This document shows positions 1 to 64,000 of a DNA stretch of 64,000 nucleotides, piece after piece; the stretch's first letter is position 1; the number at the start of each line of letters is the position of its first letter. This DNA is from Bacteroidota bacterium (GTDB lineage Bacteria; Bacteroidota; Bacteroidia; Flavobacteriales_F; PHOS-HE28). The translations under genes and the position numbers were made by a program. The stretch is from contig CAUJED010000023.1 in NCBI GenBank assembly GCA_963169535.1, forward strand, positions 8,030 through 72,029, given 5' to 3'. A model generated the notes under the pieces. That model had not been told where the DNA came from and did not search any database. It saw only the letters and a list, made by a program, of their open reading frames with translations.

Positions 1-4
1 CGGC

Positions 5-304
5 ATGACCAGCAAGAAGGAGGAGAGCCAGCAAGGCACGAGCGTGGGCACCACCACCACCAAGGGCGGTTCGCTGGACCTGGGCCTGAACGCGGTGGCC
101 GGCTTCGACTACTACGTTGCTGAGAAGTTGTACCTGGGTACCGAGATCGGCTTCGGCGTGGGAATGACGAGCGATCTGACGAACAAGGTGTCCTACGACA
201 ACATCCCCGGTGCGCAGGATAGCGAGTCCAAGAAGGACAACCAATCCAAGTTCAACATCGGCCCCAACGTGGTGGGACAGCTGCGTCTGGGCTGGGTGTT
301 CTAA
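5..304 (+). CDS. outer-membrane beta-barrel protein, C-terminal portion (probably 5'-truncated by the window edge)
   Basis: ORF touches the window start. It has a Gly/Thr/aromatic alternating pattern and ends ...QLRLGWVF (terminal Phe), typical of OMP beta-barrels. Confidence 0.5.
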   Translation: MTSKKEESQQGTSVGTTTTKGGSLDLGLNAVAGFDYYVAEKLYLGTEIGFGVGMTSDLTNKVSYDNIPGAQDSESKKDNQSKFNIGPNVVGQLRLGWVF

Positions 305-333
305 GGGCTTGGTGAAGGGATACCTTTACTGAC

Positions 334-1227
334 ATGAAAACACGACACATGAATAGGAGAACGTCGATCGCCGGATGGGGTGGCGCGCTGGTGTTGAGCG
401 TGGCCCTTTTGGCGGGCTGCTCCAAGGAGAGTGGTCATGTGACGCCGGCCGGACAGGACCGGATCACCGACGCTGACATGCAGCAGCGCCTGCGCGAGAA
501 AGCCGCCCAGTTGCCTGGTGTGGGCGTGTACAACCGCCGCATGAACAAGGTCATCGTGTTCAAACAGAACGTGGATGGCAGCCGCAGCTTCAACTTCGTG
601 GACCCACCCACCAATGGGATCAACTTCGCCAGCAGCAATGGTGGCGAATGGACCTGGTCGGAAAGCCAGGGCCTGATGATCCTGACCGAACCTTCCGCTG
701 GCCTGGGTGCTGGTGGCGGTACGGTGGTGGCGGGCAACACCTCGTTGGACATCGACCTGGCCGTATGCTTCAGCATGGGCGAGGATGCCTTGGGTGAAGG
801 CCTGTTCGATACCGGTGTTGGCGATGTGGCCGGAGTGATCGGGATCGCCGGTGACTTCGAGGCCCTGATGAATGGCGACTTCTCGGAGGACGAGGATGAT
901 ATCTTCGATTACTTCCATGGTTTCGCCTACTACCTGGTTTATGCGGACGACCTGTCCAATACCGGATATGAGGTGCTCAACTGGGCGGAGGACCTGAACC
1001 AGGATCCCGAGGATCTGGATGGTTTCGGATTCTCCTTCGTGGTGAGCTTCCAGAACGAAGGAGCCATCTACATCTCGAGCGAAGGCACTTTGAACGTGAA
1101 CGGTGGTTCCATTGGCTTCAATGGCAACTACTATGCGATCGAGGGCGTCGGCTTCTTCGACGATGAGGAGGACGATGACGCGGACTACAGCGTGGTCAGC
1201 GGCTTCGGCTCCATGGGATGTGATTAG
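334..1227 (+). CDS. secreted lipoprotein with an acidic D/E-rich C-terminal half, function unknown
   Basis: Signal peptide with lipobox LLAGC|S. No catalytic motif recognised. A hairpin terminator follows. The true start may be the second Met at 349. Confidence 0.6.
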   Translation: MKTRHMNRRTSIAGWGGALVLSVALLAGCSKESGHVTPAGQDRITDADMQQRLREKAAQLPGVGVYNRRMNKVIVFKQNVDGSRSFNFVDPPTNGINFASSNGGEWTWSESQGLMILTEPSAGLGAGGGTVVAGNTSLDIDLAVCFSMGEDALGEGLFDTGVGDVAGVIGIAGDFEALMNGDFSEDEDDIFDYFHGFAYYLVYADDLSNTGYEVLNWAEDLNQDPEDLDGFGFSFVVSFQNEGAIYISSEGTLNVNGGSIGFNGNYYAIEGVGFFDDEEDDDADYSVVSGFGSMGCD

Positions 1228-1250
1228 GTCTGGTCGACCGTGGTTGATCG

Positions 1251-1280
1251 GAGGGGCCGTCTCGCAAGAGGCGGCCCCTC
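1251..1280 (+). terminator. hairpin terminator after the lipoprotein gene
   Basis: GAGGGGCCGTCTC-GCAA-GAGGCGGCCCCTC: a 13-bp stem (one G.U on the plus strand) with a GCAA loop, followed by TGTTCGTATA. Confidence 0.6.
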
Positions 1281-1354
1281 TGTTCGTATACCGGGCCCCA
1301 ATGGTATGAGGCCGGACCTGCGGAACGTTCCCATCGGAACAGGTGGGAGATGGA

Positions 1355-1540
1355 ATACCACTTGAATATCCAGTACCAACCGATCCGCTTGCTCCCTTTC
1401 CCCATGCCTTCTCGGAGAGACCTCTTCCGTAGGCTCGGCCCTCGGTAGCTGCGCTCCCGGGGGTATAGGTCTTCGGCCTTGCATCAGGTCCCTCTTTCGG
1501 ACTGTGAAAATGATCCGCCGCGCATCCACGGCCGCTATGG
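1355..1540 (+). repeat. intergenic repeat family, copy E (the only plus-orientation copy)
   Basis: Ungapped hand alignment to the reverse complement of copy A: ATACC..., CCGATCCGCTTGCTCCCTTTCCCCATGCCTTCTCGG and TTCCGTAG line up in the same register. CGGCCCTCGGTAGCTGCGCTCCC also matches the variable region of copy C. The far end is decayed, so the right boundary is approximate. Confidence 0.6.
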
Positions 1541-1674
1541 ACCGTCCAAGGGGAATAGCGCGTGGATCGGATGAGGGCGAACCTGCTGCTGGTGATGATG
1601 GGCCATTGGGGTCGGCCCGAATTCCATGGTCGCGAAGGGGCCGTTCAGGCCCATGCCGTGGGCACTGCGGTGGT

Positions 1675-1854
1675 TCAAGCTCCTTTGGAGCAGGCCCCAC
1701 AGGTGGCACAAGGGCCCGTGCCCGAAGTGCTCCGGTGGGCCCCGAGCCTACGTGCGGACGGAAGAAGTGCCATCCGCCAGCGCTCCGGCATCCATTGCCA
1801 GGCCATGTATGCCACGGCACCGGTCACGATCACGATGGTGAGCAAGGTCTGCAT
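1675..1854 (-). CDS. FeoB-associated Cys-rich membrane micro-protein (59 aa)
   Basis: MQTLLTIVIVTGAVAYMAWQW... with C-terminal GPCATCGACSKGA. Its ATG overlaps the feoB TGA (ATGA at 1852-1856). It is hidden inside the longer 124-aa track ORF 1675..2049. Confidence 0.6.
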   Translation of the reverse strand: MQTLLTIVIVTGAVAYMAWQWMPERWRMALLPSARRLGAHRSTSGTGPCATCGACSKGA

Positions 1855-3689
1855 CAGGGTGCGGTGAGGAACAGGGTGAGTTGGTAGGTCACCAGACTTG
1901 CAAGGTACGCCAGCGCGAACAGGTATCCTCCCATGATCCACATGTAGCGCCACGAATTGGTCTCCCTCCGGACCGCCACGAAAGTGCTCAGGCATTGTGG
2001 CGCGAAGACCATCCACAATAGGAGTGAGAGCTTGGTCGCGAGCGACCATTCGTTGCTGATCCGGTCCTGAAGCTGGGCACCCACCTGCTCCTCGTCGCCT
2101 TCCATGGCATAGACCAGGCCCAACGAGCTCACCACGACTTCGCGGGCGGCCATACCCGGTACCAGGGCGATGGAGATATGTTCATTGAAGCCGATGGGGG
2201 CGAAGATGTACTGTAGTCCATTCCCCAGCTCTCCCGCAAGACTGCGTTCAATGGGCGTACCATCGGCATGTGCACGTGGAGAGGGAATGGTGTACAGGGC
2301 CCACATGATGATGGTGAGCGCAAGGATGATGGTGCCAACGCGACGGAGGAAGATCATCGCCCGTTCCCACAGGCCGATCACCAGGCTACGAAGGTCGGGC
2401 CACTGGTAGGCGGGAAGCTCCATCAACAGCGGAGCATTGCCAGCGCTCCGGTGCGGGCGTTTCATCACCCAGGCCACGCACATGGCACTGACGATCCCCA
2501 GGGCATAGAGGCCCACCATCAGTGCCGTGGCCTTCATCGGCTCTTGGGGGAAGAGGGCCGCGATCAACAGCGTGTACACGGGGATCCGTGCAGAGCAGGC
2601 CATGAGCGGGGCGATCATGATGGTGGTGAGCCGGTCGCGCCAATTGGTGATCGTGCGTGTGGCCATGATGCCGGGGATGGCGCAGGCGAAGCTGGACAGG
2701 AGCGGTATGAACGAGCGCCCAGAGAGACCGGCTTTGCTCATGGGCTTGTCCAACAGGAAGGCGGCACGCGGCAGGTAGCCGGAATCTTCCAGTGCGAGGA
2801 TGAAGAGGAACAGGATCAGGATCTGCGGAAGGAACACCAGCACCCCACCGACCCCGCCGAGGATGCCCTCCACCACCAGCCCCCGCAACAGGCCATCGTT
2901 CATCCGCTCCTCCACCTGTACGGCGAGCCAGCTGAACACTTCCTCCACATGACCGGTGAGCCAGCTGCCCACCGAGAATACGGCGAGGAACGTGGACGTG
3001 AGCACGAGGGCCAGCACCACCAGCCCCCACACGGGGTGCATCAAGAACCGGTCGATCCGTTCGGTCGGGTCGTGGTCCACGGCAGGCTCTTGCACGGAGG
3101 CCTCGAAGATCCGGTGCACCTCATGCTGCGTGTGACGCACATCATCGATGCTCTGTGCTTGCCATGTACTGGTGGTTCTCGGTGGGAGCTCATGGTCCAG
3201 ATGCGCTTGCAACGGGCGAGCGCCATGGGCGTGTACGCTCACCGTGGGCACCACGGGCGCACCAAGGGCCAGTGCCAGCTTCGGAAGGTCTATCCGGATG
3301 CCGAGCTTCTGTGCCCGGTCCATCTTGTTGAGGGCGACCACCAAGGGAATGCCCAGCTGTCGTGCTTCAAGCACCATACGCAGGTGCAAGCGAAGGTTCG
3401 TGGCGTCCACCACGCATACCAGCAGGTCTGGCAGGGTGTCGAGGTGTCCGGTGATCACATCGCGGGTCACGGCCTCGTCGTTGCTGATCGCGTTCAGGCT
3501 ATAGGCGCCAGGCAGATCCAGCACCTTCACGTGGCGACCGCTGGCGGTATGGGCCACGCCTTCCTTGCGTTCCACGGTCACCCCGGCGTAATTGGCGACC
3601 TTCTGCCGACTGCCGGTCAGCAGGTTGAACAGCGCTGTCTTTCCGCAGTTAGGATTGCCCAACAGGGCGATGTGCGTGGGTAGTGCCAA
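1854..3689 (-). CDS. feoB: ferrous iron transporter FeoB
   Basis: N-terminal G-domain LLGNPNCGKTALFNLLTG...VANYAGVTVE...LDLPGAYSL, followed by a polytopic membrane domain; 611 aa. Confidence 0.95.
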   Translation of the reverse strand: MALPTHIALLGNPNCGKTALFNLLTGSRQKVANYAGVTVERKEGVAHTASGRHVKVLDLPGAYSLNAISNDEAVTRDVITGHLDTLPDLLVCVVDATNLRLHLRMVLEARQLGIPLVVALNKMDRAQKLGIRIDLPKLALALGAPVVPTVSVHAHGARPLQAHLDHELPPRTTSTWQAQSIDDVRHTQHEVHRIFEASVQEPAVDHDPTERIDRFLMHPVWGLVVLALVLTSTFLAVFSVGSWLTGHVEEVFSWLAVQVEERMNDGLLRGLVVEGILGGVGGVLVFLPQILILFLFILALEDSGYLPRAAFLLDKPMSKAGLSGRSFIPLLSSFACAIPGIMATRTITNWRDRLTTIMIAPLMACSARIPVYTLLIAALFPQEPMKATALMVGLYALGIVSAMCVAWVMKRPHRSAGNAPLLMELPAYQWPDLRSLVIGLWERAMIFLRRVGTIILALTIIMWALYTIPSPRAHADGTPIERSLAGELGNGLQYIFAPIGFNEHISIALVPGMAAREVVVSSLGLVYAMEGDEEQVGAQLQDRISNEWSLATKLSLLLWMVFAPQCLSTFVAVRRETNSWRYMWIMGGYLFALAYLASLVTYQLTLFLTAP

Positions 3690-3812
3690 AATGGATCGTT
3701 AGTGAACGGCTTGGCCGGAGCGTTGTGGAGCCGGATGCTGGCCGCGGCAGGCGTTGTGGGCGAGGTCGCGGAAGGATGGAGTCCTTTGCATGCACAGTCC
3801 CATTGCTCCGCG

Positions 3813-4085
3813 TCAGGCCGGGGTTACCATGATGAAAGCGGCCTCTCGTTGCCGCAGGGCGAAGGTGGTCTGCCCCACCCGCACGGCCAACGGTTCGCGC
3901 GAGCCAATGCCTTCGGCCACGATCCGCACCCGTTGGCCGGGTACGAACCCCAGTTCCACCAGCCGCCGCACCAATGCCCGGTCCGGGCCTTGGTGGGGTA
4001 CCGTAACATCGGCGACGATGGCCCACTGCCGCTCGGGCAGTTGGTCCAAGCGCAATGCGGAAGGGACGGTGTCGGTCACGGCCAT
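3813..4085 (-). CDS. feoA: FeoA family iron transport protein
   Basis: Internal Met of track ORF 3813..4373 (ATG verified at 4083-4085). 90 aa, with LRLDQLPERQWAIVADV...LVELGFVPGQRVRIV...G.PLAVRVGQTTFALR, typical of the FeoA SH3-like domain. Lies upstream of feoB. Confidence 0.85.
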   Translation of the reverse strand: MAVTDTVPSALRLDQLPERQWAIVADVTVPHQGPDRALVRRLVELGFVPGQRVRIVAEGIGSREPLAVRVGQTTFALRQREAAFIMVTPA

Positions 4086-4270
4086 TTTACAAAGGTCGGT
4101 ACCACGTAGGCATGTCCAAATCCCCCGATCGGGGTAGGTAGGAACCTGCATCGCGGGGTGCCCAGGGAGGGCGAAAATGGCCCACCGCCGGTTCGCTGTT
4201 GACCATCGGATCGTGGAAAGCGCGCCGGAATGCCTTCGCCCACCCGGTTGGAGGTAGGTTCCTTTGTGCC

Positions 4271-4876
4271 ATGGCCCGGAGATCCACGGTGGATGCCCTG
4301 TCGTTGTTCGACACGCTGGTGTACACCTGCCAATACCGATTGGTGGTCGATCCGGCGAGTCACCTGGCGGCACGTATCATGGAATGGCGGCAGTCATTGC
4401 GCGAACGGATCGGCACGTTCAACGAAGCGTACCAGATGCCGGGGATCGTGCTGTTCCATAGCGAACTGCCACCGGAGTATGAGCGGTCGCTTGCCGATGC
4501 CGTCCATCGGGGGGTCACCGGATTCCCACCATTCGCGCTCAACCTGGGGGCCATGGCGCACGGCGAAGACCGTAAGAGCATCCATATCGAACTGATCGAG
4601 AAAGGGACCATTGCCGCCTTGCGCCAGCGGGTGGTGGATCATGTACGCACCAATCGAAGGATCAAGAAGTTGGGGGTCACCGTTGAGGAGCACCCAAGAC
4701 TGGTGGTCGCATCAGGCCTTCGGTCCGACCAGTTCAACACGGCATGGGCGCTATTGGGCAACCAGGGCGGGGCCTTTCAACAGCGGGTGAGCGATGTGGT
4801 GCTGATGAAACGGGAGTTGGACACCACCAGCATCGATCAGCATGTGCGCACCTTTCCTTTGGAGATGACGGTCTGA
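4271..4876 (+). CDS. hypothetical protein (weak resemblance to 2H phosphoesterase/LigT-like proteins, motifs degenerate)
   Basis: Coding-like composition. The start was chosen at the internal ATG 4271. The H-x-T/S motifs are not intact, so no family call. Confidence 0.45.
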   Translation: MARRSTVDALSLFDTLVYTCQYRLVVDPASHLAARIMEWRQSLRERIGTFNEAYQMPGIVLFHSELPPEYERSLADAVHRGVTGFPPFALNLGAMAHGEDRKSIHIELIEKGTIAALRQRVVDHVRTNRRIKKLGVTVEEHPRLVVASGLRSDQFNTAWALLGNQGGAFQQRVSDVVLMKRELDTTSIDQHVRTFPLEMTV

Positions 4877-4913
4877 AGGAATGGGTCGTGAGCCATCAGC
4901 GTGCGGACCGGTA

Positions 4914-5426
4914 CTATTCTTCCTTCCTGCCGGTCCTTGCGGGATCAGCTTGGGGCACGTCGACCAGCGTACGGTCGTGGCGCACTTTCATCAGTCCGGT
5001 GCCTTTAACGAAGGTGATGCTGCCCACGGGGCCTGCATACATGCGTTCGTTGCGAAGTTCGGGCTGCAACTGCACATCGAAACGCACCAGTTTGTTCTTC
5101 CTCACGGCTTCCTTGGTGCGCAGGGCGTTGCGGGTGTCCACCACCACATCCTTGGAGAGGTAGCCAGGCTTTTCGAAGCGTATGCTGGCCTTGGCATTCA
5201 ACGGCAACGATAGCTCGAACCGGCCATCGGGATAGAGGTCGAAAGGCACGCATTCGAGGTCGTTCACCTCCACGATGAGGACCGCATCGGTCAATGCTTC
5301 GCCATCGAGCAGGAGCCTGCCTTGGATCTCTATATGGTCGCGCTCCGCCAGTAGTTCCGCCGGAAGTGCGAATGCGGTCATGGCGCACACAATGGCCGCA
5401 GGGTGAAGGTTGGTCAGGGCGTTCAT
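4914..5426 (-). CDS. secreted protein with a carboxypeptidase-regulatory-like (Ig-like beta-sandwich) domain
   Basis: Signal-peptide-like N-terminus MNALTNLHPAAIVCAMTAFALPA. Contains IQGRLLLDGEALTDAVLIVEV...PDGRFELSLP...IRFEKPGYLSKDVVVD. The start is the internal ATG verified at 5424-5426. Confidence 0.55.
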   Translation of the reverse strand: MNALTNLHPAAIVCAMTAFALPAELLAERDHIEIQGRLLLDGEALTDAVLIVEVNDLECVPFDLYPDGRFELSLPLNAKASIRFEKPGYLSKDVVVDTRNALRTKEAVRKNKLVRFDVQLQPELRNERMYAGPVGSITFVKGTGLMKVRHDRTLVDVPQADPARTGRKEE

Positions 5427-5509
5427 GGCAGCAGGTTTTGGTCCACGGGTCAAAGCTCTCCATGGCAGGCGCCGCCATCAATACCCACAAATGGGTGAAA
5501 TCCAACTGG

Positions 5510-6145
5510 TCACACCCAGCACCGGTCCTGGGCGTATTTCACCAGGCCGGCCACCGAACGAACGTTCAATTTGGCCATGAGGTTCTTCCGGTGCGTCTTC
5601 ACCGTTTCGGTGCTGATATGGAGGGCCGCACCGATCTCATCATTGCTGTGTTCGCGTGCGATGAGCACGATGATCTCACGCTCCCGACGGCTAAGGCCGA
5701 GGTATTCGCCATCCATGTGTTTGTCACAATGCGCATACCCTTGGGCCACACTGTCCCGGGCGATGGGACTGATGTACCGTCCGCCGTGCATCACCAGGTC
5801 GATGGCGTCGAAGAGTTCCTGTTTCGGGCCTCCCTTCACCACATAGCCGTTGGCCCCTTCGATCAGCATGCTGTTCACGTATTCGATCCCTGCGAGGGCG
5901 CTGTGCGCCAGGATGCGGATGTTGCGGTCCCGCCTCCGCAGTTCACGCACGGTGTCGATCCCGTCAAGGCCGGGAAGCGATACGTCAAGCATGGCGATGT
6001 CCACCGGGTGCATTTTCACCAGATGCAGCAGGTCGGTGCCTGTGCAGGCATGGGCCTCCACGTGCAGGTCGTTGCGGACGGAGAACCATGCACGCAGCCC
6101 CTCGCACACCAATTCCTGAGCGTCGGCGATGATGATCCTGGTCAT
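5510..6145 (-). CDS. two-component response regulator, NarL/LuxR family (no adjacent kinase)
   Basis: Receiver domain (IIIADAQELV..., DIAMLDVSLPGLDG) followed by a C-terminal LuxR-type HTH (LSRREREIIVLIAREHSNDEIGAALHISTETVKTHRKNLMAKL). Confidence 0.9.
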   Translation of the reverse strand: MTRIIIADAQELVCEGLRAWFSVRNDLHVEAHACTGTDLLHLVKMHPVDIAMLDVSLPGLDGIDTVRELRRRDRNIRILAHSALAGIEYVNSMLIEGANGYVVKGGPKQELFDAIDLVMHGGRYISPIARDSVAQGYAHCDKHMDGEYLGLSRREREIIVLIAREHSNDEIGAALHISTETVKTHRKNLMAKLNVRSVAGLVKYAQDRCWV

Positions 6146-6486
6146 GGCCTGGAGATATTGGCGTATGAGATCATGGAGCAGGACGAGGGGTCGGCGAATG
6201 GCGCCTGGCGTATCCTGTGTGCGGCGGCCGATGTGCGGTAGGTCCGCGCAACGAGCGCCATGCGAAGCGGCTCAAGGGCGACAACCGGGGATCGGTGGTG
6301 CATCGCACGGTCATGGATACGAAGATAGATCGTGGGGGTGCGGATCATCCACCGGGTGGCGGAACCGCCTTTTGTGCCCAATTTCGCGGGTGGTGAGCGG
6401 ACCGAGGGGCACGCTGGCTGGGCGTTGATGGCGGCCTAGCGGTCGTGGATGCGTTCTCACGTTCCGCCCGATGCCAGCAGAGAGCC

Positions 6487-8814
6487 ATGGAGCATATTGA
6501 GACCGAAATGGCCACGCTGGCCGCACGCTTCGTCAACAGCACGAACCGCCACGTCTTCCTCACTGGCAAGGCCGGGACCGGTAAAACCACCTTCCTCCGG
6601 AAACTGGCGGCCAGCACGCACAAGCGCTTCGTCATCCTCGCACCCACGGGCATCGCCGCGCTCAATGCGGGCGGGGTCACCATCCACAGCCAGTTCCTGC
6701 TGCCCTTCGGCGCGTTCGTACCCGAGCGGCACTTGCCCGGTGACATCACCCACGGGAATTTCACCGACCAGGACACGCTCAACCGGCGGCATCCGCTGAA
6801 CAACATCCGGCGCAACGTGCTGCGCGAAGTGGATCTGCTCATCATCGACGAAGTGAGCATGTTGCGTGCCGATGTGCTCGACGCCATCGATCACCGCATG
6901 CGGGCCGTGCGTCAGAACCGCTACCAGAGCTTCGGTGGTGCGCAAGTGCTGCTCATCGGCGACCTGTACCAGTTGCCTCCCGTGGTGAAGGATGATGAAT
7001 GGCGGGTGATGCAACGGTATTATACCAGCATGCACTTCTTCGAGTCGCATGTGCTGAAGCAGCACGGCTACGCGCACATCGAGCTGGATCGGATCTTTCG
7101 GCAGCAGGACGAGGGTTTCATTCACCTGCTGAACAACCTGCGGAACAACACTGTTACCGCTGCGGATGTGGCCGAACTGAACAAGTACCACGGGGCGGAG
7201 ATCAGCGCTGAGGGTGCCGGTGGTGTGATCACCCTCACCACGCACAACCACAAGGCCGATGAGTTGAATCGGGTCGCGTTGGAGGCATTGCCGGGCAAGG
7301 CGTTCCATTTCGAGGCCATCACCGATGGTGACTTCCCGGAGAGCATGTACCCGGTGCTGGAGCGGGTCGAGCTGAAGGAGGGCGCTCAGGTGATGTTCGT
7401 GAAGAACGATGTGGAGAAGGCCTACTTCAATGGCAAGCTGGCTCGGGTGGAGGAAGTGGACGAGAAGGGCATCACCGTGCGCATGTACGAAGGCGCGGGC
7501 GACAAGCTATCGGACACCACATATAAACTGAAGCGCGAAACGTGGGAGAACAAGCGGTACGTGGTGAATGCGGCCACCAAGGAACAGGAGGAGCAGCTGC
7601 TGGGCACATTCGAGCAGTACCCCATCAAGCTGGCGTGGGCCATCACCGTACACAAGAGCCAAGGCCTCACCTTCAGCAAGGCCATCATCGATGTGGGCCA
7701 AGCCTTCGCGCCGGGGCAGGTGTACGTGGCGCTCTCACGCCTGCGGTCGCTCGAGGGGCTCTCGCTGCGCACCCGGATCGATCCCGCAGTGGTGAGCAGC
7801 GATAAGGATGTGGTGGAGTTCACCCAGCGTGCTGCCGAACAGGAACCGCTGCCGCAACAGCTATGGGCGAAGCAACGCGAATACCTGCAGCAACTGCTCA
7901 CGGGCACCTTCGACCTGGGCGATCTGCTGCGGAAGGTGGAGTACACGCAGAAGGATCATACCGAAACAGCGCAGTTCGATGATGATGCCATGAAGACGGC
8001 GCTACAGGTGTTGCGCGACAAGCTCCGGGCAGAGGAGGAGAACACGCGCAAGTTCCAGAACCAGTTGATCCGTCTGCTGATGGAGGACCGACGCGATGAA
8101 TTGCTGACGCGCATTGGGAAGGGAGGCGCCTACTACGGAGACCTTTTGCAGGAGAGGATGAAGGCCCTGTACTTCCACATCGCCCAAGTGGAGTTGCTCA
8201 CCCGGTCGAAGGAGTATGCCAATGCGGTGAAGGAGATCGACGGCATGCTGATGAAGAAGATCGCCACCATGGCCAAGGTGGGCTACATGGCCTCGTGCAT
8301 CTTGAATGGTGAGGAGATCCAGCGGCAGAAGGACATCGAACAAGGGCTTGCGGCCAGGCGCGCCGTCATGGTTGGCGAAGCACGTGCGTGGGCGGAAGAG
8401 AACAGGCCGAAGAGCAGGACTGGGAAGAAGAAGAAGCGGCGAACAGCGGAGGACGAGCCTGCGGAGGGAATGGATGGGGCCGAACGACCGGAGCGACCAG
8501 CGCGGGCCGCCAAAGGCAGCACCTACGAAACCACTTACGCCTTACAGAAGGAAGGCTTCGGCATCGACGAGATCGCCGCGACGCGGTCCATGGCGAAGAG
8601 CACCATCGAAGGCCACTTCGCACGTGGCATCGCCGAAGGTGCGCTGGAGATCGATGGCCTCATGCCCGCGGAAGAGCGCGACACCATCGCCGACTGGATG
8701 CGCGAGAACACGGACAAGAGCCTCAACGATGCGCGTGCGAACTTCGGGGACCGCTTCAGCTTCGGCCAGTTGCGCATGGTGCAGGCGTGGGTGAAGAGGG
8801 AGGAAGGTGTATGA
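6487..8814 (+). CDS. PIF1/RecD-like ATP-dependent DNA helicase with a C-terminal HTH-like domain
   Basis: Walker A FLTGKAGTGKTTFL, Walker B LLIIDEVSM, LIGDLYQLPPV, and C-terminal helicase motifs AITVHKSQGLTF and YVALSR. Start set at ATG 6487 (the track ORF begins at GTG 6445). Confidence 0.85.
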   Translation: MEHIETEMATLAARFVNSTNRHVFLTGKAGTGKTTFLRKLAASTHKRFVILAPTGIAALNAGGVTIHSQFLLPFGAFVPERHLPGDITHGNFTDQDTLNRRHPLNNIRRNVLREVDLLIIDEVSMLRADVLDAIDHRMRAVRQNRYQSFGGAQVLLIGDLYQLPPVVKDDEWRVMQRYYTSMHFFESHVLKQHGYAHIELDRIFRQQDEGFIHLLNNLRNNTVTAADVAELNKYHGAEISAEGAGGVITLTTHNHKADELNRVALEALPGKAFHFEAITDGDFPESMYPVLERVELKEGAQVMFVKNDVEKAYFNGKLARVEEVDEKGITVRMYEGAGDKLSDTTYKLKRETWENKRYVVNAATKEQEEQLLGTFEQYPIKLAWAITVHKSQGLTFSKAIIDVGQAFAPGQVYVALSRLRSLEGLSLRTRIDPAVVSSDKDVVEFTQRAAEQEPLPQQLWAKQREYLQQLLTGTFDLGDLLRKVEYTQKDHTETAQFDDDAMKTALQVLRDKLRAEEENTRKFQNQLIRLLMEDRRDELLTRIGKGGAYYGDLLQERMKALYFHIAQVELLTRSKEYANAVKEIDGMLMKKIATMAKVGYMASCILNGEEIQRQKDIEQGLAARRAVMVGEARAWAEENRPKSRTGKKKKRRTAEDEPAEGMDGAERPERPARAAKGSTYETTYALQKEGFGIDEIAATRSMAKSTIEGHFARGIAEGALEIDGLMPAEERDTIADWMRENTDKSLNDARANFGDRFSFGQLRMVQAWVKREEGV

Positions 8815-8930
8815 CCACAGGGCCCTTTGCGCACATCCGGCCTGTTCGAGGGGACGGCTTCCACGCGAGCCATTTCCACCCGACGAACCAGGACCCGAAT
8901 GCTTCGTTCCGACCCTTGTACACGTACCAT

Positions 8931-9088
8931 TTCATAGGTAGGTGATAGCCAGAGATACGCCGGGTGGTTGCAATGCCGAAAGCGTAGAGCACAGCTTCCT
9001 GGAGGCGGTGCTACGGAACGATCCAGACGGAGAAGCCACGCGGAAAAGGACCGAGTGGATCAGCCTGCTCCTTCATGCGAATGGGTAT
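8931..9088 (-). repeat. intergenic repeat family, copy A
   Basis: The 82-nt core at 9007-9088 (GGTGCTACGGAACGATC...CCTTCATGCGAATGGGTAT) is about 85-90% identical by hand alignment to copy B. It lies about 50 nt 3' of the stop of the minus-strand DUF1501 gene. Confidence 0.75.
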
Positions 9089-9138
9089 GAAAGGCCGAGC
9101 GGATGGGCCCGCTCCGTAGTGCGAAGGTGGGCGATCGC

Positions 9139-10719
9139 TCACCGCATCTTGATCAGCGCCTTCACCTGCTGCTGCATGCCGTACTGCACACGGCAATAGT
9201 ACGCGCCTGGTGCAAGGTCGGTGAGGTTGGCCTGCATACGGTGCTCGCCGGGTGCCAGCGGGCCGTTGTGCAGGGTGCGTATCACCTGGCCATTCTCGCT
9301 AAAGATCTGGATCAGGGTGCGATCACCGTTGGTGTTGAAGCGTATGGTCACCAGGTCGGTGAAGGGGCTGGGATATACCTCGAGCAAGGAGGTGCCCGCT
9401 CGGTTGTTGGCCTCATGGATGCTGGTCCCCATGCAACCTTGTGGATCCACGAGCGCGAGGGGTTGATAGGTGTCCAGGAGCACCTGGTCCACATCGGCGG
9501 GATCCAGACAGAACCAATCCTTCAGCACGCTGGCGTACACGCTGCGGAAATCGTACTGCATGGGAAGGTTGGTGTCGTACGTGGTGTTGGCGGGGATCAC
9601 GGGGTTGGTGCCCAGCATGCCGGGCAGCACGTGGGTGCCGAAAAGGAACAGGGGAGCGGCGGTGCCATGGTCGGTGCCGATGGAGGCGTTGCTCTTGATC
9701 CGCCGACCGAACTCGGAGAAGGTCATGCCGATCACGCGGTCATCGAGGCCCAGGAGTTCCAGGTCGTTCTGGAAGGCCCGAATGGAGTTGCCGACACCTT
9801 GCAGCAGTTCGGCATGCTTTCCGGTGGTGGGGTTGCCGGCCACCACTTGCTGGGCGTGGGTGTCGAACCCATCGATCCCCACCCAGTAGATGCGGGTCTT
9901 GAGGCCGCCGCAGATCAATTGCGCCACGATCTTCAACGCGTTGGCGAGTTGTGCGCCGGGTTGGGTGCCTGTGGGGTAGAGGGTACTGAGGTTGCAACCA
10001 GGCAGCGCGGCCGCTTGGATCACATCACCATAGAGGTCGGCCTGGCGTTGAACGGTGCGTACGAAGTCGAGCTTCGCTCCCATGCAGTCCGGTGTGGTGG
10101 GATCGGTGAACAGGTTGCCGGTGAGGTTGAGCGGGTCGTCCGTATTGTAGATGGATGCGCCCATGGCCACCCCTTGGTGCTGCAGGCCGATGCTGATGGG
10201 GGCGCCGATACGGATCGCGAGAGGGTCGGGCATGGTGGCATTGGGGAACCCATTGGGGTAGTTCGGGTACTCGAAATGGAGGTATCGCCCGGTCCAGCCA
10301 CTGGCCAGGAGTTGGTCGCTATTGGCACCGGTCTCCCAGATGTCGGTGCTGCGGAAATGGGAGAAGTCGGGGTTGGGGTAGCCCACACCCTGCACGATGT
10401 TCAGTTTGCCATTTTGCCACAGCTCGCGGAGGCCAGCCAAGGCGGGATGCAGGCCAGTGCCGCTGATCCCGGGAAGGTCGAGCACCGCGTTCTCCGGGAT
10501 CAGAACATTGGCGCGCACGTTGGAGAGCGTGCTGTACTGATCCAACGGGATCACCGTGTTCAGGCCATCGTTGCCGCCATAGAGCTGCACGATCACCAGC
10601 ACACGATCCTCGCCGGAGCGATCGAAGAGGGGCCCCAGCAGGGGATCGCCGAAGCCACGGACGGCGAAGCCACCAAGTGTTGCAGCGGAGGTGGTGCGGA
10701 GGAATGAACGTCGGCGCAT
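9139..10719 (-). CDS. DUF1501 (sulfatase/phosphatase-like) protein with a Tat-type signal and a T9SS C-terminal sorting domain
   Basis: MRRRSFLRTTSAATLGG twin-arginine motif. DUF1501-type core (LYGGNDGLNTVIP, GFDTHA, FSEFGRR, GTDHG). C-terminal ~80 aa is VYPSPFTD...YYCRVQYG...ALIKMR, typical of a T9SS CTD. Confidence 0.85.
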   Translation of the reverse strand: MRRRSFLRTTSAATLGGFAVRGFGDPLLGPLFDRSGEDRVLVIVQLYGGNDGLNTVIPLDQYSTLSNVRANVLIPENAVLDLPGISGTGLHPALAGLRELWQNGKLNIVQGVGYPNPDFSHFRSTDIWETGANSDQLLASGWTGRYLHFEYPNYPNGFPNATMPDPLAIRIGAPISIGLQHQGVAMGASIYNTDDPLNLTGNLFTDPTTPDCMGAKLDFVRTVQRQADLYGDVIQAAALPGCNLSTLYPTGTQPGAQLANALKIVAQLICGGLKTRIYWVGIDGFDTHAQQVVAGNPTTGKHAELLQGVGNSIRAFQNDLELLGLDDRVIGMTFSEFGRRIKSNASIGTDHGTAAPLFLFGTHVLPGMLGTNPVIPANTTYDTNLPMQYDFRSVYASVLKDWFCLDPADVDQVLLDTYQPLALVDPQGCMGTSIHEANNRAGTSLLEVYPSPFTDLVTIRFNTNGDRTLIQIFSENGQVIRTLHNGPLAPGEHRMQANLTDLAPGAYYCRVQYGMQQQVKALIKMR

Positions 10720-10722
10720 GGT

Positions 10723-12372
10723 TCAATGGATGTGGCGTTCCGCGGCTTTCTGCATGTCTCCGATCAGCCATCGAAGGATCACGGGCACCAGTTGCGCGGT
10801 CATATTGGTGGTGTTCGGGTCGGCGATGTAGGTCTCGTAGGCTTCCGTCCAGTATACATCGCTCACCTGTCCGAAGAGCAGGTACTGCTGTTTCAGTTGC
10901 TGTTGCACCGAAGCGGAGATCGGGTTCACATACAACAACTGCACCAGGTCCTGGATCAGGGTGTTGGGGTCGGCGGGGTCGCTCAGTTGCTGGACGAAGG
11001 CGACCTGGTCGGTGGTGAAGGTGAGGTTGGCGCTGGCTGGATCCACGGTGTCGGCGGGTGTCTCCACTTCGGCATACACCACGGCCAACAGGGAGTTGTT
11101 GCGCTCGGGGAAGGAGGCGGTGTCCATCCACAGTTCATCATAGCTCGGGTAGAGGTAGTACGCGGGCCAACCCGCCACGTTGGGCGGTTCCAATAGGTTC
11201 ATGCCTGCATAGGCCACCAGCCAGTAATGCTCTTCGTTCACCATCTGCCGCGCTTCCACCAGTTCGGCATCGGGGTGTGGGAACTGGAAAAGACGCAGAT
11301 CCCCCACCACCAGGTCCACGGGGCTCTTGATCATGCAACCGCGAATGGTGTTGGAGAAGAAGTGATCGCTGGTGAGCAAGGCACGCAACACGATGGCGAT
11401 CTGGTCCGGCGCTTCCAGGTTGTCCAGGAAGAGTTGCGCCAGTGGTGTGATCACCTCGGCTTCGGCTTGTTCGCTGATCTCTCCATGAACGAAGAAGCGG
11501 TACAGTTCGCGACAGATGAAGCGAGGACATTCGGGGTTGGCGAGGATCATGTCGAGCAGGGCGTTGAGCTCTGTCTCTCCGGCGTTGATACCGGTCTGGC
11601 CTTGGATCACGGTGTTCCCGAAGAATGCGGAGAACTGCTTGTCGGTGGTGGTATGGTTGGGCGGGAAGAAGATGCGCTGGGGGAGGATCGGGATGCCATT
11701 GGCCTCGACCTGAAGGGTCCATCCGGTGAGGACCCGTGCCGCGGCCTGCACATCGGCCTCGGTGTAACCGCTGCCCTGCCCCAGTGTGAAAAGCTCCATC
11801 AGTTCGCGTGCGTAGTTCTCGTCCGGAGCCGAGGCCACGTTCAGGAAGCCGTTGAGGTAGTACAGCATCGCGGGCTCAATGGTCACGTCGTGTATCAACT
11901 GCTTGAAATTGCCTTTGCACCGCGTTCGCAGCAGTTGATTCATGCTGTACTGCATCTCCGACTGGTACACGATGGAGGTCTGCGTGGGCATGTGGTTGTG
12001 CCAGAACAGCACGAGCTTTTCCCGCAGGTTGCGCTGCTGGTTCGTCATCAATTCCATCCACCATGCGCCGAAACTGCGCAGTCGAACTTCGATCACATCG
12101 GTGTCGTTCAGCGGGGTGATCGGTGTGTTCACCCAGGTGGTTCCGAAGGGTACGGCGGCATCGATGCCATTGGGGTTCCCGCTGGCGTCGGTGTACGCCT
12201 TCACCGGCGGTGTGGTATCGTTGGTGAAGTCGAGCAGCTCGTCCACCACGTCGTTCAGGCTCATGCCTTCGAAGTGGGCACGGTCTGCCACGGTGCAGCC
12301 GAAGAGCGATCGCCGTAAGAGGTGCTGGAGTTCGGTGGTGCCGAAGGGGCCGGTGTAGGGGGTGATGGGCAT
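10723..12372 (-). CDS. DUF1800 family protein
   Basis: N-terminus ...ELQHLLRRSLFG, then FWHNHMPT and NVAGWPAY, characteristic of DUF1800. Sits immediately upstream of its DUF1501 partner (3-nt gap). Confidence 0.8.
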   Translation of the reverse strand: MPITPYTGPFGTTELQHLLRRSLFGCTVADRAHFEGMSLNDVVDELLDFTNDTTPPVKAYTDASGNPNGIDAAVPFGTTWVNTPITPLNDTDVIEVRLRSFGAWWMELMTNQQRNLREKLVLFWHNHMPTQTSIVYQSEMQYSMNQLLRTRCKGNFKQLIHDVTIEPAMLYYLNGFLNVASAPDENYARELMELFTLGQGSGYTEADVQAAARVLTGWTLQVEANGIPILPQRIFFPPNHTTTDKQFSAFFGNTVIQGQTGINAGETELNALLDMILANPECPRFICRELYRFFVHGEISEQAEAEVITPLAQLFLDNLEAPDQIAIVLRALLTSDHFFSNTIRGCMIKSPVDLVVGDLRLFQFPHPDAELVEARQMVNEEHYWLVAYAGMNLLEPPNVAGWPAYYLYPSYDELWMDTASFPERNNSLLAVVYAEVETPADTVDPASANLTFTTDQVAFVQQLSDPADPNTLIQDLVQLLYVNPISASVQQQLKQQYLLFGQVSDVYWTEAYETYIADPNTTNMTAQLVPVILRWLIGDMQKAAERHIH

Positions 12373-12677
12373 GGCGGGTCGATCCGGACAAGAAAGCTAC
12401 TACAATGTGGAAGGGGGAACGCACGCCACGCGGAAAAGTGTCAACAAGTCGACGGTCGGGGATCCCGGCCAGGCCGAAGCACGGTGCTACGCCGATGAGC
12501 CGAGATCGCCCTGGTGGGGCATTGGGCAGGTGCGTAGGTCCCCGATACCCCAGCCCGACGTGGACAATGGTGCAAGGGGTATGGTCCTCAGGTCAGGGCA
12601 CGACCAGGTCCATGCCAATGATGTACGGGGAGGCGGTGCGCCCCGAGGTGAAGCGTGCTCAGGAAGCGTGGTCCGGA

Positions 12678-14261
12678 TCAGCCGCGAACCTTCAGCAGGT
12701 TGCGCACTTGTTGGTCGGTGCCGTTCTGCAGTCGGGCATAATACACGCCGGTGGGCAGGTCGCCCAGGTCCACGTCCACTTTGTACGTTCCCGGGGCGAT
12801 GACCTTGTTGAACACGGTCTGTATCAGCTGTCCTTGTTCATTGAACACCTGGAGCATGGTGGGGCCACCGAGGGAGGTGTACTCCAGGGTGGTGCGTTCC
12901 ACGAACGGATTGGGGTAGGCGTGCAGCAGCTCCACCCCCGCGTGCTGGTTAGCCTCGCGGATGTCGGTGCTGAGGCATCCGGCGCTGCTGATCACATTGA
13001 GCGGTTGGTAGGTCTGCAGCAACACGGAGTCGATGTCCTGTTGCTCGAGGCAGAACCAATCGCGCAAGACGCTGGCGTACACGCTGCGGAAGTCATACTG
13101 CATGGCCAGGTTGGTGGCCGAAGTGGTATTGGAGGGGATCACCGGGTTGTTGCCGAGCATGCCGGGAAGCACCTGGGTGCCGAACAGGAACATGGGCTGT
13201 GCGCTGCCGTGGTCGGTGCCGTAGGAGGCGTTGCTGGTGATGCGTCGTCCGAATTCGCTGAAGGTCATGCCCAACACACGATCTTGGAGGCCCATGAGCT
13301 GGAGGTCGTGTTGGAACGCGCGGATGTTGTCGCTCAAGGCGCGCAGCAGGTTGGCATGGGTTCCGATGGTGTGGTCGCCGGGGTTCACCTGGGAGGCGTG
13401 GGTGTCGAAGCCGCTCATGCTCACCCAGTAGATCTTGGTCTTCAGTCCGCCACAGATCAGTTGCGAAACGATCTTGAGGGCCTGTGCCAGGCGGTTGGCC
13501 TCGGTGCTATACGTGGGGTATAGGCTGCTGTGCTGGCAGTTGGCGCTGGCTGCTGCTTCGATCACGTTGCCATACTGGTCGGTCTGGCGTTGGATGGTGC
13601 GGATGGCGAGGAGCTTGTCGCCACTGCAACTGGCCGAGGCGGGGTCGTTGTAGATATTCCCGGTGAGGTTGAGCGGGTCGTTGGTGTTATGGATGCTCAC
13701 CCCCATGTTCACCCCCATGTTCTGCAGGCCCGCGCCGATACCGCCGCTCACCCGGATGGCCAAGGGGTGGGGCATGTCCGGGTTCGGATAGCCCACGGGA
13801 TAGTTCGGGTACTCGAAGTTCAGGTAGCGCCCCAACCACCCCGATTGGAGGATCTGGTCGCTGTTGGCGCCGGTCTCGTAGATGTCCTGTGCGCGGAAGT
13901 GGCTGAAGTTGGGTTCCGGGTAGCTCACCCCTTGCACGATGGCGAGCTTGCCTTCGTTCCACAAGGTCTGCATGCCGGTCATGGCGGGGTGCAGGCCGGT
14001 GCCGGTGAGCCCGGAGAGTGAAAGCACCTGGTTCTGCGGGATCAGTACATGGGACCGGAGCGAGCTCAACTGGCTGTACGCACTGGTGGGGATCACGGTG
14101 TTCAAACCATCGTTCCCTCCGAAGAGCTGGATGATCACCAGTACGCGGTCCTCGGCCACGGACCGGCCCAGGGCGCCAAGGAGCGGACTGCTCAGTCCAC
14201 GTACGGCCATACCACCGATGGTCACCGCACCAGCCGAGCGAAGGAAGTGTCTTCTGTTCAT
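12678..14261 (-). CDS. DUF1501 protein, paralogue 2, with a Tat-type signal and a T9SS C-terminal sorting domain
   Basis: MNRRHFLRSAGAVTIGG. Same core motifs as 9139..10719 (roughly 60% identity by eye). CTD is AYPNPFVE...YYARLQNG...NLLKVRG. Confidence 0.85.
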   Translation of the reverse strand: MNRRHFLRSAGAVTIGGMAVRGLSSPLLGALGRSVAEDRVLVIIQLFGGNDGLNTVIPTSAYSQLSSLRSHVLIPQNQVLSLSGLTGTGLHPAMTGMQTLWNEGKLAIVQGVSYPEPNFSHFRAQDIYETGANSDQILQSGWLGRYLNFEYPNYPVGYPNPDMPHPLAIRVSGGIGAGLQNMGVNMGVSIHNTNDPLNLTGNIYNDPASASCSGDKLLAIRTIQRQTDQYGNVIEAAASANCQHSSLYPTYSTEANRLAQALKIVSQLICGGLKTKIYWVSMSGFDTHASQVNPGDHTIGTHANLLRALSDNIRAFQHDLQLMGLQDRVLGMTFSEFGRRITSNASYGTDHGSAQPMFLFGTQVLPGMLGNNPVIPSNTTSATNLAMQYDFRSVYASVLRDWFCLEQQDIDSVLLQTYQPLNVISSAGCLSTDIREANQHAGVELLHAYPNPFVERTTLEYTSLGGPTMLQVFNEQGQLIQTVFNKVIAPGTYKVDVDLGDLPTGVYYARLQNGTDQQVRNLLKVRG

Positions 14262-14272
14262 GGTACTTCGGT

Positions 14273-15928
14273 TCAGAACATCTGGGTTTCGGCGGCCTTC
14301 GCCATATCGAGGAGCAGGAAGTTGATCAGGTTGGGCACCATTTGCGCGGTCTGGTCGGTGGTGTTCGGGTTGGCCACGTACAGTTCGTAGGGCTCGGTCC
14401 AGTACACATCACTTTGCTGGCCCAGGAGCAGGCGCTGGGTCTTCAGCGTGTCCTTGATGCCTTGTGAAATGGGGATCGCATAGAGCAGGTCGGCACAGCC
14501 GTCAACCACATTGGCCGGTAGGCTGGGGTTGTTGAATTCGCCCACGATGCCCACGTAGTTCGGTTTGATGGAGACCTGCCGACTGGCGGCCTGGTAGAAG
14601 TCGGTGCCGGTATTGAAGCCCTGGCCGATCAGGCCCTGCACGGCGAAGTTGCGTGCGGCGTAGGAGGCGCTGTCCACCCAGATCTCATCAAAGAGCGGGC
14701 TTTGGTGGTAGGCGGGCCAACCGGCCACGTTGGGTGGGTCGAAGAGGTTCTGGTCGCAGTTCACGCAGATGTAGTAGATGTCCAGGAACATCCGGTAGCG
14801 TGCTTCGAGCTGGGTGCTTTCACTGGGGAAGGTGAACTTGAGTTTCCGCACCATGCCGATGATGAGGTCGGCCGGGCTCATCATCATGCAAGCCCGGTTG
14901 TCGGCGTTGAAGAAATGTGCGCTGGTGAGCAGGGCGTGCATCACCGTGCGCATCTGGTCCGGGGCACCGGCGTTGGCGCGGAACACCTCGGCCAGCGGCA
15001 CGATCAGTTCAGCCTCGGCGGTAGCGCTGATCTGGCCATGCACGAAGAACCGGTAGAGCTGCCTGCAGACGAAGAGGGAGCATTCCTGCTTGGCGGTGAT
15101 CATGTCCAGCAAGGCGTTCAGCTCGGTTTGCCCCGCGTTGGCCCCGGTCTGCCCGGTGATCACCGTGTTGTTGAAGAAGGCGCTGAATTGCTTGTTGGTG
15201 GTGGTGTGGTTGGCTGCGGTGAACACCGTTTCGGGCAGGATCGGCGCACCGTTCGATTCGCGGAAGGACCAACCGGTCAGCACCCGTGCGGCGGCTTGGA
15301 CGTCTTGCTCGGTATAGCCGCTGCCTTCGCCCAAGGTGTAGAGCTCCATCAACTCCCGGGCATAGTTCTCGTCCGGCGCCGAAGCCACGTTCTGGTCACC
15401 GTTGAGGTACTCGAGCATGCACGGGTCCACGGTGATGCCGTACATCAATTGCCGGAAGTTCCCCAGGCTTTGGGTGCGGAGGAGCTGGTCGTAGTTCCAC
15501 CATAGCAGGCCGTTGAACACTTCCTGCACCTGGATGGCGAGGTGATTGTACCAGAATAGGCGCATCTTCTCGTGGATGGTCCGCTCCTGGTGGATCATCT
15601 GGCCCACGGTCCACGAGATGTAGCTGTACATGCGGCCCACATTGGCGTCCACCGCGGCCACCACATTGGGCGTGTTCACCCACGTCTGTCCGAAGGTCAC
15701 CGCCGGGTCCATGGCGTTGGGGTCGCGCACACCGCCGTTCAGGGCCCAGTAGTTCTTCAGGGGCACCGAGGTGGGAAGGCTCGTGGCCAGCAGCGCGTCC
15801 ACCACTTGGGTCAACGTTTGTCCGCTGAATTGGGCGAGGTCCGCGTTGGTGGCGCCGAACAAGGTGCGGCGCAGGAGGTGTTTCAATTCCTCACGGCCGA
15901 AGGTGCCGCTGTAGGGAGTTACAGGCAT
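14273..15928 (-). CDS. DUF1800 family protein, paralogue 2
   Basis: ELKHLLRRTLFG, FWYNHLAIQ, NVAGWPAYHQ. Collinear with 10723..12372. Confidence 0.8.
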   Translation of the reverse strand: MPVTPYSGTFGREELKHLLRRTLFGATNADLAQFSGQTLTQVVDALLATSLPTSVPLKNYWALNGGVRDPNAMDPAVTFGQTWVNTPNVVAAVDANVGRMYSYISWTVGQMIHQERTIHEKMRLFWYNHLAIQVQEVFNGLLWWNYDQLLRTQSLGNFRQLMYGITVDPCMLEYLNGDQNVASAPDENYARELMELYTLGEGSGYTEQDVQAAARVLTGWSFRESNGAPILPETVFTAANHTTTNKQFSAFFNNTVITGQTGANAGQTELNALLDMITAKQECSLFVCRQLYRFFVHGQISATAEAELIVPLAEVFRANAGAPDQMRTVMHALLTSAHFFNADNRACMMMSPADLIIGMVRKLKFTFPSESTQLEARYRMFLDIYYICVNCDQNLFDPPNVAGWPAYHQSPLFDEIWVDSASYAARNFAVQGLIGQGFNTGTDFYQAASRQVSIKPNYVGIVGEFNNPSLPANVVDGCADLLYAIPISQGIKDTLKTQRLLLGQQSDVYWTEPYELYVANPNTTDQTAQMVPNLINFLLLDMAKAAETQMF

Positions 15929-16190
15929 GCGTGATGCGGAAAAGGGTGAACGATGGCTACAAAGAAGGTGGCGTTGGCCACGGATCGCCCGATCTTTTTG
16001 CCCAATACGGTTCCATTCAAGTTGAACGCCTTGTTCCGGCCGATGGATCGCCTATGCGCAACTTGTTGGAGGTCAGGCGATATGAACATCGGGCGGTTCG
16101 TTATCGTGGACTTTGTGATAAAGTCCTTGTGATGAGTGGTCTGTTGTACGTTGGCCTTTGGTGTAGGTTCGCGGACACCCTGTTCAAACG

Positions 16191-16955
16191 ATGAAACTGA
16201 TCTCTTTCAATGTGAACGGCATCCGCGCCAGTGTCACCAAGGGGCTTCATGCTTCGCTGCGCACCATGGCGGCCGATGTGGTGTGTTTTCAGGAGACCAA
16301 GGCCACGCCCGAGCAGGTGGCCGAGGCACTGAAAGAGGTGGAGGGCTACCACGTGCACGCCAGCGGTGCCGAGAAACCGGGTTACAGCGGCACCGCCATC
16401 ATGAGCCGGCAGAAGCCCGAACGCGTGCACATGGGTATTCCCGGCGCCGGGGAGCACAACAAGGAAGGCCGGATCGTCACCGCCACCTTCAAGGACCACA
16501 TCGTGGTGAACGCCTATGTGCCCAACAGCGGCCAGGACCTCAAACGCCTCGGCTATCGTGCGGAATGGGACGAGGCGCTCCGCCAGTACCTGGTGCAGCT
16601 CGCCTCGGGGTCGTTACCCGTGATCTTCACCGGCGACCTCAACGTGGCGCATCAGCCCATCGATATCGCACGGCCCAAACCCAATTACAACAAGACCGCG
16701 GGTTACATGCAGAGCGAGATCGACGGCATCGCGGCACTGCTCGCTTCCGGCTATGTGGACACGTTCCGCCACCTGCACCCCGGCACCGTGAAGTACAGCT
16801 GGTGGAGCCAACGCTTCGGCGCCCGGGAGAAGAACGTGGGCTGGCGGATCGACTACGTGCTGGTGTCCAAAGGCTTCGAGAAGAAGGTGAAGGAAGCGTT
16901 CATCCTCAACGAGGTCATGGGGAGCGACCACTGTCCGGTGGGGATCGTATGGTGA
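16191..16955 (+). CDS. xth: exodeoxyribonuclease III
   Basis: MKLISFNVNGIRA...VVCFQETKA...GDLNVAH...WRIDYVLVS...GSDHCPV: full set of EEP/ExoIII motifs. Confidence 0.92.
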   Translation: MKLISFNVNGIRASVTKGLHASLRTMAADVVCFQETKATPEQVAEALKEVEGYHVHASGAEKPGYSGTAIMSRQKPERVHMGIPGAGEHNKEGRIVTATFKDHIVVNAYVPNSGQDLKRLGYRAEWDEALRQYLVQLASGSLPVIFTGDLNVAHQPIDIARPKPNYNKTAGYMQSEIDGIAALLASGYVDTFRHLHPGTVKYSWWSQRFGAREKNVGWRIDYVLVSKGFEKKVKEAFILNEVMGSDHCPVGIVW

Positions 16956-17021
16956 TGGTGGCCTCCGGCCCCCGATCGTGACATTCATGCCACCGACCTG
17001 TTGGGTAGACCTCACCGTTCA

Positions 17022-17417
17022 ATGAAGAACCTTCTCAAGCTCGAAGAGCTGGCACAGTTCCTCTTGGTCCTGTTCGCACTCTACACGGCGCACGCGTCGT
17101 GGTGGGTCTTCCTCTTGTTGCTGATCGGGCCGGATATCAGCATGTTGGGCTACCTTGTGAACACCAGGATCGGCGCGGTGGCGTACAACCTGTTCCATCA
17201 CAAAGGGGTGGCCATCCTGGTGATCATGCTGGCACAGGTGATGCGCTATGGCCTGATCGGGGACTGCAGTGATGAGCTGATGACCATCGGTCTCGTCCTT
17301 TATGGCCACGCCTCGCTTGATCGCATCTTCGGCTACGGCCTCAAGTTCGGCGACAGCTTCCGGCACACACACCTGGGCTGGATCGGAAAGTCCGGAGCCG
17401 AGGGGCGCAGGCCCTAG
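17022..17417 (+). CDS. DUF4260 family membrane protein
   Basis: MKNLLKLEELAQF..., PDISMLGYL, YNLFHHKG and HASLDRIFGYGLK match my recollection of DUF4260. Start at ATG 17022. Confidence 0.7.
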   Translation: MKNLLKLEELAQFLLVLFALYTAHASWWVFLLLLIGPDISMLGYLVNTRIGAVAYNLFHHKGVAILVIMLAQVMRYGLIGDCSDELMTIGLVLYGHASLDRIFGYGLKFGDSFRHTHLGWIGKSGAEGRRP

Positions 17418-17438
17418 GAACGCCACAGCCATCGCATC

Positions 17439-18002
17439 ATGCGCATCCTGTTGCTCGACAACTACGACTCCTTCACCTGGAACCTGCACCACCTGCTGGA
17501 GCCTTACGGCACCGTGGATGTGACGTTGAACGACCGGATCACCGTGGAGGAGGCCACCGGGTATGATCGTATCGTGCTCTCCCCAGGTCCCGGTCTGCCC
17601 TCCGAAGCGGGGATCATGATGGAGCTGCTGCGGCGTGTGATGCCCACGCACCCCGTGTTGGGTGTTTGTCTGGGGATGCAGGCCATCGTGGAGGTGTGCG
17701 GCGGTGGGTTGTACAACCAACAACGCGTGATGCACGGAGTGGCCGTTCCCTGCCATCCGGAAACACCGCGCGCCGATCTGTTCCATGGCCTTCCCGATCC
17801 GTTCGAGGTGGGGTTGTACCATAGCTGGGCGGCCCGGGAGGAGGTGCTGCCCTCCACGCTGCGGGTCACCGCACGTAGTGCCACCGGTGTCATCATGGCC
17901 GTGGAGCATCGTATGTACGCGGTGTGCGGGGTTCAGTTCCATCCGGAAAGCATCCTCACGCCGCACGGAGCGGCCATCATCCACAACTGGATCACCGGTT
18001 GA
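17439..18002 (+). CDS. pabA: glutamine amidotransferase subunit of anthranilate/aminodeoxychorismate synthase
   Basis: MRILLLDNYDSFTWNL..., GPGLP, GVCLGMQ (nucleophile Cys), VQFHPES. Class I GATase of TrpG/PabA type; trpG versus pabA cannot be decided from sequence alone. Confidence 0.85.
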   Translation: MRILLLDNYDSFTWNLHHLLEPYGTVDVTLNDRITVEEATGYDRIVLSPGPGLPSEAGIMMELLRRVMPTHPVLGVCLGMQAIVEVCGGGLYNQQRVMHGVAVPCHPETPRADLFHGLPDPFEVGLYHSWAAREEVLPSTLRVTARSATGVIMAVEHRMYAVCGVQFHPESILTPHGAAIIHNWITG

Positions 18003-18108
18003 GCGCTGCTGTTGGGCCCTTCATTCCCAACGCGGTCTTGAAAACTCCTGGGCGGCAGCGGAGCGGCGGAGTGATGGTGTGCCCATCTTGTGCCACGAGA
18101 CGAAGGAG

Positions 18109-18516
18109 ATGCGTAACGAAGCTGCACGTTGGACCGGGGCCCTGTTGCACGGCTGGGTGGAAGCGCTCACGCTCTTCGGCATGTTGGTGGTCGCGCTGAT
18201 CCTGATCGGCTGGAGCTGGAATCGCGGGTTGCGCCCATCGGAGCGGCCCGGCCTTGTGCCTTGGCAATTGTTGATCGCCGGTTATGCGTTGGCGCTGCTG
18301 CTGCGCCATTTCACCGATGGGCTCATCCCGGCGGCCATCATCGCCGGCGGTGTCATGGTGGCGGGCCTGCTGGCTCGCTTGGGCGACCATCGCGGCTTGT
18401 GGATCCCGGTGATGCTGTTGAGCGCGTTGCTCGGGCTGGGGTACAACCTGAGTTTCGTCCTTCTCACGTTGGTGCTCATACTGGTCCTGCTTCTCAGTGC
18501 GGGGCGGAACCGATGA
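18109..18516 (+). CDS. small polytopic membrane protein (about 4 TM), function unknown
   Basis: Internal ATG 18109 of track ORF 17785..18516. Hydrophobic helices throughout. Its stop overlaps the ATG of the CotH gene (ATGA at 18513-18516). Confidence 0.55.
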   Translation: MRNEAARWTGALLHGWVEALTLFGMLVVALILIGWSWNRGLRPSERPGLVPWQLLIAGYALALLLRHFTDGLIPAAIIAGGVMVAGLLARLGDHRGLWIPVMLLSALLGLGYNLSFVLLTLVLILVLLLSAGRNR

Positions 18517-20126
18517 GGCAGCGCAGCAGTGGCACCGGTGCGATCTGGCTGGTGTTGCTGGCCGTGGTGTTCATTTCGGGCATCGTGTTCATGGTGCTGC
18601 TGGGGCCGGATCGTGCAGCCCGCATCGCGGTCGCTTCCGTTCTCTCCACCACGGTGGATGGCCTCGCCGAAGATCCCGGCCCGCACCGATTGCGTGTGGT
18701 GGAGGTCGAGATCGACCAGACGCATCTGGATTCCTTGAACAGCGACCTGCCATGGAGCGGAGGGTACAACAAACCCGCGACCCTGCTGGCCCATGGCGTG
18801 GAGTTCCCGGCCAAGTTCCGGTATCGTGGACTGTACTCCGCTTCGCACTACCTGGGCGGCAAACGGTCGTTCCGCCTGCGGCTGAAGGAGGACAACCCGT
18901 TCAAGCCGTACCGCAAGCTCAACTTCATCAACCCCAAGTCGTTCAACATGCTCAACAACCACATGGGCATGTGGATCGCCGGGCACATGGGTGTAGCGGT
19001 GCCGTGGAATGAGATGGTGTACGTGCGGTTGAACGGGAAGGACCTTGGCGTGATGGAGATGTACGAGCAGCCCGATGGCTCGTTCGAGCGGATCCGGCAT
19101 CTGACCCAGGGCGATGTGCCCGTGTACCGCGGCGATTTCAAACGGATCACCACGCCCACACTACCCGAGAAGATCACCCTGTGGCGCGATGCCGCCAACT
19201 GGCAGTATGTGAGCGATGCGGACAGCACCGTGGCCTCCGACCGGATCCGGGCGATCGCACGGGTCATCGTGGACAGCACCCTCAGCCTTGAACAACGACG
19301 CGATACGCTCGCACGGCTGATCGATGTGGATGCCTTCGCGCGCTACTTCGCCGCGATGCTGGTGGTGAACACCAAGCACATGGACCAGTTCCACAACCAA
19401 TGGCTGGTCATGTCCGCCCGAACAGGGTTGTTCTATCCCATCTTCTGGGATGCGCTGCTCATGTTCCCGCCGGCCAACGAACCGCTCTACTTCATCAACG
19501 ATGCGTTGGCGCATTGGTTCCTGCGTATCCCCGAGTGGCGGCTCCTGCGTGATCGTTATACGCACCAAGCGCTCCGCGAGCTGCACACCGAAGGGGCGTT
19601 CACCCGGGAGTACGATGCGCGTATCGCGGACCTGATACCCTCGGTGTTGGCCGACCGGAACAAATACGGCCACGTCTCCATGATGCCCGAGGATGTGCAT
19701 CGGTTCTCGGTGACCCATGTCATCAGCTCCTTCGCGAACATGCGGGCCACGGTGAATGCGTATTGGACACGTACGCTGGCACGGCTGTCCGACAGAACGG
19801 TACGGGTGGAGCGCGGGGCCGCGCTGCATCTCACCTCGACCAATGAGGTACCCGTGGAACTCCGTTGGCGGAGTTTGGATCAGCTGCCGCCCCAGGTGAT
19901 CGTAGGGACCGATACGATCACCGCTGAACGGAAGGATGGATGGTGGTCCATCATCGTGCATCGCGCGGTGGAGGTGCCCGATGGCAGTTGGGACCATCCT
20001 TTCGCCAATTGGTTGCATTACCAGGTGCGGCCATTGGATGTCCACGTGAGGTTCCCCGGCGGAGTGCCTTCCGCATTGCGTATCACCAATGCCATAACCG
20101 ATGAAGGGATCGAAGAGGCCCCGTAG
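18513..20126 (+). CDS. CotH kinase family protein (membrane-anchored)
   Basis: Start at MRQRSSG (ATG 18513) followed by a TM anchor. CotH-like block: AKFRYRGLYSASHYLGGKRSFRLRLKE...KLNFINP...GVAVPWNEMVYVRLNGKDLGVMEMYEQPDGSF. Confidence 0.7.
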   Translation: MRQRSSGTGAIWLVLLAVVFISGIVFMVLLGPDRAARIAVASVLSTTVDGLAEDPGPHRLRVVEVEIDQTHLDSLNSDLPWSGGYNKPATLLAHGVEFPAKFRYRGLYSASHYLGGKRSFRLRLKEDNPFKPYRKLNFINPKSFNMLNNHMGMWIAGHMGVAVPWNEMVYVRLNGKDLGVMEMYEQPDGSFERIRHLTQGDVPVYRGDFKRITTPTLPEKITLWRDAANWQYVSDADSTVASDRIRAIARVIVDSTLSLEQRRDTLARLIDVDAFARYFAAMLVVNTKHMDQFHNQWLVMSARTGLFYPIFWDALLMFPPANEPLYFINDALAHWFLRIPEWRLLRDRYTHQALRELHTEGAFTREYDARIADLIPSVLADRNKYGHVSMMPEDVHRFSVTHVISSFANMRATVNAYWTRTLARLSDRTVRVERGAALHLTSTNEVPVELRWRSLDQLPPQVIVGTDTITAERKDGWWSIIVHRAVEVPDGSWDHPFANWLHYQVRPLDVHVRFPGGVPSALRITNAITDEGIEEAP

Positions 20127-22296
20127 GGTGGGGCTGGTGCCCTGGCTCATCGGCCTGTTGCTGGTGGGCGGTGGCTTGGTGGGCGTGTTCTCGCTCGGGC
20201 GTTCGGCCTGGCTCAAGCAGATACCCGGGTTGTCCATAGCGCCGTCGGAGTGGGACATGTACACGGCGTTGTTCGATCGCCATCCGGCGGCGACACGGCT
20301 CACGGAACTCCCTGTTCTGCGCTTCGGTCCATCGCACGAGGTGCCGGAGTGCATGGAGGATCAGCGTGGTGGGGCCTGGCGCACACGGTGGTTCGAAGGG
20401 GATGGTTACGGGGATTCGGTGGAGGTGCGCAACCTCTTGGATCGTCCGGGCCATGCGGTTCGGTTCAAGAAGGATGCGCTCTACAAGGAACACCGGCGCC
20501 TCATGCTCACCCCGGCCGCGACGGATGCGTTTCGCGCCAAACAGCTGGAGATCATCGCGCACGAACTCGGCTTGATCACGCCAGCCCTCGGGCTTGTACG
20601 GGTGATCTCGTGTGGCCATGATCTGGGGGCGTACCTACAGCAAGAGTGGGTGGACCAGGAGTTCGTTGCGCGCCGCGGCCTGCGCGGTGCCATCGTGGTG
20701 AAGATGGGGATGGATCCCTCCCGGCCTGATGCGCAGTTCCCCGTGATCGAAGGGGACAGTGTGGAGCAGGTACGCCTACGGGGCCGTATCGAACGTGCCT
20801 TGTCCGAGGTGGCAAAGGGCAACACGGATATGCTGGCTGCGATGATGGACGAGAAGGCTGCGGCAGCCTGGGCGCTGATGGCCTGGATCGATGGGCGGGA
20901 CCTGCGCGAGACCCGGGTCTCGTTGCTCTTCGATCGGTCCACGGAGCGGTTCGTCCCGATCTACCAGGTGCCTGCCGATGTGAGCCATACCGGTTCCCGA
21001 CGGACCTTGGTGTACAACCTCATCACCCCCTTGATCGAACGGCCATCGTTCCGCTCGCGCTTCGAGCGGATGCAGGCCGAGCTCGCCACGTCCTGGCCAG
21101 AGCTACAGCAACGCCACGCGGCCACTTTCACGCTTTGGGCTTCGTTGCTCGGGTTGTCCGATCCGCCGGGGATCACCACCACGCATATCGCCAACAACGA
21201 GGCCGTGCCCTATCTGGATCGTGCGCTGAATGCCGGCGGTGGTCACGCCACCTTCGTCCACGGCATGGATCTTCCTCCGTTGACCGTTGGTGCGGCACCC
21301 GACACCGCAGGACTGGCCCGGCTCGCGAAGCGGTACAAACTTGTACTTCAAGGTGATTCCATCATCTTCCCCCGTGGCAAGTACGAGATCCTGGAGGATG
21401 TGGAGTTCCCGGCAGGGCGGTCGGTGATCCTGTTGCAGGGGGCCAGGCTCTTCATGGGCGCGGGCGCCAGTATCGTGGTCAAGGGCGATCTCTTCATTCG
21501 GGGCACATTGCGCAATCCGGTGTTCATTCGCCCGCTGGAGGCGGATCGGCCCTTCGGTGTCCTTGCGGTGGTGGGCGGCACCTCGCAACGTTGTTCGATC
21601 AGCGGCCTTTATGTATCCGGCGGTGCTGGTGCCAAGCTGGCGGGTGCGAAGTACGGCGGCATGGTCACGGTACAAGGGGCGGCGCTCACCAGCATCACCA
21701 ACAGTGTGTTCCAGGAGCATGGTGCTGAGGCATCGTTGTTCGTTGATGGCAGCGAGCTGTCCATGAACGCCGTCCGGTTCGAGGATGTGGCGCGGTGTTT
21801 CGTGCGCCTGGATCATATCCGTGGGGTCATCCGCGATCCGGTGATGGTCGGCGCGCGGTCCAATGCCACCACCGGGCTTTCCATCGGCATGGGAACGGTG
21901 GCCGTGCTCGGCGGCACGTTCACCGGTCTGCAAGGGTCGGCCATTTCGGTGGATGGCGCCGCACAGGTGCTGGTCCGCCGGGTGCGTTCGTCGAAGAACG
22001 CGGTGGCCGTGCAAAGCACAGGGCACGCCGAAGTGCATGTGGAAGGCAATACGTTGGATGGGAACGACGTGGCCTTCGCGGTGCGGTCCGACATGCCTGG
22101 CGATCACCTGATCATCTACCCGAACCGCCTTTCGGAGAACAAGCTGGAACGAAGCGGGGATACGGGTTTCCGAACGGAGACAGCGTTGAGCGAGGCTACT
22201 GCGGCGCTGTTCGGTGTGCCGCTGACCGAACCGACTCCAGAAGCGGTACGGCCGACCACCGGGCGCAGCTCACGGCGTGGTGCTCGTGGGCGTTAG
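20101..22296 (+). CDS. membrane-anchored protein with a degenerate CotH-like N-terminal domain and a right-handed parallel beta-helix C-terminal domain
   Basis: N-terminal TM helix. CotH-like segment AVRFKKDALYKEHRRLMLTPA...ELGLITPALGLVRVISCGHDLGAYLQQEWVDQEF. Repetitive beta-helix-like C-terminus (...NAVAVQSTGHAEVHVEGNTLDGNDVAFAV). Overlaps the preceding gene by 26 nt. Confidence 0.55.
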   Translation: MKGSKRPRRVGLVPWLIGLLLVGGGLVGVFSLGRSAWLKQIPGLSIAPSEWDMYTALFDRHPAATRLTELPVLRFGPSHEVPECMEDQRGGAWRTRWFEGDGYGDSVEVRNLLDRPGHAVRFKKDALYKEHRRLMLTPAATDAFRAKQLEIIAHELGLITPALGLVRVISCGHDLGAYLQQEWVDQEFVARRGLRGAIVVKMGMDPSRPDAQFPVIEGDSVEQVRLRGRIERALSEVAKGNTDMLAAMMDEKAAAAWALMAWIDGRDLRETRVSLLFDRSTERFVPIYQVPADVSHTGSRRTLVYNLITPLIERPSFRSRFERMQAELATSWPELQQRHAATFTLWASLLGLSDPPGITTTHIANNEAVPYLDRALNAGGGHATFVHGMDLPPLTVGAAPDTAGLARLAKRYKLVLQGDSIIFPRGKYEILEDVEFPAGRSVILLQGARLFMGAGASIVVKGDLFIRGTLRNPVFIRPLEADRPFGVLAVVGGTSQRCSISGLYVSGGAGAKLAGAKYGGMVTVQGAALTSITNSVFQEHGAEASLFVDGSELSMNAVRFEDVARCFVRLDHIRGVIRDPVMVGARSNATTGLSIGMGTVAVLGGTFTGLQGSAISVDGAAQVLVRRVRSSKNAVAVQSTGHAEVHVEGNTLDGNDVAFAVRSDMPGDHLIIYPNRLSENKLERSGDTGFRTETALSEATAALFGVPLTEPTPEAVRPTTGRSSRRGARGR

Positions 22297-23808
22297 GAAG
22301 ATGCCTGCGCGGTCCATGGGGCGTTCCGCAGCCCGCCAGTCCGAGCCCTGCATGCGGAGTTCATCGGCCGGTGCTTTCTCCAACGGGTAGAGCGTGGCAT
22401 CCGGTCGATCGAGAAAGGTCACCGTTTCCACCTTGCCATCCTTCAGGTGAACGTGGATCCGGCTGCAATCGGCACGGTTCACCCCCATGATGTGCTCCTC
22501 GCCGTTCTTCGTCTCCTGTGCGAAGTACACCGTGCGTGCGTTGCCTTCCACCTCCAAGGTGCGTAGACCTTGATCGCCGAAGTATCCGGTCATGTTGGTG
22601 CCCGCGACCTGGTCGTAGCGTATGCTGTCCACCTGGGAGACCAGGAACGCGGCCTGTTCGATGAATAGCTGATGGGCTTTCCCATCGCGCAGGGCGATGC
22701 GGATGTGCCGACCGGTGATCTGGTCGGTGCCGCTCCAGAGCACGGGAGCGTGGTATAGGCTGATCACGCTGTCCGCTTGGTCGTAGATGAGGGTGTCGCA
22801 GGCGCCCTGGAGGTCGTTGCGGAAGAACCGTACATGGCGGTGGGCCTGGATCCGGTCGCCGTTGTCGCTGGGAAGCGTGAAGAGCGTGTCGCCATGCAGG
22901 AAAAGGGTGTCCGTTCCCATGCGAAGCTCCAGCTCGGCCTGTCCGGTGACCATGGCGCGATCGTTGATACTGTTGTAACGTCCCAGGGCGCCGCGAATGG
23001 TGGTGGCGCTTGCGGAATCGTTCACCACCACCTGGCCCCAGGCAGAGCCTTCGCCGGTCCTGCGGTCGTAATGCAGGCTGTCCCCTTCGAGGGTGCGGCC
23101 CTGGTCATCGATCACGGACCGCTTGGTGAAGCGGGCCCTTTCGTTGCGTGTGTCGTACGTCCCGCGTAGCGTGTTGATGATGGTGGAACCATGCACGATC
23201 CGGGTGGGACCGGGGAATTCGGCGACCCCGGTGGAGGTGACATAGTGCATGGTGTCGCCGGTGATGGTGCGTTCCGGATGGTCGATGCGCACGTTGCGGC
23301 TGAAGATGAAACGGCGACCGTTGGTGAGGTAGATGCCGTGGTCGCTGGTGAGCACATCCCCGCCCTGTACGCTGCGGATCCGCCCTCCCGTATCGTATAC
23401 CGCACGGCGACCACGGAGGTCATAGTGCAGCGCGGAGGTGTTCAGCTCCATGTCGCTATTGCGCATCGTCACGTTGCCTTCGAGACGGGCGGTGCGTTCA
23501 TTCCCATTGTAGAGCGCACGATCGGCCTGTACATGCAAGGTGTCGCCCTGGGCAATGGTCACATGGCCGAATGCACGCACCTGTTGGTCATTGTACAGAT
23601 AGGCACTGTCGCACCGGAGAACGGCATCCTTATGCCGGAAACGGACATCACCCTTCAGCCGCTGCGCCCCCGGGGCGATGCGGTCGTCGTATTCGCCGCG
23701 GTCCGCGTTGAGCAGTTCGATGCGTTCGTTGGCGGTGGGTGTGGCGGTTTGTGCCCAGGCACCGGTGGCGTGTGCCAGCAACAACAACAGGAGGGATGAT
23801 CGCATCAT
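22270..23808 (-). CDS. OstA-like (LptA/LptD N-terminal domain repeats) periplasmic protein
   Basis: Signal peptide MMRSSLLLLLLAHATGAWAQ. Repeated OstA-like strands (LKGDVRFRHKDAVLRCDSAYLY..., GHVTIAQGDTLHVQADRALYNG...). Lies in an envelope gene neighbourhood. Confidence 0.65.
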   Translation of the reverse strand: MMRSSLLLLLLAHATGAWAQTATPTANERIELLNADRGEYDDRIAPGAQRLKGDVRFRHKDAVLRCDSAYLYNDQQVRAFGHVTIAQGDTLHVQADRALYNGNERTARLEGNVTMRNSDMELNTSALHYDLRGRRAVYDTGGRIRSVQGGDVLTSDHGIYLTNGRRFIFSRNVRIDHPERTITGDTMHYVTSTGVAEFPGPTRIVHGSTIINTLRGTYDTRNERARFTKRSVIDDQGRTLEGDSLHYDRRTGEGSAWGQVVVNDSASATTIRGALGRYNSINDRAMVTGQAELELRMGTDTLFLHGDTLFTLPSDNGDRIQAHRHVRFFRNDLQGACDTLIYDQADSVISLYHAPVLWSGTDQITGRHIRIALRDGKAHQLFIEQAAFLVSQVDSIRYDQVAGTNMTGYFGDQGLRTLEVEGNARTVYFAQETKNGEEHIMGVNRADCSRIHVHLKDGKVETVTFLDRPDATLYPLEKAPADELRMQGSDWRAAERPMDRAGIFLTPTSTTP

Positions 23809-23848
23809 CGCAACGGAGCTCGGCAAGGGGCGTGCCATGCGTTGGCGT

Positions 23849-24403
23849 TCAGTTCATGGATACCCCCGGCAGCTTCCGCATCTGCGTGTAATGGACGCTT
23901 AGCGCTTCGAGCAACCGCCGGATGTGCCCTTCGGCTTCGGTGGTGGCCGGGCTCACGGGCTTTCCCTGCGCCCGCAGCAGCAGCACACCATAGATCGCGG
24001 TGAATCCGGTGGTGATGGGTCCATCGGCCTGGTCATCGGCCTGGCTTTGCAACGCGGTGATCGCTGGTCGAGCTTCGGCGAATAGCGCGACGTACGGCTC
24101 GTCGCGGATCACATTCACCAGGCTGTTATGCAGGAATTCCAGTTCGTTGAGCACCTCCTCCACCTCGCTCAGATGGCCTTGGAGCTCGATGCCCTGAAGC
24201 TTCATCCGCTGGATGATGCTCGAATACCAGGCGCGCGTATCGGCCTTGGTGGACTCGTCGGCATCCATGGGTGCTATCATGAGTTCCTCCACCTTGTCCA
24301 GGTTGAACGCGTTCGCACGCATCAGGTCCTCCACGTGCCACATGCTGATCACATAGCCCGCGATGTTGTTCCGCTTCTTGTCGTCCAGCAGGCCCATTGT
24401 CAT
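23849..24403 (-). CDS. DUF4924 family protein
   Basis: KKRNNIAGYVISMWHVEDLMRA...LDKV matches my recollection of Bacteroidota DUF4924. Stop/start overlap with the upstream ompH-like gene. Confidence 0.65.
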   Translation of the reverse strand: MTMGLLDDKKRNNIAGYVISMWHVEDLMRANAFNLDKVEELMIAPMDADESTKADTRAWYSSIIQRMKLQGIELQGHLSEVEEVLNELEFLHNSLVNVIRDEPYVALFAEARPAITALQSQADDQADGPITTGFTAIYGVLLLRAQGKPVSPATTEAEGHIRRLLEALSVHYTQMRKLPGVSMN

Positions 24404-25047
24404 TTGATGGTCGCCTTACCTGACCGGTGGCGTTGGTTCAGCCCGTTGATCAGGTCCTCACTGATGTCGAGCCCTTTATTGCCCACCCAGATCTGTCCTC
24501 CGTTCTGTACGCTGAAGATGTAGTCGTAGCCGGCGGTGCGATTGTAGACCTCCAGGTAATCACGGAGTTCTTTGGTGATCTCGGTGAGCATTTCGGCTTC
24601 GAGCTTCGCGAGTTGTTCTTCACTGCTGGCCTGCTGGCTCTGGATCTTGGCCATGAGCTGTTGCAGTTCCTGTTCATCCTTGGCCACCTCGGCCTGGGTG
24701 CTGTACGTGTGGTCCTTGCGCATCAATTCATCATAGCGCGCCTGGGCCTTGCTCATCTCGCTCTTCAGGCTGTTCTCCAGCCGCTGCCCTTCGCTGCGGA
24801 AGCGCTTATCCTTTTCGGCGATCAGCTCATACTTCGCCTGCACGCTGTCCATCTGGAAGTATGCGATCCGGGCATCCTTCAAGCCACTGGTGTCGCGGTT
24901 TGCGATGGGCGCAACGGGCAGCTCTTGCGGAACGGGGTCGGATGTCGCTCCGGTCGTAACGGCGGGCTGGCGCATCAGGCTCCAGCCGAGCACGGCGGAG
25001 AGCACGACGTTCCAAAGGATGAGAAGCAAGGTGGTGTTCTTGGGCAT
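24400..25047 (-). CDS. OmpH/Skp family periplasmic chaperone
   Basis: N-terminal anchor/signal, then IAYFQMDSVQAKYELIAEKDKRFRSEGQRLE... coiled coil, then ...YDYIFSVQNGGQIWVGNKGLDISEDLI, typical of OmpH. Confidence 0.8.
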   Translation of the reverse strand: MPKNTTLLLILWNVVLSAVLGWSLMRQPAVTTGATSDPVPQELPVAPIANRDTSGLKDARIAYFQMDSVQAKYELIAEKDKRFRSEGQRLENSLKSEMSKAQARYDELMRKDHTYSTQAEVAKDEQELQQLMAKIQSQQASSEEQLAKLEAEMLTEITKELRDYLEVYNRTAGYDYIFSVQNGGQIWVGNKGLDISEDLINGLNQRHRSGKATIK

Positions 25048-25059
25048 GGGAGTGATAAC

Positions 25060-25088
25060 GAACGCCCCTTCACATGGAAGGGGCGTTC
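25060..25088 (-). terminator. hairpin downstream of the 700-aa T9SS protein gene
   Basis: GAACGCCCCTT-CACATGG-AAGGGGCGTTC: 11-bp perfect stem, 28 nt 3' of the stop at 25116. No strong U-tract. Confidence 0.5.
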
Positions 25089-25115
25089 AAAGGTAACGGT
25101 GGGGTGGTGAAGTGA

Positions 25116-27218
25116 TCAGTCCAGCACCACCACGGTGGTTCGGGCATGGGTGTCCGGACGTTTCACCACCAGCTGGTAGGTCCCGGCCCCCACATCGTCC
25201 AGGCGGATGGTCACCGGGCTAAGGTTCACCACGCATGCTTCTTCGTGAACCAGGCGGCCACGGGCGTCCAGTACCTGCACCACGCAGGGGCCTGGATCCA
25301 GACCATCCAATTGGAGCGGACCACGAGTGGGGTTGGGCCAGGTCCGGAGCACCGGCATCGTGGCTTCCCCGATGCCGACCACGAGGTTCACGTTCACGCA
25401 GGTGGTGTCGTTGTTGTTGTCCATGTCGCTGTTCCAACTGCTCCAGGCGCACAGGTCGCCCGTGGTGTTCGCCGATGGGGTCAACTGCTGCGGGAAGCTG
25501 AACAGGACTTGGGAGCCTGCGGCGATCGGGGCTCCCGTATAGTTGGCCGTGACCACGGGCTCTCCTTCGAACCGGTAGTTCACACTGAAGCCCGAAGCGG
25601 CGATATTGCCATGATTGGTGATCCATGTACGGATGGTGGTGGGTCCGGAGATGTTCTGTCCGGGTGCGGCACCGAAGAATCCGCTCACGCCGATGTCGCG
25701 GATCGGGGCTTCCGTCAGATCCAACCCGATATGGAAGTCCACGTTCTCGCGATCGCGGTATTCGGCCCACGTCCCACCAAGTACCTCGTAGGTGTTCAGC
25801 GAGAAGGGCGCCACGATGTCCTGGGCGATGTTGATGTTCGCACCACCCATGTACCAGAGCACATACACACCGCCACTGGCGATGGTCAAGGGTGCGGTCA
25901 ACGGGATGGTGAGGTTGCCAGCAACGGCCTGTTGCGGTGTCACGGCTACCGAATCGAGCAGCGTACCAGCGCTGCCATTCGGGCCATCATCATCGTACAC
26001 CATCATGCTGAAGCCGCTGGGGCCCGTGTTGCTGGCGATGCGCACACGGGTGGCGCCGGCGTAGGCCGGGTAGTAGGGTGGTGCGAAGAATACACCCACA
26101 CCGCCATCACCACCGTTCCAACCGAGTCCGGTCCCGTCATCCGTGCTGCCCGCATAGGTCAGCTGCAAGGTGGTCTGCGTCGTGTCCACCACCACCAGTT
26201 CCTGGACCTTGCTGTTGTTGGTGCTCACCAGTTCGTTGGCGATCCCGCTGATGGAGGTGGTGAGGGTGTGTGTGCCGGCCGTGGTGGGGACGAACTGGGC
26301 ATTGAAGTCGATGGGTGCATTGTTGGTGGCCACTAGTGCGGCCACTTGGGCCGAAGCCGTCACCACGACCATGTTCGCTTGGTTGCGCACCGTGGCTTGC
26401 ACCTCGATGTCGGTGAGGTCCACATTCCCGGAGTTGATGATGCCCGCCTCGAGGTTCAGGGGGGCGCCGTTCCGGGCGATGAAGCGCCCATGGCTGCCTG
26501 GGGCGGTGTTGTAATCCACCATGGCATCCACGATGTCCAACTCCGTGGTATCCGGCCGGTAGTAGCGTATGGCGAAGTTGTTCGTCTGGTATTGGTCCAC
26601 CGAATGTTGTAGGCCGATCGATCCGGCCACGCTTTCGATCCCGATCAATAGATCGTTGTTCTGGGTGGTGCCGGAGACCAGGAGATACTGCACCGTGATG
26701 GTGTTGTCCGTCTTGTTCAGGATCACCTGGAACGTGTTGCTGCCGGTGTAGCTCGGGGCAGTGGGGCTCCAGAACGGCACACCCACATACGAGATGATGG
26801 TCTGGTCATCGTCATCCAGGATGTAGCATCGGCCCGGGTTGCCGGTGCCGGAGAAGGTCAGGTCCGCCGTGTAGGCCGCGATGTAGTCGTTCATGCCACC
26901 GGCCATGGGGATGGTCGGGAACGGCGAAGCGATGTTGCCATTGGCGAAGGCGATGTAGCCGTTGCTCCCGATCCAAACGTTCTTCCTGGTGTACCAGTAG
27001 TACGCCTGACTGGTGGCCATCACGAATGGACCGACCATGTTATCATCCGCCAGGCCCTGCACCTGCGTGCCCGTGGTGGTGATATCGATCCACGAGAACA
27101 CCGGACCTCCGGGCTCGTTGCTGTCCTTCCAGGTATAGCCGTACATGTCGGGCCCACCCGAAGCAGCGAAGAGGTTGGCGGATAGGGAGAGTGCGATGAG
27201 GGTCAGGTGTCGCATCAT
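25116..27218 (-). CDS. large secreted protein with a T9SS C-terminal sorting domain, function unknown
   Basis: Signal peptide MMRHLTLIALSLSANLFAAS. C-terminus ...TWPNPTRGPLQLDGL...YQLVVKRPDTHARTTVVVLD is typical of a T9SS CTD. Beta-rich Ig-like repeats in between. Confidence 0.75.
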   Translation of the reverse strand: MMRHLTLIALSLSANLFAASGGPDMYGYTWKDSNEPGGPVFSWIDITTTGTQVQGLADDNMVGPFVMATSQAYYWYTRKNVWIGSNGYIAFANGNIASPFPTIPMAGGMNDYIAAYTADLTFSGTGNPGRCYILDDDDQTIISYVGVPFWSPTAPSYTGSNTFQVILNKTDNTITVQYLLVSGTTQNNDLLIGIESVAGSIGLQHSVDQYQTNNFAIRYYRPDTTELDIVDAMVDYNTAPGSHGRFIARNGAPLNLEAGIINSGNVDLTDIEVQATVRNQANMVVVTASAQVAALVATNNAPIDFNAQFVPTTAGTHTLTTSISGIANELVSTNNSKVQELVVVDTTQTTLQLTYAGSTDDGTGLGWNGGDGGVGVFFAPPYYPAYAGATRVRIASNTGPSGFSMMVYDDDGPNGSAGTLLDSVAVTPQQAVAGNLTIPLTAPLTIASGGVYVLWYMGGANINIAQDIVAPFSLNTYEVLGGTWAEYRDRENVDFHIGLDLTEAPIRDIGVSGFFGAAPGQNISGPTTIRTWITNHGNIAASGFSVNYRFEGEPVVTANYTGAPIAAGSQVLFSFPQQLTPSANTTGDLCAWSSWNSDMDNNNDTTCVNVNLVVGIGEATMPVLRTWPNPTRGPLQLDGLDPGPCVVQVLDARGRLVHEEACVVNLSPVTIRLDDVGAGTYQLVVKRPDTHARTTVVVLD

Positions 27219-27665
27219 GGGCTTGGGGGAGATTGGGGACGTGTTGGGGTTTCGTGGAACGATGCACCTCGTTGTGAGCAGAGGTCATCACAGCGTACGG
27301 TTCTTCAGTTTCACATCATGGTGGAACAGGGGGCGAATGGGGCGTAGGATGGAGGCCGAACTGGATCCAATATAGTGATCCGGGGCGAGCAAAGCCTGAT
27401 GTGCTGCCGGGGGCCGGGTCTCGATCCCGCGTCCAAAGGGGGAGGTGTCAAGGGCCGCAAGCTTGGCGGGCATCGATCCATTGCCCCCGCTGCCACATGA
27501 GCGGCTCAGGCCGTGGCGCGGAGGACCGGGGAGAAGATGAATACTCGCCCAGGCTGCTGTTCCGGCCTATGCAGTGGAAGGCATGATGCCGATCGGACAT
27601 TCAATGGCGGCCTTTGATGCGCGCCTGTTTTTTCATGGGCCGGAACGAGGGGCCTGTTATTTCAT

Positions 27666-27820
27666 TTCGCATGAAGGCGTAGGCCAGAGATGCGGAGGGA
27701 TCGTTCCGCATGACGATACGGCGGGGTCGCCGCATAGCCGGTGCTACGGAACGATCACGACGGAGAAGTCGTGCGAAAAAGACCGAGTGGATCGGCCTAC
27801 TCCTTCGTGCGAATGGGTAT
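27666..27820 (-). repeat. intergenic repeat family, copy B (best preserved)
   Basis: Arms TTCGCATGAAGGCGTAGGCC (27666-27685) and GGCCTACTCCTTCGTGCGAA (27794-27813) are complementary at 18 of 20 positions. An internal 10-bp stem pairs GATCGTTCCG (27699-27708) with CGGAACGATC (27747-27756). The ...GAATGGGTAT end abuts the TGA of the LytTR gene. Confidence 0.8.
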
Positions 27821-28548
27821 CATAGGCTCAGCAGGTCCTTGAACCGTGCGGCCTGTCGGCGGGAGACCTCGATGGCTTCCGGCTCGCCATTGCGGTCGAG
27901 GCTCTTGAGCTTCACCATGAGACCACCATTGAACCAAGGCTCGATCTTGTCCACCCAACGCAGGTTGATGATGTGCTTGCGGCTGGCACGGAAGTAGACG
28001 AGTGGATCCAACTTCTCCTCCAGCTTGTTGAGTGAACGCAGAACAAGCGGCTTCTGATCGTCGAACCGCACCCGCACATAGTTCCCTTCGCTCTCGAAAT
28101 AGCGGACATCCTTCAAGGTCACGAACCAGCACTTCTCCCCATCGCGCAGGAAGATCTGGTCACCCTCGCGTAACACTTCGCGTTGTGGTGCATCCTGTTC
28201 GTGCTGCGCATGCAGTTTGCCCAACGCCGCAGCCAGTCGATCCGGGTCGATCGGCTTCACCACGTAGTCCAGCGCGTTCACCTGAAAGGCGCGCAGGGCA
28301 TGTTCGTCGTAAGCGGTCACGAAGATCACCTGGGGTGCGGGGTCCAGTGCTGCGAGCAACTCGAATCCATCGCGTCCCGGCATGTTGATGTCCAGAAAGA
28401 TCAGGTCCGGGCGTTTCTCGGCCACCATGGCCTCGGCTTCGTCCGCGTTCGCGGCTTCGCCAACGACCTCGATGTGATCATGCCGCTCCAACAGGCTGGC
28501 GAGTTCTTTCCGGGCGAGCCGTTCGTCATCGATGATCAGTGCTTTCAT
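27820..28548 (-). CDS. LytR/AlgR family response regulator (REC + LytTR DNA-binding domain)
   Basis: MKALIIDDERLARKEL..., DLIFLDINMPGRDGFEL, and a C-terminal LytTR-type domain (...IRYFESEGNYVRV...). Confidence 0.9.
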   Translation of the reverse strand: MKALIIDDERLARKELASLLERHDHIEVVGEAANADEAEAMVAEKRPDLIFLDINMPGRDGFELLAALDPAPQVIFVTAYDEHALRAFQVNALDYVVKPIDPDRLAAALGKLHAQHEQDAPQREVLREGDQIFLRDGEKCWFVTLKDVRYFESEGNYVRVRFDDQKPLVLRSLNKLEEKLDPLVYFRASRKHIINLRWVDKIEPWFNGGLMVKLKSLDRNGEPEAIEVSRRQAARFKDLLSL

Positions 28549-29657
28549 GGAGTGCGGTGGTGATGTGGTAAGGTACGGGTCGGTTCGTGTTCGGCGGTCA
28601 AGGGTATGTCAACGCGACTTTCGACCATGCCATCAGCGTTCAGGATCTCCAGGTGCGCGCGACCGGTGTAGATCATGGCCAGCCGTTTGCGTGTGTTCTG
28701 AAGGCCGATGCCGGTACCTTTCACGTTGCCGGGGGTGTAGTGCCCGGTGTTGCGCACCGTCAATCGCAAGCCATCGTCCGTGCGCTGGGCCTTCACCAGC
28801 AGATCGCCACCATCCACCAGCGGCGCGATGCCATGGCGTACGGCGTTCTCCACGAGGGTTTGAAGCAGCATCGGAGGTACAGGTACACGTTCGAGTTCGG
28901 GTGGCACGTCGAACGAATAACGCAACCGATGCTCGAAGCGCATGTGCTCCAGTTCCAGATAGGCCTTGACGATATCGATCTCTTCCCCCAATGGCACCAC
29001 TTCGCGGCGTACCGTGGCCATGGCATTGCGCAGGATGGCGCTCAGTTGGGTGATGGCACGTTTCGCCTTGTCCGGGTCCTCGTCCACCAGCGCGCGTATC
29101 CCATTGAGGGCATTGAACATGAAATGCGGGTTCATTTGCGCCCGCAGCGTGTTCAGTTGATTGTCGCGATCGGCGGTCTGCAGGCGCAGGTTCCGGATCT
29201 CTTCGCGCCGACTGCGGATGAAGTACACGTACGCGAAGTACCCCAGTGACCAGATGAACAGCAGTACGGTCCAGTTGATCGTGTTCAACAGGATCGCGAG
29301 CGGATCGGCCACAAGCAACGGGGCGTACGAGGGGAAGAACAGGTCGTGCGTCACGGCCATCAGCAGGAAGGCAGCCATGCTCAACAAAAGGGCCACCAGT
29401 GAAAGCCTTGGTAGCACAAATCCGATGTCCCGCTCCAGCCATCGGTTGCGGATGATCACGCTCCGGAACCAGTGGCTGATGCCGATACCGATGAGGTAGA
29501 ACAGGCCCAGCACCTTCAGCTGGTCGGTGGTCAGTTCGCGGTCCTGGTAGATCGGTAGGCTGATCACCGTGACCAACAAGCCCCAGGCCAACACCTGGGT
29601 GATCCAGTACGTGGTACGGGCCTTCGGCGCGAAGTGGAGTCGGTCGCGTATGGGCAT
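28545..29657 (-). CDS. LytS/YehU-type sensor histidine kinase
   Basis: N-terminal TM helices, then LRAQMNPHFMFNALNGI (His_kinase motif) and the HATPase region LLQTLVENAVRHG...TGIGLQN. 4-nt overlap with the regulator gene. Confidence 0.88.
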   Translation of the reverse strand: MPIRDRLHFAPKARTTYWITQVLAWGLLVTVISLPIYQDRELTTDQLKVLGLFYLIGIGISHWFRSVIIRNRWLERDIGFVLPRLSLVALLLSMAAFLLMAVTHDLFFPSYAPLLVADPLAILLNTINWTVLLFIWSLGYFAYVYFIRSRREEIRNLRLQTADRDNQLNTLRAQMNPHFMFNALNGIRALVDEDPDKAKRAITQLSAILRNAMATVRREVVPLGEEIDIVKAYLELEHMRFEHRLRYSFDVPPELERVPVPPMLLQTLVENAVRHGIAPLVDGGDLLVKAQRTDDGLRLTVRNTGHYTPGNVKGTGIGLQNTRKRLAMIYTGRAHLEILNADGMVESRVDIPLTAEHEPTRTLPHHHRTP

Positions 29658-29767
29658 GTTGATCCGTGTCGGCTAAATTATCCGGGGCGATCCACCGCGC
29701 GGCAGGGATCACATGAACGGTGAAAGCATGTGGCCATCGGGCCAAGGGGCCTACCTTCGCGCACCGC

Positions 29768-30343
29768 ATGAATTTCCTTGGTCATCTGTACCTCTCCGGG
29801 GGCGATCCCGATGTGATCGTGGGGAATTTCATGGGCGATGCCGTGAAGGGACGTGACCTCTCACGGTTCGGGGCGGGGATGGAGCGCGGCCTCAGACTTC
29901 ACCGTGCCATCGATTCGTTCACCGATACGCACCCGTTGGTGTTGAAAGGGAAGGAGCGGCTCCACACCTATGCCGGCCGCTATGCCGGGGTGGTGATGGA
30001 CTTGTTCTACGATCACGTGCTCGCCCGTAATTGGAGCGAGTACCACGGCGAGCCACTGCACAGCTTCGCTCAGCGGATGTACGGGTTGCTGGGATCCCGT
30101 GAGCAGGACATGCCGGCGCGCACACGCGACATGCTACCCTACATGGTACGTCACGATTGGCTCACCTCCTACGTTTCCCTGGCGGGCATTGGACGTGCGC
30201 TCGCCGGCCTTTCGACCCGGGTTCCCGAAGGCGAGGTCATGCGTGGTGCGGAACAAGTGCTGGATCGCTACCTGGCGGAGTATACCATGGAGTTCAAACA
30301 CTTCCTGCCCGAGGTGGAAGCGCATACCCAAGCCTACCGATGA
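29768..30343 (+). CDS. acpH: acyl carrier protein phosphodiesterase
   Basis: MNFLGHLYLSG.DPDVIVGNFMGDAVKG...LHRAIDSFTDTHP, characteristic AcpH N-terminus. Start at ATG 29768. Confidence 0.8.
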   Translation: MNFLGHLYLSGGDPDVIVGNFMGDAVKGRDLSRFGAGMERGLRLHRAIDSFTDTHPLVLKGKERLHTYAGRYAGVVMDLFYDHVLARNWSEYHGEPLHSFAQRMYGLLGSREQDMPARTRDMLPYMVRHDWLTSYVSLAGIGRALAGLSTRVPEGEVMRGAEQVLDRYLAEYTMEFKHFLPEVEAHTQAYR

Positions 30344-31824
30344 CCGTTCGCCAACGCACCGGTCTCTGGGTCCTGCTCGCCGCCGTGGCGCTGGCACTCG
30401 CGTTCTCGTGGTATTTCCGTGAACGCCCCGCAACCTCCACACGGTATGTGCCCTGGGGGCGATCCAAGGTCGTTCGTGACCTCGACCTCATCCGGGCCGA
30501 TACCCTGCGTGTCCTGGTGCTGCAGGATCCGCTGGTCTGGGAGGAGCGCCCTGGTGCGGTGAGCGGTTTCGAGTTCGAGGTGCTCGAACGATTCGCAAGA
30601 CACATCGGCATTCCGATCGAAGCCGTGGTGGTCGATCACCGCGACTCCATGTACAGCGCGCTGCAGCAGGGCTTGGGCGATGTGATCGCCGCCCAGTATG
30701 CACCTGCGCCCTGGGAGCGCCACTGGTTCGGCACCACCAAGCCGGTGATGGTGGTGCGCCCCATGGTAGCGCAGGTGCGCGCCGAAGCGAACACCGTGCG
30801 CGACGCGATGGACGGTACGGTGCATATCAGCGCCTGGTCTCCCTTCAGGGATGGGCCGGGTGTCCGGCCGGTACTGAACGGCTTGAAGGAGGAAACGGCA
30901 ACACCGGACGCATTGTTGATGGATGTGGTCATCGGTAGGGTGCGCGCATGTGTGGTCACCGATGCCACTGCGGCCCATGAAGGCACGCGCTTGTCGGCGC
31001 TGGAGTTCATCCCGCTGAAAGGGAAGGAGCGATCCATCGTGTTCGCGGTACGTAACGATTCACCACGACTCAAGCAGGCCCTTGATGCCTGGCTATCCGA
31101 TCCTGTGGAAGAACGCTTCCGTACGGCATTGCTCGATGGGTATCTCGATCGAAGGTCCAAGCCCGGGGCTTTGCGTAGGCGCTCCATGCCGATCGCCTCG
31201 GATAGCATCTCGCCCTACGACCAGGAGTTCCGGAAGAATGGGCAAGGGTTCGGGTGGAAGTGGCAGCTCCTCGCCGCCATGGCTTGGAAGGAGTCGCGGT
31301 TCGACAGCACCGCCGTTTCCACCAAGGGCGCACAGGGCATCATGCAGTTCATGCCGAACACGGCTGCCCGATACGGCTTGGATACCGCCATGGCGGTGGG
31401 GGACCACATCCGTGCAGCCAAACGCTACATCACCCGGCTGGATACGCTGTGGATGCGTGCTGTGCCGGATCGGGAACAACGCTTGCGATTCGTGCTCGCC
31501 TCATACAACGCAGGGGTGGGCCACATCATCGATGCACAGCGTCTGGCGGAAAGGTCGGGCCTCGACCCCAAGCGGTGGGAGAACCATGTGGAACGTGCCG
31601 TGTTGCTGCTGGCCAAGCCACAGTATTACACCCGCCCCGAGATGAAGAACGGCTATTGCAAGGGCAGTCAGGTGTTCCATTATGTAAGGGACATCGTCTC
31701 GTTGTATGAACAGCTGACGGGAATGGCAAGGTCGGGTGCACAAGCCTCGTCACGGCCGAAGGGGACAGGTGAGGATGAGGTTGCCACACCGGTGCACCCT
31801 CAACCCGCGGACGAGTTGCCCTAA
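30340..31824 (+). CDS. MltF-like lytic transglycosylase (solute-binding-like domain + SLT domain)
   Basis: TM/signal MTVRQRTGLWVLLAAVALALA. SLT catalytic block LLAAMAWKESRFDSTAVSTKGAQGIMQFMPNTA...ASYNAG. ATG 30340 overlaps the acpH stop (ATGA). Confidence 0.8.
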   Translation: MTVRQRTGLWVLLAAVALALAFSWYFRERPATSTRYVPWGRSKVVRDLDLIRADTLRVLVLQDPLVWEERPGAVSGFEFEVLERFARHIGIPIEAVVVDHRDSMYSALQQGLGDVIAAQYAPAPWERHWFGTTKPVMVVRPMVAQVRAEANTVRDAMDGTVHISAWSPFRDGPGVRPVLNGLKEETATPDALLMDVVIGRVRACVVTDATAAHEGTRLSALEFIPLKGKERSIVFAVRNDSPRLKQALDAWLSDPVEERFRTALLDGYLDRRSKPGALRRRSMPIASDSISPYDQEFRKNGQGFGWKWQLLAAMAWKESRFDSTAVSTKGAQGIMQFMPNTAARYGLDTAMAVGDHIRAAKRYITRLDTLWMRAVPDREQRLRFVLASYNAGVGHIIDAQRLAERSGLDPKRWENHVERAVLLLAKPQYYTRPEMKNGYCKGSQVFHYVRDIVSLYEQLTGMARSGAQASSRPKGTGEDEVATPVHPQPADELP

Positions 31825-31971
31825 GCGTCTTTGCTTTCCATGGGTCGGACACCAAGTCGCTGGGTGGCATACCCGGTGGGCGCCTACCTTGTTGCCATGT
31901 TTCGATCGATCAGAGGTGGATGCGGTCCTGCTGGGTGCAACACCTTATCGTGGATGTTCGGCGCATGTGCC

Positions 31972-33792
31972 ATGTGTGGCGACCGTACAACAGCAGGGCT
32001 GGTGGGTCGGACTCCAAGGGCCTGGGCCAAAGTGATCGCGGTGTGGATCCACCTCATGGTCGGTGGCGCCGCGGTGATGGCCCAGGAGATGCTGCCGCAC
32101 ACCTTGGCGCCGCACGAGCGGGAACTGATCGTGCCGTATCGCGCCTCCAGGTCCGAGTTGGGCCGTGGTGCCGTTGCTCCACCCCAGTTCCCGGTGCGCA
32201 CCATGGCCGAATGGGAAGAGGTGGAAAGCCTCGTGATCGTATGGGCATCCTTCCCCGGTCTCCTCAAACGGATCGTCCGTCACGCGCTGCTCGAATGCCG
32301 CGTCATCATCGTGTGCGACGACCAGGCCGAGGTGGAGGAGTTCCTCTCCGGAGCGAATGATGGCGGTCCGATCGTGGATCAAACGGGGATCACCTACCTC
32401 AACGCGGCGTTCAACAGCATCTGGTCGCGCGATTACCTCGCCGAGAGCATCTACATCAACGAAGTGGACTCGCTGTTGTTGCTGGATTGGATCTACAATA
32501 GACCTCGCCCTGCGGACGATGTGTTGAGCGATGCCGTTGGCGCTTCGGAAGGTATCGCTGTGCTCGGCACCACTACAGCGCCCTACGATCTGGTGCACAC
32601 CGGTGGTAACTTCATGTGCGATGGTGCCGGAACGGCCTTCAGCTCAGAGCTGGTGCTGGACGAGAACGGCCCCCTCGGTGAATTCAACCAGACAGTGCGG
32701 GACGCGGCAGGGGTGGATTCCATCATGGCCCGGTTCATGGGGATCCATCGCTACATCACCATGCCCACGTTGCCATACGACGCCATCCATCACATCGATA
32801 TGCACATGAAGCTGCTTGATGAGCAGACGCTGCTCGTGGGCGAATTCCCCACAGGGCAGAGCGATGGCCCGCAACTGGAGCAGAACCTGGCGACGATCAT
32901 GGCCAACGAGACCTCGGTGTTCGGTACGCCTTATCGCGTGGTACGGATCCCGATGCCGCCGAGCGTGGGTGGGAACTATCCACCGGCGGCGAGCTATCGC
33001 ACCTTTGCCAACAACGTCTTCATCAATCGTACCGTGCTGGTGCCCACCTACCGGACCGAGTACGACACCATCGGGTTGCGTATCCTCGCCGAAGCCCTGC
33101 CTGGCTACGAGGTGGTGGGTATCGATTGCGATTCGGAGCAGAACATCATCCAGCAGAGCGGAGCGATCCATTGCATCACCAAGACCATCGGCGTACGTGA
33201 TCCCTTGCTGATCCGCCATCAGCCGCTTGCCGGTACCGATGATCTCCTCGGCCCCTATGTGGTCGAGGCCTATATCCGGCACCGTACCGGCATCGCCAGC
33301 GCGCGGCTCCACTGGGCCCTTGCGCCGGATGGTCCGTTCAACATGGTGCCGCTCTCGCCCGTGGGAGAGGATCGCTGGTCCGGAGGCATCCCAGGCCAGG
33401 CTCCGGGGTCAGCGGTGTACTATTACCTGGAGGCTACGGCCAACAGTGGCAAGGAACTGATGCGCCCCCTCGTGGCACCGCAGGGAGCTTGGCGCTTCAA
33501 AGTGTCCGACCTGGCCAGCGCCATGGCCGATACCGCACCTCCGGTCATCGCCGAGTTGTTCCCCAATCCGGCATCCTCTGTGGTGTCGCTGCGGTTGGCG
33601 CAAGGGGGAGGCGAGCGGGTGTCCGTGGAGTTGCACGATGCCTTGGGCCGTTGTGTGATGCGACCCTATGATGGGTTCTTGCCGGCCGATGGTCGCGTGT
33701 TCATCGATATTGCCGGATTGCCCGAAGCGCCCTACCTCGTCCAGGTCAGCACCTCGCGCGGCCGGGCCACCACGTGGTTGATGAAACGGTAG
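31972..33792 (+). CDS. agmatine deiminase/peptidyl-arginine deiminase (PAD_porph) family protein with a T9SS C-terminal sorting domain
   Basis: Family motifs IWSRDY, HTGGNFMCDGAGTAFSS, HIDMHMKL and the catalytic-Cys block GAIHCITKT. C-terminal LFPNPASSVVSLRL...YLVQVSTSRGRATTWLMKR is a T9SS CTD. Start uncertain (31831-31972); the signal peptide ends ...GGAAVMAQ. Confidence 0.8.
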   Translation: MCGDRTTAGLVGRTPRAWAKVIAVWIHLMVGGAAVMAQEMLPHTLAPHERELIVPYRASRSELGRGAVAPPQFPVRTMAEWEEVESLVIVWASFPGLLKRIVRHALLECRVIIVCDDQAEVEEFLSGANDGGPIVDQTGITYLNAAFNSIWSRDYLAESIYINEVDSLLLLDWIYNRPRPADDVLSDAVGASEGIAVLGTTTAPYDLVHTGGNFMCDGAGTAFSSELVLDENGPLGEFNQTVRDAAGVDSIMARFMGIHRYITMPTLPYDAIHHIDMHMKLLDEQTLLVGEFPTGQSDGPQLEQNLATIMANETSVFGTPYRVVRIPMPPSVGGNYPPAASYRTFANNVFINRTVLVPTYRTEYDTIGLRILAEALPGYEVVGIDCDSEQNIIQQSGAIHCITKTIGVRDPLLIRHQPLAGTDDLLGPYVVEAYIRHRTGIASARLHWALAPDGPFNMVPLSPVGEDRWSGGIPGQAPGSAVYYYLEATANSGKELMRPLVAPQGAWRFKVSDLASAMADTAPPVIAELFPNPASSVVSLRLAQGGGERVSVELHDALGRCVMRPYDGFLPADGRVFIDIAGLPEAPYLVQVSTSRGRATTWLMKR

Positions 33793-33824
33793 TGGGCACG
33801 GCGTTCCGCCGAACACCGGTGGCC

Positions 33825-34571
33825 TCACTTTTTCTTCTTCCGCCGAACACGGTCCGGGTCCTCGTGGAAATAGTACCGGAAGTCCGCCGTTAGGTAACTG
33901 CCGCTGAGTCCGCCGCGCATGCGGTGGTAGGGGAAAAGTCGATTCTGCTCGTCCAGGAAGACAAGGTCGGCGACCGCCATGTCGCCGAATGGGCGATGGA
34001 AGGTGGCGCCGATGTACAAGGTCCCGCTCTTGGGCGTACGGTACTCCCAGCCCACATTACCGACCACGCCAAGCTGCACCCACCGGTTGCGGAACATATA
34101 GATGTAGCCACCATTCAATTGGCGTTGTACATCGCTCGGGTACAGGTCCGCGGAAAAGCCGATCGCAGCGTTCATGTACGAACGTTCGCCGGTGCGGATG
34201 TACGTCAGCATGTTGATCGGGATCTCATAACCCACGTAACGCACCTGGCCTTCTTCCCGGTAGCCAATGGTGTCGTTGGCCAGTGTGAAGGAGTACCGCC
34301 GTTGGATCTGCCCGATCCCCGTCTCGAGGCTGATCATCGGGGTCAGCCCAACACGGATGCTCATGCCGTAGGCCATGCCACCTTGAAGCTCCACCGTGCC
34401 GGTGAGCGCTGGAGCGCGCATCTCGGTCAGCGGGTCGAAATAGGGCAGCGCCAACACCGGTTTCACCTGTAGGCCGAAGGTGGTGACACCTTGTTGTGCG
34501 GCCATCCGCGTGCCGGACAACAGCATGCCTGCCACCGGCAGCCACATGAGGTTCACACGCCAACGCACCAT
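33825..34571 (-). CDS. hypothetical secreted/outer-membrane beta-rich protein
   Basis: Signal peptide MVRWRVNLMWLPVAGMLLSGTRMAAQ. Alternating aromatic/Gly strands. No family recognised. Start at ATG 34571. Confidence 0.5.
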   Translation of the reverse strand: MVRWRVNLMWLPVAGMLLSGTRMAAQQGVTTFGLQVKPVLALPYFDPLTEMRAPALTGTVELQGGMAYGMSIRVGLTPMISLETGIGQIQRRYSFTLANDTIGYREEGQVRYVGYEIPINMLTYIRTGERSYMNAAIGFSADLYPSDVQRQLNGGYIYMFRNRWVQLGVVGNVGWEYRTPKSGTLYIGATFHRPFGDMAVADLVFLDEQNRLFPYHRMRGGLSGSYLTADFRYYFHEDPDRVRRKKKK

Positions 34572-34639
34572 CGATCCAAAGATCGAGTAGGCCTGAGAGG
34601 CCACCGGTGATCCCGCGCGATGTATGCCTGACCAGCGAT

Positions 34640-35227
34640 TCACTTCTCAACCCAGTTGCACACCATTTCCAAAGGCCTGCGGTGGCTCTTGGGCCACTCC
34701 CCAGCGGGGTATCCGACAAAGAATAGCCCCAAGGATAGGCCAGTTGGTGTCAATCCTTGGAAGTCGCGCATGCCATCTCCGATCAACGGACCACCCGTGG
34801 CCCAGAACGCCCCCAGGCCATAAGCGGTACAGGTCAGGTACATGTTCTGCACGGCACAGGCCACGGCCATCACCTCATCCCGTTCGCTGATCTTCCCGTT
34901 CGGGTCTCGTTCAAGCCCCAGGGCGATCACCACCGTGCTCATGAGCGGGCGTTGGGTGAGGTTGTCGTACTTCTTCTGGAGGAATTTCTCCGGCGGGGTC
35001 ATCCGGGTGTATTCCTCGCCAAGGAAACGCGAAAGACGCTCCCGCCCTTCGCCGGTGTACACCGTGAAGCGCCAGGGTTGGGTGAGGCCATGCGTGGGAG
35101 CCCAGGTGGCATTGGTCAGGATCCGCTCCACCATTTCCTTGTGTACCGAACGATCGGAGTAGTCTTTCGGCGCGATGCTGCGGCGGTGCCGGATCAGTTC
35201 GGTGATCTCGCTGAGGCTGAATTTCAT
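34640..35227 (-). CDS. nitroreductase family protein
   Basis: LIRHRRSIAPKDY...ILTNATWAPTHGLTQPWRFTV...: classic FMN nitroreductase N-terminus. Start at ATG 35227. Confidence 0.85.
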   Translation of the reverse strand: MKFSLSEITELIRHRRSIAPKDYSDRSVHKEMVERILTNATWAPTHGLTQPWRFTVYTGEGRERLSRFLGEEYTRMTPPEKFLQKKYDNLTQRPLMSTVVIALGLERDPNGKISERDEVMAVACAVQNMYLTCTAYGLGAFWATGGPLIGDGMRDFQGLTPTGLSLGLFFVGYPAGEWPKSHRRPLEMVCNWVEK

Positions 35228-35355
35228 GGTCGTAGAGACCACAAAGAGACGAAACTTCAGGGCGACCACCGGCGACCCAGGCAGCGTTCCGGGCAGTGGG
35301 GGTGTCTTGATCACAGACTTTACCTTCGCCCATCACTTAACCAAGGATCCTCAGC

Positions 35356-36363
35356 ATGCAGAAGCTCACCCTTAGTGGCTTGGTGCTTGGCCTGTCGCTA
35401 CCCGCGATGGCACAGCCCACCATCGACCTTCAGAACAACAAACCCGTGGATGGGCAGCAATTCCCGGTACGCACCTTGAGCGCGTGGACCTGGGAAGGCC
35501 CTGCGGGGGCGGATGTCGATTACGCCTTCTACGACCTGTTCAGCACCGGGAACCAGACCTACTACACCCACGCCGCATCATCCACCCCGACCTCTGCTTC
35601 CATTCCGTCGGCCAATATGATCACCACGGACGGAGGCAACGACACGCTTTTTTGGAACTATGCGGCGGATGGGTTGTACCAAGTGGGCGCACGCACGAGC
35701 ATAGAGCTCACCTCCAACTATACCGACCCCATTCTGGAGCTGAAGTATCCATGCACCTATGGGACCACCTGGAGCGATGTGACCGTGGCCACGTACAATA
35801 CGCCATTGGGTCAGGCCAGCCGTACGGGCACCATCACCGGGCATGCTGATGCCTATGGCGCCTTGGGCATCTCCGGTCTGTATGAGCCCAACATACTTCG
35901 GGTGAAGGTGCGTCGCGATCTGAGTGATGTGGCCGCAGTGGCCACCACCCGCCGGATCACCAATACTTATTACTTCTTCCGAGAGGCCACCCCGTGGCCG
36001 ATCTTGAAGCTCTCCGTGGACTCGTTCTCCGTGAACAACGGCGGGTATAGTGTGTCCAGGGAAGCCAAGTGGATGGGCGGCCCTGGAGGTCTGGGGTTTG
36101 ATGAGGCTGCGGCCGACCAGGTGACCTTCTCTCCGTATCCGAACCCCACTCAGGGCGTAGTGGATCTGCGGGTTTCGGCCGCTGAAGTTCGCCAGATCGA
36201 AGTGATGGACGCTACGGGGCGCGCAGTGATCGTCATGGGACGAGCGAACAGCACGGGCCAGGATGTGGCGCTGGACCTCTCCGCGCTTCCAGCCGGGGTG
36301 TATCATGTGCGTGTACACACCAAGGATGGCCGTACCGCAACGCAACGCTTGGTGCGCCAGTAG
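35356..36363 (+). CDS. secreted protein with a T9SS C-terminal sorting domain, function unknown
   Basis: Signal peptide MQKLTLSGLVLGLSLPAMAQ. C-terminus FSPYPNPTQGVVDLRV...GVYHVRVHTKDGRTATQRLVRQ. Confidence 0.75.
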   Translation: MQKLTLSGLVLGLSLPAMAQPTIDLQNNKPVDGQQFPVRTLSAWTWEGPAGADVDYAFYDLFSTGNQTYYTHAASSTPTSASIPSANMITTDGGNDTLFWNYAADGLYQVGARTSIELTSNYTDPILELKYPCTYGTTWSDVTVATYNTPLGQASRTGTITGHADAYGALGISGLYEPNILRVKVRRDLSDVAAVATTRRITNTYYFFREATPWPILKLSVDSFSVNNGGYSVSREAKWMGGPGGLGFDEAAADQVTFSPYPNPTQGVVDLRVSAAEVRQIEVMDATGRAVIVMGRANSTGQDVALDLSALPAGVYHVRVHTKDGRTATQRLVRQ

Positions 36364-36371
36364 TCATTGAT

Positions 36372-36420
36372 CCGTAACGCGCAGCGCCCCGTGGGATCCA
36401 CGGGGCGCTGCGCGTTACGG
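36372..36420. terminator. bidirectional terminator-like perfect hairpin between convergent genes
   Basis: CCGTAACGCGCAGCGCCCCGTGG-GAT-CCACGGGGCGCTGCGCGTTACGG: 23-bp perfect stem with a 3-nt loop. Confidence 0.65.
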
Positions 36421-36472
36421 GTGGCCCTGGTCGATTGGCGGTGGGCCTCCGGCCGGTGCAAGCGGGTCGTGA

Positions 36473-36886
36473 TCAGATCTTCGGCATCTTGTGATAGTCG
36501 CTGAACTCCTCGTCCATCTTGCGCTTCACCTGGTGCATCTTGTGGCCGATCACGGCGAGCTCCTTGTGTCCGTTCTCCATCAACCACTGGAGATCCTCCT
36601 CACTGCCATCGCCGGTCAGTGCGACATGCCGTAGCACCTTCATCCCGTTCCGCTCCAGCCAATCCAAGGCGCGTTCGTCGCCCTCGATGCCGGTGATGAT
36701 CGCCATCAGGTGCGGGTGGCCGTTCTTCAACAACCAGTCGCGGGCCTCGGGCTTGTTGCGCAGTGCGAAGGTGAACAACCCCAGCTCGGGATAGCCGTTC
36801 TTCATGAGCCAGTCGCGCAGGTCCGTGTTCCCTGCGATGGCCTCACCCCAGGCGACCAGGATCTTGGCGGGGTATTCGGTCTTCAT
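36473..36886 (-). CDS. hypothetical protein built of four ~32-aa 'WL-x-x-NG' repeats
   Basis: DWLMKNGYPELG / DWLLKNGHPHLM / DWLERNGMKVLR / QWLMENGHKELA recur at regular spacing. No family recognised. Confidence 0.6.
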   Translation of the reverse strand: MKTEYPAKILVAWGEAIAGNTDLRDWLMKNGYPELGLFTFALRNKPEARDWLLKNGHPHLMAIITGIEGDERALDWLERNGMKVLRHVALTGDGSEEDLQWLMENGHKELAVIGHKMHQVKRKMDEEFSDYHKMPKI

Positions 36887-36945
36887 GCCGTTGGGCTACG
36901 AAGGTACCACGGCCTACGGCTGTTGCCGGGCGGTATCTTCGCCGG

Positions 36946-37968
36946 ATGCGAAAGAGGATCACCGCATTGTTCATGGGTGCGACGTGCTTGGTGGCGCAAG
37001 CACAGTACGAGAAGTTGGAAGCCAAGGTGCGCAAAGCCCTGGCCGTGGATAAGCCCTATCGGGCGTTGGCTCTATCGGAAAGGGCCACCACACGGCAAGG
37101 CGCCCCAGGGATCTTCCATGTGTTGCGGGCCGAAGGGTTCAACCGGATCGGCAGCTACACCAAGGCCATGGAAGAGTTGAGGATGGTGCCGGAACTGCGG
37201 GGAGAGGTGGAATACCAGGCCAACCTCATCGGAAGCTACACCGGCATCGGTCGGTTGGATAGCGCCGAAGCCCTGATCACCGGACCGACCGATCCGAAGA
37301 CGACGGAAGAGTACTTGTACCGTGCCGGTCGCGTATTGGCGCTCCGCCAGCGTTGGCCGGAGGCGCTGGCCTTCTTCGATACCGGATTGTCGCTTTACCC
37401 GAACTCCGCACGAATGGTCCGCGAACGAGGGGCGTGTCATGCCATGTTGGGTGATTCGGTCAGTGCGCGCATCGACCTGGATGAAGCGGTGCGGTTGGCG
37501 CCACGCGATGCGGCGGGATACAACAGTAGGGGCTATTACCGGTACATGGTGTTCGGGGAGTACGCCAAGGCCTTGGCCGATATGGATCGGGCCATCAAGC
37601 AGGATCCGAACTACGGTTACGCTTTCAGCAACAGGGGCTGGTGCCATTACCGATTGGGCGATCCCCATCGTGCCCGTCGCGACCTGGTCTTAGCTGTGCG
37701 CAAGAACCCGAGGAATGCCTTTGCGTACCGCAGTCTGGGGATCATCGACCTGGAGGGTGGTGATCCGGTGAAGGGTTGCGGTAACCTGCATCGGGCCCTG
37801 GAGCTTGGTTTCACCCTCACCTATGGCACGGAGGTGGAAGAACTCGTGCGTGAACGTTGTGCCACGACCGATCCGGCACCGGCGCCGACACCGGTGCCCG
37901 ACACACCTGCCGCGCCACCGGCCAACGCACCGGCGAACCCCGCCAAACCACGGTCCAACGCACCGTGA
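36946..37968 (+). CDS. tetratricopeptide (TPR) repeat protein with a Pro/Ala-rich tail
   Basis: Signal-like N-terminus. Several TPR units (e.g. GYYRYMVFGEYAKALADMDRAIKQDPNYGYAFSNRGWCHYRLGD...). C-terminal PAPAPTPVPDTPAAPPANAPANPAKP. Confidence 0.8.
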   Translation: MRKRITALFMGATCLVAQAQYEKLEAKVRKALAVDKPYRALALSERATTRQGAPGIFHVLRAEGFNRIGSYTKAMEELRMVPELRGEVEYQANLIGSYTGIGRLDSAEALITGPTDPKTTEEYLYRAGRVLALRQRWPEALAFFDTGLSLYPNSARMVRERGACHAMLGDSVSARIDLDEAVRLAPRDAAGYNSRGYYRYMVFGEYAKALADMDRAIKQDPNYGYAFSNRGWCHYRLGDPHRARRDLVLAVRKNPRNAFAYRSLGIIDLEGGDPVKGCGNLHRALELGFTLTYGTEVEELVRERCATTDPAPAPTPVPDTPAAPPANAPANPAKPRSNAP

Positions 37969-38006
37969 TCCGAAGGGTCGCGGACGTGCGCAGGGGAGCG
38001 GTCAGC

Positions 38007-38852
38007 CTACCGTTCGACCTCGATCACCAGGTATTTCGATACGCTCCAGAACTTCTCGGGATCCGTGATCACCAGCTTGGAACCACCTTCGAGTCGGTAG
38101 CTGCCATCCGGGTGCGAGGTGGTGAGCTTCGCCTTCTTCGCACCGATCACGATCTCCGGGGTGCCGGTCAGGTCCACGGTGGTGAATTGCTCCTTGGGAA
38201 GGGCGGTCATGTTCAACTTGTTCACCGAACCGATGCCCACGACACCGCCCTCTTTGGTCAGCACTCCTTTCTCTTTCAACTCTTTCAGCGTGCCGATCAG
38301 GTAGTGCGCCGCATTCATCTCACCGCGTTGCATATCGGCCAGCTGCGACTTGTCGCGGTACATGTCGATCAAGGTGGCCAGCGATTTGTTCGCGCTCGAC
38401 AGCTCTTCCTTCAGGGTATCGATCTCGGCATCCTTGGCAGAGATGGTCGACTCCAGCTCGGCGATGGTGCGCTCCAGCTCGGTGATCCGTGCTGCCGAAC
38501 CTTTGGCCTGGCCGCGCAACTTGGCGATCAAGGTCTTGTTCTCTTCCAACAAGGCATCGATCTGGGTCAGGTCGTCTATGATGCGCTGCTCCATATCGGC
38601 ATTACCGTCGTTCCCGGCCGATGGCGCCACCAGACCACCTTGCTTGGCCCGGATCGTGCGCAGATTCTCGCTGATCCGGTTGAAGGTGCCGAAGAGCTCG
38701 TTGATGGTGGAATCGCGCTCGGCCACGGACTGCACCGCGCGGCGTTGATCCTCTTCCAGTTGTTTGTACGGTTCGGAGGTCTTGGGGTCTTCCGGGGTGC
38801 AGGCCTGAAGCAGCAACAGGGCTGCAGGTATCCCGATCTTCCGCAGTAGCAT
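38007..38852 (-). CDS. coiled-coil lipoprotein (possibly a Cbp1-like adhesin family; the family call is tentative)
   Basis: MLLRKIGIPAALLLLQAC lipobox at the internal ATG 38852. Long heptad-like central region. Conserved-looking C-terminus ...PEKFWSVSKYLVIEVER. Confidence 0.65.
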   Translation of the reverse strand: MLLRKIGIPAALLLLQACTPEDPKTSEPYKQLEEDQRRAVQSVAERDSTINELFGTFNRISENLRTIRAKQGGLVAPSAGNDGNADMEQRIIDDLTQIDALLEENKTLIAKLRGQAKGSAARITELERTIAELESTISAKDAEIDTLKEELSSANKSLATLIDMYRDKSQLADMQRGEMNAAHYLIGTLKELKEKGVLTKEGGVVGIGSVNKLNMTALPKEQFTTVDLTGTPEIVIGAKKAKLTTSHPDGSYRLEGGSKLVITDPEKFWSVSKYLVIEVER

Positions 38853-39175
38853 TGGTCTTGTTGGGGAGTGTAGGTGCTGATCCCCGTGCGAAGATAGATC
38901 GATGATGTCGCGATCGCGGAGCAGGACTGTCCAGGATGCACTACGATCTTCTCCCTCAAGGCGGCATTCGTGCGCTTCAATAGGCGCGGTCGCAGAACGG
39001 CCCAACGCCAGAGGATGGAATGGAACCGATCGGTATGAGGGGTAGGGATGGTGGGCTTTCGTTCGCATCGCGGCACGGGTGGTTGCGCGCCAGCGGAACC
39101 AGTGCTTGGATACCTTCGTACAACGCGCTCCGGTACCTTCGTACACCGCGGGCGCACACCCGCGAAGCTGGTTCC

Positions 39176-39958
39176 ATGTGGAGTCTACGAACGCATATCA
39201 CCACGTTCGTGCTCGGCCTATCGCTGGCCGTGGCATTGCCCGTAGCAGCCCAGCCCGACGAGCTCACCGAGGAGTTCGGAAAGTTGAGTGCCAAGGAACG
39301 TGCCCGGATCGCTAAGGAAGAGGAGGAGAACGCCGTGAAGGATCCGGTGTTCCAGGCGTTGATGGCAGCAGGGGAGGAGTTGTTCCGCAAGGGGGAATTC
39401 GAGGCGGCCATGGGCAAGTACCAAGAGGCTCGGGCCCTTCGGCCTTACAATGTGTATCCGAAGGTCAAGGTCCAGGACCTTCAGGTTCTCATCAAGCAGC
39501 GGGCCGAAGAGGACAAGCAGAAAACACAGGTCGTGGGATCGTCTCCCCCGGCCCCCCACCCCCCGGCCGCCCCCGAAGAGTCGGTATCGCCGCCGGTGAT
39601 CGTGCCGGCAGCCGCCGCGGAAGCCCCCGGAACAGTGGAGGAGCCGCCCCCGCCGCCTGCGGTGGAGGTAGCCGCACAGCCCGGTCCGATCCCCGTACGG
39701 CACGAAAGGCCTGTCCTTACCCCCACCGAGGTGTTTAAGCGAGAACCCGTGCGACCGGTCCCCGACACCGCGCTGCCGTTGGAGGAAGGAGAACGGATCT
39801 ATAAGGAGGGCCGGTCCATCGTGGTGGAGACCACCGTGGTGGAGGAGGGGCGGTTGGTTCGCTACCGTAAAGTGTCGCACCCATGGGGTGAGGAGCACTA
39901 CTTCCGCGAAGGCAATTCCATCCCGAGCCACGCATATCGGTCAGCCTTGGGGAAATAG
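39176..39958 (+). CDS. secreted protein with a TPR-like segment and a proline-rich linker, function unknown
   Basis: Signal peptide MWSLRTHITTFVLGLSLAVALPVAAQ (ATG 39176). PPAPHPPAAPEESVSPPVIVPAAAAEAPGTVEEPPPPP linker. Confidence 0.6.
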   Translation: MWSLRTHITTFVLGLSLAVALPVAAQPDELTEEFGKLSAKERARIAKEEEENAVKDPVFQALMAAGEELFRKGEFEAAMGKYQEARALRPYNVYPKVKVQDLQVLIKQRAEEDKQKTQVVGSSPPAPHPPAAPEESVSPPVIVPAAAAEAPGTVEEPPPPPAVEVAAQPGPIPVRHERPVLTPTEVFKREPVRPVPDTALPLEEGERIYKEGRSIVVETTVVEEGRLVRYRKVSHPWGEEHYFREGNSIPSHAYRSALGK

Positions 39959-40045
39959 AAGGCCACCGCCAGGTCGCACGAACATTGTCCGATCAAGAGG
40001 AGGTGGCATCCATCGGATGCGGCACGTCGAAGCGGGGCGCCCGGT

Positions 40046-40432
40046 TCACATGTCCCTGGCCTTCAGCTTCACGGGCATGTCAAGCAAGGATCGGTAATCC
40101 TCACCTGCCTCCTTCATATCCAGGTCTCCTTTGGCGTACCACCATTCCAGCACCACACTGGATCGACCGCTGGCGTTCAGGTCCGCCAGAAGCTTCATCA
40201 GGTCCAGGAGGTACTTGGATGAGCTTGAGTTGAAATAGGTCAGCTCCACGTGCAGGGTGGTGGTCGGTACGGGGGCCAGCACGTACCGTTCGGCCATGTC
40301 CTGAATAGGACCATAGAACCGGTCGGCGTTCTCGGGTATCGAACAGCCCGTGATGACGAAGAGCCCCCGACCCGGATCGATGGTCACCGCGGGGGTCTTT
40401 TCCGTGGGGGAGAGTTCCAGGATCGGATCCAT
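40046..40432 (-). CDS. DUF1987 / SiaC-like domain protein
   Basis: TPAVTIDPGRGLFVITGCSIPENADRFYGPI...LHVELTYFNSSSSKYLLDLMKLL...VLEWWY..GDLDMKEAGEDY matches my recollection of DUF1987. Start at ATG 40432. Confidence 0.7.
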   Translation of the reverse strand: MDPILELSPTEKTPAVTIDPGRGLFVITGCSIPENADRFYGPIQDMAERYVLAPVPTTTLHVELTYFNSSSSKYLLDLMKLLADLNASGRSSVVLEWWYAKGDLDMKEAGEDYRSLLDMPVKLKARDM

Positions 40433-40610
40433 GTTAGGTGGGCCAATGTACTGCACCGATCGAAGCCGCGTGTTGATCGACGGCATGGGGTGCCGGATCA
40501 CCCGGGGTCGGCTCCGGCAGGTCCCGACCAATGATCCGATGACTGACGATCGTTTGGAACGGTCCGCTCATGCTTTGTAGCTTCAACCGGTCGAACGTAA
40601 CAGACCGATC

Positions 40611-41411
40611 ATGGCCATGCGAACCATCCTCGTTCCATACGATTTCTCCGATTGTGCTACCGACGCCCTCCGGGTGGCAGCGAAGCTGGCGCGCCTCACC
40701 GGTGCCGCCGTCCACGTGGTGCATCTCTACGAGCAGATGACTGATTTCCATACGGAGAACCAGCGCATACGCGAAGACATCGAGGCGAAGCTGGAGCAGG
40801 TGCCCACCTTGCCTTTCCTCAAGGGCATCGAGCTGAAGAAGTTCATGCTTCGACAGCTTTCGCTCACCGAGATGTTCAAGAACGAAAGGCTGTTGGATGC
40901 CGACCTCATCGTCATGGGATCGCATGGCGCCACCGGCCTGCGCGGCATTGTGGGCTCCAATACCCAACGGATCGTGAGGCAAGCTCCCATGCCCGTACTG
41001 GTGGTCAAGCATCGCATCGAGGATTTCGATGTGAAGGACATGGTCTATGCGTCCAACTTCACGGATCAGGACGTGGAGAAGTTCGATGCCTTCCTACCGA
41101 TCATCACCCTCTTCGACCCCCGGATCCATCTGTTGAAGGTGAACACACCGCGCAGCTTCGAACGCACCGACGACAGCAACCGTGCCATCGACCGATTCCT
41201 GCAGCGGTACGGCCTTAAGAAATACACGGCCAGCATCTACAACGACCTCAGTATCGAAGAGGGCATCCTCAACTTCACCAAGGGCATCGATGCGGACCTC
41301 ATCGCCATGGCCACCCATGGCCGAACCGGTTTCTTCCATGTGGTGAATGGCAGCCTTACCGAGGATATCGTGAACCATACCCACTTCCCCGTGCTGAGTG
41401 TGAAACTCTAA
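40611..41411 (+). CDS. universal stress protein (tandem UspA domains)
   Basis: Two Usp units: ILVPYDFSDCATDAL...LIVMGSHGATGL...GSNTQRIVRQAPMPVLVVK and ...LIAMATHGRTGF...GSLTEDIVNHTHFPVLSVK. Confidence 0.88.
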   Translation: MAMRTILVPYDFSDCATDALRVAAKLARLTGAAVHVVHLYEQMTDFHTENQRIREDIEAKLEQVPTLPFLKGIELKKFMLRQLSLTEMFKNERLLDADLIVMGSHGATGLRGIVGSNTQRIVRQAPMPVLVVKHRIEDFDVKDMVYASNFTDQDVEKFDAFLPIITLFDPRIHLLKVNTPRSFERTDDSNRAIDRFLQRYGLKKYTASIYNDLSIEEGILNFTKGIDADLIAMATHGRTGFFHVVNGSLTEDIVNHTHFPVLSVKL

Positions 41412-41573
41412 GAGCCTGTTTAGGATCTCTTGAGCGATGGACTTCGAAGCTATTTTTCGACCAGACGCAGCCTGAAAATGTTGGCGTAGCGGTGACTACG
41501 GGAACATTTTCGGGCGAAGTATGGGCGGAAAAGAGACCGAAGGACGAGTTTGAAGAGATCCTAAACAGGCTCT
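41411..41573 (+). repeat. 163-nt imperfect inverted repeat (MITE-like element or rod-shaped ncRNA candidate)
   Basis: Perfect 21-nt arms AGAGCCTGTTTAGGATCTCTT (41411-41431) and AAGAGATCCTAAACAGGCTCT (41553-41573). Inner 12-bp stem 41471-41482/41503-41514 with one G.U on the plus strand. Apical CGTAG-CGGTGA-CTACG. About 50% GC by hand count. Confidence 0.7.
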
Positions 41574-41899
41574 AAGAGCCCGAACTGGCGCCAAGGGATC
41601 GGGATCCAGGAACGGGCGTGGGGGTGAAGGCCAGGGCAATCGCTCTCTCCCTACCGCCAGTACAGAGGATGTGCCGGAACAGCAGGCCCAGCGTGCGGCG
41701 ATCCTGTGCCCCTCGTGCCCGCCGAAGGCGGGTTCGAAGCGAGGGGCGATCCAGCGCGGACCAGCGATCCAAGGAGCAAGGAACGCACACTGGGCCTGCT
41801 GCTCCTACCCCGTTGCCGAAGGCTTGGCCCTTGTCGAATGAGGACGTGAGGGGCCGGAGGGCCGATCGCCGATCGTGGCGCCATGGATGCCTCTTCATG

Positions 41900-41907
41900 T
41901 ATATTTA
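41900..41907 (+). promoter_or_regulatory. candidate Bacteroidota -7 promoter element (TATATTTA, 7/8 to TAnnTTTG)
   Basis: Located 21 nt upstream of the ATG at 41928. Confidence 0.3.
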
Positions 41908-41927
41908 CGCCAAACGAGCATGCATCC

Positions 41928-42329
41928 ATGAAATTCCTGTTCCGCACCTTCGATGTGAAACGTAAGGAGATCCTTGAAGTGGAGATCGATCAGGCGACCA
42001 AAGTGAAGTTCATGACCGCCCGCGACCTCAAGGCCTATCGCATGGGGAAGACCTATTCGTACCATGGCGGTACCTTCGAGGAGTCGCCCATCCGGTTCGT
42101 GATACCCCATGATGGCCAGTGGACCGCCGTGGTGGAGAAGGGGACCTACCGGGCACCCGTCGAGGTGAAAGCCCAGTGCCATGTCCTGCCTCCCAATGGA
42201 CTGGTCCGTTCCTCCATCGCCATGGATGCACCGGAGGAGGTCCGGCAGTTCGCCCTGGACCGGGCGAGCGCTGAGGATGCCGAACAACACGCGGCAGAGA
42301 TCAGCCGGGCATCGCGTAGCGAGGGCTGA
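41928..42329 (+). CDS. DUF1883 domain protein
   Basis: MKFLFRTFDVKRKEILEVEIDQATKVKFMTARDLKAYRMGKTYSYHGG matches my recollection of the DUF1883 N-terminus. Start at the internal ATG 41928. Confidence 0.6.
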   Translation: MKFLFRTFDVKRKEILEVEIDQATKVKFMTARDLKAYRMGKTYSYHGGTFEESPIRFVIPHDGQWTAVVEKGTYRAPVEVKAQCHVLPPNGLVRSSIAMDAPEEVRQFALDRASAEDAEQHAAEISRASRSEG

Positions 42330-42371
42330 GCAAGGATCGTGCGTTCAACGCGTTATTCATCGTAGAACGTC

Positions 42372-43082
42372 ATGGCAACGCAAAGGGAACAGGAGCGGCT
42401 GGAGCAGTTGCTCCTTGGGCAGGCGGAACTCATGCAGGAGGTGCACCTCCTCCTAGGCGCTGAACAGAAGTACGATGATATCCTCCGGGCTTCGGTGCTC
42501 AGCTCCATGCATGAGCGACCGGTGCGGATCAGTGGTGTCGACCCCGACCGTATCTATCACAAGGACACCATCCGTGCCATGTGTGTGCGGTACCGGTTGC
42601 GGTTCCTCCCGGCCGGCCTGTTCAAGGGGCGGTTGCCCAACACCGCTGTCCATGCGCTGCGATCGTTGGAGAGGAAGGTCGACACGCCGCTCAGCGGCTT
42701 CATGATCATGGCTCCATCCAACCGGTTCCGGCTGTGCGATAGCGAAGCGGACCCGTTGCTTTTCGTACCCATGGGCGAGGATCGGTATTACCTCGTGCAC
42801 AAATGGGGGAACGACCTATCCACCTGGCGGTCCCTGTTGCATTGGCCGGTGAGGAACATGGCCACCCTTGCGGTCACCGTGATCCTGTTGGCGTGCCTGC
42901 TCGCGTTGGTGATCCCCACCTCGCTCGTGACCAGTGCTCCCGAAGCAGCGTTCTGGGGAGCGCACCGTGTGTTCGCCATGTTCTGGTGCACGGCGGTATG
43001 TGCCAGCTTCACCGTGTTCGGGTGGTTCGCCTTCTTCGGCCAGTTCAGCGTTGACGCGTGGAACAGCCGCTACTTCAACTGA
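42372..43082 (+). CDS. hypothetical membrane protein (soluble N-terminal domain + 2 C-terminal TM helices)
   Basis: Coding-like composition. TM segments LAVTVILLACLLALVIP and FAMFWCTAVCASFTVFGWFAFF. No family recognised. Confidence 0.5.
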   Translation: MATQREQERLEQLLLGQAELMQEVHLLLGAEQKYDDILRASVLSSMHERPVRISGVDPDRIYHKDTIRAMCVRYRLRFLPAGLFKGRLPNTAVHALRSLERKVDTPLSGFMIMAPSNRFRLCDSEADPLLFVPMGEDRYYLVHKWGNDLSTWRSLLHWPVRNMATLAVTVILLACLLALVIPTSLVTSAPEAAFWGAHRVFAMFWCTAVCASFTVFGWFAFFGQFSVDAWNSRYFN

Positions 43083-43282
43083 TCGGTCGTCGCGGGGATC
43101 GGGTGCCCGGCCGGTGAGATCCGGCACACGCAAGTGCTACGGAACCATCCTTTCAGTTGCTCGCGCTCTTCGGGTAGAAGGCGCTTGAATGCTTTGCGCA
43201 TCTCCTTGCGGAACACGCGGGGGTCGGCTTGGCTGATCTTGTCCAACACTTCCTGGTAGTACGATAGGAGGTCACGTTTCAT
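43070..43282 (-). CDS. small hypothetical protein (70 aa)
   Basis: Helical, charged N-terminal 50 aa (MKRDLLSYYQEVLDKISQADPRVFRKEMRKAFKRLLPEEREQLKGWF). The 3' end overlaps the convergent gene by 13 nt. Confidence 0.4.
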   Translation of the reverse strand: MKRDLLSYYQEVLDKISQADPRVFRKEMRKAFKRLLPEEREQLKGWFRSTCVCRISPAGHPIPATTDQLK

Positions 43283-43357
43283 GGCAGGGGTGGCTTGAGG
43301 GTTCTGCTACGCTTGGTGCCTTGCGGAGGTTCCAGCTTTTCGACCAATGATGAAGAA

Positions 43358-43385
43358 GAGAAGACCGCCCGTGGGCGATCTTCTC
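43358..43385 (-). terminator. rho-independent-type terminator of hsp20
   Basis: On the minus strand GAGAAGATCGCCC-AC-GGGCGGTCTTCTC (one mismatch), followed by TTCTTCATCATT. Lies 19 nt after the stop. Confidence 0.6.
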
Positions 43386-43403
43386 ATGAATGGTCCGCAG
43401 GGA

Positions 43404-43832
43404 TCAGGCGATGTTGATCTCGCGGGTCTGCGGCTTTGCGGGTTCGCTTTTCGGAATGCTGAGGTTCAGCACCCCATTCACATGTTCGGCCGTAATGGCT
43501 TCGATGCGCACGGCCTCTGGAAGTTGAAAGCTTCGGCTGAAGCTGCTGGCTTGGAACTCACGGCGTAGGAACCGTTCATTCTCCGTGGAGGAGGAGCTGC
43601 TTTTTTCTCCTTTCACCGTGAGGATATCCTGCTCGGCGCTCACTTTCAACTCCTCCTTGGCGAATCCAGGCACGCGCAGGCTTACCACGAACTTCTCTGG
43701 CGTTTCAGTGATGTTCACGCGAGGGGTGAGCTGGGTCAGGTCGTCGTGGCCGAAGAGCTGGCTGATATCGCGGCCGAAGAAACCTCCGAAGGGGTGGGCC
43801 GATGTGTGCGGGGTGCGGTACTTGGTAAGCAT
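43404..43832 (-). CDS. Hsp20/alpha-crystallin family small heat-shock protein
   Basis: Alpha-crystallin domain PRVNITETPEKFVVSLRVPGFAKEELKVSAEQDILTVKGEK...AITAEHVNGVLNLSIPK. Start taken at MLTKY (ATG 43832); the alternative upstream ATG is 43868. Confidence 0.88.
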   Translation of the reverse strand: MLTKYRTPHTSAHPFGGFFGRDISQLFGHDDLTQLTPRVNITETPEKFVVSLRVPGFAKEELKVSAEQDILTVKGEKSSSSSTENERFLRREFQASSFSRSFQLPEAVRIEAITAEHVNGVLNLSIPKSEPAKPQTREINIA

Positions 43833-43890
43833 GGTCAGCTGTGTTTTGTGGTGACCATGTTCGTTCAAAGAGAATGCCCAGAAGGATCAT

Positions 43891-43905
43891 GCGTCAAAAT
43901 GACGC
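43891..43905 (-). promoter_or_regulatory. 15-bp dyad GCGTCA-NNN-TGACGC just downstream of a TATCTTTT -7-like box, upstream of hsp20
   Basis: Perfect 6-bp half-sites. A second related site GCGTCATTATGTCGC (minus-strand reading) lies at 43922-43936. The -7-like box is at 43914-43921. Confidence 0.4.
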
Positions 43906-43935
43906 ACTATAACAAAAGATAGCGACATAATGACG

Positions 43936-44667
43936 CTATTGGGCTAAGAAGAGAAAGTACAACGTGCCTGTTTGCGGGTCGGGCGCTGTTCCGAGCGCAT
44001 TGAATTTTCCGCGTTTCGCGGATGTCAGGGCATGTTCGAGCATGCATTCGTCGGCACCTTGGCTCTTGGTCGGGTCCAGCGTTGCACGCTGCACGTTGCC
44101 GGCCTTATCCACCTGAACGGTGATCGCCACGCGTCCCATTTCCTTACAGAGATAGCCGGGCACATCGGATGTTCGTGTCCGCCCTTTCAGATCGTGCCAA
44201 ACGGTGGTGGCGCCCTCCACCTTCACGGGTTCGGCCGCGGTCTTCATGTATTGCTCCTTGTTCCACTTGCTGGGATCCAGTTCGGGGATCACGATCTCCT
44301 TCCCCTGGTCGCGCCGCTCTTGTGCCAACCGGTCGAATTCCGCCTGCTCCATGGCCTTCAGGTCGCTTTCCACCCGCTCTGCCAAGCGTGCTTGCGCGGC
44401 GTTGCTCATCATTCGTTCCGCGGTGATGTTGCTGGTGGTGTTGGTCACCTGCATCGGTTCGGCAAGCTCTGGGTGTTCGATCCGTTGGATGAGTTGTTCC
44501 GCTTCGGTGGGAGGAAGCACCTCTACGTTGGCCTCGCCCATCACTTCCGCTGCCGACTTGGGTTGCAGTTGGGCCATGGTGAAAAGGAAGAGCAGCACGG
44601 AGTGGATGGTCAACGTGCCGATGATGCCGTACTTATGATCCTCGAACCAGTCCAGGAAGCTGTTCAT
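43936..44667 (-). CDS. TonB-family protein (N-terminal TM anchor, charged linker, TonB-C-like domain)
   Basis: TM IIGTLTIHSVLLFLFTMA. C-terminal VPGYLCKEMGRVAITVQVDKAGNVQRATLDP...ALTSAKRGKFNA resembles a TonB C-terminal domain. Confidence 0.6.
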   Translation of the reverse strand: MNSFLDWFEDHKYGIIGTLTIHSVLLFLFTMAQLQPKSAAEVMGEANVEVLPPTEAEQLIQRIEHPELAEPMQVTNTTSNITAERMMSNAAQARLAERVESDLKAMEQAEFDRLAQERRDQGKEIVIPELDPSKWNKEQYMKTAAEPVKVEGATTVWHDLKGRTRTSDVPGYLCKEMGRVAITVQVDKAGNVQRATLDPTKSQGADECMLEHALTSAKRGKFNALGTAPDPQTGTLYFLFLAQ

Positions 44668-44721
44668 GGCCTTGCGGTCAAGTGGTTGAGGCGGCGCGGA
44701 AGTGGTTCATGGGTGATGCCA

Positions 44722-44914
44722 GTTCGCATGAAGGCGTAGGCTGGAGATGCGAAGGGGTTTTCCGAAGGACGATCTGGCGAAGTCGGTACAACGTCGAAGG
44801 CTTGGACCGCAGGGAGCGAAGCTACCGAGGGCCGGTGGTACGGAACGATCACAGCGGAGATGTCATGCGGAAATGGACCGCGTGTATCGGCCAACTCCTT
44901 AGGGCGAATCGGTA
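44722..44914 (-). repeat. intergenic repeat family, copy C (overlaps the 3' end of the rsmF-like gene)
   Basis: The 5' block TTCGCATGAAGGCGTAGGCTGGAGATGCG and the 3' core GGTGGTACGGAACGATCACAGCGGAGATGTCATGCGGAAATGGACCG...CCTTAGGGCGAATCGGTAT align with copies A and B. The variable middle is longer. Coordinates are +/-1 nt. Confidence 0.75.
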
Positions 44915-46317
44915 TTACGCTTCCAAGATACGAACGGTGCACCTGGCTGTTGCACGCGAATGCGCCACGAGGAGGGCCAGCGGTTGTTCCATCGGTTGCC
45001 AGCGCCTTGGAGCCATCCGATCGGAATGCCCTGGTACATGGCGAGTGCCGCACCTTGGGCTTGAGAGGCGAGGATCGAGTTTCCGCGCAGATAGGCGATG
45101 GCCTGATCGTGGTTCAGTGCCACCTGTTGGAAGGCCGTGCGGTCCAGGTCTTGGGACAGGGCGAGGGCGGCATGGGGGCGCCAACTGTCGGCCTTCCGTT
45201 CGCCCAGTGGAGTGCCGGAGGAAAGAACCGGCAGAAGGCCATGAAGGCGTTCCACCATACGGCTCCAGGTGCCATCCACGGCGAACCGTTCCTCGCCATG
45301 GTCCATGACGATCCAGCGATGGGTGGGGCGTAACCATTCCAGCCCGCCACCCGCATGGGAACGGTCAGGATCCACCGCGTAGGATGGAGAGGGCACGCGA
45401 TCGCCGTTCTTCTGGACCAGGGCGATGAAGAAGCCCTCGCCCTGCAGGAGATGCGGATAGCATCGCAGGGCATCCACGCCTTCGCGTGTGCTCCGGATCA
45501 TGCCCCAGGCCGGGTCCGATGGGATCGGAACACAGCGCCCGCCCTTTGCCAAGAGTTGGGCCACCTGCGTTTCGTTCTCACTGGTCTCCCAGGTACAGGT
45601 GCTATAGATCAACAGACCACCCGGCTTCAAGCCATCCCAGGCGTGTTGCAGGATGTGGCTCTGCGTGGTGCTGCATTGCCGCACGAGTCCTTCGGACCAT
45701 TGGGTCCGTGCGAACCCATCCTTGCGGAACATGCCTTCTCCGGAGCAAGGTGCATCCACCACCACCAGGTCGAAGAACTCCGGTAGCCGGGCGAGCTTTT
45801 CCGGTGCCGCCCCGGATACCACGGTGTTCGCCGCGCCCCACTTCCACAGGTTCTCCACCAGGATCCGTTGTCGTTTGGGCTCGATCTCGTTGCTCACCAG
45901 CAGTGCATCGGGGTGCAGCAGGCTGCGCAGATGGGTGCTCTTGCCACCCGGTGCGGCGCAGAGGTCCAAGGCTACGATACGCTCCCCTCCGAGTCCGCTG
46001 GCCTTTACGGCTTGTTCCAGGGCCATGCTGCTCGCTTCCTGCACATAGTAGGCACCGGCATGGAAAAGCGGGTCGAAGGTGAACGAAGGTCGTTCTTCGA
46101 GGTAATGGCCGGTGGCGCACCACGGTATCCTTGCCGCCGCCGGTCCGCTCCATTTGGTCGTGTTCACGCGGATGCTCACCGGCGATGGTGAACGCAAGGC
46201 CCTCTCCAGCCCATCCACTTCAGGCCCCCGCTGTGTTCGCAGCCGCGCTACGAGGTCATCGTCCGTGATCGGCACGGGTACCGCGCGTCGCGAACGGTGG
46301 TGCGCGGCTCGCCCCAT
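44899..46317 (-). CDS. RsmB/RsmF-like rRNA cytosine-C5 methyltransferase (NOL1/NOP2/Sun family)
   Basis: SAM and catalytic motifs LDLCAAPGGKSTHL, VVVDAPCSGEGMFRKD and LIYSTCT. Start set at the internal Met (46317), 8 nt after the purA stop; the track ORF begins at TTG 46377. Confidence 0.8.
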   Translation of the reverse strand: MGRAAHHRSRRAVPVPITDDDLVARLRTQRGPEVDGLERALRSPSPVSIRVNTTKWSGPAAARIPWCATGHYLEERPSFTFDPLFHAGAYYVQEASSMALEQAVKASGLGGERIVALDLCAAPGGKSTHLRSLLHPDALLVSNEIEPKRQRILVENLWKWGAANTVVSGAAPEKLARLPEFFDLVVVDAPCSGEGMFRKDGFARTQWSEGLVRQCSTTQSHILQHAWDGLKPGGLLIYSTCTWETSENETQVAQLLAKGGRCVPIPSDPAWGMIRSTREGVDALRCYPHLLQGEGFFIALVQKNGDRVPSPSYAVDPDRSHAGGGLEWLRPTHRWIVMDHGEERFAVDGTWSRMVERLHGLLPVLSSGTPLGERKADSWRPHAALALSQDLDRTAFQQVALNHDQAIAYLRGNSILASQAQGAALAMYQGIPIGWLQGAGNRWNNRWPSSWRIRVQQPGAPFVSWKRNTDSP

Positions 46318-46324
46318 GGATGGG

Positions 46325-47599
46325 TCACTGAGCCGAGCTGCCGTGTCGATACACGGTCTGTTTTCGATCGGGACCAAGGGAGACCAACGTCACGGGCACC
46401 CCCACGTGTTCTTCGATGAGCTGGATGTATCGTTCCAGGCCAGTGGGCAGCGGGCCCTCGGTGGTCAGGTCGCCCCAACCCTGTACGGTTTCCAGAACGG
46501 GTTCCACATCCGCGGTGATGTCGTAGGGCAGGCGGTCGGTGCGTGATCCACCCACCTTGTAGGCGGTGCAAACGCGCAAGGTGTTCATGTTGCTGAGCAC
46601 GTCCGCCTTCATCATGGCCAGTTCGGTCACGCCGTTCACCATCACGGCATAGCGCAATGCCGGCAGGTCCAGCCAGCCACAGCGACGTGGGCGCCCCGTG
46701 GTGCTTCCGAACTCGCGGCCCACCTGGCGGATGTGCTCGCCGTCGGCATCATGCAGTTCGGTGGGGAAGGGGCCACTGCCAACGCGGGTGCAGTACGCCT
46801 TGAAGATACCCACCACCTTTCCGATGCGGTTGGGTGCGATGCCCAGCCCGGTGCATGCGCCAGCGCTGATGGTGTTGCTGCTGGTCACGAACGGGTAGGT
46901 GCCGAAGTCGATGTCGAGCAAGGTGCCTTGGGCGCCTTCTGCAAGGATGCGTTGGCCACTGCGGAGCGCTTGGTCCAGGAAGTGTTCACTATCCACCAAG
47001 GGCATGGAGCGCAGCACCTCCACGGCCGCGAGCCATTCTTCCATGGCTTCCGCAGGCGCCCCTGGCCGGTCGTACAGGGCCAGCAGGCGCTCATGCTTCA
47101 TCACCAGGCTGTTCAGGCGTGCTTGGAAGTCAGGCAGCTCCAGGTCGCCCACGCGCAGGCCGTTGCGGCCGGTCTTGTCCATGTACGTGGGGCCTATCCC
47201 CTTGAGGGTGCTGCCGATCTTGCCGCTGCCCTTGTCGGCCTCACTGGCCGCATCCAGCGCTCGGTGTGTGGGCAGGATCAGGTGGGCTCTGCGGCTGATG
47301 AGCAGGTTCTTCCGCACATCCACCCCGACTTCCTTGAGGGCATTGATCTCTTTGAGGAAGATCACCGGGTCGATCACCACGCCGTTCCCCACCAGGTTCA
47401 CCGTGCCTTCACGGAACACGCCACTGGGAATGGTGTGGAGCACGTGCTTGCGCCCCTCGAAGATCAGGGTGTGGCCCGCGTTGGGGCCGCCTTGGAACCG
47501 TGCGATGATGTCGTAGTTCGGAGCGATCACGTCCACGACCTTGCCCTTGCCCTCGTCGCCCCATTGGGCACCGAGGAGCACATCCATGCGTGCTTTCAT
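46325..47599 (-). CDS. purA: adenylosuccinate synthase
   Basis: VLLGAQWGDEGKGKVVD, GGPNAGHT, GIGPTY, TTGRPRRCGWLD: full PurA motif set. Confidence 0.97.
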   Translation of the reverse strand: MKARMDVLLGAQWGDEGKGKVVDVIAPNYDIIARFQGGPNAGHTLIFEGRKHVLHTIPSGVFREGTVNLVGNGVVIDPVIFLKEINALKEVGVDVRKNLLISRRAHLILPTHRALDAASEADKGSGKIGSTLKGIGPTYMDKTGRNGLRVGDLELPDFQARLNSLVMKHERLLALYDRPGAPAEAMEEWLAAVEVLRSMPLVDSEHFLDQALRSGQRILAEGAQGTLLDIDFGTYPFVTSSNTISAGACTGLGIAPNRIGKVVGIFKAYCTRVGSGPFPTELHDADGEHIRQVGREFGSTTGRPRRCGWLDLPALRYAVMVNGVTELAMMKADVLSNMNTLRVCTAYKVGGSRTDRLPYDITADVEPVLETVQGWGDLTTEGPLPTGLERYIQLIEEHVGVPVTLVSLGPDRKQTVYRHGSSAQ

Positions 47600-47961
47600 G
47601 CGCTCAGCTTCGCCACGGCCTCATCCACCGTCGGTGTGATCGTGAACACCGTGTCCAGTTTCGTTACCACGAACAACTGGCGCACACTGTGCGAGACCGC
47701 GGCGATCAACGTATCCCCACCGGCGTTCCGGGTCTTGGTGAGCACGTTGATCAGGATGTTCAGGCCGGTGCTGTTCATGTACTGGAGTTCACCCATGTCG
47801 AGCACCACGGTGTTGTGGTCTCCGGTCAGTTCGTTGTCCAGGGTGCCCATCAGCCGGTCGGCCTGCTGTTGGTCCATCAGTCGGCCCTTGAGGTGGAACA
47901 CTTTCCAATTCGGTCCGTTGGAAACAGCGAGGTCGAACATCGGGCGGTCGGTCTCGGTCAT
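47596..47961 (-). CDS. STAS domain protein (anti-sigma-factor antagonist, SpoIIAA-like)
   Basis: [15 protein letters not shown]...[23 protein letters not shown]...[30 protein letters not shown] overlaps at both ends (fur stop, purA start). Confidence 0.75.
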
Positions 47962-48419
47962 GATCGTTGGCGTTTTTCTATGCAGCTTTTGCAGGTCCCA
48001 TGGATCTGCAGGGTATGGTATCGTACTTCGAAATCCAGGACTTCGCTGGCGGTTTTTCGGATCTGTTGGATGCGTGGGTCGCAGAATTCCTGCACCGCAC
48101 CACAATCACTGCACACCAGGTGGTCGTGCTGGCCGAAGGAGTGCGCTTTTTCGAACTGGGATTGTGTTCCGGAGAAGCGGTGCCGACGGACCAGGTCGCA
48201 GTCGATCAGCAGGTCCATGGTGTTGTACAGGGTGGCGCGGCTCACGCGGTACTTCTTGATCTTCATCCGGCCGTATAGCCGTTCGATGTCGAAGTGGCCG
48301 TCGTGTGCATACACCTCGGTGAGTATGGCGAAGCGCTCGGGCGTTTTGCGGTGCCCGTGGCGTTCGAGATACTCACTGAAGATGCGCTGGACCCTGGCTT
48401 GTTGGTCGGCCTCCACCAT
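47958..48419 (-). CDS. fur: Fur family transcriptional regulator
   Basis: [13 protein letters not shown]...HFDIERLY...[13 protein letters not shown] and metal sites [10 protein letters not shown]...CKSC. Start at the internal ATG 48419. Confidence 0.88.
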
Positions 48420-48544
48420 GGCACCAAAGGTAAGCGACGCGGGTCGGTCCTGGAGTAGGGTGTTGGTCTCGTGTTCCAAGGCCGTGGACCCGTGGTGGTG
48501 ATGGCCCGGTCCAAGACCGCTAGGCGGGCCGGGGCGTTGGCCCA

Positions 48545-50815
48545 CTACCCGTGGTCCACCCGCTCCACGCTACGGACCCCGCGCACCCGTTTCAGTTTCT
48601 CCATCAGGGCGTTGAGGTGGTCGGTGTCATGTACGTACACCATCACCTTCCCGGCGAAGATCCCGTCGTTGCTCTCGAAACTGATGGCACGCATGTTCAC
48701 GTTGTGCTCGTGGCTGATGATGGTGGTGATCTTGTTCACTAAGCCCACATCATCGATGCCGCTGAAGCGGATGCCCGCGAGGAACTCCACGGTGTCCTTT
48801 CCTTTCCACCGCGCCTTCACCACCCGGTAGGCGAAGTTGCTCATCAGCTGTACGGCATTGGCGCAGTTCACACGGTGGATCTTGATCCCCTCGTCGGGGC
48901 TGATGAATCCGAACACGTCATCGCCGGCGATGGGGCTGCAGCAGGAGGAGAGCTGGTAGTCGATCTTCTTCAGGTCGTCTCCAAGGACCAGTGCGGCGTT
49001 CTTGTCCCCGCCACGGATCTCGGCCACCACTTCTTCCAATGATCTTTCGTCGCCGGTGGTGACGGCCTTGGGCAGCAGGAGGCGTCCGGCCTTCACTTGT
49101 CGGCCTTCGATGGTGTCGAGGCGGTGCTTGCCTCGGGCCACCTGGTAGTACAGGTTCGTGATATCGGAACTGCCGAAATAGGTGATCAGGGCCTTCAGGT
49201 TGGTGTTATCCACCCGTGCGCCCCAGGCGCGCAGTTGGCTCAACACGGCCTCGCGACCCACCCCGGCGAGCTTTTTCTTCTGTTCGCGAAGGGCTTGTTT
49301 GATGCGGTGCCGGGCCTTGGCGGTGATGACGTAGTTCAGCCAGTCATCCTTGGGTTGTTGTTTCCGGCTGGTGATGATATCCACCTGGTCGCCGCTCCGC
49401 AAGGGGTGGCTCAGGGGTACGAGTTTGTGATTCACCTTGGCCCCGATGCACTGGCGCCCGATCTGGGTGTGGATCTCGAAGGCGAAGTCCAGTGCGGTGG
49501 CGCCAACGGGCAGGTTGCGCATGTCGCCGTTGGGGGTGAAGACCACGATCTCGTCGCTGAACAGGTCCAGCTTGAAGTCGCTGACGAAGTCCACCGCATT
49601 GCCACTGGTCTCCTCGAGCATTTCGCGGATGCGCCCGAGCCAATTGTCCAGCGCGTGGCTGTGTTCCTGTTCGTCTTTGTACAGGTAGTGCGCTGCGAGG
49701 CCCATTTCGGCGATCTCGTCCATGCGCCGACTGCGGATCTGCACCTCCACCCAGCGGCCTCCGGGGCTCATCACGGTGGTCTGAAGGCTTTCGTAGCCGT
49801 TGGCCTTCGGGGTGCTGATCCAGTCGCGCAGGCGGTCGGGGTTGGGCTGGTAATAGTCGGTCACGATGCTGTACACCTTCCAGCAGTCCGCCTTTTCCAA
49901 TTCCTGCCGTGTGTCCACGATGATCCGAATGGCGAACACATCGTAGACCTCCTCGAAGGCCACGTGTTTCTTCAGCATCTTGTTGTAGATACTGTGGATG
50001 CTCTTGGGACGCCCTTTGATCTCGTACTTGAAGCCCTCCTTGTCCATGGCTTCGCGGATGGGGAGGATGAACCGGCTGATGAAGCGTTTGCGCACGGCCT
50101 CCCCCTTCTTCAGCTTGGCGCCGATCTCCTGGTAGATGACCGGCTCTTGGAATTTCAGCGAGAGGTCCTCCAGCTCGCTTTTGATGTTGTACAGACCCAA
50201 TCGGTGCGCCAACGGTGCGTAGAGGAAGAGGGTTTCGCTGGCGATCTTCAACTGTTTGTCGCGCGCCATGCTGTCCAGGGTGCGCATGTTGTGGAGGCGG
50301 TCGGCGAGTTTCACCAGGATCACATGGACATCCTGCGCAAGGGTCATCAGCACCTTGCGGAAGTTCTCCGCCTGGATGCTGTCGGTGCCGAACTGCATGC
50401 CGCTGATCTTCGTGAGGCCATCGATGATGGTGGCGACCTTGGGCCCGAAGAGATCCTTGACATCATCCAAGGTCAGGTCGGTGTCCTCCACGGTGTCATG
50501 CAGCAATGCGGCCACCACGCTGATGGCGCCCAACCCGATCTCTTCGGCACAGATGCGAGCCACGGCGATGGGGTGGTAGATGTACGGCTCGCCGGTCTTT
50601 CGCCGCTGCTCCTTGTGCGCTTCCACGGCCACGTTGAAGGCCTTGCGGATCATTCGGCTCTCTTCGGCGGTGCGTTCGCCACGGATGGAGCGCAGCAGCC
50701 CACGGTAACGGCGCAGGATCTCCGCGCGCTCCTTCTCCAGATCGATGGAGGGGGGGGGCGAGGAGGGTTCCGTGTTGGCTGTCGGGCTGGTGTGCGGGCC
50801 TTTATCCATGGTCAT
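48545..50815 (-). CDS. bifunctional (p)ppGpp synthetase/hydrolase, RelA/SpoT family
   Basis: HD domain (YIYHPIAVA...LLHDTVEDT), synthetase domain ([13 protein letters not shown]...DVFAIRII), and TGS and ACT regions; 756 aa. Confidence 0.95.
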
Positions 50816-50967
50816 TGCTCAAGTGCGCCTGCCCGATGAGGGCGCGGCCTGGTGCCTGTACGTCGATGCCGGGATGTGGTTACCAAAGTTACTGCGTCCA
50901 CTGCTGGCCCGGCTCCCTGTGAAGGTTCCGGCGTGCGATCCCGTCCGGGAGGTGCATCGCTACGTGG

Positions 50968-52254
50968 TCATTCCTCAAAGGGCACCGCGGGCAACACCTC
51001 GCCGCGGACCTCCCCGAACCCGATGCGCACGCCGTTGGCCAGACCGTGCCCACGCAGGATCACGCTATCCCCATCCGCGATGAATTTCCGTTCCGTGCCA
51101 TTGGACAGGACCAGAGGCTTGGTGCCCTTCCAGGCCAACTCCAACATGCTGCCGAATCTTCCTGGTTCGTCGCCGCTGATGGTGCCGCTGGCCATCAGGT
51201 CGCCGGACCGCACATTGCAGCCGTTCACGGTGTGGTGGGCGAGCTGCTGGGCCATGCTCCAGTAGAGGTGTTTCAGGTTGCTGCGGCACACCACGTTCTC
51301 CGCATCGTTCTTCGGGGTGATGGCCACCTCCAGCTGGATGTCGAAATGATGCTCCGGCCCTTGTCGGAGGTAGGGTAGCACAGGTGGGTCCTGTACAGGT
51401 GAGGCCACCCGGAAGGGTTCCAACGCATCGAGCAGTACTACCCAGGGGCTCATGCTGCTGGCGAAATTCTTGCCCAGGAACGGACCGAGCGGCACGTATT
51501 CCCACGCTTGGATATCGCGTGCGCTCCAATCGTTGAAGAGCACCAGGCCAAGGATGTGGTCCTCGGCTTCGGCGGTACTGATGCGCTGGCCCATCGGTTT
51601 GCCATCGAAGGTGATGAAGCCCATCTCCAGTTCGAAGTCCAGCTGGCGCGAGGCACCGAACTCGGGGGCGGCATCGGGCGCCGGTCTGAACTGGCCCATG
51701 GGGCGGTGGATCGGCGTGCCGCTGACCACGATGCTGCTGCTGCGTCCATGGTAGCCCACGGGGAGGTGGAGCCAATTGGGCAGGAGTGCGTTGGCGGGGT
51801 CGCGGAACATCACCCCTACGTTGTACGCGTGCTGGCGGCTGCTGTAGAAGTCGGTATAGTCGCCGATCCGTACCGGGAGGTGCATCACCACTTGGTCCAG
51901 GGGCAGCAAGGCATCTTCGCGCAAGGTGTTGTCGTCGCGGAAGGTGGGGGTCTCGGCACGCAGCAGTTCGCTCAATCGCTGGCGCAGGGTACGTACGGCG
52001 GGCTTGCCGCCACACATGATGCCGTGGAGCGTGGGTTCCAGGAAGGCTTCGCGCGGTATGCCCAAGCCATCGAGCAGGGCCACGTCGGCCAGGATGCTCA
52101 AGTCTACCACCGTATCACCGATGCGGGTGCATGGTACGGGAGGTTCCCCGTTCCAGGAGGCTATGCCCAACGGCAGGTTCTGGATGGGGAAGTCGCTATC
52201 CGGAGGAACGGGGATCCAGGAGCGTAGGGAGGGGTGGTTGGGATGCGTGGACAT
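50968..52254 (-). CDS. fahA: fumarylacetoacetase
   Basis: N-terminal SDFPIQNLPLGI, then the C-terminal FAH fold (GDYTDFYSS, FELEMG, GDLMASGTISG). Alternative start at 52275. Confidence 0.88.
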   Translation of the reverse strand: MSTHPNHPSLRSWIPVPPDSDFPIQNLPLGIASWNGEPPVPCTRIGDTVVDLSILADVALLDGLGIPREAFLEPTLHGIMCGGKPAVRTLRQRLSELLRAETPTFRDDNTLREDALLPLDQVVMHLPVRIGDYTDFYSSRQHAYNVGVMFRDPANALLPNWLHLPVGYHGRSSSIVVSGTPIHRPMGQFRPAPDAAPEFGASRQLDFELEMGFITFDGKPMGQRISTAEAEDHILGLVLFNDWSARDIQAWEYVPLGPFLGKNFASSMSPWVVLLDALEPFRVASPVQDPPVLPYLRQGPEHHFDIQLEVAITPKNDAENVVCRSNLKHLYWSMAQQLAHHTVNGCNVRSGDLMASGTISGDEPGRFGSMLELAWKGTKPLVLSNGTERKFIADGDSVILRGHGLANGVRIGFGEVRGEVLPAVPFEE

Positions 52255-52338
52255 GGACCGCAAAGTTGGGGACACGGAAGATAAACGCGGTCATGTCAGC
52301 CAACGGGCGCTCCTCCTGGGCCGTATCAGGGCGAGGAC

Positions 52339-53505
52339 CTAGGATCCCAGGCCTCTCCGGGAACGGAGGTAGGTGATCGCGGATCTCCCGAGGGCGATGG
52401 ACGGGACCTCCAGGTAGCGATGACCAAGTCTAGCCACAAGCAGTACGAGGGGATAGAGGAGCAGCAGGCAACCAACGATGGCCAGGGGCGGAAGTGCCTC
52501 CCGGAGCCCTTTGCCCACCTTGTTCAGGATCGGCTGGTGGAAGAGGTAGAAGCTGTAGCTGACAACACCGAGCCTGGATAGATGCGCCCAAAGCCAATGG
52601 GCCCATCCCTCAGTGGCTATTTTCCACCGGCCTTGATGGATGCGGTCCATGGCCAATGCGGTGGCCAGGGCGCACAACGGGAAGGCCAAGTGTTGCGTCG
52701 GTTTGAATTGAGCGGAAAGAACGGTGAGGACAAGAACGAGGTCGAACCGTATTCGGGCGAACAGGGGGATCTTCTGTTGCATATGGATCTCCGACAGGTA
52801 AGCGCCGATGGACCAACTGGCCCAGAAGAAGAACGGGGACCCCCGTAACGCGAAGGGTAGCTGAGGTAGACCTGCTCGCGAAAGGAAGAATGGCAATATG
52901 CGTAGGAGCAGTTCCAGGGAAGCGGTCAAGATCAAGGCTGTTCTCCAGCCGGAGCGCCGAACGAGCATTAGAAGAAGTGGATAGATCAGATACAACTGTA
53001 TCTCTACGGCGATGCTCCAGAAGGATGGGTTGATCCCGAAGCGTAGATCCTCCCATAAATTCTGAACGGCGAACAGGTTGGCGACAAGCTGGGTCAGGCG
53101 TTCGAGGTTCATCCAGGGGCCACCCCACGGTGGGATGAACAGGAAAAGGGCGATCGCGAACAGGTAGGCCGGATAGATACGGAACCAGCGTCGGATGAAG
53201 AAACCTGCCCAGCCATCACGTGGATTGCGCATATGGCTCAAGTGAATGCAATAACCACTGATGACGAAGAAAATGGCCACGCCGAGGTAGCCCAGTGAGA
53301 ATGGATAGACCAGCAGGAATTCCCAGGAGTGTCCCCAGTCGCGCATTAGCCCAGCCCAAGGAAGTTTGTCGAATCCGAATGCCGGATGGAGGCAGTGGAA
53401 GCATAGGACGGTGAGGATCGCAACACCTCGTAGACCGTCCAGGTACGGCAGGTGGCCGAGGTTCGCACGTCCAGGCGAGGTGGTGATCTTTTCCAAGCTT
53501 GGCAA
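52339..53505 (-). CDS. acyltransferase family 3 membrane protein
   Basis: LPYLDGLRGVAILTVLCFH and about 10 TM helices. Visibly lower GC than its neighbours (three 60-nt lines hand-counted at 47-57%). Confidence 0.8.
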   Translation of the reverse strand: MPSLEKITTSPGRANLGHLPYLDGLRGVAILTVLCFHCLHPAFGFDKLPWAGLMRDWGHSWEFLLVYPFSLGYLGVAIFFVISGYCIHLSHMRNPRDGWAGFFIRRWFRIYPAYLFAIALFLFIPPWGGPWMNLERLTQLVANLFAVQNLWEDLRFGINPSFWSIAVEIQLYLIYPLLLMLVRRSGWRTALILTASLELLLRILPFFLSRAGLPQLPFALRGSPFFFWASWSIGAYLSEIHMQQKIPLFARIRFDLVLVLTVLSAQFKPTQHLAFPLCALATALAMDRIHQGRWKIATEGWAHWLWAHLSRLGVVSYSFYLFHQPILNKVGKGLREALPPLAIVGCLLLLYPLVLLVARLGHRYLEVPSIALGRSAITYLRSRRGLGS

Positions 53506-53655
53506 AGGTGCGAAGAACGGACCATAGAGGACGTGCCCATGGGATCGGTCGGGGATCGGGAACTACCTGCGTCCTCTGCCCGATCGAACCACCCCCCGCC
53601 GCGATCGGGGTGGTCCCACCTGATCGTCGATTTCATCACCTTCGCACGAAGACGC

Positions 53656-54171
53656 ATGGATCGAAAGCCGTATGATATCGCCGACAACGTGATGAGCGCG
53701 CGACTTTTCCGATCGATCATTTCCATGATCGTTGCGGCACACCTGATCCTCGTGCTTGCGTACACCTTACCTCGCGGATGGGTGCCTGACCGCCTGTACG
53801 CCTGGGGTCAACGATACACCCGACCCTGGTTCCACCAACGTTGGGCCCTGTTCGCACCTGACCCAGCGGACTGCGACCGAGTCTTGGAAGTAGGATTTCC
53901 CGACGGCACGTGGAGGCCGCTGATCCCGGCGGACCGACCCTATCTGGTGCGTCGTATGGCGCGTCCACTGGCGCAGCTGGTCTCCGATGATCTTCGTGCG
54001 GGTCGCACGGTGGATCCGGTCCTGGCCCGGGCTATGCGCGGTCTGGTGCGCGACATTGGACGTGAGGTGCCAGACCTACATTTCCGCCTGGTGGAGCGTT
54101 GCATCGTGGATCCGGGCGAGCCGGCCCAACGAATGACCAACTTGTTCATCCTTGATCTCCCAGTGCCATGA
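53656..54171 (+). CDS. DUF5819-like protein (usual partner of HTTM-domain proteins)
   Basis: N-terminal TM, then PWFHQRWALFAPDP, which I associate with DUF5819. 4-nt overlap with the following HTTM-like gene. Start at ATG 53656. Confidence 0.55.
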   Translation: MDRKPYDIADNVMSARLFRSIISMIVAAHLILVLAYTLPRGWVPDRLYAWGQRYTRPWFHQRWALFAPDPADCDRVLEVGFPDGTWRPLIPADRPYLVRRMARPLAQLVSDDLRAGRTVDPVLARAMRGLVRDIGREVPDLHFRLVERCIVDPGEPAQRMTNLFILDLPVP

Positions 54172-54986
54172 ATCTGCCCTGGCGATCGGTCCGTTGGCTC
54201 CAGCGTTTGGTTCATCTCTGGCTCTTCGGCTATTTGCTGAGCAGCTTGCCAGCGGCGGAATGGCTCTGGACGGATCCCGCGGTGCCTTCACTGCCTGCGC
54301 CACCGGGAGTCGCTGCGATGCTCACCCATGCCTTCAGCACCTGGGCACCACCGGGCACCGCGATCATCGCGGTCGTTCTGGTGATGGTATTGGCCCTGCG
54401 TTCGGTCTTCCTGCCTTCGCGATGGTACATCACCCTTGTCGAATGGGGCCTCTTCAACGGCTTGGTGAACTACGCGTGGCTCGACTCCACAGGAGGGCAC
54501 CAACTCATCGCGAACGTGCTGTTCTGGATGATCCTCCTACCGGCCAGGGAGCCCGGGGAAAGCGCAAGGAGGCATCCGGAGGACGTGATGCACCGTGTTG
54601 CGTTCTGGGTGATCCGGCTTCAGTTGCTCCTGGTCTATGCCGTCACCGGTCTGGAGAAGTTGATGGGTGCTTACTGGCCGTCCGGTGAAGCTGTCGGCAT
54701 CATTGCCACCGATACGCGCTATGGCCCGGCGTGGCTTGCCGCGGTCCCCTTGCTGGCCACCACCGTGAACTATGCCGTACTGCTTTTCCAGCTCACCTTT
54801 CCCATCGCCGTCTGGTGGCGCCGTACCCGCCATTGGTGGATGGCGATGGGCATCCTCTTCCATCTATCCACGGGCCTCACGTTCGGTATCTTGGACATGG
54901 GGTTGGCCTTCCTGGCGGTTTATCCCATCTGGTTCAGGGACGGAGAGATGGGTCTGCCGGTCCATGTTCGGAACGAGGGTCGATGA
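54168..54986 (+). CDS. HTTM (vitamin-K-dependent gamma-carboxylase-like) domain membrane protein
   Basis: Polytopic. RLQLLLVYAVTGLEKLMGAYWPSGEAV resembles the conserved HTTM core. Neighbour of DUF5819. Confidence 0.55.
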   Translation: MNLPWRSVRWLQRLVHLWLFGYLLSSLPAAEWLWTDPAVPSLPAPPGVAAMLTHAFSTWAPPGTAIIAVVLVMVLALRSVFLPSRWYITLVEWGLFNGLVNYAWLDSTGGHQLIANVLFWMILLPAREPGESARRHPEDVMHRVAFWVIRLQLLLVYAVTGLEKLMGAYWPSGEAVGIIATDTRYGPAWLAAVPLLATTVNYAVLLFQLTFPIAVWWRRTRHWWMAMGILFHLSTGLTFGILDMGLAFLAVYPIWFRDGEMGLPVHVRNEGR

Positions 54987-55007
54987 AAGGATCGTTACTT
55001 CGCGGCC

Positions 55008-55748
55008 ATGCGCAACGTTGAACAGTGGAAGCCGAGCAAGTTCGTGTACCGGAAAGGTCGTTTGCAGGGCTCTCGGGATCCGAAGGCCGTGGGCATCGCC
55101 TCGCGGGTGATGGTGGACCTGATCGGCAGGTTCTACCAACGCGCGTTGCCGCAGTACGCCCGGGGTAGGTTGATCGACCTGGGTTGTGGCAAGGTGCCGT
55201 TATACGCCACGTACAAGGCCCACGTGTCCAGCATCACGTGCGTGGATTGGGGGAATAGCATGCATCCCAACCCGCACCTGGACCAGGAGCAGGACTTGAA
55301 CAAGCCCATCGCCTTCCCCGATGCTTCGTTCGATACCATCATCCTTTCCGATGTGCTGGAGCATATCCGGAGACCGGAGGATCTGGTGCGCGAGATGTAC
55401 CGGGTGCTGGCTCCAGGTGGGCAGGTGATCATGAACGTGCCGTTCTACTACGGCCTGCACGAGCAGCCCTTCGATTACTACCGGTATACGGAGCACGCCC
55501 TACGGTCCATGACCGAGGATGCCGGTTTCGCCGTGGTGGAACTGGAACCCATCGGCGGTGTGCCGGAGATCATGGCGGACCTGTTCTCCAAATCGGTGCG
55601 GGGCGTACCGGTGGTCGGTCGCCCCATCGCTAAGCTGGCACAGCACTTCACCACCTGGTTCGTGCGTGGTGGCCTGGGGGCCAAGCTCTCCCAGCTCACG
55701 GCGAAGGATCATCCCTTCGGCTACGCGTTGGTGTTGCGGAAGGCGTAG
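55008..55748 (+). CDS. class I SAM-dependent methyltransferase
   Basis: LIDLGCGKVP (motif I), FDTIILSDVLEHI, LAPGGQVIMNVP. Confidence 0.85.
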   Translation: MRNVEQWKPSKFVYRKGRLQGSRDPKAVGIASRVMVDLIGRFYQRALPQYARGRLIDLGCGKVPLYATYKAHVSSITCVDWGNSMHPNPHLDQEQDLNKPIAFPDASFDTIILSDVLEHIRRPEDLVREMYRVLAPGGQVIMNVPFYYGLHEQPFDYYRYTEHALRSMTEDAGFAVVELEPIGGVPEIMADLFSKSVRGVPVVGRPIAKLAQHFTTWFVRGGLGAKLSQLTAKDHPFGYALVLRKA

Positions 55749-55753
55749 TTCGC

Positions 55754-57028
55754 TCAGTGCGCGAACAGCGGGCGCAGGCGCATCAAGCCGTCCACTTGGA
55801 AGCGGATGCGGTCCAGTTCGGCGTCGTTGTCGCGGTGGGTGATGGCCGCATCGATCAGCTGCACCACCTGGGCGCATTCGGCCTCTTTCAGCCCGCGTGT
55901 GGTGATGGCCGGAGACCCGATCCTGATGCCGCTGGTGACGAATGGGCTTTGTGTATCGAACGGCACCATGTTCTTGTTCACGGTGATGTCCACCTTGCCC
56001 AGTGCGGCTTCGGCCTCTTTGCCGGTGATCCCCTTGCTGCGCATGTCGATGAGCAGACAGTGGTTGTCCGTACCATCGCTGATCACCTTGTAGCCCAATT
56101 GGATCAGCCCGTCGGCCAGGACCTTGGCGTTGGCCATCACCTGCCTGCCATAGTCGGCGAAGGTGGGGGTGAGGGCTTCGCCGAAAGCCACGGCCTTGGC
56201 GGCGATCACATGCTCCAGTGGCCCGCCTTGAGTGCCTGGGAACACGGCACCATCGAGCACGGCGCTCATCATTCGCACCTCGCCCTTGGGGGTTTTGAGC
56301 CCGAAGGGGTTGGGGAAGTCGACGCCCATCATGATCAGGCCACCACGCGGGCCGCGCAAGGTCTTGTGCGTGGTGGTGGTCACGATGTGGCAATGGGGGA
56401 GCGGGTCGTTGAGCAGTCGAGCGCCGATCAAACCGGCCGGATGCGAGATATCGGCCAAGAGCAGTGCGCCCACCTCGTCGGCGATGGCGCGGAACCCTGC
56501 GAAGTCCCAATCCCTGCTGTAGGCGCTGGCACCGCAGATGATCAGCTTGGGCCTTTCGGCCACGGCCTTGGCGCGCACATCCTCCAGGTGGATCCGACCG
56601 GTCTCCTGGCGTACACCATAGAACGTGGGGCGGTACAACTTGCCGCTGAAGTTCACCGGACTGCCGTGGGTAAGGTGCCCACCATGGCTCAGGTCGAAGC
56701 CGAGGATCGTGTCGCCGGGCTTCAGGCAGGCGAGCATCACCGCGGCATTGGCCTGTGCGCCACTGTGGGGCTGCACATTGGCCCAGACCGCACCGAAGAG
56801 CTGTTTCACCCGGTCGATGGCGATGTTCTCCACCTGGTCAACCACCTCGCAGCCGCCGTAGTAGCGTTTGCCCGGCAGGCCCTCGGCGTATTTGTTGGTG
56901 AGCACGGAGCCCATGGCCTCCAGGACCTGTTCGCTCACGTAATTTTCGCTGGCGATGAGCTCAAGCCCCTTGGTTTGGCGCCATTTCTCCTGGGCGATCA
57001 GGTCGAAGATCGTGTTGTCGCGTTGCAT
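55754..57028 (-). CDS. glyA: serine hydroxymethyltransferase
   Basis: [38 protein letters not shown]...[14 protein letters not shown]. Start at the internal ATG 57028 (the track ORF is 5'-extended). Confidence 0.97.
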
Positions 57029-57060
57029 GGTAGGGCGCCAAAGGTAACGGGCACCGTGCC

Positions 57061-57516
57061 TTACCTCGGACTTTTCCCCAGCATGGAGGCCACCCAGAGG
57101 AACAACAGCATGCCCGGGTATTGCAACAGGTGCAACAGTTTCACGGAGACCAGGGCGAATGCGGGATGCAGTCCGCCGGCCAGCTGCAGCAGCAGGGCCA
57201 GAGCGGCCACCAGCGTGGTACCCACCACGAGTACGCGGAGGTAGCGGTGGTCGCCCCAAAGCACACGCGCCATGGCGATGGTGAGGGCGAGCATGGCGAT
57301 GATGAAGACCAGGGCGGCGGCCCATTTCAGGAGCACGAGCTGCTTCAACGAGAAGTCGGATACCGCAGCGGTGAAGGCACTGTGGGCGAAGGAGTAGGCA
57401 CGGTGGTGCTGGAGGTGGTCGATGGCGTAGTTCAGGTTCACGAAGAAGAACTCCCGGACGGCTCCTAGCAGTACCGCCAGCGCCAACACCATGGCGATGC
57501 CTATGCTGCGCCTCAT
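57061..57516 (-). CDS. exosortase F system-associated membrane protein
   Basis: 151-aa, 4-TM protein directly after xrtF with an ATGA overlap (57513-57516). Composition and position match the XrtF partner family (TIGR04127, from memory). Confidence 0.65.
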
Positions 57517-58070
57517 GCTTTGGACGGAACGCTCTTCGGCGCGAACCGCTTCACCCAGATGGCCCACAGGAGGAACACCCAGCCGTAGACCACCACATAG
57601 AAGGTATAGTCGTGGTTGAAGTTGAACCAGTCGTAGTCGATGGCCGCCACCACGCAAAGCACGGCCACACGGATGGCGTTGATCAGGTGGATGCTCAGCA
57701 GGCCCAAAGCCCCGAACCAAAGCTTGTGGCGCCAGGGACCGGGATAGGCCACCAGGAAGATGAGGTAGACGGCGAAGAGACTTACACCGTTGCAGGGGTC
57801 GCCGATCCAGAGATGGCTGCCCCCCTGGATGCCGAGGTACCGATTGCTATCGAAGCCGGGGTCGGGAAGCAACTCATGGCCGAAGAGCCGGAGGAGGCCG
57901 CCGGCCAGCCACACCAAGGAGTCGATCACGGCCAGGTCGAGGGTGCCCTTGGGGTGGAGCACCAACTCATACAGCAGGTGCCACGCGGTGTACAGCACGA
58001 TGCCCGTACCAAGGAAACGCACCACGGGGTCGGCCAGCACCGCACGCGGCGTGGCGGACAGGCGTGTCAT
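57513..58070 (-). CDS. xrtF: exosortase family protein XrtF
   Basis: About 185-aa polytopic protein with an exosortase-type catalytic arrangement: IGDPCNG (Cys), INAIRV (Arg), FNHD (His). The small size and Bacteroidota context fit XrtF. The ATG overlaps the stop of the upstream micro-ORF (TGATG). Confidence 0.75.
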
Positions 58071-58285
58071 CAAGCGGAGCGCTTGCGGCCGCGACGGAGG
58101 TCAAGGGCCTTTTTGCCGCCCAACAGGGTGCCAGCAGCCACCAGCAGACTAACGCCGCCATCGATCGGGATACAGGGCGGGGGCCAGCACGGGGGCGGGC
58201 CTCCTACACCCTGAGCCATCACCATGCCCGCGAACGGCAGGGCCATTGCGGCGGTGAGCAGGGCGAAGCGAAGCATGTTCTTCAT
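58070..58285 (-). CDS. 71-aa secreted micro-protein with a PEP-CTERM-like 'P-I-D-G-G' C-terminal sorting signal (putative XrtF substrate)
   Basis: MKNMLRFALLTAAMALPFAGMVMAQ (signal) | GVGGPPPCWPPPC | IPIDGG | VSLLVAAGTLLGG (TM) | KKALDLRRGRKRSA (basic tail). A perfect TAnnTTTG box lies 22 nt upstream. Confidence 0.65.
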   Translation of the reverse strand: MKNMLRFALLTAAMALPFAGMVMAQGVGGPPPCWPPPCIPIDGGVSLLVAAGTLLGGKKALDLRRGRKRSA

Positions 58286-58307
58286 GTGCCGTTATACGGA
58301 ATGCGGT

Positions 58308-58315
58308 CAAAGATA
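58308..58315 (-). promoter_or_regulatory. candidate Bacteroidota -7 promoter element TATCTTTG (perfect TAnnTTTG)
   Basis: Reverse complement of CAAAGATA at 58308-58315, 22 nt upstream of the ATG at 58285. Confidence 0.45.
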
Positions 58316-58410
58316 GGCAAACGTACCATTTCGGATCGGAACGGTCCAGCGTCATGGATATCCAAGATACCAACATCGGACAGGGCCGGGCTACTCTACA
58401 AGGTGGGAGC

Positions 58411-58418
58411 TATATTTG
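58411..58418 (+). promoter_or_regulatory. candidate Bacteroidota -7 promoter element TATATTTG (perfect TAnnTTTG)
   Basis: Located 67 nt upstream of the wzc-like ATG at 58485, divergent from the xrtF operon promoter. Confidence 0.4.
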
Positions 58419-58484
58419 CGACCCTTCGGGAAAAGCGCCTTGACGGTGTCACAGGTGCGGAGCGCGAAGCGGTGAATCAGGCGC

Positions 58485-60923
58485 ATGGCAGTACCCAAGC
58501 CCCAGCAACGGGGCAGTATCATCGATGCCAAGGACCTCCGGTACTTCATCCGGATCGTGTCCAAGAACTGGTATTTCGTGGTGATCGCACTGCTGCTTTC
58601 GGCGGTGATGTCCTACCTGTACAGCTACAAGCTGCCGGATATCTACGGGGCCACCACGCAGATCATGCTGAAGGACAACGAGGTGTACGACTACCAGAGC
58701 CAGGTGTACAAGACCTTGGGCTACCAGCAGTCGTACACGGACATCGTCAACCAGAAGCGGGTGCTCACCTCGTACGACCTGGTGGATGCCGCGCTGGCCA
58801 AACTCGACTTCGATGTCTCGTACTTCATCGTGGGTCGGTTCAAGACCACCCAGGTCTATGCCGCGTTACCGTTCACGGTGCACATGGATATCCTGGAGCC
58901 TGGCCTATACGAACGGCCATTCGACCTGCGCTTGCTGGATTCATTACGCTACGAGCTGAGTTTCGACCGCAGCGGCAAGATGGAGAAGCAGGTGTTCCGG
59001 TTCGATGAGGAGGTGCGGGATCCGGGGAACCAGTTCATGCTGCGGATCGACCGATCGCCCTACTTCAGCGGCGCCGCTTTGGAGCGGGCCACGGCCACGG
59101 ATTACCAGTTCATCAAGCACGAACGGAGCAGCTTGGTCAAGAAGTACAAGAGCCGGATCAAGGTGGAGAACCAGGAGTTCACCACCATTCTGGACGTGAC
59201 CGTGGAGGACGAGGTGGGGGTGCGGGCCAAGATGTTCCTGGATACATTGTCCAAGGAGTACATCCGCTATTCGTTGCAGAGCGAGTTCGACATCAACGAG
59301 AACACCATGACCTATATCGACCGGCAGCTGGCCGAGGTCACGGTGATCCTGGAGCAGCACGAGGACGAGCTGCAGTCGTACAAGGAGAGCAAGGATATCC
59401 TCAACCTCGGTCGCCAGGAGGGGTTGTACTTCACGGAGATGGTCGACTTCGACCACCAACGACGTGCGCGGGAGCTGGAGGTGCAGTCGCTGGATGCGCT
59501 GGAGGATTATGTGCTGAACAATAGCGATGGGAAACTGTTGCCTCCCGCGGTCTTCATCGCTGAGGATGCTTTCCTGAAGAAGACCCTGGAGCAACTCTAT
59601 TCCATGCAGATGGACCGGATCGAGGACCTGTTCACCGGGACCACCGAGAACATCGCGGTCCAACGGCTCGATTCCAATATCCAACTGAATAAGCTGAACC
59701 TGCTCACGTACATCAAGAATGCGCGCAATGCGATCAAGGGCAAGATCGGTGACATTCAGACGCAGGTGAACGATTATGAGGCGTTGATCCGCAAGCTGCC
59801 CAAAAGCCAGCGCGACATCCTGAACATCGAGCGGCGCATGCAGGTGAATGAGCGCATGTACCTGTTCCTGCTCGAGAAGCGGGCCAGCACGGTGATCGCC
59901 CGCGCGGGCATCATCCCCAAGACCAAGGTGATCGAGAGCGCCCGTGGCCTGGGGGTGGTGCGCCCCGATAAGATGAAGATCTTCTACACCTTCATGCTGG
60001 GTGGTGGCGTGCTGTCCATGCTGGTGGTCTTCATCCGCGTGATGTTCTATGATCGCATCGAGAACGCCGATCAGCTCAAGGAACACACCACGCTTCCGGT
60101 CTTCGGTGAGATCATCAGCAGCGAGAAGGCCGAAGAGAACTACGTGGTGGTGGACAGCGATCCCAAGTCGGCGATCACCGAATCGTTCCGAACCGTGCGC
60201 ACCAACCTGGAGTACGTGGAGGGCGAGCCGGGCAGGGGTAAGGTGGTGCTGGTGACCAGCTACCGACCCAACGAGGGGAAGACCTTCTGTTCGGTGAACC
60301 TGACCGCCATCCTGGCCAAAGCCGGGAAGAAGGTGTTGCTGCTCGAGTTGGACCTGCACAAGCCGAAGGTTGCCATAGGCCTGGGTATGACCAGCCAGGT
60401 CGGCCTGAGCACGGTGCTGGTGGGTAAGGCCCATTGGCGCGATGCCGTGCTCCCCACGCAGTTCGAGGGACTGAATGTGATCCTTTCTGGTCCCACTCCC
60501 CCCAACGCCTCGGAACTGATCCTGAGCAAGCACCTCGAAGAGTTGTTCCGCGAGGCGGCCATGGTGTACGACTACGTGCTCATCGATACCCCACCGGTGG
60601 GCCTGATCACCGACGCCTTGCTGATGATGCGCCACGCCGATGCCACCTTGTTCGTGGTGAACACCCGCTTCGCCAGTAAGGATCACGTGCTCAACGCCCT
60701 GGAGGTGTTGCAGGCCAATCCCGCCAAGAACACCGGCTTCATCCTCAACGGGGTGCGGATCAAGAAGAGCAAGTACTATTACAACACCAACTACGGCTAC
60801 GGCTACCGTTACGCCTATGGTTACGGGTCGGGTTATGGGTATGGCTACGGTTATGGTCGACGCTCCAAGAAGAAAGGTGAGGAGGCCAAACGCGATACCG
60901 ATGCCAAGACCCCGCGGGCCTGA
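58485..60923 (+). CDS. polysaccharide biosynthesis tyrosine autokinase (Wzc/GumC-type chain-length determinant + BY-kinase)
   Basis: N-terminal Wzz-like domain with two TM segments. C-terminal kinase with Walker A SYRPNEGKTF, A' LLLELDLHKP and Walker B VLIDTPPVG. Tyr-rich tail YYYNTNYGYGYRYAYGYGSGYGYGYGYG. Confidence 0.9.
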   Translation: MAVPKPQQRGSIIDAKDLRYFIRIVSKNWYFVVIALLLSAVMSYLYSYKLPDIYGATTQIMLKDNEVYDYQSQVYKTLGYQQSYTDIVNQKRVLTSYDLVDAALAKLDFDVSYFIVGRFKTTQVYAALPFTVHMDILEPGLYERPFDLRLLDSLRYELSFDRSGKMEKQVFRFDEEVRDPGNQFMLRIDRSPYFSGAALERATATDYQFIKHERSSLVKKYKSRIKVENQEFTTILDVTVEDEVGVRAKMFLDTLSKEYIRYSLQSEFDINENTMTYIDRQLAEVTVILEQHEDELQSYKESKDILNLGRQEGLYFTEMVDFDHQRRARELEVQSLDALEDYVLNNSDGKLLPPAVFIAEDAFLKKTLEQLYSMQMDRIEDLFTGTTENIAVQRLDSNIQLNKLNLLTYIKNARNAIKGKIGDIQTQVNDYEALIRKLPKSQRDILNIERRMQVNERMYLFLLEKRASTVIARAGIIPKTKVIESARGLGVVRPDKMKIFYTFMLGGGVLSMLVVFIRVMFYDRIENADQLKEHTTLPVFGEIISSEKAEENYVVVDSDPKSAITESFRTVRTNLEYVEGEPGRGKVVLVTSYRPNEGKTFCSVNLTAILAKAGKKVLLLELDLHKPKVAIGLGMTSQVGLSTVLVGKAHWRDAVLPTQFEGLNVILSGPTPPNASELILSKHLEELFREAAMVYDYVLIDTPPVGLITDALLMMRHADATLFVVNTRFASKDHVLNALEVLQANPAKNTGFILNGVRIKKSKYYYNTNYGYGYRYAYGYGSGYGYGYGYGRRSKKKGEEAKRDTDAKTPRA

Positions 60924-60956
60924 ACGCCGGTATGTCGTGCACGGGGACCTGCACCC

Positions 60957-61841
60957 TTGCCAGGACCATTCACCATGGGTGCATCACGGTTGAAGTCGAT
61001 CATCAAGGACCTGGTGCCGCCGCTGCTTTGGCGTGCGATGCGGCCAACACCGGTCGCTCGCCCGGACCCGGTGGCTCCTGCGCCAGCCGTGCACGTGTTG
61101 TCCGGTGGGCCCTTGAAAGGGGCGCGGTTGCTGGTGGATACGAGCAGGGAGGCCTTCCGCGAGATGGTGGCCGGAACCTTCGATGGTCCCATCTGGACGG
61201 CGTTGCCAACGCCTCCACAGCACGGTCTGGTGCTCGATATCGGCGCCCATATCGGCTACCATTCCTTGGCGTTCTCCAGCAGGTACCCGGCCGCACAGGT
61301 GGTCGCCTTCGAGCCCAATCCGGCCAACAGGCAACGCTTACAGGCGAACCTCGACCTCAATCCCGCGCTCGCCTCCCGTGTACGGCTCATGGCATGTGCG
61401 TTGGGCGATACCAACGGTTCCTTACGGTTCAATACCTCGGATAATGTGGACGACGAGACGAGCTCCGGAGGTTACCTGGAAAGCGTGGACCCGCCCTTGG
61501 AACAAGCGATCTACGCGCGGTCGGGCTTCCGAACCATGGAGGTGCCGGTGCGGCGGCTGGACGACCTGGCCGAGGAACAACGCTGGGACCGCGTAGCGCT
61601 GATGAAGATCGACGTGGAAGGGGCCGAGCAACTGGTGCTGGAGGGAGCCGGAGCGATCCTGCGTCGCGACCATCCTTTCCTGTGCATCGAGGTGCACTCC
61701 GTGGCCTGCATGTCGGCCGTGGATCGTATCCTCCTCCCCTTGGGATATTCCATCCGTGTGCTCGATGGACATTCCCCCGGCCGGGCCCACATCGTGGCCA
61801 CTGCGGAAGGCGCGTCGAGGCAGGACGGGGCACGTGGTTGA
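60957..61841 (+). CDS. FkbM family methyltransferase
   Basis: VLDIGAHIGYHSLAF...VVAFEPNPANRQRLQANL...MKIDVEGAEQLVLEGA. Confidence 0.8.
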   Translation: MPGPFTMGASRLKSIIKDLVPPLLWRAMRPTPVARPDPVAPAPAVHVLSGGPLKGARLLVDTSREAFREMVAGTFDGPIWTALPTPPQHGLVLDIGAHIGYHSLAFSSRYPAAQVVAFEPNPANRQRLQANLDLNPALASRVRLMACALGDTNGSLRFNTSDNVDDETSSGGYLESVDPPLEQAIYARSGFRTMEVPVRRLDDLAEEQRWDRVALMKIDVEGAEQLVLEGAGAILRRDHPFLCIEVHSVACMSAVDRILLPLGYSIRVLDGHSPGRAHIVATAEGASRQDGARG

Positions 61842-61991
61842 TACGGCCATGGACCGGGGAAAGCCACCATGCGGTGCATTTCACGAAAGGGCAGGGGGCG
61901 TGCACCACGGATTCCTGCGTAGCGTTCCGTGCGGGGGGCTACATTTGCCAGCCCTCGAACGTACCGTGCGACCGGCGGTGCGGTCACGACC

Positions 61992-62858
61992 ATGTCCAGC
62001 TCCAACCAACGAACGCTCCCTGTGGTGGTACACCTGCCCGGGTCCGCCGTGCGCAACCCGGCGCGTTTGGTCCGCGCCCTCTTCGCGGACATGGTGGCCG
62101 CTGGCCCACTGGCCTGGCGTCTGGCCATGCGCGATGTGAAGGCCCAGTACCGCCAGAGTTATCTGGGCTACCTCTGGGCCTTCATCATGCCCGTGTCCAA
62201 CACTTTAGTGTGGATCCTGCTCAACTCCACCGGCGTGGTGCGGGTGGCCGATACGTCCATCCCCTATCCGGTATACGTTTTCACCGGCACCATGATGTGG
62301 CAGATGTTGGTGGAGGCCGTGCAGAGCCCCTTGCAGCAGGTGGGCTTGGCGCGCTCGTTCCTCACCAAGCTCAACTTCCCGCGTGAGGCCCTCATCATGG
62401 CGGGCTTCCTCAAACAGATCTTCAACCTCGGGGTCAAGCTGGTGATCCTGGTGCCGGCCGTCATGCTCCTCGGCGTGATGCCCGATTGGCATGTGCTGCT
62501 GTTCCCGTTGGCGCTACTGGCCATCATCCTGGCCGGTGGTGCCGTGGGCTTGCTGATCTCGCCGATCGGCATGCTGTACACCGATGTGGGCCGCGTGATC
62601 CCCCTGTTGGCCCAGTTCTTCATGTACATCACCCCGGTGGTCTTCGCCATGCCGACCGCAGGGTTCATGGCCAAGTTGTTCACCTGGAATCCCGCAACAC
62701 CGCTCATCCTCACCGGCAGGGCCTGGCTCACGGGGGGCGAAACCCCCATGCTGTCTCCGTTCCTAACGGTGGTAGCCATCTCTACCGCGTTGCTCTTCGT
62801 GGGTCTGTTGCTGTATCGGCTGGCCCTGCCCATCCTCATCGAACGCCTTAGCGCATGA
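61992..62858 (+). CDS. ABC-2 type polysaccharide/O-antigen export permease (Wzm-like)
   Basis: LAMRDVKAQYRQSYLGYLWAFIMP signature and 6 TM helices. Start at ATG 61992 (the track ORF starts at GTG 61929). Confidence 0.85.
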   Translation: MSSSNQRTLPVVVHLPGSAVRNPARLVRALFADMVAAGPLAWRLAMRDVKAQYRQSYLGYLWAFIMPVSNTLVWILLNSTGVVRVADTSIPYPVYVFTGTMMWQMLVEAVQSPLQQVGLARSFLTKLNFPREALIMAGFLKQIFNLGVKLVILVPAVMLLGVMPDWHVLLFPLALLAIILAGGAVGLLISPIGMLYTDVGRVIPLLAQFFMYITPVVFAMPTAGFMAKLFTWNPATPLILTGRAWLTGGETPMLSPFLTVVAISTALLFVGLLLYRLALPILIERLSA

Positions 62859-64000
62859 GTGGCGAAGCTCCCTTGATCCGGGTGGAGGGACTCTCCAAGA
62901 AGTTCTGCACCGACCTGCGGACCTCGCTGAAGTATGGTGTGCAGGACCTGGCGGCCGAAGTGGTCGGCCGGGAAAGGAACCATGAACTCCGCACCAAGGA
63001 GTTCTGGGCCTTGCAGGATGTGGGATTCGAACTGCGGCGTGGCGAATGCCTTGGGCTGCTGGGCCGCAACGGGGCGGGCAAGACCACGCTGCTGAAGATG
63101 CTCAACGGCCTGATGAAGCCCGACAAGGGCCGCATCGAGCTCCGTGGACGCATCGGTGCGCTCATCGCCCTCGGCGCGGGTTTCAACCCGGTGCTCACCG
63201 GGCGCGAGAACATCTTCGTCAATGCCGCCGTGCTTGGCATACCACGCCAGGTGGTACGGCAACGGTTGGATGAGGTGGTGGCCTTCGCCGAGCTGGAGCA
63301 GTTCATCGACATGCCCGTGCAGAACTACAGCTCGGGTATGAACGTGCGCCTCGGATTCTCCGTGGCCGCCGTACTGTTGGAGCCCGACATCCTCTTCCTC
63401 GACGAGGTGCTCGCCGTGGGCGACATCGGCTTTGCCATGAAGTGCCTCAACCGCGTGCGTGAGATCATGGCCCACTCCGCTGTGATCTTCGTATCGCACA
63501 GCATGCCCATGGTGTCCACCTTCTGCACCCGCGCTTTGGTGATGCAGAAGGGCCAACTGATGATGGATACCACCAACCTGGGTGAGGCCATGGACCGGTA
63601 CATGAGCGCCTTCACCGTGGATCGCCGGATCACCGGCACCGGAGGGGCCGAGGTTCTCGACCTTCAGCTCCTGGTGGACGACAAGCCCTTACAGGACCCC
63701 GAACCCGTGGTGGACCAAGGCAAGGAAGGTGTGATCGAGCTCACCGTCCGCGTGGATCAGGGCGAACAAGCCGGCGTGAGCGTGTTCGTGGACGATATCG
63801 CCATGAGCCAGGTGCTGGCGGTCACCGCCAAGGACCAGGAGGGGCGGCCCATCGTGCTCGGTGGTGGCGTGCATCGGCTGCGTATCCCCCTGGGTAAGTT
63901 GGAGATGAACATGGGCACCTACTCCATCCTGGTAGGGGTCAAGTCCTTCGTCAGTACCTTGTCACTCTGTCGCGTACAAGGCTTGCGACCGTTCCGGGTG
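62855..64000 (+). CDS. ABC transporter ATP-binding protein (Wzt/TagH-like), 3'-truncated by the window end
   Basis: Not in the ORF track because there is no stop in the window. My own translation from ATG 62855 (which overlaps the permease TGA) gives MSGEAPLIRVEGLSKKF...GLLGRNGAGKTTLLKML (Walker A)...YSSGMNVRLGF (signature)...ILFLDEVLAVGD (Walker B). The frame stays open to base 64000. Confidence 0.88.
   Translation, partial: MSGEAPLIRVEGLSKKFCTDLRTSLKYGVQDLAAEVVGRERNHELRTKEFWALQDVGFELRRGECLGLLGRNGAGKTTLLKMLNGLMKPDKGRIELRGRIGALIALGAGFNPVLTGRENIFVNAAVLGIPRQVVRQRLDEVVAFAELEQFIDMPVQNYSSGMNVRLGFSVAAVLLEPDILFLDEVLAVGDIGFAMKCLNRVREIMAHSAVIFVSHSMPMVSTFCTRALVMQKGQLMMDTTNLGEAMDRYMSAFTVDRRITGTGGAEVLDLQLLVDDKPLQDPEPVVDQGKEGVIELTVRVDQGEQAGVSVFVDDIAMSQVLAVTAKDQEGRPIVLGGGVHRLRIPLGKLEMNMGTYSILVGVKSFVSTLSLCRVQGLRPFRV

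Follow-up and report, generated by a model that had tools for sequence, protein, structure and literature searches.

The intergenic repeats in this DNA very probably represent a family of non-coding MITEs, hairpins of 160-202 nt that insert at T-N-A triplets and rely for their movement on a DDE transposase of the IS5 / PIF-Harbinger type acting in trans. The nature of the family is settled by a pair of filled and empty alleles, which carries the signature of a MITE insertion with a T-N-A duplication. The copies are small (160-202 nt) and non-coding, end in terminal inverted repeats and are dispersed, with presence/absence polymorphism, and at least 22 distinct insertions were found overall, five of them in the window (the whole stretch of 64,000 nt that we analyzed). 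The window is an unremarkable piece of the chromosome of an uncultured Flavobacteriales species that is present in many public assemblies (e.g., GCA_008016945.1), and it carries, among others, genes for T9SS-tailed proteins along with feoB, purA, rsmF, relA/spoT and glyA. The sequence-only reading had offered two possibilities, a REP/MITE-like mobile repeat or a 3'-UTR structured RNA module. The first is upheld by the terminal inverted repeats, the 3-bp target duplication, the absence of copies at orthologous sites of sister species and the lack of an Rfam match.

All four copies in that reading were found again where it had placed them in the window, both by direct reading and by an unbiased repeat search. 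A degenerate pattern derived from shared core positions (TACGGAA-N-CNGAGANG-N-GNATC-N22-GGTAT) had its only window matches at these four sites, and 100 shuffles gave no match. A fifth copy (E, 41406-41578), overlooked before, was caught by a covariance model covering the 124-position core, and no more copies were detected in the window by covariance search with the filters off. The refined limits given here are those of the element proper, leaving out the flanking T-N-A. Copy B, the copy first reported, is a 160-nt short form on the + strand (27660-27819), flanked by TTA (27657-27659) and TCA (27820-27822), and its core (27679-27800) scores 92 bits with the covariance model (E = 9e-24). The two arms of its terminal stem, which is also its terminal inverted repeat, are TTCGCATGAAGGCGTAGGCC (27666-27685, +) and GGCCTACTCCTTCGTGCGAA (27794-27813, +). 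They match at 18 of 20 positions by Watson-Crick pairing, the number originally claimed, plus one G·U, with a duplex energy of -37 kcal/mol. The internal 10-bp stem reported for this copy (27699-27756, +) also is exact, with GATCGTTCCG (27699-27708) being the perfect complement of CGGAACGATC (27747-27756), and the conserved apical hairpin ATAGCCGGTGCTAC (27734-27747, +) lies inside it. The folding energy of copy B is -73.3 kcal/mol (z = -5.3 relative to shuffles), and the reverse strand folds about equally well.

The other window copies differ in form and state of preservation. Copy A (8925-9087, +) is a degenerate chimera in which the 5' arm comes from another subfamily, ~27 nt of the 5' core are gone and the 3' half matches the window type; with just 15-20 bits, the copy scores poorly against the family model. 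Its core blocks are 85-86% identical to those of copy B without gaps and are separated by a 1-nt indel, in line with the similarity and the indel already noted for this pair. Copies C (44717-44914, +; 63 bits) and D (1356-1555, - strand, thus in inverted orientation; 77 bits) are long forms, so called because of a 38-nt apical insertion also present in copy L003. Copy E (41412-41572, +) has a homologous core and different terminal inverted repeats (GAGCCTGTTTAGGATCTCTT...), and is flanked by TAA on either side (41409-41411 and 41573-41575). Its core (41429-41554) scores 41 bits (E = 7e-9, covariance model), and the copy folds as a rod hairpin of -94 kcal/mol (z = -12). We also noted that the inner part of copy E (41430-41552) has TGA on either side of it, inside a perfect outer palindrome of 25 bp. 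Conceivably this copy is nested, a core unit having inserted into a small palindrome, but the outer palindrome has no second copy in the sequences compared.

Beyond the window, the core-pattern scan retrieved 12 stretches from species-representative genomes and 14 from metagenomes, and the core model also picked up extra copies in the fetched loci. The additional copies that had been anticipated outside the window thus exist, with genuine pattern matches confined to a few Flavobacteriales/Bacteroidota assemblies, these being metagenome-assembled genomes. One metagenome locus (L013, Ga0075011_10006590:280-1010) was dropped, as its three matches to the pattern arose by chance in an unrelated tandem repeat; this array is rich in GGATACC/GGTATCC palindromes. 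The canonical element is 162 nt (TACC...GGTA), exemplified by L008:4050-4213 (164 nt as initially delimited), and copies range from 160 to 202 nt. A search of the whole window against Rfam 15 gave no match that reached a gathering threshold, in agreement with the earlier failure to recognize a named RNA family, and at E values up to 10 copy B and the canonical copy L008 returned only chance-level hits of the microRNA/snoRNA type. No matches were found in the phage, plasmid, IMG/VR or E. coli collections, the last of which was covered with a blastn search of copy B against 20,395 E. coli records (5,426 E. coli genomes). We found no account of such an element from Flavobacteriales in the literature searched.

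Evidence for the mode of insertion came from the flanks. Among 20 independent insertions, T is found at position -2 in 18 and A at position +2 in 16, and the two middle bases agree in 11 and are complementary in none, which suggested a T-N-A direct repeat. We then compared alleles of the spacer between mnmG and an aldehyde dehydrogenase gene in four close relatives, taken from the 90% cluster of the MnmG protein encoded beside copy L001b. The spacer is filled in L001 and L057 and empty in L056 and L058. Empty alleles read ...CGTGTCG-TAA-AGACC..., and filled alleles ...CGTGCTG-TAG-TACCATTTACGC ... GTAGATGGCA-TAA-AGACC..., where the insert runs TACC...GGCA. The gap in the alignment is 165 nt, equal to the 162-nt element plus 3 nt, and therefore the element proper is TACC...GGTA, bounded by terminal inverted repeats and flanked by a 3-bp target duplication. 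Ends are conserved across copies (TACCATTT.../...AAATGGTA) and come in two kinds, TACCATTTACGC.../...GCGTAAATGGTA and GAGCCTGTTTAGG.../...CCTAAACAGGCTC. Copy E has the same anatomy with the second kind of ends, CTC-TAA-GAGCCTGTTTAGG...CCTAAACAGGCTC-TAA-GAG. Its site, CTC-TAA-GAG, resembles the palindromic target reported for maize PIF/mPIF; the motif string CTC-TAA-GAG was not found in the literature searched.

The duplication is perfect in only about half of the copies and is missing even from some young ones, and therefore mutation after insertion or recombination between copies is needed. Recombination of this kind is known for IS elements (PMC11708052). In the present family, exchange between copies is supported by three chimeras, which were exposed by a matrix of arm pairing. 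The terminal arms co-vary: the two arms of one copy form a duplex of -32 to -46 kcal/mol and arms from different subfamilies one of about -6 to -29 kcal/mol, such that arms of 19-27 bp pair inside a copy and not between subfamilies. On this basis, L009 combines a 5' half of the L015c type with a 3' half of type 1; in L003, a 5' arm of the window type is joined to a 3' arm of the D/L023 type; and in copy A, a 5' arm resembling L015c precedes a 3' half of the window type. Separately, a 5'-truncated fragment of another subfamily (first ~55 nt; L001 ~170-330, -) lies directly beside the full copy found upstream of mnmG, so that the two stand in tandem.

Mobility also is apparent from the distribution of copies. 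Near-identical copies lie at unrelated loci of a single assembly (L002, L007, L008). For the window, we compared six sister-species loci, in which the Usp protein is 80-90% identical. Copies C and E are missing at the orthologous sites of all sister species examined and are fixed within the window species, and thus are lineage-specific insertions. The spacer between the Usp and DUF1883 genes is 47-81 nt in the sisters and about 470-520 nt in the window, the exceptions being L040 (~1.5 kb) and L042 (418 nt), both of which hold unrelated inserts; that between rsmF and the next gene is 0-42 nt in the sisters and 231 nt in the window. The spacers of the sister species (Usp 80-93% identical) are too diverged for the junctions at the empty sites of E and C to be placed to the base. 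With the family model, no copy was found in 123 kb of sister-species sequence, as against five in the 64-kb window. Some short-read contigs of the window species and its relatives break inside or beside copies.

The surroundings of copy E show further peculiarities. About 300 nt more of lineage-specific DNA lies directly 3' of the copy (41579-41880) and holds a second, unrelated hairpin with 22-nt arms (41676-41697 / 41784-41805) that are 91% complementary and separated by an 86-nt spacer. In the sister L042, the Usp-DUF1883 spacer carries a different insertion of ~370 nt (L042:930-1340) with two direct copies of a ~65-nt motif (GGCCAAAGG.CCGTT..ATACCAGCCG.C.C..AGGTGGC...) unrelated to the MITE family. 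This intergenic site seems to gather insertions. The motif GTATATTTACGCCAAAC (41905-41925), located ~20 nt upstream of the DUF1883 start and kept in L037, L038 and L044, may be a promoter or leader signal. A DUF6056 protein, tried as a synteny anchor, had no close homologues in our search.

We examined the fold of the family as a whole. The canonical copy forms one uninterrupted rod hairpin of about -97 kcal/mol. From the outside toward the apex, it comprises a 19-bp terminal helix, a 7-bp extension and a short helix, followed by a 10-bp helix (UUUUCGG/CCGGAAA) and an internal loop (AGGACGAUA/GAGAAGGCAU), and at the top a 13-bp helix and the apical CGUAG/CUACG hairpin. Either strand forms a long rod hairpin because the two halves of the element are complementary. 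The sequence-only reading had described the family by a closing stem and the internal 10-bp stem of copy B. The alignments replace this with the continuous rod: the 10-bp stem of copy B is absent from all other copies, in which those columns are paired differently, and what had been called a variable middle is really the 5' strand of the covarying helices plus the optional 38-nt apical insertion.

Covariation was assessed in an alignment of 19 distinct copies that was guided by, and thus fitted to, the model. In this alignment, 21 of the 45 core pairs show compensatory changes on both sides, and 86.9% of cells are paired, compared with 35-50% when the partners are slid by 1-3 columns; none of 500 shuffles reached any of the five pairing measures. 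RNAalifold independently gave the same helices, with compensatory changes in 21 of its 31 pairs. With the strand written as +, G·U outnumbers A·C in the helices (82 versus 26 cells, at 25 versus 17 distinct sites), and the consensus rod has G·U pairs and no A·C pairs. Conservation of the loops is not above that of the stems, and the 3' half is slightly better conserved than the 5' half. The core is common to copy E and the other subfamilies despite their unrelated terminal repeats.

Coding capacity was examined as well. No start codon or reading frame is conserved among the copies, and radical amino-acid changes fall exactly at covarying helix positions, as expected from the original view that the family is non-coding. 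A coding reading was considered, as 8 of 12 copies lack stop codons in one frame, and was rejected; this frame has no start codon, and its amino-acid conservation is no more than the nucleotides impose.

The copies are found 0-300 nt after a stop codon, in most cases in the spacer of two convergent genes, and occur in both orientations relative to the neighboring genes. Where only one gene is able to read into the element, copies B, C and L003 are antisense to it, and copies E, L005a and L011 are in the sense orientation. The copies do sit at gene 3' ends, as a 3'-UTR RNA module would, but with their mixed orientations such a role is no more than possible. Several copies contact the coding sequence itself. 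The TCA at the 3' flank of copy B is the TGA stop codon of a LytTR response-regulator gene on the - strand, copy E begins just after the TAA stop codon (41409-41411) of a tandem-Usp gene, and copy C supplies rsmF (- strand) with its last five codons and stop codon. Copy A lies between convergent genes for a PIF1-like helicase and a DUF1501/T9SS protein, and copy D between a gene for a 297-aa protein (+) and feoB (-). No terminator-like T-run was found alongside copy B. The folded strand is on the G-rich (leading) strand at 9 of 12 informative loci, a weak trend. As a side observation, the region following copy A (9139-15928) contains a tandem-duplicated gene pair encoding a DUF1501 protein with a T9SS sorting tail and a DUF1800 protein (9139-12372 and 12678-15928; 70-78% nucleotide identity).

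No transposase was detected in the window with Pfam or among the annotated genes of the fetched loci, and neither a full-length IS nor a cognate transposase sharing the ends was found in the window and fetched loci. We infer that a transposase encoded elsewhere in the genome cuts and pastes the element. Canonical Harbinger elements generate 3-bp duplications and are related to a prokaryotic family, IS5, to which IS1031 and ISL2 belong (PMC12730594). The combination of a 3-bp T-N-A (TWA) duplication, seen for copy E, across the 20 flanks and in the filled and empty alleles, with terminal inverted repeats suggests that this is a DDE enzyme belonging to the IS5 family / PIF-Harbinger type. Insertion takes place at a T-N-A triplet, which is duplicated. 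Insertions within genes would be lost, leaving survivors at or a few bases from gene 3' ends, a preference that follows from the target, as T-N-A includes TAA, TGA and their complements. With time, copies decay (A), acquire the apical insertion (C, D) or recombine into chimeras (A, L003, L009). If read through from a neighboring gene, a copy could place a hairpin at the mRNA 3' end and possibly affect termination, processing or stability.

Some features go beyond what a minimal MITE needs, namely the covariation along the full length of the hairpin, the G·U excess on one strand and the core shared by copy E and other subfamilies. Across subfamilies with wholly different terminal repeats, conservation inside the element equals that at its ends, which is unusual for MITEs and counts against the MITE reading, as does the excess of G·U over A·C, which is not predicted by a purely double-stranded DNA mechanism. 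One possible source of these features is that the fold takes part in transposition, for example by joining the ends or in a single-stranded state. They could also arise if the element is, or became, a functional structured RNA, either a cis module at mRNA 3' ends (a stabilizer, processing site or terminator) or a released small RNA, with selection on the RNA fold of the + strand maintaining the rod. This explanation, which is compatible with a MITE origin, draws on the compensatory changes (21/45 core pairs), the 86.9% of cells paired, unmatched in 500 shuffles, and the agreement of RNAalifold. It also draws on the preponderance of G·U (82 cells versus 26 for A·C), with G·U alone in the consensus rod, the retention of the core between copy E and subfamilies with unrelated terminal repeats, and the location of copies 0-300 nt past stop codons. 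Yet the copies are oriented both ways to the genes that read into them, copy B has no adjacent T-run of a terminator, and the flanks of the copies are unrelated, such that there is no shared promoter. In addition, the loops are no better conserved than the stems, the alignment was fitted to the model, and the sister species do well without copies. Covariation in a palindromic transposon also can arise without RNA: co-evolution of both ends with the transposase can mimic it, and template-switch correction inside quasi-palindromes can produce it. We therefore regard a functional RNA as unlikely, and give a similarly low weight to the narrower proposal that the ~120-nt core is an RNA or single-strand module carried by the element, which aids its own spread or is used by the host at mRNA 3' ends.

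Movement as single-stranded DNA offers another way to account for a long hairpin with strand asymmetry. The element would then resemble a REPIN mobilized by an HUH tyrosine transposase (RAYT/TnpA-REP), for example of the Bacteroidetes-specific subclass 2.6. Single-strand HUH transposition of the IS200/IS605/REP type makes no target duplication, and the 3-bp duplication in the filled/empty pair thus disfavors this mechanism, as does the absence of an ORF with an HUH-Y1 motif in the 390 kb scanned. The conserved apical GCGTAG...CTACGG hairpin would fit such a mechanism, but its GTAG is base-paired rather than an unpaired 5' tag and is not conserved in copy B, where the apex is ATAG. In its favor are the position of the folded strand on the leading strand at 9 of 12 loci, a weak trend, and the existence of a RAYT subclass peculiar to Bacteroidetes, whose members have "atypical secondary structures" on their flanks that recur elsewhere in the genome (PMC6006769). 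It was a serious candidate, but we find this account very improbable. The copies are still less likely to be relics of known IS ends or members of a known RNA family. The terminal inverted repeats are all that speaks for this origin, and the copies are discrete, complete 162-nt units with both ends present rather than one-sided remnants. Rfam 15 gave no match at threshold and only chance-level hits at E values up to 10, and blastn found nothing in the phage, plasmid and E. coli collections.

As MITEs, the family accounts for intergenic DNA peculiar to single lineages, for changes at gene ends and for breaks in short-read assemblies among its hosts, a widespread group of uncultured Flavobacteriales from wastewater and freshwater. 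At the level of single genes, rsmF has gained five element-encoded codons, and the stop codons of the Usp and LytTR genes lie in the duplicated triplet. The family provides a clear-cut case, in bacteria, of a Tourist-like T-N-A MITE whose whole body is a covarying hairpin and whose subfamilies recombine at the conserved apex. How 3' ends form is poorly understood in the phylum Bacteroidota, and should the hairpin function at the RNA level, it would offer a way to study 3'-end processing there. The family will be useful for annotating the host genomes and is neat for MITE biology, without being a surprise.

Comparison with known systems shows what is shared and what is particular here. ERIC/IRU elements of Enterobacteria and Yersinia and Correia/NEMIS elements of Neisseria are imperfect palindromes of 100-170 nt that are intergenic and close to gene ends, come in several sizes owing to insertions at fixed internal positions, and can form long RNA hairpins when co-transcribed. 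The present family shares with them the full-length palindrome at gene ends and the size variants, but has no sequence similarity and belongs to another phylum. Moreover, a TA duplication has been reported for the ERIC and Correia families, in contrast to the 3-bp T-N-A seen here, and copy B showed no similarity to ERIC or enterobacterial REP-BIME sequences among the 20,395 E. coli records. REPINs and BIMEs likewise are hairpin-forming doublets of high copy number, located between convergent genes and with ends able to supply stop codons (PMC3733652). As judged by the features that define the REPIN/RAYT families (PMC3733652; PMC6006769), namely the lack of a duplication, an unpaired GTAG/CGTC tag beside a short palindrome and a RAYT gene flanked by copies, the elements described here are different: they have a target duplication and no such tag, their arms are not themselves short palindromes, and no RAYT was found in the 390 kb scanned. 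The closest likeness is to the Tourist-like MITEs and their IS5-PIF-Harbinger parents (IS1031/ISL2 groups). In the present family, however, the whole element is a near-perfect palindrome rather than the ends alone, the ends (TACCATTTACGC... / GAGCCTGTTTAGG...) are not known to match any catalogued IS, and the parent transposase was not found in the window or the fetched loci. Common to both are the small size, the lack of coding capacity, the terminal inverted repeats and the 3-bp T-N-A target duplication. The family is new and hitherto undescribed, and the kind to which it belongs, the MITE as a selfish element, is well known.

Follow-up and report, generated by a model that had tools for sequence, protein, structure and literature searches.

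A probable dedicated exosortase system of the PID-CTERM/XrtX kind, built around a 71-residue protein, next to a polysaccharide export locus in a Bacteroidota genome

We analyzed a 64-kb stretch of Bacteroidota DNA (64,000 nucleotides, here called the window) from a clade of high-GC Flavobacteriales MAGs that come mostly from activated sludge. Three tightly packed genes on its minus strand encode a PID-CTERM micro-protein, an XrtX-type exosortase, and a small membrane protein with about four transmembrane (TM) segments; polysaccharide export genes run divergently from them. No Rfam families or tRNAs were found in the window. The features are as follows.

58325..58318, minus strand: second, tandem -7 box, TACGTTTG, a Bacteroidota-type promoter box
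58315..58308, minus strand: proximal Bacteroidota-type -7 box, TATCTTTG, ending 22 nt before the micro-ORF ATG
58070..58285, minus strand: PID-CTERM micro-protein gene, 71 amino acids (aa), ATG at 58285 and stop TGA at 58072..58070 (sequence and NF046080)
58285..58211, minus strand: signal peptide MKNMLRFALLTAAMALPFAGMVMAQ, aa 1-25 of the micro-protein
58210..58172, minus strand: Gly/Pro spacer and Cys33-W-P-P-P-Cys38 loop (GVGGPPPCWPPPC), aa 26-38
58171..58154, minus strand: I-P-I-D-G-G, aa 39-44
58153..58115, minus strand: hydrophobic helix VSLLVAAGTLLGG, aa 45-57
58114..58073, minus strand: Lys/Arg tail KKALDLRRGRKRSA, aa 58-71
57513..58070, minus strand: XrtX-type exosortase, 185 aa (NF046081 is the best exosortase model)
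57794..57792, minus strand: predicted catalytic Cys93, invariant in 21 sequences
57671..57669, minus strand: predicted catalytic Arg134, invariant in 21 sequences
57614..57612, minus strand: predicted catalytic His153, invariant in 21 sequences
57061..57516, minus strand: XrtX-associated-type membrane protein, 151 aa, ~4 TM (weak NF046082 match and hydropathy)
58411..58418, divergent side: the Wzc gene's own box, TATATTTG
58485..60923, plus strand, divergent: Wzc-type polysaccharide co-polymerase/tyrosine autokinase, 812 aa (Pfam Wzz, GNVR, and AAA_31)
60957..61841, after the Wzc gene: FkbM methyltransferase (Pfam Methyltransf_21)
61929..62858: ABC-2 permease (Pfam ABC2_membrane)
62852..: ABC ATPase (Pfam ABC_tran)

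In the micro-protein, the P-I-D motif abuts the hydrophobic helix, a basic cluster follows at the extreme C terminus, and a signal peptide occupies the N terminus. Hydropathy maxima lie at aa 4-27 and 37-57, and the Lys and Arg residues of the tail stand at positions 58, 59, 64, 65, 67, 68, and 69. The NCBIfam HMM for PID_CTERM (NF046080), which has a cutoff of 26 bits, gave a score of 32 (E value of 8e-08), aligning micro-protein residues 40-60 with profile positions 2-22 of 25; relatives of the micro-protein scored 24 to 28 bits. A sequence-only reading of this DNA had described the same 71-aa ORF, with signal peptide, Pro/Cys segment, IPIDGG, helix, and basic tail, as bearing a PEP-CTERM-class tripartite signal with P-I-D, and had pointed to a PID-CTERM model. 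Coordinates and sequence agree with that description, and the model exists and is the one whose cutoff is exceeded here. NF046080 covers the 25-residue tail alone, as a generic "domain," and 71-aa genes of this type are usually annotated "hypothetical protein."

The three genes overlap at both junctions. The last base of the micro-ORF TGA (58072..58070) is also the first base of the exosortase ATG (58070..58068; TGATG), and the exosortase TGA (57515..57513) overlaps the partner ATG (57516..57514; ATGA). For comparison, we drew on 80 related loci from genomes, one of which is truncated, leaving 79 usable. Every one of these 79 had a distance of between -4 and +15 nt from micro-ORF stop to exosortase start; the partner gene lay 3′ of the exosortase gene in 75 of them, 66 of the 75 with the ATGA overlap. 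A TAnnTTTG box was present 11 to 38 nt upstream of the micro-ORF in 71/75 related loci, the background frequency of such boxes being 0.02 per 120 nt. The overlapping three-gene unit and the box 22 nt upstream, both pointed out in the sequence-only reading, are thus conserved: micro-protein, exosortase, and partner form a conserved, tightly packed three-gene unit behind a TAnnTTTG box. Scans around the operon gave no sigma-70 promoter and no intrinsic terminator, a negative result to be expected in Bacteroidota.

Among exosortase models, XrtX (NF046081) scored best on the enzyme, with 168.1 bits, 1.9 below the cutoff of 170. Four clade relatives scored 169.5 to 178.7 bits, so the clade straddles this cutoff. 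The general exosortase/archaeosortase signature TIGR04178 gave 50.9 bits (cutoff of 23), while Pfam PF09721 gave 22.1, under its gathering score of 25.7. The enzyme is also encoded beside a PID-CTERM protein, the context of XrtX. An AlphaFold2 model (pLDDT of 85) contains five long helices; since no solved structure was matched by sequence or by fold (best E value of 1.7), structure contributes the helix count alone. The NF046082 match to the 151-aa partner was weak (17.3 bits against a cutoff of 75) yet collinear, spanning profile positions 2-143 of 147. Partners from clade relatives reached 21 to 39 bits and those of the wider family 42 to 70 bits. Judged from these alignments, the partner is homologous to the XrtX-associated membrane protein but divergent. 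Because both enzyme and partner score below the cutoffs, neither would receive a specific name under NCBI rules.

We then considered conservation of the micro-ORF. Its retention upstream of the exosortase gene in relatives, which the sequence-only reading had proposed as a check, was seen in all 79 usable genome loci, where it lies directly upstream, and in 73 of the 75 metagenome loci whose sequence extends far enough upstream (GC content of 32-69%). XrtX-like genes without an adjoining micro-ORF were found at two loci, L125 and L137. Across 78 distinct DNA versions, the 11 residues CWPPPCIPIDG were invariant at the protein level, while all four Pro codons were used at each Pro position. The micro-ORF is therefore a genuine gene under very strong purifying selection, and conservation within the micro-protein is highest in the two-Cys Pro loop and P-I-D-G-G. 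A reading of the micro-ORF as a regulatory uORF was rejected, because the amino acid sequence itself, not merely the frame, is conserved across GC contents of 32-69%. In the family as a whole, both Cys residues are always present, spaced 3 to 7 residues apart, and an invariant Cys sits one residue (rarely zero) before PID. Within the helix region of the micro-protein, A52, G57, and K60 are conserved positions. The mature length estimated for 350 family members was 13 to 35 residues (median of about 21), a rough range only, since the crude signal-peptidase-site heuristic behind it misplaced some sites, the window's included.

The sequence-only reading had placed the operon divergent from a Wzc/FkbM/Wzm/Wzt locus. 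Pfam matches identify these neighbors as listed above, and the adjacency to Wzc is conserved: a Wzc homologue lay upstream on the opposite strand at 74/80 genome loci and at 39/80 metagenome loci, many of the latter with short flanks. By record titles, many genome loci belong to Flavobacteriales MAGs from sludge or wastewater; others come from marine and freshwater metagenomes. A tblastn search of a plasmid collection with canonical XrtX found nothing, and nothing was found in viral contigs.

Taken together, these data make it probable that the locus encodes a dedicated exosortase system of the PID-CTERM/XrtX kind, with one enzyme and one substrate, at the divergent edge of its family and linked to polysaccharide export. 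Dedicated sorting systems have been described as one-to-one enzyme/target pairs, regularly encoded by consecutive genes (Haft, bioRxiv 10.1101/2023.06.07.544157); the Cys/Arg/His triad of exosortases, which the window's enzyme keeps, is set out in the same work. Here, consecutive genes in a one-to-one relationship were found over about 150 loci, the 64-kb window, and 1.1 Mb of flanking DNA. The earlier idea that the micro-protein is the enzyme's dedicated substrate fits this one-to-one adjacency.

The following account of how the micro-protein is cleaved, what the acceptor is, and what the cysteines do is inferred. The 71-aa precursor would be exported by Sec, and its 25-aa signal peptide would be removed at VMA|Q. 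The C-terminal helix would hold the precursor in the inner membrane, with the Lys/Arg tail in the cytoplasm and PIDGG and the Cys loop exposed at the outer face of the membrane, where the two cysteines may close a small disulfide loop; their variable spacing and constant presence in the family are consistent with this. XrtX would cleave at PIDGG through a Cys93 thioester, the helix and tail being discarded, and transfer a Pro-rich peptide of ~17 residues with two Cys, expected as QGVGGPPPCWPPPCIP(ID), to an amine or hydroxyl acceptor. If archaeosortase A is a guide, that acceptor would be a lipid head group; it could instead be the polymer exported by the neighboring Wzc system. The 4-TM partner would have an accessory role as a subunit. 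What results would be a surface peptide of very small size, anchored by its C terminus, with a presumed role in capsule or EPS attachment, biofilm formation, or floc formation.

The orthodox sorting model leaves the conservation N-terminal to PIDGG unexplained. Since those residues are so extremely conserved, the loop could be part of the recognition signal, with essentially no cargo. It is possible, and we propose it tentatively, that the micro-protein is not cargo in the usual sense and that the two-Cys Pro loop and PIDGG are its working part. XrtX might then make a disulfide-loop peptide of ~15 to 25 residues whose new C terminus is attached covalently either to a lipid or to the polysaccharide that Wzc exports, and this peptide would anchor or prime a surface polymer.

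XrtX might also act on larger PID-CTERM proteins encoded at other sites in the genome, in the way that XrtA handles PEP-CTERM proteins; the adjacent micro-protein would then be one substrate among several, perhaps an accessory one. Classical exosortase systems are one-to-many, the NF046080 model describes just a generic tail, and one locus (L143) carries a second PID-type tail just upstream, interrupted by the contig end. We consider this rather unlikely. Apart from that tail, no further one was found in the 64-kb window or in the 1.1 Mb flanking about 150 xrtX genes. When the window's micro-protein was searched at full length against 5.8 billion proteins, only 237 candidates shared words with it, of which the 120 listed were 68 to 123 aa long. 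More than 3,200 protein clusters of the 5.8-billion-protein collection matched the family profile, and the best 120 were all 71 to 114 aa, in a search whose full micro-protein profile favors micro-proteins over large PID-tail proteins. One matching cluster has been named "PID-CTERM protein-sorting domain-containing protein" by NCBI.

The one-to-one operon with its stop/start overlaps is also typical of complex subunits, and the micro-protein, with almost no "cargo" and with conserved Ala and Gly positions in its helix (A52 and G57, besides K60), might stay uncleaved, serving the XrtX-partner complex permanently as a single-pass (or hairpin) subunit or as a pseudo-substrate, with the Cys loop as a functional periplasmic element. 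This we regard as distinctly improbable, given that the micro-protein's motif borders directly on the helix, in exactly the tripartite arrangement that marks cleaved sorting signals, that the micro-protein exceeds the cutoff of a sorting-signal model, and that the enzyme keeps all three catalytic residues. Another reading starts from three features: the very small size of the precursor, the presence of a cysteine protease in the membrane, and the invariant Cys close to PID. AgrB and AgrD offer the comparison for tail removal and thiolactone formation: XrtX would remove the charged tail as AgrB does on AgrD, and a small thiolactone ring (C-I-P-I-D, five residues) would form as the nearby Cys resolves the thioester, releasing a signal or RiPP-like peptide. 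It is highly improbable, as the variable position of the first Cys is a better fit to a disulfide than to ring chemistry, the conserved neighbor is a polysaccharide export kinase rather than a sensor kinase or receptor, and such a product has no known precedent among exosortases. Finally, that this is an XrtF operon, as the sequence-only reading had it, is scarcely credible and at the level of curated HMM cutoffs is refuted: JGI pipelines do label relatives "exosortase family protein XrtF," XrtF (TIGR04128) is the second-best model, and the order of enzyme and then small membrane partner is that of Fjoh_1448/1449 (PMC10936215), but the enzyme scored 76.2 bits on XrtF (cutoff of 90) versus 168.1 on XrtX, all 20 sampled 50%-cluster representatives scored higher on XrtX (128 to 211 bits) than on XrtF (at most 101), and the partner had no match to the XrtF-associated model TIGR04127 at an E value of ≤1 in NCBIfam, where one unrelated weak hit was its sole match besides NF046082.

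If the locus is a dedicated PID-CTERM/XrtX system, a 71-aa "hypothetical protein" is its key component. Exosortases still lack a known acceptor for their substrates, and a mature part of ~17 residues would be an ideal mass spectrometry handle for both the cleavage site and the acceptor. Since it lies beside polysaccharide export genes, the XrtX system could play a part in the formation of flocs and biofilms. XrtX, with its obligate micro-protein, also shows what to seek as targets of the sister enzyme XrtF; by extension of the tentative reading above, a comparable micro-ORF that has been overlooked so far might encode the XrtF substrate of Flavobacterium.

The trio is already catalogued in curated databases as PID-CTERM/exosortase X, and the window holds a further member of that system. 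The same three components occur in the same gene order in PID-CTERM, XrtX, and XrtX-associated entries (NF046080, NF046081, and NF046082; PF28310 in precomputed annotations), and wider-family members have the same micro-ORF. Relative to canonical members, the window's enzyme and partner, both under their cutoffs, stand at the family edge. No mention of the system was found in the literature searched, so its biology is undescribed there. [quoted passage not shown] The window's enzyme falls under the XrtF cutoff, however, and by HMM the two partner proteins are not related. While XrtF has no known target (bioRxiv 10.1101/2024.12.02.626408; PMC10936215), the putative target of the window's enzyme is encoded next door. 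The XrtA (EpsH)/PEP-CTERM system shares the tripartite signal, the Cys/Arg/His core, and an EPS locus with a chain-length/tyrosine-kinase gene, but it is one-to-many, with P-E-P and sizeable, diverse cargo, compared to one substrate, P-I-D-G-G, and a predicted mature part of ~17 residues here. In MYXO-CTERM and other Cys-containing signals, the signature region just ahead of the helix includes an invariant Cys, often with a second one close by (bioRxiv 10.1101/2023.06.07.544157), and in this Cys-bearing region these signals resemble the micro-protein; they differ in serving CPBP/Rce1-type glutamic intramembrane proteases, not exosortases, and in being carried by dozens of large proteins. Archaeosortase A (ArtA) with PGF-CTERM belongs to a homologous enzyme superfamily, although it is archaeal and processes many large S-layer glycoprotein substrates per enzyme. 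ArtA, for which a thioester intermediate and passage of the new C terminus to a lipid amine have been proposed (PMC7157517), is the mechanistic template for the processing suggested here.

The cassette and the TAnnTTTG boxes of the window are laid out as follows.

58285..58070, minus strand: micro-ORF of 71 codons (ATG at 58285, TGA at 58072..58070)
58070..57513, minus strand: exosortase gene (ATG from 58070, TGA at 57515..57513), encoding a 185-aa membrane protein
57516..57061, minus strand: partner gene (ATG at 57516, end at 57061), 151 aa with about four hydrophobic segments
58315..58308, minus strand: proximal TAnnTTTG box, TATCTTTG, 22 nt ahead of the micro-ORF ATG
57039-57046, minus strand: TAnnTTTG box 10 nt ahead of the glyA ATG
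58411-58418, plus strand: TAnnTTTG box before wzc
50884-50891, minus strand: TAnnTTTG box before relA/spoT
25088-25095, minus strand: TAnnTTTG box before the ORF ending at 25047
61940-61947, plus strand: TAnnTTTG box before an ABC-2 permease gene

Every element of the cassette described in the sequence-only reading was found at the positions given there. Base 58070 is both the last base of the micro-ORF stop codon and the first of the exosortase ATG, the exosortase TGA overlaps the partner ATG, and the TATCTTTG box has another TAnnTTTG box 10 nt upstream of it. We scanned one genome per species and obtained 80 related loci, all from Flavobacteriales/Bacteroidota MAGs (exosortase identity, 55 to 84%). 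This small ORF lies directly upstream of the exosortase gene in 79 of the 80; the remaining locus ends at the exosortase. In 79/79 genome loci, −4 to +15 nt separate the stop of the micro-ORF from the start of the exosortase gene. The exosortase and partner genes overlap at ATGA in 66/75 loci, and in 71/75 the micro-ORF start is preceded, at 11 to 38 nt, by a TAnnTTTG box (background, 0.02 per 120 nt). The window holds only eight TAnnTTTG matches, which equals chance expectation. The 199-bp divergent intergenic region contains three of them, and most of the eight lie 10 to 70 nt upstream of plausible start codons; despite their chance-level number, most look like real promoters. The glyA box, 10 nt ahead of the ATG, points to separate transcription of that gene, and the true start codon of the ABC-2 permease gene is probably downstream of the GTG at 61929.

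The micro-protein consists, in order, of a signal peptide (MKNMLRFALLTAAMALPFAGMVMAQ), GVGGPPPCWPPPC, IPIDGG, a hydrophobic stretch (VSLLVAAGTLLGG), and a basic tail (KKALDLRRGRKRSA). The PID-CTERM model named in the sequence-only reading exists (NCBIfam NF046080), and the window micro-protein scored 32 bits against it (cutoff, 26). A Pfam-A search in which PF28310 was not among the models gave no match. Across the genome loci, the block CWPPPCIPIDG is one protein sequence written in 78 ways at the DNA level; each Pro uses all four of its codons, and both Cys codons, both Asp codons, and all three Ile codons occur. Such codon variety behind an invariant peptide is the mark of a translated gene whose product is under strong purifying selection, and it rules out both a chance ORF and a purely regulatory upstream ORF. 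A few exceptions are seen in a set of 120 close homologues (P0238, P0147, and P0227): one lacks CWPPP (GGSPPCIPIDGG), one has PIA for PID, and one has PVD. Assembly errors could explain these, as could tolerated changes.

We also scanned metagenome contigs with a profile of XrtX representatives that share only 35 to 47% identity with the window enzyme. A micro-ORF of this kind was present in 73 of the 75 loci whose upstream DNA was long enough. GC content of the metagenome loci ranges from 32% to 69%. Their micro-proteins are mostly 67 to 80 aa and share a constant layout: signal peptide, Gly/Pro-rich spacer of variable length, two Cys, P-[IV]-D-G-G, helix, and Lys/Arg tail. The loop is CWPPPC (n = 45), CIPPPC (n = 9), CFPPPC (n = 6), or a rarer type such as CFPAC or CTPFPQC; 7-residue loops (e.g., CGPPFGPPC) in four loci adjoin PIDGG without a gap. 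The second Cys is always 0 to 1 residue ahead of the Pro of PID, and the first is 3 to 7 residues ahead of the second. In three loci (L127, L132, and L141; micro-ORF just upstream of 5001), P-V-N-S-G replaces P-I-D-G-G and a different helix follows (CWPPPCIPVNSGLIYALGAALLFGVYAIYKSVKSRKAA), so Asp and Gly-Gly are not absolutely required. Searching a protein collection with a profile of the micro-protein family gave over 3,221 matching clusters (90% identity). The best 120 of these are all 71 to 114 aa, and one is named "PID-CTERM protein-sorting domain-containing protein" by NCBI; all 120, and nearly all of the 240 micro-proteins listed, carry a precomputed Pfam match to PF28310 (PF28310.1).

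No micro-ORF adjoins two XrtX-like genes, in L137 (5001-5561) and L125 (360-920). In L137 the partner is missing as well, and the gene is flanked by secG upstream and a convergent DEAD-box helicase gene downstream. The substrate may be encoded at another site, or the enzyme may be an orphan. No second PID tail was found in the 64-kb window, and a tail HMM run over 1.1 Mb around ~150 xrtX genes detected only micro-ORFs and one extra truncated tail. The latter (L143, 2-100, plus strand; ...DGGIGFLIIAGLGLGAKKILNYRKYINSQ) ends ~40 nt before the regular micro-ORF, its 5′ part lying beyond the contig start. It may represent a second micro-protein in tandem, or the C terminus of a larger PID-CTERM protein.

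The sequence-only reading had taken the cassette for an xrtF operon. Its exosortase assignment held, as the 185-aa protein scored 50.9 bits against the NCBIfam exosortase/archaeosortase signature TIGR04178 (cutoff, 23); the XrtF label did not, as the enzyme scored 76.2 bits against TIGR04128 (cutoff, 90). The best specific model was XrtX (NF046081), although at 168.1 bits the protein fell below the cutoff of 170. Same-clade relatives scored 169.5 to 178.7 bits on this model, and twenty 50%-identity cluster representatives sampled from an exhaustive search scored 128 to 211 on XrtX, against XrtF scores of 101 or less. The 151-aa partner scored 17.3 bits against the XrtX-associated membrane protein NF046082 (cutoff, 75) in an alignment that was weak yet end to end (profile positions 2-143 of 147), and had no match to the XrtF-associated family in NCBIfam; partners of same-clade relatives reached 21 to 39 bits and those from more distant loci 42 to 70. 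By these scores of enzyme, partner, and relatives, the cassette is an XrtX/PID-CTERM system at the family's divergent edge, and an XrtF operon is ruled out by the TIGR04128 score and the partner's lack of an XrtF-associated match.

Cys93 (DPCNG), Arg134 (N-x-x-R), and His153 (FNHDY) are invariant in 21 aligned enzymes; exosortases and archaeosortases have been proposed to use this Cys/Arg/His triad (bioRxiv 10.1101/2023.06.07.544157). An AlphaFold2 model (pLDDT 85, pTM 0.77) contains five long helices and a short hairpin preceding the Cys93 helix, and neither sequence nor fold searches found a solved structure resembling the enzyme. In 123 partner sequences, the few conserved positions (G18, R21, F25, N29, K64, W65, Q132, and P134) form no obvious catalytic motif, and we therefore regard the partner as a putative accessory subunit.

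Divergently upstream of the cassette lie a gene for a Wzc-type co-polymerase/tyrosine kinase (Wzz, GNVR, and P-loop domains), an FkbM methyltransferase gene, and an ABC-2 permease/ATPase pair, confirming by domain content the export locus proposed earlier. An opposite-strand upstream Wzc homologue is common in relatives (74/80 genome loci and 39/80 metagenome loci, many of the latter with short flanks). Over all 160 loci, Wzc occurs in 113 and the partner, in two clusters, in up to 135; with those clusters counted apart, Wzc is the most widely shared family after the exosortase. A serine hydroxymethyltransferase gene follows the cassette in 75 loci. The Wzc-like C terminus in the window (60780-60923, plus strand) has an unusual Gly-Tyr repeat (YYYNTNYGYGYRYAYGYGSGYGYGYGYG), presumably an autophosphorylated Tyr cluster, and then a Lys-rich end. 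Beyond glyA, an HTTM-domain membrane protein (PF05090; 54168-54986, plus strand, overlapped by an ORF at 53452-54171, plus strand) is encoded near the cassette in 38/160 loci.

About 29 low-GC metagenome loci, marine or freshwater, encode a large same-strand protein between Wzc and the cassette, directly upstream of the micro-ORF (L148, 1571-4762, plus strand, and 28 others, e.g., L085, L088, L092, L122, and L133); the window's clade lacks it. Full-length copies are about 880 to 1060 aa, and their C terminus (...GVYFVTV.INGxxxTEKVILK) resembles, by eye, a type IX secretion sorting domain. Through this protein, the XrtX system may be connected with T9SS cargo; biofilm phenotypes are common to the xrtF and T9SS mutants of F. 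johnsoniae (PMC10936215).

The observed block of three genes and promoter, selected peptide, sorting-signal layout, catalytic residues, and link to polysaccharide export can be combined in a probable route. The precursor would be exported by Sec, cut at VMA|Q, and retained in the membrane by its C-terminal helix with the basic tail inside. The two Cys would pair as a disulfide; being always present at variable spacing, they fit a structural role better than fixed-ring chemistry. XrtX would then cleave at PIDGG via a Cys93 thioester and pass the Pro-rich peptide of ~17 residues to an acceptor. For archaeosortase A, the model has the thioester attacked by the amine of a lipid ethanolamine (PMC7157517). 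On this analogy, and with a Wzc gene conserved next door, a lipid or the exported polymer is a candidate acceptor. As the spacer is variable and of low complexity and the loop beside the cleavage motif invariant, the loop together with the new C terminus, not a folded cargo domain, appears to be the working entity.

A search of 8 million PMC papers and of bioRxiv found no mention of PID-CTERM, XrtX, their accession numbers, or the CWPPPC motif, and XrtF papers call the targets of that enzyme unknown (PMC10936215; bioRxiv 10.1101/2024.12.02.626408). Curated families already cover all three proteins (NF046080, NF046081, and NF046082), as does a Pfam family for the micro-protein, so this kind of system is known to annotators. 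Under NCBI cutoffs, the window enzyme would receive a generic name and the partner none. Despite the existing curation, it is noteworthy, and of use to experimenters, how extremely minimal and conserved the substrate is; by its model scores, the window cassette is a new, divergent member of the PID-CTERM/XrtX system.
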